DNA from: Eledone cirrhosa
Taxonomy: Eukaryota
DNA length: 64,000 bases
Direction of reading: 5' to 3'
NCBI GenBank assembly: GCA_964016885.1
Contig: OZ024749.1
Coordinates: forward strand, 30,070,001-30,134,000
The notes beneath the pieces were generated by a model. It saw only the letters and a program-made list of their open reading frames with translations, was not told the DNA's origin and ran no database searches. The position numbers and the translations under genes are program-made. Within the stretch, counting starts at the first letter, position 1, and every line of letters starts with the position of its first letter. This document shows, piece after piece, positions 1-64,000 of this stretch.

Positions 1-27275: not shown

Positions 27276-27769
27276 ACTTTTCCAGTTATTCACCTCATCT
27301 TGTTATAGACGGGATTTCCAATGGCTTTGATGATGAGTGTTCCACTTGTTAGATTGGCAGAACAGCCTGCTCATTAGAATTAATACTTAAGTGGCTAAGC
27401 ATTCCCCCAAAACATACACCCTTAACGTATTTCTCAGAGAGATCCAGTATGATACATTTTGTAAAAAGACTAGTCCTTTAAATTATAGCTACATTCCTTC
27501 TAATGGGCTTCCAAATAAACAGTTTCCATCTCTCCAATTTTGCGCACATGGATCAACCCTAGACTATGGTCAATGACACTTCTATATGATGTCACTCAGC
27601 GGGGTTGACTGATTGTAAAGCAACTCACTTCCTCATTCAGTCATGCTGTGTCTAGATTGTTATACAGCATGAATAGCAATCACACAATAGATGTGTTTAT
27701 ACAGAAAACAATCAATATCCAATAGCGTAATATATATATATTATGATTTTATCGATCTACTTGAAACTT

Positions 27770-29020
27770 TGAACTTAGCTCACATAACCCCAAGTACTAA
27801 CATTACACATGCCTATTATGCCAACGGGGGATGTTTTAAGTCACTAAATGTAGTTTCATAAGAAGCTACCACATTTCACATTTGAAGAGTAAGAAAGTAG
27901 ATATTCTTAAGACTTTTAAACTTAGCTTACAGACCCCCCAAAACTAACACTGCAGACACTCAAGGGACCTAGTATGGTAACATGGGAGGTTTTAAGTCAC
28001 TAAATGTAGTTTCATAAGATGCTACCACATTTCACATTTGAAGAGTAAGAAAGTAGATATTCTTAAGTCTTTTAAACTTAGCTCACAGACCCCCCAAAAC
28101 TAACACTGCAGACACTCAAGGGACCTAGTATGGTAACATGGGAGGTTTTAAGTCACTAAATGTAGTTTCATAAGAAGCTACTACATTTCACATTTGAAGG
28201 GTAACAAAGTAGATATTCTTAGGTCTTTTAAACTTAGTTCACAGCCCCCCCCCCAAAAAAAAACTAACACTGCAGACACTCAAGGGACCTAGTATGGTAA
28301 CATGGGAGGTTTTAAGTCACTAAATGTAGTTTCATAAGAAGCTACCACATTTCACATTTGAAGGGTAACAAAGTAGATATTCTTAGGTCTTTTAAACTTA
28401 GCTCACGCCCCCCCCCCAAATTGCAGATACTCAAGAGCCCTTTTATGCTAACATAGGATGTTTTAAGTCACTAAATGTAGTTTCATAAGAAGCTACCACA
28501 TTTCACATTTGAAGGGTAATAAAGTAGATATTCTTAGGTCTTTTAAACTTACCACACAGCCCCCCCCCCCCCCCAAAAAAAAATTGCAGATACTCAAGAG
28601 CCCTTTTATGCTAATATGGGATGTTTTAAGTCACTATATGTAGTTTCATAAGAAGCTACCACATGTCACATTTGAAGGGGTAGCAAAGTAAATATCTTAG
28701 ATGTTTTAAACTTAGCAAACAGACCCCCAAAAACTAACACTGCAGATACTCAAGGGACCTAGTATGCTAATGTATGGGCGGGGGAGCCTTCAAGCCACTA
28801 AATGTAATTTCATATGAATCTGTCACAGTACACATTCGAAGATACATAGAAAAGTAGATATTATTGGTTCTTCTTCACTTAGCTCACACACCCCCTCAGT
28901 ACTAACTTTATGGACACTCTAGCACTCAAGTCTGATAATGTGGATGGTTTGAAGCAACTAGATATAATTTCATATGAAACTATCACAGTACATATTAGAA
29001 GTTACATAGCAAAGTAGATA
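27770..29020. repeat. Tandem repeat of about 156-164 bp, about 8 copies
   Basis: ttttaagtcactaaatgtagtttcataagaagctaccacatttcacatttgaag recurs at 27834, 27990, 28146, 28310, 28461 and 28624, then decays. Length varies in a poly-C/poly-A tract. Confidence 0.93.
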
Positions 29021-29664
29021 TACTTGGTTTTAGAATATCGTAAGAGATTCAGAAAGAAAAGAAAAGTGAAATTTATTGTGGATAATACTGTCGAAATTGA
29101 TATGAAGGAAAATGATTTAGTTGACAAATGTATGTATAAAAGTATTCAATAAAATGTCTTGTCTGCACTCACCAACATCTTTTGCTATTGTTTTTATTGT
29201 TTTACTGTTGTTTTGGGGTATTTTTGTTTGCTTTTTTGTTGTATTTTTTCTTGCTGTTTTGGGGTGGTTTGCGTTGTTGTCTGTTTGTTGTTGCTTTCCT
29301 TCACAATCTGTCTACTGGGTGGGAATAACAAGATATTGTATATTTTCTATCTGTCTCAATCCAAAATGGAGTTGACCGAGCAGATAACATTGCCATAACT
29401 TAGTATACAACACGTTCTCTCATCTAACAACTACAACAACAGTAAGAACCACATCGTCGAAAACAACAACAGCGACAACAACAGCAGCAGCAGTGGCAAC
29501 ATACTCACACTAATCAAATATATAAATAAATATTTATGAAATAAATATATATATATATAACACAAAATATAACTATATATATTTATAAAATAAAATATAA
29601 ATACATATGTAAGACAAAATAACTAACTAAATAAATATATATGTATATATATATGTGTGTGTGA

Positions 29665-29717
<53 letters not shown>

Positions 29718-29773
29718 CGTATATATATGTGTGTGTATATATATGTGTGTGTATATATATATATGTGTGTATA

Positions 29774-29804
<31 letters not shown>

Positions 29805-29925
29805 GTGTGTTTATATATATTGGGTCAAGTATGAAATTTGTAGACATTTGTTTTTTTTCTACAAACTTCTACAAATTTCATACTTGACGACCCAATATAC
29901 ACCCCCGCCCATATATATATGTGTG

Positions 29926-29956
<31 letters not shown>

Positions 29957-30024
29957 GTCTGCTGGGCACACAAGCAATAGGACATGTGTTTTTTCCTTCC
30001 AGCGACATATCAAACATATCGGTT

Positions 30025-30113
30025 ATCATCTGAGGATACCGTTCTCATAGCAACAACAAATGCATGAAGGGCATCTCGATTGCATGGAAGACCGTGGAAA
30101 TAATTATAATGAT
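30025..30113 (+). ncRNA. Minimal type I hammerhead with a long stem II
   Basis: atcat-CTGAGGA-taccgttctcatagcaa...ttgcatggaagaccgtg-GAAA-TAATTA-TA-atgat; palindromic stem III. Confidence 0.7.
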
Positions 30114-30611
30114 TAAACGATATATGTATAACCTCAGCATCTTATTTTGTTATTTTTATATTTGTGTATATATATATATAAATATAAACTATATATAAAA
30201 CAATATACAAATGGAAGTACAGCATAATCGAAGCCCTGGCTGCAGCTAAGCTAACGAATGCAATCGGAATGTGCAGCTAAGCACTCAATAAGGTATTTTA
30301 CCTTAGAGTAATAACATTACGTTTAGACAGCTTTGCAAATTGAAGATTGCGAAATGGTAAGCCAGCCGCAGGGACAAAAGCAACGAGAAAACTGACTCAG
30401 GATAATATATATAAAAATATAAACTATATAAAAAACAATATAAATATATATATGTAACAAAATGTAGTGTATCTTTCCTGGTGAACAAACGTATTGTAAA
30501 CTGTCAAATACTATAACATATAAGCGACAAACAATAGCAGGAATAAGTTAGGATAGCGATTCAAGACGCCATTTTGTATCTATTCAGTATAGCAACTAAC
30601 TTTATGTGAAT

Positions 30612-31585
30612 ATAATAATTGTTTCTACGTTAGGCACAAGGCCAGAAATTACCCAGTGCATTACTGGTACTTTATTTTATCGGCCCCGTAAGGATGAAAG
30701 GCAAAGTTAACCTCGGCGGGATTTGAACTCAGAATGGCAAGGGCCGTAACTCTATACGTCAAAGCATGCCGTCCGACCCTCTCCCAATACTGCCAATCCA
30801 CCGCCCTATATGTGAATATAATAATTGTTTCTACTTTAGGCACAAGGCCAGCAATTACCCAGTACATTACTGGTACTTTATTTTATCGACCCCGTAAGGA
30901 TGAAAGGCAAAGTTAACCTCGGCGGGATTTGAACCCAGACTGTAAAGGGACGTAACTATGCTAGAAAGCATGGCGTCCAACCCTCTACCGATACTGCCAA
31001 TTCCCCGCCCTAATATGTGAATATAATAATGGTTTCTGATTTATGCACAAGGTCTACAATTACCCCAGTGCAGCATTACTGCTACTTTATTTTATCAATG
31101 CTGTAAGGATGAAAGGCAAAGTTAACCTTGGCGGGATTTGAACTCAGACCGAAAAGGGCCGTAACTCTATGCTACAAAGCATGGCGTCCAATCCTCTACC
31201 GATACCGACAATCCACCGCCCGTGATAATAATAATTGTTTCTACTTTAGGCACAAGGCCAGCAATTACCCAGTACATTACTGGTACTTTATTTTATCGAC
31301 CCCGTAAGGATGAAAGGCAAAGTTAACCTCGGCGGGATTTGAACTCAGACCATAAAGGGACGTAACTCTTTAATGTTTTCTTATTTAGGCACAAAGCCAA
31401 CAATTTTAGAGGTGGGGTGAAAGTCGATTAAATCGCTCTATTAATTGATTAGTACTTTATGTTATCGATCCCGAAAGAATGAAACGCAAAGATGACCTCG
31501 GTGGGATTTTACGTCAGAGCGCAAAGGGCCGTAACTAGATGCCGCAATCCATTTTGTTCGACACTCTAACGATTCTGTCAATCTA
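30612..31585 (-). mobile_element. Tandem array of 4-5 family A SINEs
   Basis: Units of about 205 bp start near 30612, 30817, 31022, 31226 and 31372. Confidence 0.9.
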
Positions 31586-32094
31586 ACAAATATCCCTCAA
31601 GTGCCACAAATAAAATCGAAAAGTCACACAAGGAATGTGTTTCTTTCCTATATGTGTCTTTTACAGGAACACTAGCAAAAAAAAAAAAAAAAAAATGAAG
31701 ACACAGCAGCATTCAATACACATAAAATCTAGGATAGAAAATAGCCCAACCCCTGATTTAAAACACGACCTAAACAAACTGGCAAAGATGAGAAGATATA
31801 TATTAAAAATAGAAAAAAAAAAATTATCAGAAATTGAAATAGATCTTGTCTTTAAAAATACGTATAGAATACTGATATCGCAACATAGGCAAATATACAA
31901 ATGAAAGGAAATATAAGCAGGCATATATTGGTAAAAGAAGCCTCTTCTAAATGCATTGCAACTGACAATATATCTTGAGTTCAACGGACTATAATCAACA
32001 TATAATCCACATGATAGGTGCAATGTGTTCGAACACGGAAGAGTCGAACTCCCACTGCGACCACCATCTCTCTCGCCCTCCCCATATCTCTGTA

Positions 32095-32255
32095 TTGTGA
32101 GCAAATGGGAACCCACGTGGTGGCGACCCCACAGCTCCGGTCGACAGAATGGAGAAGGCTGTTTCCCGGAGGTTGGTAATGGAGATGCGCTGGAAGAGTC
32201 ATTCCATCTCACTAGGCTCACACCTGCGGCTGGCCAGCTCAGCGCCTCACGGAAT
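32095..32255 (-). mobile_element. CRE-like non-LTR retrotransposon C-terminal remnant
   Basis: Reverse frame reads EPSEME*LFQRISITNLRETAFSILS, resembling the EPRE..WLFQRxSxAxxRGNA..IL end of CRE-clade endonuclease domains. Confidence 0.55.
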
Positions 32256-33009
32256 TAAAGGCCACAATAGACTAAATATGAAAATAATTCAAGAACTCCA
32301 AATAATAGATTTCCAAATGTATAAAAGAATACATTGAAACGACTACAAAGAATACTAAGCCATGTTCATGTTAATTCCTGAGTTGAATGTTCAGCTGAAG
32401 CAGACCTGTCAACTGTCCCCGAGCGTCGGGGAGATCTCCCACCCACTTTCGGGTGGGTGAGAGATATCTTCTCTTGTAAAAATGGATATAACTTTCATTA
32501 TGTAAAATCTCCCCATTTTGCTTCATTTCTCCTCGTTTCGGGACACTTTTTTTTATGGTACTCCCCGTTTGGGTTTTTAGAGATTGTCAGGTCTGCTGAA
32601 GAATTAACTAAATGCTCATCGTGTAAAGCGACGAAGAATCCATTATGTTCTATGACAATGTCAATTGATTATAGCCGTTATCTTGTAAGCAATCACTAAT
32701 ATTAATATTACAACTAGCAACAGATGTTACTGAAGTATAACAACTGAATAGTGAATATACCCTTGAATTGGTTGTTCTCGGCTCTTTAAGGAATTTTACT
32801 TTTAAATTAACGTAATACCGCTCTGAAACAATTCGTTATAATTTAGTTCTGAAGCAGGAAGCACAAGAAATCAGATTACACAAACACCGCCTGAACTTTC
32901 TCGCAGAATAATCAAATTTGTCGATCCGATGTTTGTACAGTTGCGTGTTAGAGAAACATAAACAGTTAATAAATATTAGATGTCGACAGAAAGAGTTGTT
33001 TCTAAATTA

Positions 33010-33830
33010 ATAATGGTTTCTTACATAGGCTCAAGGCCAGCAATTTTGTGGGAGGGGAAAGTCGATTAAATCGATCCCAGTGTGTAACTGGTACTTTATT
33101 CTATCGACCCCGTAAGGATGAAATTTGTCGATCCGATGTTTGTACAGTTACGTATTAGAGAAACATAAGCAGTTAACCTCAGAGGGATTTGAACTATACT
33201 GCAAAGTATCGTGTCCGACCCTCTACCGATACTAACAATCCACCACCCTTGTTTCTAAATTAATAATGGTTTCTAATTTAGGCACAAGGCCAGCAAATAC
33301 CCAGTGCATTACTGGTTCTTTATTTTATCGACCCCGTAAGGATAAAAGGCAAAGTCAACCTCGGCGGGATTTGAACTCAGATCGTAAAGGGACGTAACTA
33401 TGCTGTAAAGCATGGCGTCCGACCCTCCACCGATACTGCCAATCCACCGCCCCTTCTAAATTAATAATGGTTTCTAATTTAGGCAGAAATCCAACAATTC
33501 GTTTTGGTTAGGGAAGGGGAAAATCTATTATATAAACCCCAGTATTTTTCTGGTAAATTATTTTATCGACCTCGAAGTAGTAAAAGCAGAGTTAACATCG
33601 ACGGGATTTCAACTCAGATGATCATGGTTTCTAATTTAGGCACTGGACCAACAATTTTTCTCTTTTTAAGTCAATTAAATCGACTCCAGTAATTGACTGG
33701 TACTTTATTTTGTCAACTCCGGAAAGGAGAAAGGCAAAGTTGACCTCGGTGAAATCTGAACTCAGAACGTAAAAGTCCCTAAACAATACCACGAGGCATT
33801 TGTTTGACGGGTTAACGACTCTGAAAATAT
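33010..33830 (-). mobile_element. Cluster of family A SINEs of different ages
   Basis: Repeated tails (taataatggtttct), central domains and B boxes on the reverse strand. Confidence 0.82.
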
Positions 33831-33880
33831 CGTTATTGACTTGTTTCATGTATATATATATATGTGTGTTTGAATACGAT

Positions 33881-34455
33881 GTATAAAGCATATGAAGAAA
33901 CAATTCTAATCCTGTAGGAGTCATTTCTATATATATATAAATATGTATAAGCAGACGAATGAAACAGTTCTAATCCTGTAGGAGTCATTTCTATATATGT
34001 ATATAAATATGTATAAGCATATGAAGAAACAGTGTTAATCCTGTAGGAGTCATTTCTATATATGTATATAACTATGTATAAAGCAGACGAATGAAACAGT
34101 TCTAATCCTGTAGGAGTCATTTCTATATATGTATATAAATATGTATAAGCAGACGAATGAAACAGTTCTAATCCTGTAGGAGTCATTTCTATATATGTAT
34201 ATAAATATGTACAAGCAGACGAATGAAACAGTTCTAATCCTGTAGGAGCCATTTCTATATATGTATATAAATATGTATAAGCAGACAAATGAAACAGTTC
34301 TAATCCTGTAGGAATCATTTCTATATATGTATATAAATATGTATAAGCAGACAAATGAAACAGTTCTAATCCTGTAGGAATCATTTCTATATATGTATAT
34401 AAATATGTATAAGCAGACGAATGAAACAGTTCTAATCCTGTAGGAGTCATTTTTA
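33881..34455 (+). repeat. 66-bp minisatellite, about 9 copies, containing the 3' half of a hammerhead
   Basis: Unit gtataagcagacgaatgaaacagttctaatcctgtaggagtcatttctatatatgtatataaatat; matches 12392-12420. Followed by a tail homologous to 12450-12500. Confidence 0.93.
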
Positions 34456-35069
34456 TATATACAATATAATAAAGATGCCTGTAATCTACCAACATATTGA
34501 GTACCTTTTTTGACTGTGGTTAACCTCGAAACAACTAGGGAATCTACATACCGTATGTACATACAGAGAGACAGACAGATACACACAGTTCACAAGATAG
34601 AATATGATGCAAATTTAGATGTTTTTAACTTACAGGAGAAGTGAGAAAAATGGAAAAACAGAGAGAGAGAGAGAGTGTGGGGAGGTGGTGAGAAGTTACT
34701 TATTCTATACCAGTTAAAAGGTTAGGAGGAATCAGTTCACTCGTTTGAAGGTTAAATCAACTGGTGTGATATTTTAATGCCTGCAATATTTACTTAAGTT
34801 ATTTATTTATCTATCTATTTGTTTGTTTAGATAGAGTTGTTATTTCTACCGAACTACAGCCACAAACACAGACACACACACACACACACACACATACATA
34901 CACATACACGGACACATACATACGCTTATATAACTTCCAGGTACCTACCTGTTTTATCCCTATCCGAACTCTCCATTTCCCGACGAAGGACTTCCGTGCG
35001 AAGTGTCAAACCCTCCCCCACTTCATTCTAAGTGTGATCCTTGTGATCCAAATAAGACTTCAAACCAAT

Positions 35070-35890
35070 GCTTGAGCGTCAGAGACCATGTTCTGCAGCA
35101 TAGAGTTATGGCCCTTTACCTTCTGAGTTCAAATCCCACCGAGGTTAGCTTTGCCTTTCATCCTTACGGGATCGATAAAATAAAGTACCAGTCATCCACT
35201 GGGGTAGATTTAATCGACTTTCCGCTTCCCCAAAATTGCTGGCCTTGTACCTATATAAGAAACCATATTGGCGGTAACGGTAGAGGGCTGGACGCCATGC
35301 TCTCTAGCATAGTTACGCCCCTTTACGATCTGAGTTCAAATCCCGTCGAGGTTAACTTTGCCTTTCATCCTTATGGGGTCGATAAAATGAAGTACCAGTA
35401 ATGTACTGAGTAATTGCTGGCCTTGTGCCAAAAGTAGAAACTACTATTAAAGGGCAGTAAAGGACCGTAACTCTACGCTGAAAATCATGATGTCCGAAGC
35501 TCTACAGATTACTGGAGGAAGAATACTTATATTTTATAACTAGTATGTAATTAAATAGGTTTTTAACTGATCGCAAGACTAAAGAAGCAGAGTCAAGTAA
35601 GAAACCGTAAATTCTAATCTAGGGAGCAAAACATGTTACAATTTTAACGACTACATCTGTACTTGTTGTACTCTCATTGCCAGATTGCCAGAGACAGTAT
35701 ATATTATATTGACAGTATCGATAGAGGGTCGGACGCCATGCTTTGACGCATAGAGTTACGGCCCTTGCCATTCTGAGTTCAAATCCCATCGAGGTTAAAT
35801 TTGCCTTTCATCCTTACGGGGTCGATAAAATAAAGTACCAGTAATGCACTGGTTAAGTGCTGGCCTTGTGCCAAAAGTAGAAACAATTAT
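35070..35890 (+). mobile_element. Three family A SINEs (tandem pair 35070-35450 and solo 35710-35890)
   Basis: B boxes gagttcaaatcc at about 35125, 35332 and 35775, each with central domain and tail. Confidence 0.86.
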
Positions 35891-36107
35891 TTCAAGTAAT
35901 CACACAGCAGTCACGTACAGTCGTAGGACAACATAAGCTTTTAGAAAAGATGAGTCCGCCTCAACAAATTTCCGAAAAGAATATATTTATTAAATCAACA
36001 AAGAAAAATAGAAATGTATAATTGAAGACAAACATGTATGTATACAGTGAGTATAAAAAGTTTAAGAAGCCACTGGAGTGGAAAGACAGGATATATATAT
36101 ATATATA

Positions 36108-36342
36108 TATATTTATTAAAAAAACAGATTAAAGTTTAAGCAAAGAATCGCTGCTTTTACCCTTAACGGGATCTTCTGAGTTTCAGAAGATCCCGTTAAG
36201 GGTGAAAGCAGCGATTCTTTGCTTAAACTTTAATCTGTTATTTTAATAAATATTTGCTCTACGGTTCTTATATATTTGATATATATTTATCCTTATCGAG
36301 TTCTCTTTGGATTTTAGTCTTCATATTTATTATTATTACTAT

Positions 36343-36345
<3 letters not shown>
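36108..36345. mobile_element. Short palindrome (centre near 36181) with a tail; HHR-like family with a CAGAAGA core
   Basis: Centre is gggatcttctga-gtt-tcagaagatccc. Plus arm: agttt-CAGAAGA-tccc(gttaa)gggt-GAAA-gca..tgc-TT-aaact at 36179-36229. Confidence 0.82.
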
Positions 36346-36379
<34 letters not shown>

Positions 36380-36559
36380 GATCTTATGTACATATACATA
36401 CGCACACACACACACACAAGTGTATGTGCGTGCATATATATATATATACACACACAACACATATATATATATATATATGTATATATGTATATACATTTAT
36501 AAACAAAAATACTCACACATACACACACATACCTTATATATGTATGTACACATAAATAC

Positions 36560-36618
<59 letters not shown>

Positions 36619-36755
36619 CATATGCGTATATGCGTGTATGTATGCATGTATTTTTATATATATATATATATATATATTGTTATACTCAGAAACGAAATAT
36701 ATATATAAATGAAAGGTATAGAAATTGTTTTAGCGAGAAGCTAATAGTATTCAAT

Positions 36756-36812
<57 letters not shown>

Positions 36813-37746
36813 GTATATATGCGTATGTGTGTGTATGTTTGTGGGGGTGTGTGTGTGTATATTTTTACGGTGAATAAGGCAGGGCAAACACACTGGATTG
36901 TTTATAAATAACGAAAGAAAATTTATATCAACATCTGGAATCTTCTAAAGAGAATGTTGTGCATGAATTGAATAAACTAAAACAATACTAGTCAGACTGT
37001 TAGAATAACAGAGTGTAAGATTATACTATCATGGTCTCGATACAATAGATTATTTTTTTAATGGTTGCAGTTATTGAATGCCGGCCATGCTGAGGCAAGC
37101 TGAAATAATTCAGTCGCTCATGCCTACTCCACCAACATAATCCAATGCAAACCAACCCAGGGCCTTCCTCCTCTTGTTGGATGAAGCCCTCCCTGGTTCG
37201 GGACCTCCACCAGTTTCTGTTTGATTTTGGTTACATCAGGGGTATAACCGTACTCACCAATATTTGTTGGTTGATGAGTCTATTTAAACCATAGTTGGGG
37301 TGGATATCTGTTAAATTTGAGGAGTTTATTTGCCCTTTTAAAACAGCCCTTCTATTTTGTGTTGCTGAGGTTCCACTTACCCTCCTCCGCCAGACCCTCG
37401 TTCAGTGGCGGAGCTGGTTTAATCACCGACCACTCGACCACAAAGCAGGTTTTACTGGGTTACATAATACCACTAGCAGGCAGAAGCCTGATCTCACTAA
37501 TAATACTAATGATAACAGCAATAAAATTGTTTACTTTATTAACCACAAGGGTTGACATAAAGTATAACATTAAGGACAGCACAGGACGGTACAGGACAGT
37601 ACAAATGGGCATTTCTGGAACAAAGGAAAAAAAAAAAGGAAAATTCCCCAATAGGGGGGAGACTTCCGAGGGACACTCGTGGAGAAAGCCCATTAAAAAA
37701 TTCACGGTGACCCTGATCAATAAAAATAACATGGTGTACAACTTAC

Positions 37747-38040
37747 CTTAACTGGTACACAAATAAGAACAAGCAACAGGTCAGCACAGGCGAGGCTCAG
37801 TAAGAAGATATTTGTAATGCTCCGCATACCTTTGTGTTTTACGATACAAAATATGACCAAGAAGTTGCCCACACATCCTAGCAAGAGTGTGCAGAGGTAG
37901 ACTGTACCAACTGGATAGACATCAGCTGGAATATCGTAGGTATGGGTGACGTTTGGACCGTCTTCGTAAATACAATTAATGTAATCCTGAAGTTGAGTCT
38001 CGGGGTCGAAGTACTCAACGCATTCCGTATCATCAATCAT
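37747..38040 (-). CDS. Class A (rhodopsin-like) neuropeptide GPCR, coding exon 1 (N-terminus, TM1, TM2)
   Basis: Translates MIDDTEC...GTVYLCTLLLGCVGNFLVIFCIVKHKGMRSITNIFLLSLACADLLLVLICVPVK, with the TM1 GN and TM2 LAxAD motifs. Ends at AAG|GTAAGT donor; 294 nt, phase 0. Confidence 0.93.
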
Positions 38041-38161
38041 ACCTGGACGATGGTCAGCTGTCTGTGGTCAAATGACGTGTTTGTTTCAGATAGTATGACT
38101 GGTATCTGTTGATATATATATATATATATATACATACATATGAATACATGTGTATAATTTG

Positions 38162-38241
<80 letters not shown>

Positions 38242-38325
38242 GAGAGAGAATCAGAGAGAGAAACGTGATTAGTAATGTATTTATATTCGTATGTGCATAT
38301 ATAGTACATACATAGATTAGTAATG

Positions 38326-39310
<985 letters not shown>

Positions 39311-39352
39311 GTGTGTGTGTGGCTAAGGGGAGTTAATGCATGCGGGGAGGTA

Positions 39353-39392
<40 letters not shown>

Positions 39393-39424
39393 TACACGGG
39401 TGTGTATGATTGTGTATAGAAGAT

Positions 39425-39800
39425 TATATTAATAAAAGGAATTCCAACTTTGACTGATTTACTCGTTTTATTTACTATCCTTTAAAATGTATAATGGTAT
39501 TAGAATGAAATAGTATGATAGAATATTAAATGTTAAGTGTTTTCATGCTTTCGCAATCTTCAGATTCATAATGTGTGGTGACAGTGAAGTTTGCAATTTT
39601 CCACAGTTGATAATTGCAAACTTGACTGTCGCCACAGAATATGAACCTGAAGATTACGAAAGCATGAAAGTATTTGTTCAATTAACACTTAACATTTAAT
39701 ATTCTACCATACTATTTCATTCTAATACCATTATACATTTTAAAGGATTGTAAATAAAACGAGTAAATCAGACAAAGTTTGAATTCCTTTTATTAATATA
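39425..39800. mobile_element. Older palindrome (arms about 175 bp, centre near 39605) with a minimal HHR
   Basis: Plus arm 39642-39680: tgaac-CTGAAGA-ttac(gaaa)gcat-GAAA-GTAT-TT-gttca. The left arm has ttgc, which restores a GAAA-tetraloop stem II. Confidence 0.78.
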
Positions 39801-40016
39801 TATATACATATATACATATATACATACATATACATATAATGTGCGAGAGAGGGAGAGAGATAGCAATATACTTATATTAGTATTGTACATAAATTGGTAA
39901 TGTTCATATATATATAGAGAGAGAGAGAGAACGAGAGAGAGAACACCAAAGTAACAACACTCACTACTTAGCCATAATTAAACGAGTATTTAAACTTTAC
40001 TTCGGTATTGAGTACT

Positions 40017-40076
<60 letters not shown>

Positions 40077-40081
<5 letters not shown>

Positions 40082-40221
40082 GTTTCTACTTTAGGCACAA
40101 GGCCAGCAATTACCCAGTGCATTACTGGTACTTTATTTTATCGACCCCGTAAGGATGAAAGGCAAAGTCAACCTCGGCGGGATTTGAACTCAGATCGTAA
40201 AGGGACGTAACTCTATGCTGG

Positions 40222-40274
<53 letters not shown>

Positions 40275-40497
40275 CTATTTTATAGCATCTCCGCGCATGA
40301 CCACATCATTCATTATGTGGATTGGCAGTATCGGTAGAGGGTCGGACGCCATGCTTTCCAGCATAGAGTTACATCCCTTTACGATCTGAGTTCAAATCCC
40401 GCCGAGGTTGACTTTGCCTTTCATCCTTACGGGGTCGATAAAATAAAGTACCAGTAATGCACTGGGTAATTGCTGGCCTTGTGCCTAAAGTAGAAAC

Positions 40498-40502
<5 letters not shown>
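40077..40502. mobile_element. Inverted pair of young family A SINEs: 40077-40223(-) and 40318-40502(+)
   Basis: Near-identical reverse complements about 95 bp apart, embedded in TA runs. Confidence 0.9.
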
Positions 40503-40538
<36 letters not shown>

Positions 40539-40669
40539 GATAAATCTACCAAGAGTTTACGGTAGTGTCCAATCCGTATGAAGAACTCAATGTATTCCGG
40601 ATATCATGGAAAGAAGAGATGTAATGAAAATCCAATTTCAGTGAAAGATAAACGGTATACAGAGTCAAG

Positions 40670-41705
40670 ATAAAATATTAAAGAAATAATGAATAAACAA
40701 TTCCTTATATTAAACAAAAAAAGTTCATTATTTAACGATCGTTTCTAGGGTATATATGTGTTATAATTGGTATGCATATTCAACAGATCTATGTACAAAA
40801 TTATACAAAATTATACAAATTATCAAGATTAAATATACATACCTAACACATATATACGCCGTCTTCAGAAATAATGAAGTATATTTATTGATAATAACAA
40901 CAATTCAAAATATCAGTTCAAAATTGACCAATGAAAACACAAAGGGTTAAAAGCAGTTCGGTGTGTGTATATACATGTAAAATCCTTACACATATATTAC
41001 AATAATGTGTGTATAATTTGTATGCGCATACTAAAAAGATGGATGCAAACACAAAATTTCAAGGTTAATATCTCTGTAAGCTTAATGCGCTGATAAGATG
41101 CACATTGATACTTATGGAGTCAAGCATATAAATATATTTTTTCATACTCACACATATCAGTATAATCACACATACATGCGCGTATATGCATAAATATACA
41201 CATAACCACGAACATACAAACACACACACTCCCCCACTCACATTTATATATGTGGATATAAAATCATAAGCACATAGAAATTAAGTCACTCACATAAAAC
41301 ACTGGCACACACATTTCAAGATCAAGATACAGAAATTAGGTGGGAGGGGGGGAGGGGTCAGTATTCAATTGTCTGAGCAGACTGCCTAATATAAATGTAT
41401 CTATAAATTAAGAAAAATAAAAAAAATAAAAAAATAAAAACAATAAAATATAATAAATATAATATAATGTACATACACATCCAGATATATATACACATAC
41501 ATACATGTACGCGCACATAGAGATATTTACGCATACACACATACACACATACATATACAGTCATACACACACATACACTTACACGAACATACACATACAC
41601 ATATAAAAAGATATATATATACACACTCACACGCGCAACACATACACACATACACATATATATAAAAAATAGATAATAAAGATATATATCCATACATATA
41701 TATAT

Positions 41706-41758
<53 letters not shown>

Positions 41759-41847
41759 TATACATATACATACACATACATCTAAATATACATACACATA
41801 CATACACACCTACATGTACATACATGTACATACATATACGCACATCG

Positions 41848-41891
<44 letters not shown>

Positions 41892-42214
41892 TCACATAGA
41901 CATAAAGATACATACACACACAACTTACATACACACGTATATATATATATATATAGATGTACCTTCATACATAGAATTAGATATATAATCATACATACAT
42001 ATGCACCTACTTATACTCATATAAATAAATACATACGCTTCCATATATGTGTATATACAAAAAACAATACAACCTCACCAAACTCAGACCTACAAATGAA
42101 AATAATAATAATAAAAAGGCATATGTATATACATACACACACGCATTAATAGAGATATATATATATATACACACATACATACACATATATATATACATAC
42201 ACACACACATACAT

Positions 42215-42275
<61 letters not shown>

Positions 42276-42279
42276 TAGA

Positions 42280-42318
<39 letters not shown>

Positions 42319-42408
42319 ATATATATCCACACACTCATACCACCATAAATACACATACAAACACCCACATGTATATATATATATATATCTACATACACAC
42401 ACGTATAC

Positions 42409-42443
<35 letters not shown>

Positions 42444-42758
42444 CACACACATAAAAAACAGACATGCACATATATATATATATATATATATTTCATTACT
42501 CATATATATACACATATTATATATACATACACAACCTCACTTATACACATATACACATAAGTTATATTACAATAATAATAAAGAATAATATACATATATA
42601 TATATATACATATACATATATATACATATATATATATACATACATACATACACATACATACATACACATAAATATATACATACATAAATACACACATACG
42701 AATAAAGACATATATTCACACATAGACACCTATATATATATATATATATATATATATC

Positions 42759-42796
<38 letters not shown>

Positions 42797-43948
42797 CACA
42801 TACACACACACACACACACACAGACACACATACACACTCACATATATATATATATATGTGTATGTGAGTGTGCGCACATACACATACATACATACACACA
42901 TACAAACACACACAAACACATACATATGCATACGTGCACACACACACACATATATCACATAGATACGAAGATAAACATATAAATAGAGAGACATACATAT
43001 ATATACACAACACATATACACATACATACATACACGCATATACATATACATACATATATACACATATATATATTTTTCCTATATATACAAGCATACACAT
43101 ACATACACATATATACACATATATACACATATACATACAACACATTCACATACACATACATATATAATACATATATATACATATATATACACATACATAT
43201 GTATGTACAATCATATATACTCACACAATCTTACATTCATATTTGCATGCTCATATATGTATTTTTATATTTAGATATAAATACCCAAACCTATATAGAC
43301 ACCTACCTACATATATATTCATACATAGACGCTTACAAATACAGATGATAATAGTATGGGGGAAAGGGGGGGTTTGGAGAAGGGGATCAAGTAAATATAT
43401 GTTTCAAGAAACATATAATATTTTCCGTATCTTAATTCAATGTATGTTCTTACATATTTTCAGTGCTAGGAAATACGAAATCTATGCATCTCAAAATAAA
43501 TAAGTATACCATTAATCATATGTTAACTAAACCAAAGATAGTCAACATATTGATTTCTAAGGTGTAAATTAGTTAGGTTTATAATATTTGAAGCAGAATT
43601 TTGAAGTCAAACAGTAGTAGATTATTAATTACATTATAACTAAATAAAAGTTAATAACGTTATGGTATCAATATTAGGAGATGAATTTAGTAATAGGGAA
43701 AAGAAACCCAAATAAGAATAAAATAAAGTATTACATCGGTAGTAGCATATAAATTATATGTTAACTAAATTAAAAATTATATATTCATTTCAATAGTATA
43801 CGTTAATTAGTATATGTTAATTAGGTACACAATACATAAAGCAGATATTGTATTTCATCAATAGCATAATATAATTATATGCAAATAGAAATCAAAATTA
43901 ATACGCATACATATACATATACATACACATACACATATACATACATAT

Positions 43949-43989
<41 letters not shown>

Positions 43990-44917
43990 CATACATATAT
44001 ACACACATATACATACATACAGATACACATACACAACACACACATATACATATACATATACATATACATATCTTTTTCAAAAAATTGCACAGAATATATT
44101 AACTAGGTATATATCCAAAACACATCCCATTCTATGATTACATGACATTCTGCAATTCGTCTGTATAAGGATACTAATTTTAAGCAAATTAAAATTAAAG
44201 TTATAGGTTGATTAAAACTAAAACCAAATAATAAATATATTTCCAAAATGTATATTAATTAGGTCTATAATACTAAAAATTCTTTCTCCGTCATTGGATA
44301 CATGATATTATTTTGTTATATTTTATCTGTAAAAGAATTATAATAAAAGGTTTAAATAAATTAAAATTAATCTATAAATTAAATTACTAAGTATATATTA
44401 GTAATATTTAAAGGTTTTTCACAATTTATGATTACATATTATTTTCTCATCTGTAATAAATGCTTGACTCCATAAGTATCAATGTGCATCTTATCAGCGC
44501 ATTAAGCTTACAGAGATATTAACCTTGAAATTTTGTGTTTGCATCCATCTTTTTAGTATGCGCATACAAATTATACACACATTATTGTAATATATGTGTA
44601 AGGATTTTACATGTATATACACACACCGAACTGCTTTTAACCCTTTGTGTTTTCATTGGTCAATTTTGAACTGATATTTTGAATTGTTGTTATTATCAAT
44701 AAATATACTTCATTATTTCTGAAGACGGCGTATATATGTGTTAGGTATGTATATTTAATCTTGATAATTTGTATAAGTTTGTATAATTTTGTACATAGAT
44801 CTGTTGAATATGCATACCAATTATAACACATATATACCCTAGAAACGATCGTTAAATAATGAACTTTTTTTGTTTAATATAAGGAATTGTTTATTCATTA
44901 TTTCTTTAATATTTTAT
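40670..44917. mobile_element. Inverted repeats of about 455 bp (40670-41125 and 44460-44917) enclosing a 3.3-kb microsatellite-rich non-coding interior; non-autonomous PLE-like
   Basis: Arms are near-identical (mirror ORFs 40756..40950+ and 44637..44831-). Each contains an HHR, and a one-sided tail lies at about 40537-40670. Confidence 0.85.
44709..44863 (+). ncRNA. Type I hammerhead, canonical core, very long stem II (mirror copy at 40724-40878 minus)
   Basis: ttcattattt-CTGAAGA-cggcgtatatatgtgtta...taacacatatatacccta-GAAA-CGATCG-TT-aaataatgaa; perfect 10-bp stem I and palindromic stem III. Confidence 0.82.
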
Positions 44918-45049
44918 ATATATATATATATATTTTAGAAAGTGACGTTTTTTTTACAAAATGAAAAATAACCGAGGTGTCCTACACGAGTGAAAGTATA
45001 AAGAAAAAGAGAGATGTGAGAAAAACCACAGACCCTCCATCTCAACTCA

Positions 45050-45087
45050 CCTTTTGAAAAGCAGAAAAACTGCGAAACCGGTAAAGG
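45050..45087 (+). ncRNA. 38-nt minimal hammerhead, U3-A8 core variant (second copy at 54815-54852 minus)
   Basis: cctt-TTGAAAA-gcag(aaaaa)ctgc-GAAA-CCGG-TA-aagg, all stems perfect. Lies in a dispersed element of about 215 bp (44945-45160 and 54747-54990) that ends at (TA)n. Confidence 0.8.
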
Positions 45088-45156
45088 AACCAAATAAATA
45101 TATATATTTAAAAAAAAAATAAGACTCCAGTTGCATTTTCGATTTCATCTCTTTTT

Positions 45157-45218
<62 letters not shown>

Positions 45219-45225
<7 letters not shown>

Positions 45226-45651
45226 GTTAAATAAAAGTCAAATGATTAAAATTTAGCTTCGTTTATTACTGCTATAAATATTTTAGTGACAGCCATCTTT
45301 GGCTGTGACCTCTTCAGGCAGTTTGAATTAGTATGGTATAGACAAGTACATATGTTGTTTAGGTGTATAATATACAAGGAACTGGGCATATCAGAGTATT
45401 GACAATATTATACACCTAAACAACATATGTACTTGTCTATACCATACTAATTCAAACAGCCTGAAGAGGTCACAGCCAAAGATGGCTGTCACTGAAATAT
45501 ATATAGCAGTAATAAACGAAGCTAAATTTTAATCATTTGACTTTTATTTAACATTATTTTACACTACTCCGGAGGAACCAAACCAAACTGCGCACTTCGT
45601 CGAGTGTCCAGCCTGCATACTGAGGTGTTGGTATACAACCAACATAAACTC

Positions 45652-45655
<4 letters not shown>
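45219..45655. mobile_element. Palindrome (arms about 155 bp, spacer about 30 bp) with a tail and a minimal HHR
   Basis: Plus arm 45456-45510: acagc-CTGAAGA-ggtcacagcca(aaga)tggctgtcact-GAAA-TATATA-TA-gcagt. The left arm has actgc, which restores stem I. Confidence 0.83.
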
Positions 45656-45698
<43 letters not shown>

Positions 45699-46644
45699 AT
45701 ATATATATATATATATATATAATATATCCGTGTATTTAGACGGACGTGAGAAAAAGTACTCAATACTTAACTATATATAATTTATATAAATGGAGGTTTG
45801 AATAAAGAAAACAGTATTGTCGATTTAGACAGCGTTATATTCACCTTTCGTTAGTAAATTCTAATTGAGACATTTAATATGTCCTGCAGCTAATCATGAA
45901 ACTATCCTCTTCGTGGCATGAAGATAACTTGTGTTCCTCTGATCTTATCTTAATTTTCAAGCTGTGTTTCATACTTCTACTGTGGCCTCCTTCTGTTTAA
46001 TCTCATAAACTTTATCGACTCTTTCATCATACCTTACCTAACTATAGACAACATTCCAAGCTGTTCTTAAAAAAGTTCCACGAAATATTTGTATTTTCCT
46101 TATCTTAATGGTTTCAGTCATTTCACTGCAGCCATGCTGAGGTATCATCTTGATCTTGTCGATCATATTGACCCCCAGCACTTTATTTTATTTTGTTTTT
46201 ATTTTATCTTATTTCAAGCAAGGTATTTATTTTAACGATGTCTTTTTTGTTGATTTGTCGAACAGCAAAAATTTCGGGACATAATAGGAGAAACAAGCGT
46301 AAACATAGATAGTGGCACACACATACATATATAGCGTCTGTCTGTCCATGTTTCTATCTATTTGTTTGTCTGTCTATCTATGTTTCTATATATCTGTTTG
46401 TCTATCTATATTTCTAAATATCTGTTTGTCTATCTATGTTTCCATCTATCCAAACAATTAGTTTGGATCAAGCTGTTGAAACGGTCGGAGCTCAGCTGTT
46501 GTGGTCCATAATATTTCATATTACCCACTCTACTAGCTTAAATATCGAGTACTCTGGTGAGTAATGGTCTAACTGGTTTTTACCACCTCCATTCTGATAT
46601 ATATATATATGTATATATATATAAATATATATGTTGCCAGGGAA

Positions 46645-46915
46645 CATCTTCACGAACCAAACCAAAGTATCGTCTTCCTGTTTTCCTTCCTTCGGTTGCA
46701 ACGTTTTTCGAAATATTTACTTCTGCGTACACAGATTGGCTCTTTTTAGTTTCAGAGGATCCATTTAAGGATGAAAGCAGCGATTCTTTGCTTAAACTTT
46801 AATCTGTTACTTTAATATATATTTGCTCTATGGTTTTATATACTTGATATATATATTTATACTTATCGAGACCTCTTCAGATTTTAGTCTTCACATTTAT
46901 TATTATTACTATTTA
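46645..46915 (+). mobile_element. Diverged solo copy of the CAGANGA HHR-like family
   Basis: agttt-CAGAGGA-tccatttaaggat-GAAA-gca..tgc-TT-aaact at 46748-46798. Flanks are homologous to 54150-54316 and 36230-36345. Confidence 0.75.
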
Positions 46916-47469
46916 TATATATATCCAAGAGATGTCAACATGAATGAACCAGTCGTTTTTATCTAAAGATATTTTTTCCAATTCCACCCCTCCCGTCCCT
47001 TTAATCTATCTTATTTCTCATTCTTTCTGATGAAGGACTAGCATACAAAACGTTAAAACCCCCTTCCTGATAAGCGTTAACCTAATATATTCCTTCCATA
47101 TTTTGTACTGATTGTGTTGTTTCTTTCTGTTTACCTTTTACATACATATATACATGCGTGTGTGTTTATGTGTGTATGTGTGTGTGTGTATGTGTGTGTA
47201 TGCATGCATATATATATATACATAGCTATACAGCTGATCAGTAGAAGTTACTCTCCGCCTCCCCCCTCACACAGGAATAAAATATCAAAACTATTCCGGC
47301 TTCATTAGATACTAGCAGTATCGAAGAACGAAACTAAATCATGAAATTCGTTTTGTATGCAGTATCGTATGCAGTATCGTACGTATTAAACTTCAACCTC
47401 TACCATATCTGTTGACTGTTTTCAGTTACACCTTCGTTGTTTCATTATAATATTCATTATCTTTTAGAT

Positions 47470-47657
47470 GGGGGATTGGCAGTATCAGTAGAGGGTCGGA
47501 CGCCATGCTTTGAAGCATAGAGTTACCTCCCTGTATGATCTGAGTTCAAATTCCGCCGAGGTTAACTTTGCCTTTCATCCTTACGGGGTCGATAAAATAA
47601 AGTACCAGTAATGCACTGGGTAATTGCTGGCCTTGTGGCAAAAGTAGAAACAATTAT
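47470..47657 (+). mobile_element. Family A tRNA-derived SINE
   Basis: Full-length copy with A box, B box, central domain and tail. Confidence 0.88.
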
Positions 47658-48852
47658 CTTTTAGGCATTTATATGGTTTGTTTGTATATACATATTTATG
47701 TTTTGTAAATATATTTGAAAGAATCTTCTCAATACATACACACTACAGGACGCTCAATGTAAAACTAAACGAGCAACAGCTTACAAATAAATATTTATAT
47801 AACAGAAACCACACATATTACTGAAACTGTTAAAAATACAAACTTCCTGGTGTGGAAAAGAACAGTTTTACAATTATCAAGATTGTGTTTCAAGACATCA
47901 TGCTGCACGAAGAAAAGGATTTAACAGGAAATTATACAGTATAATATTTACAAGTGTTGATGAAATAAAACTCTCAATGCTATTCACCAACTCAATTTAT
48001 CATATAAAGAAAGATATCTTAGAAAGTCAATTGTAGTCGACAAATGACATTATTTCTTAACTACAGATATTGAAACATACGAAACGATCCATAGATTTGT
48101 TCCGGGTTGGTTTTTCAATGTATCATTTCTATTAGTTCTTTAATGCATGGCAGATTATTTAACTGGCAGTCAGATATTTATTTAAATTTTCTGATAGAAT
48201 TGATTGAAATCTCCCCATGAATAGAAGCTCCCAAGGAACGCTCACGAATATTTAGACATTTTTATTTAGGATTTGATGTCAAATGCAGACAGTTTTACTG
48301 ATTTTATATTGAAAAGAGACAAAATACGACACCAACTATTACTAAAGGGAGAGAACCAAGCATAGTTAATGTGAATTGTCTCTAGAGAGTTTGGAACAGA
48401 AGAATGTTAATTAAACAAAAGTTTGAAAGTGCCAGAGGAAAGTGACAGCAAATGTTGATCTTTTGACACGAAGCTGCGGAGAACAGCAGTAATTTGACTA
48501 GACTTCTTTCAAGATATTTGATAACAGCTACATTAAATAGATCAATACAAGAATTCAACTTATGAAACATTGATTTATTGTGCATCTATTTACAGAGCCA
48601 TTTGTTTAGGTTCTGAAATCTTTACATTATATTTTAATAAATGACTGATAAGTTTATTCTCATCACGCTTGTCGTTTATTACATATCTTACAATGATTTG
48701 TATTGACTACATTACATATGTTTAATATGTTACTCCCTAAAACATTTATATACTCTCTCAATGAGAACATTTACAACATGACATTGATTTTACAATGAAA
48801 TCTATGAAATAAGAGATGGCAAATAAAATTCTTGTGAGATACGGGTGACGAT

Positions 48853-48906
<54 letters not shown>

Positions 48907-49269
48907 GCACACACATATATATAAATATATATATACATATACACACACACATAAATATATATACATATACACAAACATATATATACATATATCATTGAAC
49001 AGGGTGATAAAAGATAGGCAATTTAGATGAATGAAAACTAAAGTAAACATCAGGGAAAAGTATATTGGCTTCTAATTTAGGCACACGGCGAGAAATATGT
49101 AGGACTGGGCGAATTGCCTTATATCATCCCCCAGGACATGACTGGTATGTTATTCTCATTGAAGCAAAATTAACAAATTAGGCTAAGAAGTGCTGGAGTA
49201 AAAAACAGAGACCAATGAATTCCTAATCCTAACTATAACCCTAACCCTAATTGCAACACAAGATCAAAG

Positions 49270-49947
49270 CCTCATAATTAGATGCAACCAAAAGTTCGTT
49301 ATAAGACTGTAACTAGCATATGTGGTGAAGAGGAAGAGAGAATAAACCATATTATCTCCGGTTTACCAATCTTATCCAAAAATAAATACATCCACGGACT
49401 TAATAGTTTTGGTATGTACATACACTCGAAGTTATGCCAACACTACGAAATAGCAACGGGCACGAGGTGATACACACATACACAAGAAAAAGTGTGAGAA
49501 AATGACAAACAAAACAAAAATACTCTGGGATAAGCTAATAGACAGGTAGATCAAAGCCAACCGACCAGATATTATAGACAAAGACTACAAAGAAAAATAA
49601 AATCCTTCCGATTGATGTATCAATCCCTAGAAATGACAGTATATCTACCAAAGAAATGGAGAAACTATCCAAATATAAAGATCCAGAGATAGAAATACCC
49701 TCCGAATGATGAAGATAGAAACAATAACTTTAATAATGGGTGTTCTGAGAATGATAAAGCCCAAAACCCAGGATTTACAAATATATACAGCATACAAAAG
49801 ATAGCTCTACTAAGACATTGCACACATATTACAAAAAGTACTCTCAATACAATAGAAGCAACACTACCAAAAACCACACTGCACATACCCAAGGTACACA
49901 GAGCTGTCCTCAGTAATGCAGTGATAATGTGCAAAATAATAATAATG
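49270..49947 (+). mobile_element. Decayed R4/Dong-like non-LTR retrotransposon 3' fragment
   Basis: CGEEEERINHIISG..., ...IHSKLCQHYEI, RPDII, IDVSIP, KEMEKLSKYKD and IQKIALL appear across frameshifts; ends in (AAT)n. Confidence 0.75.
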
Positions 49948-50195
49948 ATTTCTACTATAGGCACAAGGCCAGCAATTTCGGAGGAGAGGAAAATCGACCC
50001 CGCAAAGATGAAAGACAAAGTTAATCTCGGCGGCATTTGAACTAATAATGGTTTCTTATATAGGAACACGGCTGGCAATTTTGGGACAGGGAAAAGTCGA
50101 TTAAATCGACCCCAGTGCGTGACTGGTACCTTATTTTATCGACTCCGTAAGGATGAAAGGCAAAGTTAACCTCTGCGGGATTTGAACTAATATTA
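49945..50195 (-). mobile_element. Two partial family A SINEs
   Basis: Tails and central domains visible on the reverse strand. Confidence 0.75.
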
Positions 50196-51029
50196 TTTTT
50201 AAAGGAATGTTTCACAATAATTTACCTTAAATCATTAAATTATTCTTCAAATAGCAAGACCACATTTAATAACTGAATTGAAGCGATTCCATTTAAACAA
50301 AATATTTACGTAAAGTTCCATTATATTCTATTAAATGTGCGAAATCATTTATATTCATAGAACTGTCTCTGATTCTTTGACAAATAAATTATAGAACAAA
50401 TAATAATTTCAGGTCCATGATTAAAAAAAATACAAACAGCACTCTATAAAACATTGTCTATAATTCATTTTCGACAAAATAATTTTTGTACAGGAAAATA
50501 GATTTTGAAAATATTTTTGGAAGTAATTTTGTATTGCAAAAACGTGTACAAATTGTGTAAGTTGACGAATTATGCTCCAAGCAAGCAGAGTCTGTAATTT
50601 CTGCTTCAGATATTTTTTCTTGAGCCATTTCACCTCGATTACTCTCCATACCTGAGATTTATAACCATAATTAATGCTTTAACTCTGCCAAAATTATTCA
50701 CGCTTTGAGATTCAACTTTTTTACACCTGATGCAATAATATTGCGGAGGTTGACCAGTATCACCAAGTAAAAAGGTTAATGTTGTTAATATTTTTCTGGA
50801 AGAGCGGTAACAACAATACGGTTTCAATTCTTATTTAAACCTTAACATTCTGTACCACGTAAAACGACATTAGCAAAACAAATCTTAAAACGTACAACTC
50901 AGCATCGTGATTGCATCATTTTAAAAATTGAAGTTAATAATTTACTGTCAATTCTCACAAATATCTGCCCACTAAAAATATATTCCAAAATTTGAATCAA
51001 AAGACCAGTTTTTCGATAAACTGTGTAGC

Positions 51030-51327
51030 GCAGAGATCAGAGAGGCATTCTAGGTAGAGCTGCTACTTCTCCGAATTGAGAGATCACAGTTCGGATACTA
51101 TGGAGATGTGGTTAGAATGTCTCAGGAAAGAATCGCTGGACAGATTTTACGGGCGAAACCAATAGATAAGAAACCTAAGGATGGTCACGCTTGGGGATCC
51201 AACCAGATCAGATGGAGACGGTTGCTTCTAACAGGATGCGCTGGAGGGAGTATTTGAGGACTCTGCCCCCACGACCTTCTCAAGAAGAAGAAGGAGAAGA
51301 AGAAGAAGAAGAAGAAGAAGAAGAAGA
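51030..51327 (+). mobile_element. RTE-like LINE 3' remnant with a (GAA)n tail
   Basis: LLLRIERSQFGYYGDVVRMSQERIAGQIL resembles the RTE C-terminal RxxQLRWxGHVxRM motif. Confidence 0.65.
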
Positions 51328-51689
51328 CCAGTTTTAGGGGATGTTCTGCTAAATCATTACAGGATTTTAAGAGTGAAGACTAGTTTAGTTTAAAGCTATG
51401 TTATTGGAAGGCTATGGCAATACAAAATGGACGGAAAGTTTTTGAATCAAATGAAGACAACGAATATTAGCGTGTCACCTGTTATTTTATTTACATGTTA
51501 TTCGGTGTTTTAAGTTTATTCCGAAATCCATCATCCTATTTTGCATTGTATGTATGTGTGTGTATGTATGTATGTATGTATAAGAATATATGCAAGTGCT
51601 GTACGTATCTATGTGAATATATATATATACATATATATATAAATAAATATATATATATATGTATATATATATAATTTAATATATATGTA

Positions 51690-51736
<47 letters not shown>

Positions 51737-52305
51737 GTAAACACACACACTTATATACATATATATATATATATATATATGTAGATATATATCAATAATA
51801 CAATTTCACCTACAACCAATTACCAATCAAAGCGGCATCATTTTTAAAACTTTGTATTTTATTTTGCTATATCGCAGAGAAGAAAGGGAAAGAAATTCTG
51901 AAGGAAGATTAGACGTGGATATTGTATATCTTGGAGAGGGAAAAATATCGTTACATTTGATATTTACTTTCATAATACCAACTGTAACGTTAGATCTTTA
52001 TGATTTTCTTGCTGAAAGATGGACGAAGCCAGGGAAATTAAATCTGAATTTATCTTTTTATTCATGGTTATTTCTTTATGGATATTTCAGTAACAACAAC
52101 GTTTAGAAAAAATAAATAGATAAAAGATTAGAAAATAAAATAACAAATTCTAAAACCGTTTCATTTTGCCGTTCTGCTATTAATATTCAGATATTATGTA
52201 GAAATATTTCACTGTAAAAAGAGGTAAACCAGATATAACGCAAACTTAACGATTTCTTACATGGACAAAAATAATCAACAACATAAAAAACTAACAATAA
52301 ATAAA

Positions 52306-52863
52306 TATAATTGTTTCTACTTTTTTGGCAGAAGGCCAGCAATTACCAAGTACATTACTGGTACTTTATTTTATCGATCCCGTAAGGATGAAAGGCAAAG
52401 GTAACCCCGGTGGGATTTGAACTGAGACCGTAAAGGGACGTAACTATGCTGGAAAGCATGGCGTCCGACTCTCTACCGATACTGCCAATCCACCAATGAA
52501 AGAAAGAAAGGCCAGACATTTGTGGGTGAGGAAAATTCCATTATATTGACACCAGTATTTGAATGGTATTGTAATCAATCGACTTTACATTCCAATACAA
52601 GAGCGAGAATGAAGTTGTTCATTCTACTGACATGCCTTTCAAAATGAGGCTTGTTTGCATAATTGCAAACGAATCGAAGTGGATTGGCAGTATCGGTAGA
52701 GAGTCGGACGCCATGCTTTCCAGCATAGTTACGTCCCTTTACGGTCTGAGTTCAAATCCCGCCGAGGTCAACTTTGCCTTTCATCCTTACGGGGTCGATA
52801 AAATAAAGTACCAGTAATGTACTGGCTAATTGCTGGCCTTGTGCCTAAAGTAGAAACAATTAT
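52306..52863. mobile_element. Inverted pair of family A SINEs: 52306-52495(-) and 52679-52863(+)
   Basis: Highly similar reverse complements about 185 bp apart. Confidence 0.88.
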
Positions 52864-52949
52864 TAATATTCGAAAAACTCAGATTACATTTATTGTATTC
52901 TGCAATGTAGAGCGAAAACCTTTTTAAAATATAAATATATATATTTGTA

Positions 52950-54316
52950 TATAGTAATAATAATAAAATTGAAGACTAAAATCCAAAGAGGGCTCGATAA
53001 GGAAAATATATATCAAATATATAAGAACCGTAGAGCAAATATTTATTAAAATAACAGATTAAAGTTTAAGCAAAGAATCGCTGCTTTCACCCTTAACGGG
53101 ATCTTCTGAAACTAACAAAGTCAATCTGTGAACGCAGAACTGGATATTTCCAAAAACGTTGCAACCGGAGGAAGACAGGAAGACGATACTTTGGTTCGTG
53201 GTAACGTTCGCTGGCAAAGAACGGGAAAAAACGAATAATACGTCATTAATAGGAGCGGTGAAAAACAATTACCCTAACGGATAGCACGATCTATACGTGG
53301 ATATTTTACGTCTTGATGTGGGAGCTAAGTATATGTTTTGTTTATTCCTTTACCTATTTGCATACTTATTTGCATACTTATTTGCATAGGTAAGTATACA
53401 TTACCCGTATGTTTTGTGAAGGTATGTATACCTTCTCGTACGTATATTTGACTGTTATAGCGTATCATTTTTACATATTCTGGTATTTAGGGTTTGGCTA
53501 TGTGTATACGGGAGTTTTACGTCCGCGTGAGTGTGCAGGTTCGTACGTATGGTGGGTGTGTGTATATGTGTACTTCTTGTTTTACTTGACTTACGTTTCC
53601 GAACATTCGTGTATTTATATGTAGGTATGCGTGTGCGCTTGTTATATACGTATTTATTTACTTATATACGTTTATATAATTATTTATTTATTTATTTGTA
53701 CACAAGCATACACACACACACACATATTTATATGTGCGTGGTTTGTATACCCATGGTAAGGTTTTGCGTATGCTTGTGTATGTACGTATCTGTTTGCGTG
53801 TATGTATTTATTTGTTTCTATTACTTCTGTATTGTATTTATTTACTTTGTTCTTAACTCTGTAGCGGAGATTCATTTGGTCTCCTAGTTAGAATTTTAGT
53901 CTACGATTTCTGCTATACCATTTACGTGGTTTTGTCTTTGCGTGCTATTGTTCTCCATGCTCCACATATGACTTATTATCTTCGTTTTTTCGTTCATTGC
54001 CAGAGAACGTCTCTATGCACCACCTAAGAGAACATTAGTCTACGACCTCTTTTATACCATAAACGTGGTTTTGTCTTTGCGCGTAATTGTTTTTCACCGC
54101 TCCTATTAATGACGTATTATTCGTTTTTTCCCGTTCTTTGCCAGCAAACGTTACCACGAACCAAAGTATCGTCTTCCTGTCTTCCTCCGGTTGCAACGTT
54201 TTTTGAAATATCCAGTTCTGCGTTTACAGATTGACTTTGTTAGTTTCAGAAGATCCCGTTAAGGGTGAAAGCAGCGATTCTTTGCTTAAACTTTAATCTG
54301 TTATTTTAATAAATAT
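52950..54316. mobile_element. Inverted-repeat element of the CAGAAGA HHR-like family (arms about 53037-53251 and 54083-54316)
   Basis: HHR-like motifs at 53063-53113(-) and 54242-54292(+). Tail at 52950-53037; the interior 53370-53700 is homologous to 13565-13895. Confidence 0.85.
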
Positions 54317-54546
54317 ATATTTGTATATATATATATACAAATATAAATATATTTATATATATATATACATATATATATCACAGAAAAAAGAGAATCAGTG
54401 TTGCGACGAATGGAATTTATTGGACATATTACAATCGTTTCTCTGGCGACCAGTTGGAGGCACGATCGATGTGATGATCGAACCTGACTCTGAAAATCGC
54501 AAGGTCCTCAGATACGTCTTGATTCTACGAAGCAGATTTTCCTACC

Positions 54547-54594
<48 letters not shown>

Positions 54595-54612
54595 AAAATA
54601 TATATATATATA

Positions 54613-54665
<53 letters not shown>

Positions 54666-54683
54666 AAAATATATATATATATA

Positions 54684-54751
<68 letters not shown>

Positions 54752-54999
54752 GAGATGAAATCGAAAATGCAACTGGAGTCTTATTTAAAAAAAAAATATA
54801 TATATTTATTTGGTTCCTTTACCGGTTTCGCAGTTCTTCTGCTTTTCAAAAGTAGAGTTGAGATGGAGGGTCTGTGGTTTTTCTCACATCTGGTTCTCCA
54901 TCTCAACTCTACTTTTTTTTGATTTCATCTCTTTTTCTTTATACTTTCACTCGTGTAGGACACCTCGGTTATTTTTCAATTTGTAAAAAAACCCTCACT

Positions 55000-55096
<97 letters not shown>

Positions 55097-55314
55097 ATAT
55101 ATATAAAATATATAAATATATATATATATATATATAATATATATTTATATATATATATATATGAAATATATAAATATATAATAAATATATATATATGTAT
55201 ACCTATACACACACTCACATGCATATATATATATCTATCTATCTAAGGCGGGTAAAATTCCCGAGATCCATGGACGAGTTCGCTCCAGCGGTCTCTGTCC
55301 CTCATTATCGCTTC

Positions 55315-55532
55315 CATGTCCTCATGAAAAACTCAGAGCTGTATGGGAGCATCCCAAAAGTCAGCTCAAAAGTGACACAGAGGAGACTGTGGTTGGCTGG
55401 ACATGCTCACCGACATCCAGAGTTGACATTGCACTCAGTGCTCCTGTGGGAACCCCTACATGGACACACTAGAAGAGGAAGACCAAGGTTAACGTATGTT
55501 GATGCCCTAAAGACAGACACTGGTCTGTTGGA
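55315..55532 (+). mobile_element. RTE-superfamily LINE C-terminal fragment
   Basis: NSELYGSIPKVSSKVTQRRLWLAGHAHRHPE...[25 protein letters not shown]. Confidence 0.8.
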
Positions 55533-55533
55533 G

Positions 55534-55584
<51 letters not shown>

Positions 55585-56172
55585 CATATATATATTCATA
55601 CACACACATACACACTTACACATATATATATATATTTATACATACCTATACATATATCCACACATACATATATGTACATATAGCAGATTATCTATTGTAT
55701 AATATTGTTTGTATGTGTGTGTGTCTGTGTGTGAGTCTGTGTGTGAGCGTGTGTTTGTGTGTGTGTGTGTATATACATCGATATAATGGACTTCTATCAA
55801 AGGTTTCTTTACAATAAACACATAAGGGACATTGGTGGAGACTTGATGTCTTATAACTGACATCAAATATTTATTGTTAATCAATAAGTCTTATTACGAC
55901 GCTAAAATACACTCCTTCCGTAGTAATCAAACGAACCATGTTTTGAAATTCAAATAAAATAAGATATAAAACTGTCTCTCATTTTTGTCTGCTTCTGAAT
56001 GAGCGTGTGTGTGTGTGTATACAGACACTCTCACACACACACAAACATATATATGCACACACACACATATTTATATATAAGTATATGTATATATATATAT
56101 ATATAAAGACTTAATTTTGTGTATGTCTGCTTGTTTATATGTATATATACATATATATATACATACATATGT

Positions 56173-56220
<48 letters not shown>

Positions 56221-57401
56221 ATTTATGTGCGCGTGTGTACGTCAGTGGCTGTGTTTAAGCATTGAAATTACTAACGAGAAAATTAATCTTCTAGAATCAA
56301 TAATGCTTAAACATAAACACATACAATCACACATACACATTCATACACACATTCGTACACATACGATCGCACATAGAGCACATACACACATATACATCCA
56401 CAATCACACACACAATCACACACATATTACACATCACATCACACACACATTCGCCCACAATGCTCCACACAACACATACATCACACTTACACACATATAC
56501 ACACAAACACACAACACAGACACATAAATCGCAGGAACACAATTATATACACACAACTAGGCACATAACACAGACACATGCATAAAAACACACACACACA
56601 TAGACACACGCACACACACAAACACAGACGCACGCAAAAATACAATTTACTGATCACACGTTACATGTAAAAAAAACAACAATAAGGGAAACAAATGTTG
56701 TATGAACAAATAAAATATTAGTAATTTCAAGGTCAGCAGTCAAATATTGATATATTGATAAATGTATTCAATGTATATGTGCTGGACCTCCGTCAATTAC
56801 AACGACGAGTGTTCCAGTTCATTTGATCAACTGAACTGCATGCTCAGTAAGACAGCTCTTATCTCGATTAATAATTGTTTTGTTTTTTTAGAAAAATACA
56901 GAACATTCGCTTACTCTCGGTTATAAAAGTTGCTAATTTAAGATATATTATGTATATAGATACATAATATATCTTAAATTTTATGGCCCTGGCTCTTAAT
57001 AATCTACAATTCAAAATAATTTTCAACTTTATTCAAATCACTAAATAATTGTCTGTGATCAGGTGGTTTTTCATGTCGATGAGAAGGACTTTTATCCATT
57101 TATTCCGTTCCATTTTCAAAGAAATATGTCTGCATATATTTAAGTCTTCTTAAGATTTCATGAATTTGTCATTGTCGCTGTTTTACGATAAGACATTTGG
57201 GATTCAAATGATTGGAATGGAATGGCAAGGAATTGTTTATGATTAATGGGCAAGTTTAATGTTGCTAAGTTACGAATGTACATTGTAGACTTACGTCAAA
57301 AGAGGTCCCAATTCGCAAATGGTCAAGTTACTTTTCGAAATTTGTAGTATCACACAAGGTCTGTTATGAGGAGAGTGATTATTAAGGCATTGAAAATTGC
57401 A

Positions 57402-57474
<73 letters not shown>

Positions 57475-57509
57475 TTCTTTCGTCACAAAAACAAAGAAAA
57501 GAATACCCA

Positions 57510-57552
57510 GTCGCTGAAGAGGTCACAGAATGTGTGACGAAAGAACTTTGAC
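57510..57552 (+). ncRNA. Minimal type I hammerhead motif
   Basis: gtcg-CTGAAGA-g-gtcaca(gaatg)tgtgac-GAAA-GAAC-TT-tgac. Preceded by a short inverted copy (tctttcgtcaca, about 57476-57487) at a (TA)n junction. Confidence 0.68.
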
Positions 57553-58978
57553 AATATATGAACAATCGTCTGGTTGTGGAACCAACCAACCAACCGGAAA
57601 TTTATAAATTCCTAAATTTATAAATTTAATTTATAATAAATTGAAGTGAAAGCAATTGGTGCGTGTGTTTCTTATTGGCAACATGACCCTCTCAAAGCAT
57701 AACAATATATATATATATAATATAGCTTTTCGAATGATCAATACTAGACCAGGCAACATAGAAAATAAATGAAGCATTCAAGAATGACAATTTCTATATT
57801 TATATATATCCTTCTCTCTCTCTCTCTTTCTCTCTCGCCAGTGCCGCGACATCGTCAGACAGCTTGTTACATAATAAGGTTATGTTTCCGAGGCAATCCA
57901 AATTGAATCGACATGGGAACGGACGAAGTGTGTGCTCTTGGATTCTTCGTCCGTTCCCTTGTGAGTACCAATTCACCCCCACCGGTCTGCGCAGGCGCAG
58001 GTCCGAAGGAAGTTGACCATTAGCTACCGCAGAGTTCAACGAAATTTGCCTAGGCAGTTCCCCCTCTCAACCAAACAATGACCTATTCAGGCCTGTAATA
58101 TATAGCTTACTGCTAGTCAGTGGGTTGGGAGAGTGTGAGTATCAATAGGTCTCAATACCACCCCACATGGACAGTATAATTGACCATCAACCTCTAAGAG
58201 AAAATATACTTAATTCTAGGTATTATGGTTTGACAGTGGAAATTATGAATGAGAGTTGGCAATTAAAACTAAAAATTAAAAATCGAAAATCAGAAATCGA
58301 AAAATAAAATTTAAAATTTAAAAATTAAAAAAAATTTACAAGTGAGAATCTAGATTGAAGTGAGTAAAAAAATATGTGCACCTATACTATCTACTACGTA
58401 GGGGGGTGTTTAAGTAAGAATTTTTGATAGGGGTATTAATGTTACAGATATATTATCTACATACTGAACGATAGTACCATACAGTAGAACGGAGGGTAAA
58501 TTAGAGTATGAAACGTAGTAGTTAGGCGGGTTCATAGTTAGAATTTCCACCACATGGAACAACCCCCCCCCCCTAAAAAAACCCATATAAAACACACACA
58601 AAAAAACCACACAAGAAATATCCAATAAATACAAAAAATACATACAGTACATATATGCAAAATGAGATAGGAGATACATGATTAATATAATTGTCAATTT
58701 GTCCATATATAGATTGAATTGAGGGGCTTCTGTTCAAATGCAATTTGGTGCAGGAAAATAGGGGCTTATCGTTGTTTTTGTTTCCGCGTATTTATCCTGC
58801 CGAAAGTTAGTTTTATGTCCGTCCAGTATCAGGGATTTCCATCCCCATGGTAGAGGGAATTTCCAGGTGTAGCTTGTGGCTGGTTCCTCTCTTCTCCACT
58901 ATATCGGTTACATCATAGAGCGCTCAACAACTAATTGGAGCTAAATTCTTGAACATCTGAAACTACTTCGCTTTTCCT

Positions 58979-59029
<51 letters not shown>

Positions 59030-59154
59030 CTATATTATATTTAGAGATTAAACTCTTAGTCGTTTACATATATATATATATATATATTTTTTTTTTTTAC
59101 AGGACGATCGACTTTCGTCAAATCGGACCGAGGGAACAATGTTTCCGTTGGTCT

Positions 59155-59309
59155 TTCCAATTGCTAATACTATCTATCGGTCGCAACTCCAGGTAGAAGG
59201 AACAACGTGAAATAAAGTGTCTTGCTCAAGGACATAACGCATCGCCTGGTCCAGGAATCGAACTCACAACCTTACGATTGCGAATCCGATTCTCTAACCA
59301 CTCAGCCAT

Positions 59310-59313
<4 letters not shown>
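59155..59313 (-). mobile_element. tRNA-derived SINE head and CORE-like segment
   Basis: Reverse strand: tggctgagtggttag...gagttcgattcc...tgtccttgagcaagacactttatttca. Confidence 0.7.
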
Positions 59314-59347
<34 letters not shown>

Positions 59348-59517
59348 ATGTGGGATTGTTTGTATGTATGCATACACGTGTGTATATCTATATCTTCGTG
59401 TGTTTATTCCTTGCTATATTGTTCAATATGTTTTCATCATAGACGTCTATAATCACTAATTAGACTCCCTCGAGTATCTTAAATTAATTTTCTTCCCTTG
59501 TTACATTCTTCGTTTGC

Positions 59518-59548
<31 letters not shown>

Positions 59549-60343
59549 ACTTTCCCTTCTTAACACTTGACACCCATTGATCTCCTCTCTCTTTCTCTCT
59601 CTCTCTCTTTCTCGCCCCTCTCTAAAGTACTTTCTGTCTGTACCCCTCTCTCCATCTCCCCCCCCACACTCTCTCTATTTCTCAAACTCTTACTCTCTCC
59701 CTCCCACTCTGTATCTTTCTCTCTGTATTATTTATGCGATTGTTTATTTTCCCCTCTCTCTATCTTCTTCCCTCCCTCCCGCTCTCTCTCTCCCCATGTC
59801 TCTCTTCCTCTATCTCTCTCCCTCTCTATATACGTATATTATTTGTGTAATCGTTTCTCCCCTCTCTCTCTCTCTCTCTCTCTCTCTTCATCTTTCTCGT
59901 CCTCTGTATCTCCCCCCCCCCGCTCTCTCTATCTTTCTTCCTCACCCTCTATATATCTCTATTTCTCTATCTATCTCTTACCCTCTCACTCTCTGAATCT
60001 CTATCTCTCTCTTTCCCTCTCTCTCTGTCTCTCTCTATTATCTATATGATAGTTTCTTTTCTTCTCTTATTACGTCCATCTTTATTTTAACCTATCATGT
60101 CTCGATCTCATATTATCGGCCATTATTCAAACGCTGATATTTATTAATCATCATTAAATTACTTTATCTCTCATCTCTCGTATCTTATCCATCATCTCTT
60201 ACCTACGTCTAACTCTTCGCTCGATTTAATATTCCCCGTCCTTATCTTTTTATCTATCTTTGCTTATTGATTTATCTCTCTCTATATATAATGTACATAT
60301 ATAAATGTATATATATTACTGTGTGTAAGTATATATATATATG

Positions 60344-60740
60344 GATAATAAAAGAAGGATGAATGGTTACTCATTTATTACGTTTATTGGTTGTTGACGC
60401 GCGTTTCCCTATTGATCAGCTCAAGGTTCGATCTGTATCGATCTAGCTCGACTCTGTAATCAATGGTTCGTCGAACCTCTGTGCTAGTAATTACTACCAC
60501 AGAGGTCTGAGGAGCCATTGATTACAGAGTCGGGCTAGATCGATACAGATCGAAGATCGAAGCTAGAGCTGATCAATAGTGAAACGCACGTCCCCAACAT
60601 ATAAACGTAATGAATGAGTAACCATTTGTCCTTGTTTTATTATACTACACTCTGTCTAGCTCTACACCTCGATACCGACATGAACCTAAACATCAAGTGC
60701 TCACCCGGGTGAACCTACAGTAACTCCGCGTTACAATCCC
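60344..60740. mobile_element. Diverged palindrome (centre near 60490) with a tail and a decayed long-stem-II HHR
   Basis: Centre is cctctgtg-ctagtaattactac-cacagagg. Plus arm has CTGAGGA (60507) ...GAAA-CGCACG-TC (60581); the left arm reads GAAACGCGCGTC. Confidence 0.72.
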
Positions 60741-60761
60741 TATATAGATATATCTTCCTGT

Positions 60762-61050
60762 GACGGCACGTGGCCTAGTGGTAAGGGTGTTGGATCTACG
60801 ATCACAATGTCGATGGTTCAATTCCTTGGTTGCATGTTGTGTTCTTGAGCAAAAGACTTCGTTTTACGTTGCTCCAGTATATTCAGCTGAAAATGAGTAC
60901 CAGCAAAAGCTGGGGGTTTAAGGCTGCGATGGACTGGCGTCCTGTCCAGGGGGGGGAGTCTTGTACTCTCAGTCGCTTCACGCCATGAAACTGGGATAAG
61001 TACTGGCCAAATGAACCTTCTGGCTTAAGACAGAATTTAGACTTTAGATA
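60762..61050 (+). mobile_element. Family B tRNA-derived CORE-like SINE, near full length
   Basis: A box tggcctagtgg, B box ggttcaattcc, tgtgttcttgagcaa, and a gcgatggactggcgtcctgtccagggg module. Confidence 0.8.
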
Positions 61051-62234
61051 TGTCTTCCTACATGATGCCCACACGCCCAACACTACCACCACCAACGCAG
61101 CCGCCGTCGCCGCAACCATCACCGCCGCCACCGCCGAAGTTTAATCTCACTTAGGTGAGATTAAACTTCAAAAAGAAGTGACCAAAAACACTCGTACGCT
61201 GATAATAAAGTCAACTATGTTAAATAGTATTTTTCCCCGAGAGGCTACACAGTGGAATCGGACCCAGGATATAACTATTGTGAAGTGATCTTCTTAAGGA
61301 TACCGCGATGTTGCCCCCCACAGGTTACGGGAAGGGTATTCGGAATGTCTTAAACACAAGATAGTGTATCACGACTGTGATAATGCCAGAATGGATTAAA
61401 GACAACACCAAAGATTGTGATAGTGATAGAATGGGTTAAATACAACACCAAAGACAGTGCTAGTGACAGAAGGATAAAATAGCTCTATATTTGGGTTAAA
61501 CACCTACCACGATTGTGATAGTCTGTTTTCAGCTGAAATTTATCTTATTATTCCAATATTTCCGAAAGCCATAAATTTTATCAACAGTTTTCCGACCCAA
61601 TAACATTTTGTGAGACGTGCCTTTAATTTACTTCGATCTGAACGGATCTATGTTCAATCCTCCGGGTATTGATTAAATTCTTCTTCTTCTTGTTTCTGTA
61701 GTTATTTTTAATTTGCTTTACATTCATACAAGCTATCACTATGTTACAACCAGTGACCTGAGAAACCAAGTTCCGCCTAGTTTAGAATAGAAAAAAAAAG
61801 AGAAAAATTAGATGTTTACACTTGTGAGATATTTATATTGACAGAATTTTCCTTAGTATATGGGCAGTTACTATTAATACTATCTTTTGTATTCTTTCTA
61901 TACGTGGGTGTCCTGGAGTTTGGGATATATAATCATTAGCCCAGTTAGGTATAATTCCTTCAGCGCATGCGACCAATGGTATGGTTTTACCTCTCCCCAG
62001 CTGTTACTTGGCCCAATTTTTTTAAAAATTGGTTCATCGTATCAAATTATTTCTCAATGACGGTTATATTAAATGCTGCACTCTAACCAACCTAGTCGTA
62101 ATTTTCCTATTCACGAACAACAAACTAACACAATTAATTGGGAGAGCTGAAGAGTACTAACATGTTTCTAATTTTAATGTTTTTAATATATTGGACAATT
62201 GGTAATATTTAATTTTGGGAATAGCTTGTCTATC

Positions 62235-62420
62235 TGTCTCGCATTGGTCGCCGTCGAGACCTCAAGTTTACTTGGATCCGGTACAGCCGAGTTCTTCCGC
62301 AAGGTTGGATTGTCGGTGGCCCGTCTGGGGAAGGAGCCCCACGAGGTTGGATGGCTGTTGCAGCGGGTGTCGCTGCGGGAATGCTTTTGCAGTCTTGTCC
62401 GCGGGGCGCAGTCCTTTTGC
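62235..62420 (+). mobile_element. CRE-like non-LTR retrotransposon C-terminal remnant
   Basis: ALVAVETSSLLGSGTAEFFRKVG...GKEPHEVGWLLQRVSL followed by a frameshifted RGNA-like segment. Confidence 0.65.
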
Positions 62421-62599
62421 CCCCATGCTCTACGCCCAAAGCCCTATCACTCTCCCTCTTCACCCCTCCACTCTCTTCTGCGACACCAGAGTTCTTACCA
62501 CCCCCCTTCCTATTCTTTTTTTTCCTTCTCTCTTTTTTTCTCTATATTTTCCTATTCTTTTTTCTTGTTTCCTTTTCTTATTTTCTTATTGTTGTTGTT

Positions 62600-64000
62600 G
62601 TTGTAGTTATTATTATTATTATTATTATTGTTCTTTGAGTCTCAGTCATTGATGTTAGATAACTGGAAAGTTTGTTGAAATGAATATCAAGCCACTACCT
62701 GCAGCCTCAGATATTCAGGACGTATCGGAGGGTTCTTGCTGTTCCCAGCAAGCATGCCTTTTGAAGCGTTCCAAAAAGCGTGGCGGGGCCAATTTTCTTT
62801 AACCATCCCTGGAAACTTTTTGAGATAGTACCTAGTGCGCCTATGACAATCGGGACCACTTTGACTTCATGGCAGTTCCAAATCCTTTTTACCTCCTACT
62901 TTAAGTCCTGGTATCGGTTAATTTTCTCCCTCTCCTTCTCTTCCACTCTCGTGTCGAATGGGCAGGCCACATCCACAATCAGGCAAGATCTTTTTTCTTT
63001 GTCCAAAACCACCAGGTTAGGTCTATTGTGTTCCAGTTTCTTGTCTGTCTGTATCCTAAAATCCCACAGCACCTTCACCTGATCATTTTCTATCACCGAC
63101 TCTAGCTTATGCTCATACCACTTCTCAGAATGTGGTAAATTGTTTACTTTGCATAGGTGCCAGTGGATCATCCTGCCCATCACATCATGTCTCCAGCCCT
63201 TATAGTGTGTCTGGGCTAGGTGTTTACACTCGGATACAATGTGAGCCACAGTCTCCTCTCTCTCTCCACAGATCCTGCATAGTGGGCTAGCCTCCTCCTT
63301 GTAAATATGGTGTTTCAACCACTTCGTTTTGATGGCCTGCTCTTGCGCAGCCATTAGCATTCCTTCTGTAGCCTTTTTAAGGTCTCCTCTTTTCAACCAG
63401 TTCCATGTCTGTGGATCTCTGAATTCAGTTTTCTCAAAGAAGGTACTATGAAGGGATTTTTCATGAAGGCTGCTCTTTCTCCTTGTTGTTATTTCCTCCT
63501 TGGACATCCCCTGGTCTATTGTCCTCTCCTTCAGTACAATTCTGAGCATTGGCTCCTTACTATCAGTCACGTATTTGTGTAGGTTATTTTTCTCCATCTG
63601 AACACAGTCCTCTATGCTGATAAGACCTCTTCCACCTTCAGATCTCCTTAAGTAGAGTCTATCGACATCACTCCTCTTGTGGAACCTGTTGTAGATAGTC
63701 AATAGCTTCCTAGTCTTCCTATCCATTTCTTTTTGTTCAGCAACATTCCATCTCAGAATTCCAGCACTGTACCTAATAATAGACACAGCTCGGGAATTTA
63801 CTGCATTTATGGCATTCCTACTGTTCAGATGTGACTTTAATACGCTCCTTACTCTCCGAATGTATTCAGATCTTATCAATTCCTTCATTTCTTTGTTCTT
63901 GATGTCATCAGCCTCCAGAACACCTAAATACTTGTATCCTTCTTCAGTGTCAATTTCCTTTATCATCTCACCTGTTGTAACCTGGATTCCGTTGCTTCTG
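62600..64000 (-). mobile_element. R4/Dong-clade non-LTR retrotransposon, 3' part (RT end, CCHC knuckle, restriction-like endonuclease), pseudogenised; continues past the window end
   Basis: Motifs YKYLG, CRICGEREETVAHIVSEC, RHD, LWDF, RPNL (catalytic PD changed to PN) and IVDVACP. After the in-frame stop at 62896-62898 the frame continues VPIVIGALG...LQKACLLGTARTLR to TGA at 62707-62709. The 3' end joins (TAA)n. Confidence 0.93.

Follow-up and report, generated by a model that had tools for sequence, protein, structure and literature searches.

U3-A8 hammerhead motifs as the family-wide state of some Penelope-like retroelements in the genome of Eledone cirrhosa

The window analysed here, a 64,000-nucleotide stretch of the Eledone cirrhosa genome, contains ten type I hammerhead motifs in which the core reads TTGAAAA or TTGAGAA. 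A sequence parse places all ten inside pseudo-LTRs (pLTRs) of Penelope-like retroelements (PLEs), where the motif lies shortly before the element's 3' end and downstream of an open reading frame (ORF) for a reverse transcriptase (RT) and a GIY-YIG endonuclease. The original prediction, which was centred on the core at 45054(+), had located these cores correctly; the nine others lie at 54849(-), 23187(+), 20402(-), 21036(+), 20909(-), 13240(+), 13159(-), 17037(-) and 19374(+). Its further details, concerning intact stems, mirror copies and the independence of the families, did not hold. The ten motifs originate from six insertions, because the 'mirror' copies are the inverted 5' duplications of PLEs. 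Inverted 5'-truncated copies are a standard signature of these elements (PMC8557442, accessible text), and the mirror arms are therefore not independent observations.

Two of the six insertions belong to the family that we call A. The first (44931..45163, + strand) is 5'-truncated and lies beside a (TA)n tract; blastn resolves it into a pLTR fragment at 45012-45163 and an inverted piece at 44931-45012. Its minimal hammerhead motif (45050..45087, +) can be parsed as a 4-bp stem I (CCTT/AAGG), the U3-A8 core TTGAAAA at 45054-45060, a 4-bp stem II (GCAG/CTGC) with a 5-nt loop, GAAA, a palindromic CCGG, U16.1 and A17, and the predicted cut falls between 45083 and 45084. The second motif (54815..54852, -), which had been taken for the mirror of the first, lies in a separate insertion (54740-55000) of another subfamily, 9.8 kb away, and each of the two insertions has an inverted piece of its own. 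A perfect inverted repeat of 461 nt (40670-41130 and 44457-44917, 3.3 kb apart) lies directly to the left of the 45050 insertion. Endonuclease fragments upstream of family A motifs, 46-54% identical to the family B protein, were found at two genomic loci only (L122 and L123).

Family B occupies 20253-23336, where a 5'-truncated PLE ORF (21880..23069, -) with an RT YLDD motif, a CX4CxxC linker and a GIY-YIG endonuclease is flanked by the 3' pLTR and an inverted copy of it (23070-23336). This inverted copy lies where the insertion is truncated at its 5' end; the two pLTR copies are 98.9% identical over 261-267 nt, and each contains a U3-A8 motif (20363..20404, -, and 23185..23226, +). A Pfam search with the truncated window ORF returned 0 families; a full copy of the element matches RVT_1 (E 4.6e-7), and many genomic copies carry 777-aa frames. 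The full protein has GLKF (the GxKF motif), DKG, YLDD and the CX4CxxC linker before a C-terminal GIY-YIG domain, an architecture of Neptune/Nematis type as judged by motifs rather than by named reference elements, and with the two types not separated. At locus L116 (537-1818), a 427-aa frame lies upstream of the RT-endonuclease frame and overlaps its start, which suggests an ORF1 joined through a frameshift. Of 17,312 candidates for the ORF, 150 were scored, of which 149 had 99% identity and the remaining one was the window copy itself; with a median divergence of 0.7% from the column majority, the family is very young.

Nested within the 3' region of family B is the family C insertion, the pLTR of a Hydra-clade PLE, which forms a 98.8% palindrome at 20806-21139. 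One arm holds a motif at 21031..21124 (+) with the core TTGAGAA, a 5-bp stem I, a long helix II and a 6-bp helix III, and the other holds its inverted counterpart at 20821..20914 (-). The genomic form of this family consists of 3.54-kb tandem units encoding a 786-aa protein with RWR, DKT, YRDD and CxCX5C, in which Pfam found 0 families. All of the Hydra-clade hallmarks were matched, namely an RWK-like motif, DKT, a CxCX5C linker and the absence of GxKF/Y, and we assign the family to that clade by its published description rather than by a tree with named reference elements.

The remaining two insertions are of family D. The first is a 100% palindrome (12998-13401) with motifs at 13237..13273 (+) and, inverted, at 13126..13162 (-); the second (16876-19560) has one motif in its left arm (17004..17040, -) and one in its right arm (19371..19407, +), with an inverted pair of endonuclease C-terminal fragments at its centre (18072..18345; 51-52% identical to the B protein). 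The U3-A8 pair described earlier for all four of these arms is present, together with a further change that had been missed: all four read GCAA for GAAA (A13C). Elsewhere in the genome, D motifs lie downstream of ORFs whose identity to B is mostly 51-61%, falling to 42-49% in L134, which is frameshifted. An alternative parse of D with the loop GAAA as core was rejected, as it leaves no stem II and no U16.1, and homology to A backs the CCGG register. Four more TTGAAAA strings, at 13044, 13349, 16922 and 19475, belong to the tail of D rather than to its hammerhead cores.

In families A, B and C, every position of the core (N3-U4-G5-A6-N7-N8-A9, G12-A13-A14, A15.1-U16.1 and H17, with a Watson-Crick 3-8 pair) is satisfied, the pair being U3-A8. 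A stem II with G10.1-C11.1 is present in 10/10 motifs, at 4-8 bp. Stem I is more variable, and the earlier statement that stems I-III stay intact does not apply to it: it has 2 bp in B, three A-U pairs in D, and 3 bp plus a mismatch at 54849. The corresponding stem I duplex energies are predicted at -8.0 kcal/mol in C and -2.8 at 45054 (4 bp), where the stem would hold, at -1.4 at 54849, where it is marginal, and at +2.7 in B and +2.4 in D, where it is unstable.

As a check against chance occurrence, we considered the core both alone and within its structure. Alone, the heptamer YTGANRA is not enriched in the window (167 observed against 155.6 +/- 12.3 expected). A structural descriptor that left positions 3, 7, 8 and 13 free gave 30 matches in 264 kb, made up of the window and 200 kb of its flanks, against 4 in the reversed control, none of the latter being U3-A8-A13; the whole hammerhead structure exceeds chance. 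The 30 matches comprise 15 with U3-A8-A13 (2 of which stand alone and are probably due to chance), 7 with U3-A8-C13 and 8 with C3-G8. This count understates the canonical motifs, because the descriptor misses some of them, such as those at 12377 and 15552.

Canonical C3-G8 motifs of four other PLE-like families lie in the window at 8637(+), 12377(+), 15552(+), 45461(+) and 45317(-), the last of these arms having lost G12, and the hammerhead-like motifs of both kinds number at least 15. Rfam reported no hammerhead in the window at the gathering score and none among the best 150 of 355 weak matches, most of which were microsatellites or palindromes matched to miRNA models. This miss is not specific to U3-A8, because the canonical motifs were missed too. 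Other features of the window include a partial tRNA-like match at 2912-2967 (-) (RF00005, 37.7 bits), possibly a tRNA-derived SINE head; minisatellite arrays at 711-2787 and 33833-34589 with long repetitive open frames that are likely non-coding; and, at 55174-55683 (+), a fragment that we take to resemble the C-terminus of a LINE protein of RTE type.

We determined the state of positions 3 and 8 across the 3.0-Gb genome with sequence patterns specific to each family, run with controls; the matches listed for a pattern are the first 100 by position. Family A has 12,698 matches and 0 control matches, and 12,527 of them (98.7%) are U3-A8. Among the exceptions, 117 lack U3 (G8 in 0 of the 100 of these that were listed) and 54 have U3 with another base at position 8 (27 G, 15 C and 12 T). 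Family B (2,182 matches, 0 control) and family C (2,217 matches, 0 control) are each U3-A8 in 100/100 of the matches listed, as are 33/33 family B copies found through an upstream anchor. The family D pattern, with 11,528 matches and 0 in the control, does not display position 3; A8 is present in 99/100 of the matches listed, and 43/43 copies examined individually are U3-A8. A fifth family, E, found outside the window, has 6,077 copies and U3-A8 in 99/100 of the matches listed.

Thus U3-A8 is the inherited norm of whole families and not the decay of single copies, as the original prediction had proposed; the family consensus is not canonical, and the genome-wide tabulation that it called for gave U-A almost throughout, with mixed copies rare. 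That positions 3 and 8 always change together is true of families, none of the 30 census matches being mixed, and untrue of individual copies, since 171/12,698 in family A are sporadically mixed. Six family A copies with a mixed C3-A8 core lie about 9.6 kb apart at C1:348863669-348911673, probably because a single mutant copy was duplicated locally in tandem.

The variant is also common, as had been claimed, although canonical motifs are more numerous. Three canonical families (K1 with 32,038 copies, K6 with 19,946 and K5 with 1,331) have C3-G8 in 99/100 each of the matches listed, so that 34,702 U3-A8 copies in five families, approximately 39% of the hammerheads counted, stand against at least 53,315 canonical ones, a total over these three families, with further canonical ones seen in the census of the window and its flanks. 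A search for CUGANGA does miss the U3-A8 motifs, and descriptors built on it undercount PLE hammerheads.

Two of the families counted outside the window have a different organization. Family E (L072:1266-2100, L165 and L184) consists of 591-bp tandem non-coding units with a long helix II and a palindromic helix III; no blastn match to C and no linked ORF were found, and it looks like a non-autonomous retrozyme-like element. Family K5 (L124:6223-6706 and L185), with 483-bp tandem units and a canonical core, likewise looks like a non-autonomous tandem retrozyme-like element; it shares with family A the stem I CCTT/AAGG and the CCG/CGG ends of helix III. In their tandem units both resemble the animal non-LTR retrozymes, as far as these are described in the accessible text of PMC7229834 and bioRxiv 10.64898/2026.07.22.740005.

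The families had been presented as four separate ones. The pLTRs of A and D, however, align at 72-79%, and the C-terminal proteins of A, B and D are 46-56% identical; the B pLTR has no blastn match to A or D. Because of the likeness of the A and D pLTRs and of the three proteins, we count U3-A8 in A, B and D as one inherited event, not three. In an RT tree of 8 rows (family A, known from a C-terminal fragment only, is absent), family C is sister to K11, a C3-G8 family, with support of 99/99, within a clade that also holds the C3-G8 family K1. Families B and D group together (93/98) apart from C, with K6 (C3-G8) between. Constraining the three U3-A8 rows to a single clade costs 38 log units and is rejected (p-AU 5.65e-6), so that the minimum is two origins, not four; U3-A8 likely arose at least twice in this genome, and family E may represent a third origin. 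The claimed recurrence across four families is thereby reduced: the swap does recur, and neither the mirror arms nor the three related families are independent evidence of it.

Several features of the tree bear on how it should be read. The grouping of C with K11 was supported both here and in a first tree of 13 rows, from which L134 (frameshifted), L236 (unrelated), L205 and L238 (gappy) and L128 (redundant) were dropped, and a long-branch warning applies at K6. The motifs of K1 and K6 are tied directly to ORFs, that of K11 only through a pLTR tail capping an ORF fragment in L073. Since pLTRs could swap between elements, the RT tree need not equal the ribozyme tree.

Natural U3-A8 hammerheads have been published before, both in general and in PLEs (PMC3088659, PMC4209133). 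Reading the swap as compensatory was correct but already described, and our finding adds mainly scale because the core was known. In the accessible text, Perreault et al. 2011 (PMC3088659) report natural covariation from C3-G8 to U3-A8 and cite activity in vitro; the swap is the same, but there it occurs in rare variants, whereas here it is fixed in high-copy families. Cervera and De la Pena 2014 (PMC4209133) describe U3-A8 in the min-HHRs of Schistosoma mansoni PLEs (Cercyon), with about 1,300 hits; min-HHRs in general cleave weakly, as dimers, according to the accessible portions, and the supplement shows UUGA cores. By sequence, families A, B and C fit this kind of motif in all features except the stem I of B. 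The likeness to those min-HHRs extends to the pLTR site, the short stem I, G10.1-C11.1, U3-A8, and occurrence mostly as single truncated copies along with close opposite-strand pairs; the palindromic, dimer-only helix III is matched by A, B and D and not by C. As far as that source goes, the differences are that about 35,000 copies in five families are counted here, that in A, B and D stem II is 4-5 bp long and A9 is followed by no additional base, that a single genome has U3-A8 in two distant PLE clades, and that D adds A13C.

The elements themselves also have close parallels. Families B and C carry the hallmarks of the Neptune/Nematis-type and Hydra-clade PLEs described by Craig et al. 2021 (PMC8557442), including the upstream ORF of B, and, as in the PLEs of that paper, both sit in (TA)n and have inverted 5'-truncated copies. 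The Penelope-like habit of inserting tandem and inverted 5'-truncated copies in microsatellites is matched. The accessible text of the same paper calls Hydra hammerheads canonical and mentions no U3-A8 core, whereas family C is U3-A8. The Anolis Poseidon element PAc (Frangieh et al. 2024, PMC11167929) likewise has a pLTR hammerhead near the element end; its dependence on the 3-8 pair, as C3-G8, was assayed according to the parts accessible, while the motifs here are U3-A8 and known from their sequence.

We consider it most probable, at roughly 0.6, that the fixed U3-A8 motifs are slow, probably protein-assisted self-cutting RNAs in active master elements, and that the copies in the window are passengers. 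That the motifs function as hammerheads is inferred from their sequence. Tandem transcripts, with units of about 3.5-4.9 kb, would be cut after nucleotide 17. In A, B and D, whose helix III is ACCGGT, no hairpin forms and the palindrome is predicted to pair with a second copy of itself (-8.3 kcal/mol); these families would need two copies joined through it. The 6-bp helix III of family C can close alone as a hairpin (-4.9 kcal/mol) and would let the motif fold as a monomer. The route from C3-G8 to U3-A8 was likely two GC-to-AT transitions with a U3-G8 wobble as the intermediate, and we propose that the change was kept because pairing between positions 3 and 8, not the identity of the bases, is needed. 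It would then be a tolerated compensatory change and not an improvement, with no need for positive selection. The copies were multiplied through retrotransposition, inverted 5' duplications included. Protein assistance has a precedent in the PLE hammerhead of PMC11167929, which requires the 3-8 pair. Against activity, only G3-C8 rescued strongly in a pairwise mutational scan, as far as its accessible text goes, and other double mutants of the motif scanned were low (PMC9901934).

Families A, B and D all retain TTGAAAAG and CG(A/C)AACCGGT, while their stem II is paired by differing sequences. Although its pLTR has no blastn match in A or D, B has kept the core together with a stem II that is paired by other bases, and this speaks for purifying selection that acted in the master lineages, not in the dead copies of the genome. 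The competing explanation, which we hold to be rather unlikely, is that the hammerhead of the A/B/D lineage has become a vestige without catalysis. The master elements would have decayed stepwise through U3-A8, a shrinking stem I and A13C, and the sequence would be retained for RNA dimerisation, for RT binding or as a promoter element, or simply by descent. The weak stem I of B and D would suit a vestige, as would the fact that family D, with A13C in 11,365/11,528 copies (98.6%; 163 are not C13), was amplified as well as A. In the accessible text of PMC11167929, PLE hammerhead mutants insert unimpaired in vitro, where cleavage is dispensable, and RNA-seq showed no ends at the cut site; the Naiad PLEs, a clade without hammerheads, proliferate and thrive (PMC8557442, accessible text). 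Decay is harder to reconcile with A and B, whose proteins are about 46% identical and whose flanks have no blastn match, retaining all the other core nucleotides and a stem II paired by different sequences, with the youth of family B, with two changes that restore the 3-8 pair on two branches and 0 mixed families, and with the strong stems of C and E.

Family D is the most doubtful case. Changes at A13 strongly reduce hammerhead cleavage. We class D as hammerhead-derived and not as a member, because it lacks A13, and its sequence, with the 3-bp stem I, predicts a weak or inactive hammerhead. C13 is common to at least three loop II subfamilies. When these are compared, the motif shows 1 real difference (a loop indel) and 1 alignment artefact in 31 columns, the flank just upstream 0 differences in 19 columns, and the region further upstream 10 in 72; selection on the D structure after A13C cannot be demonstrated, because the motif is no better conserved than its 19-nt upstream flank. 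It is improbable, in our judgement, that the D core is a catalytically active natural triple variant, in which U3-A8 is joined by C13 and stem I has three A-U pairs, enabled by dimerisation and by the element's own RT-endonuclease protein. We found no report of A13C in a hammerhead ribozyme in the searchable literature; the largest survey of PLE hammerhead variants may contain C13. That survey, by Lunse et al. in 2017, reportedly covers about 150,000 variants. The figure-only supplements of PMC4209133 and PMC3088659 may show C13 as well, and the novelty of a fixed C13 family is uncertain.

Another improbable reading is that U3-A8 (and C13) was favoured by positive selection because it attenuates cleavage and leaves more full-length RNA uncut for reverse transcription, which would help the families amplify. 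Unprocessed RNA was the dominant insertion substrate in vitro, according to the accessible text of PMC11167929, and among the U3-A8 families, which are large, there are young elements that are still intact; yet canonical families are equal or larger, at 32,038 and 19,946 copies, and positive selection cannot here be separated from neutral compensatory drift. That the variants merely resemble hammerheads by chance in AT-rich DNA, or arose as sporadic mutations within canonical families, has a negligible probability despite the lack of enrichment of TTGANAA alone, being refuted by the 98.7% of A copies with U3-A8, the absence of C3-G8 among the A matches listed and the pattern controls of 0.

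Slow self-cutting RNAs in active master elements remain our preferred account of the fixed U3-A8 motifs. Beyond the known variant, this analysis contributes its scale, a minimum of two origins within the genome and a family with fixed A13C; the same compensatory change would have occurred repeatedly, within a single genome, in two distant PLE clades. If the D core were active, the rule of an invariant A13 would be overturned. If it is inactive, D would provide an 11,500-copy natural demonstration of PLE retrotransposition without hammerhead cleavage, beside an intact sister, A. Families A (GAAA) and D (GCAA), sisters that were both amplified to approximately 12,000 copies, together with the young intact protein of family B, offer a test of the role of the hammerhead in PLE retrotransposition.
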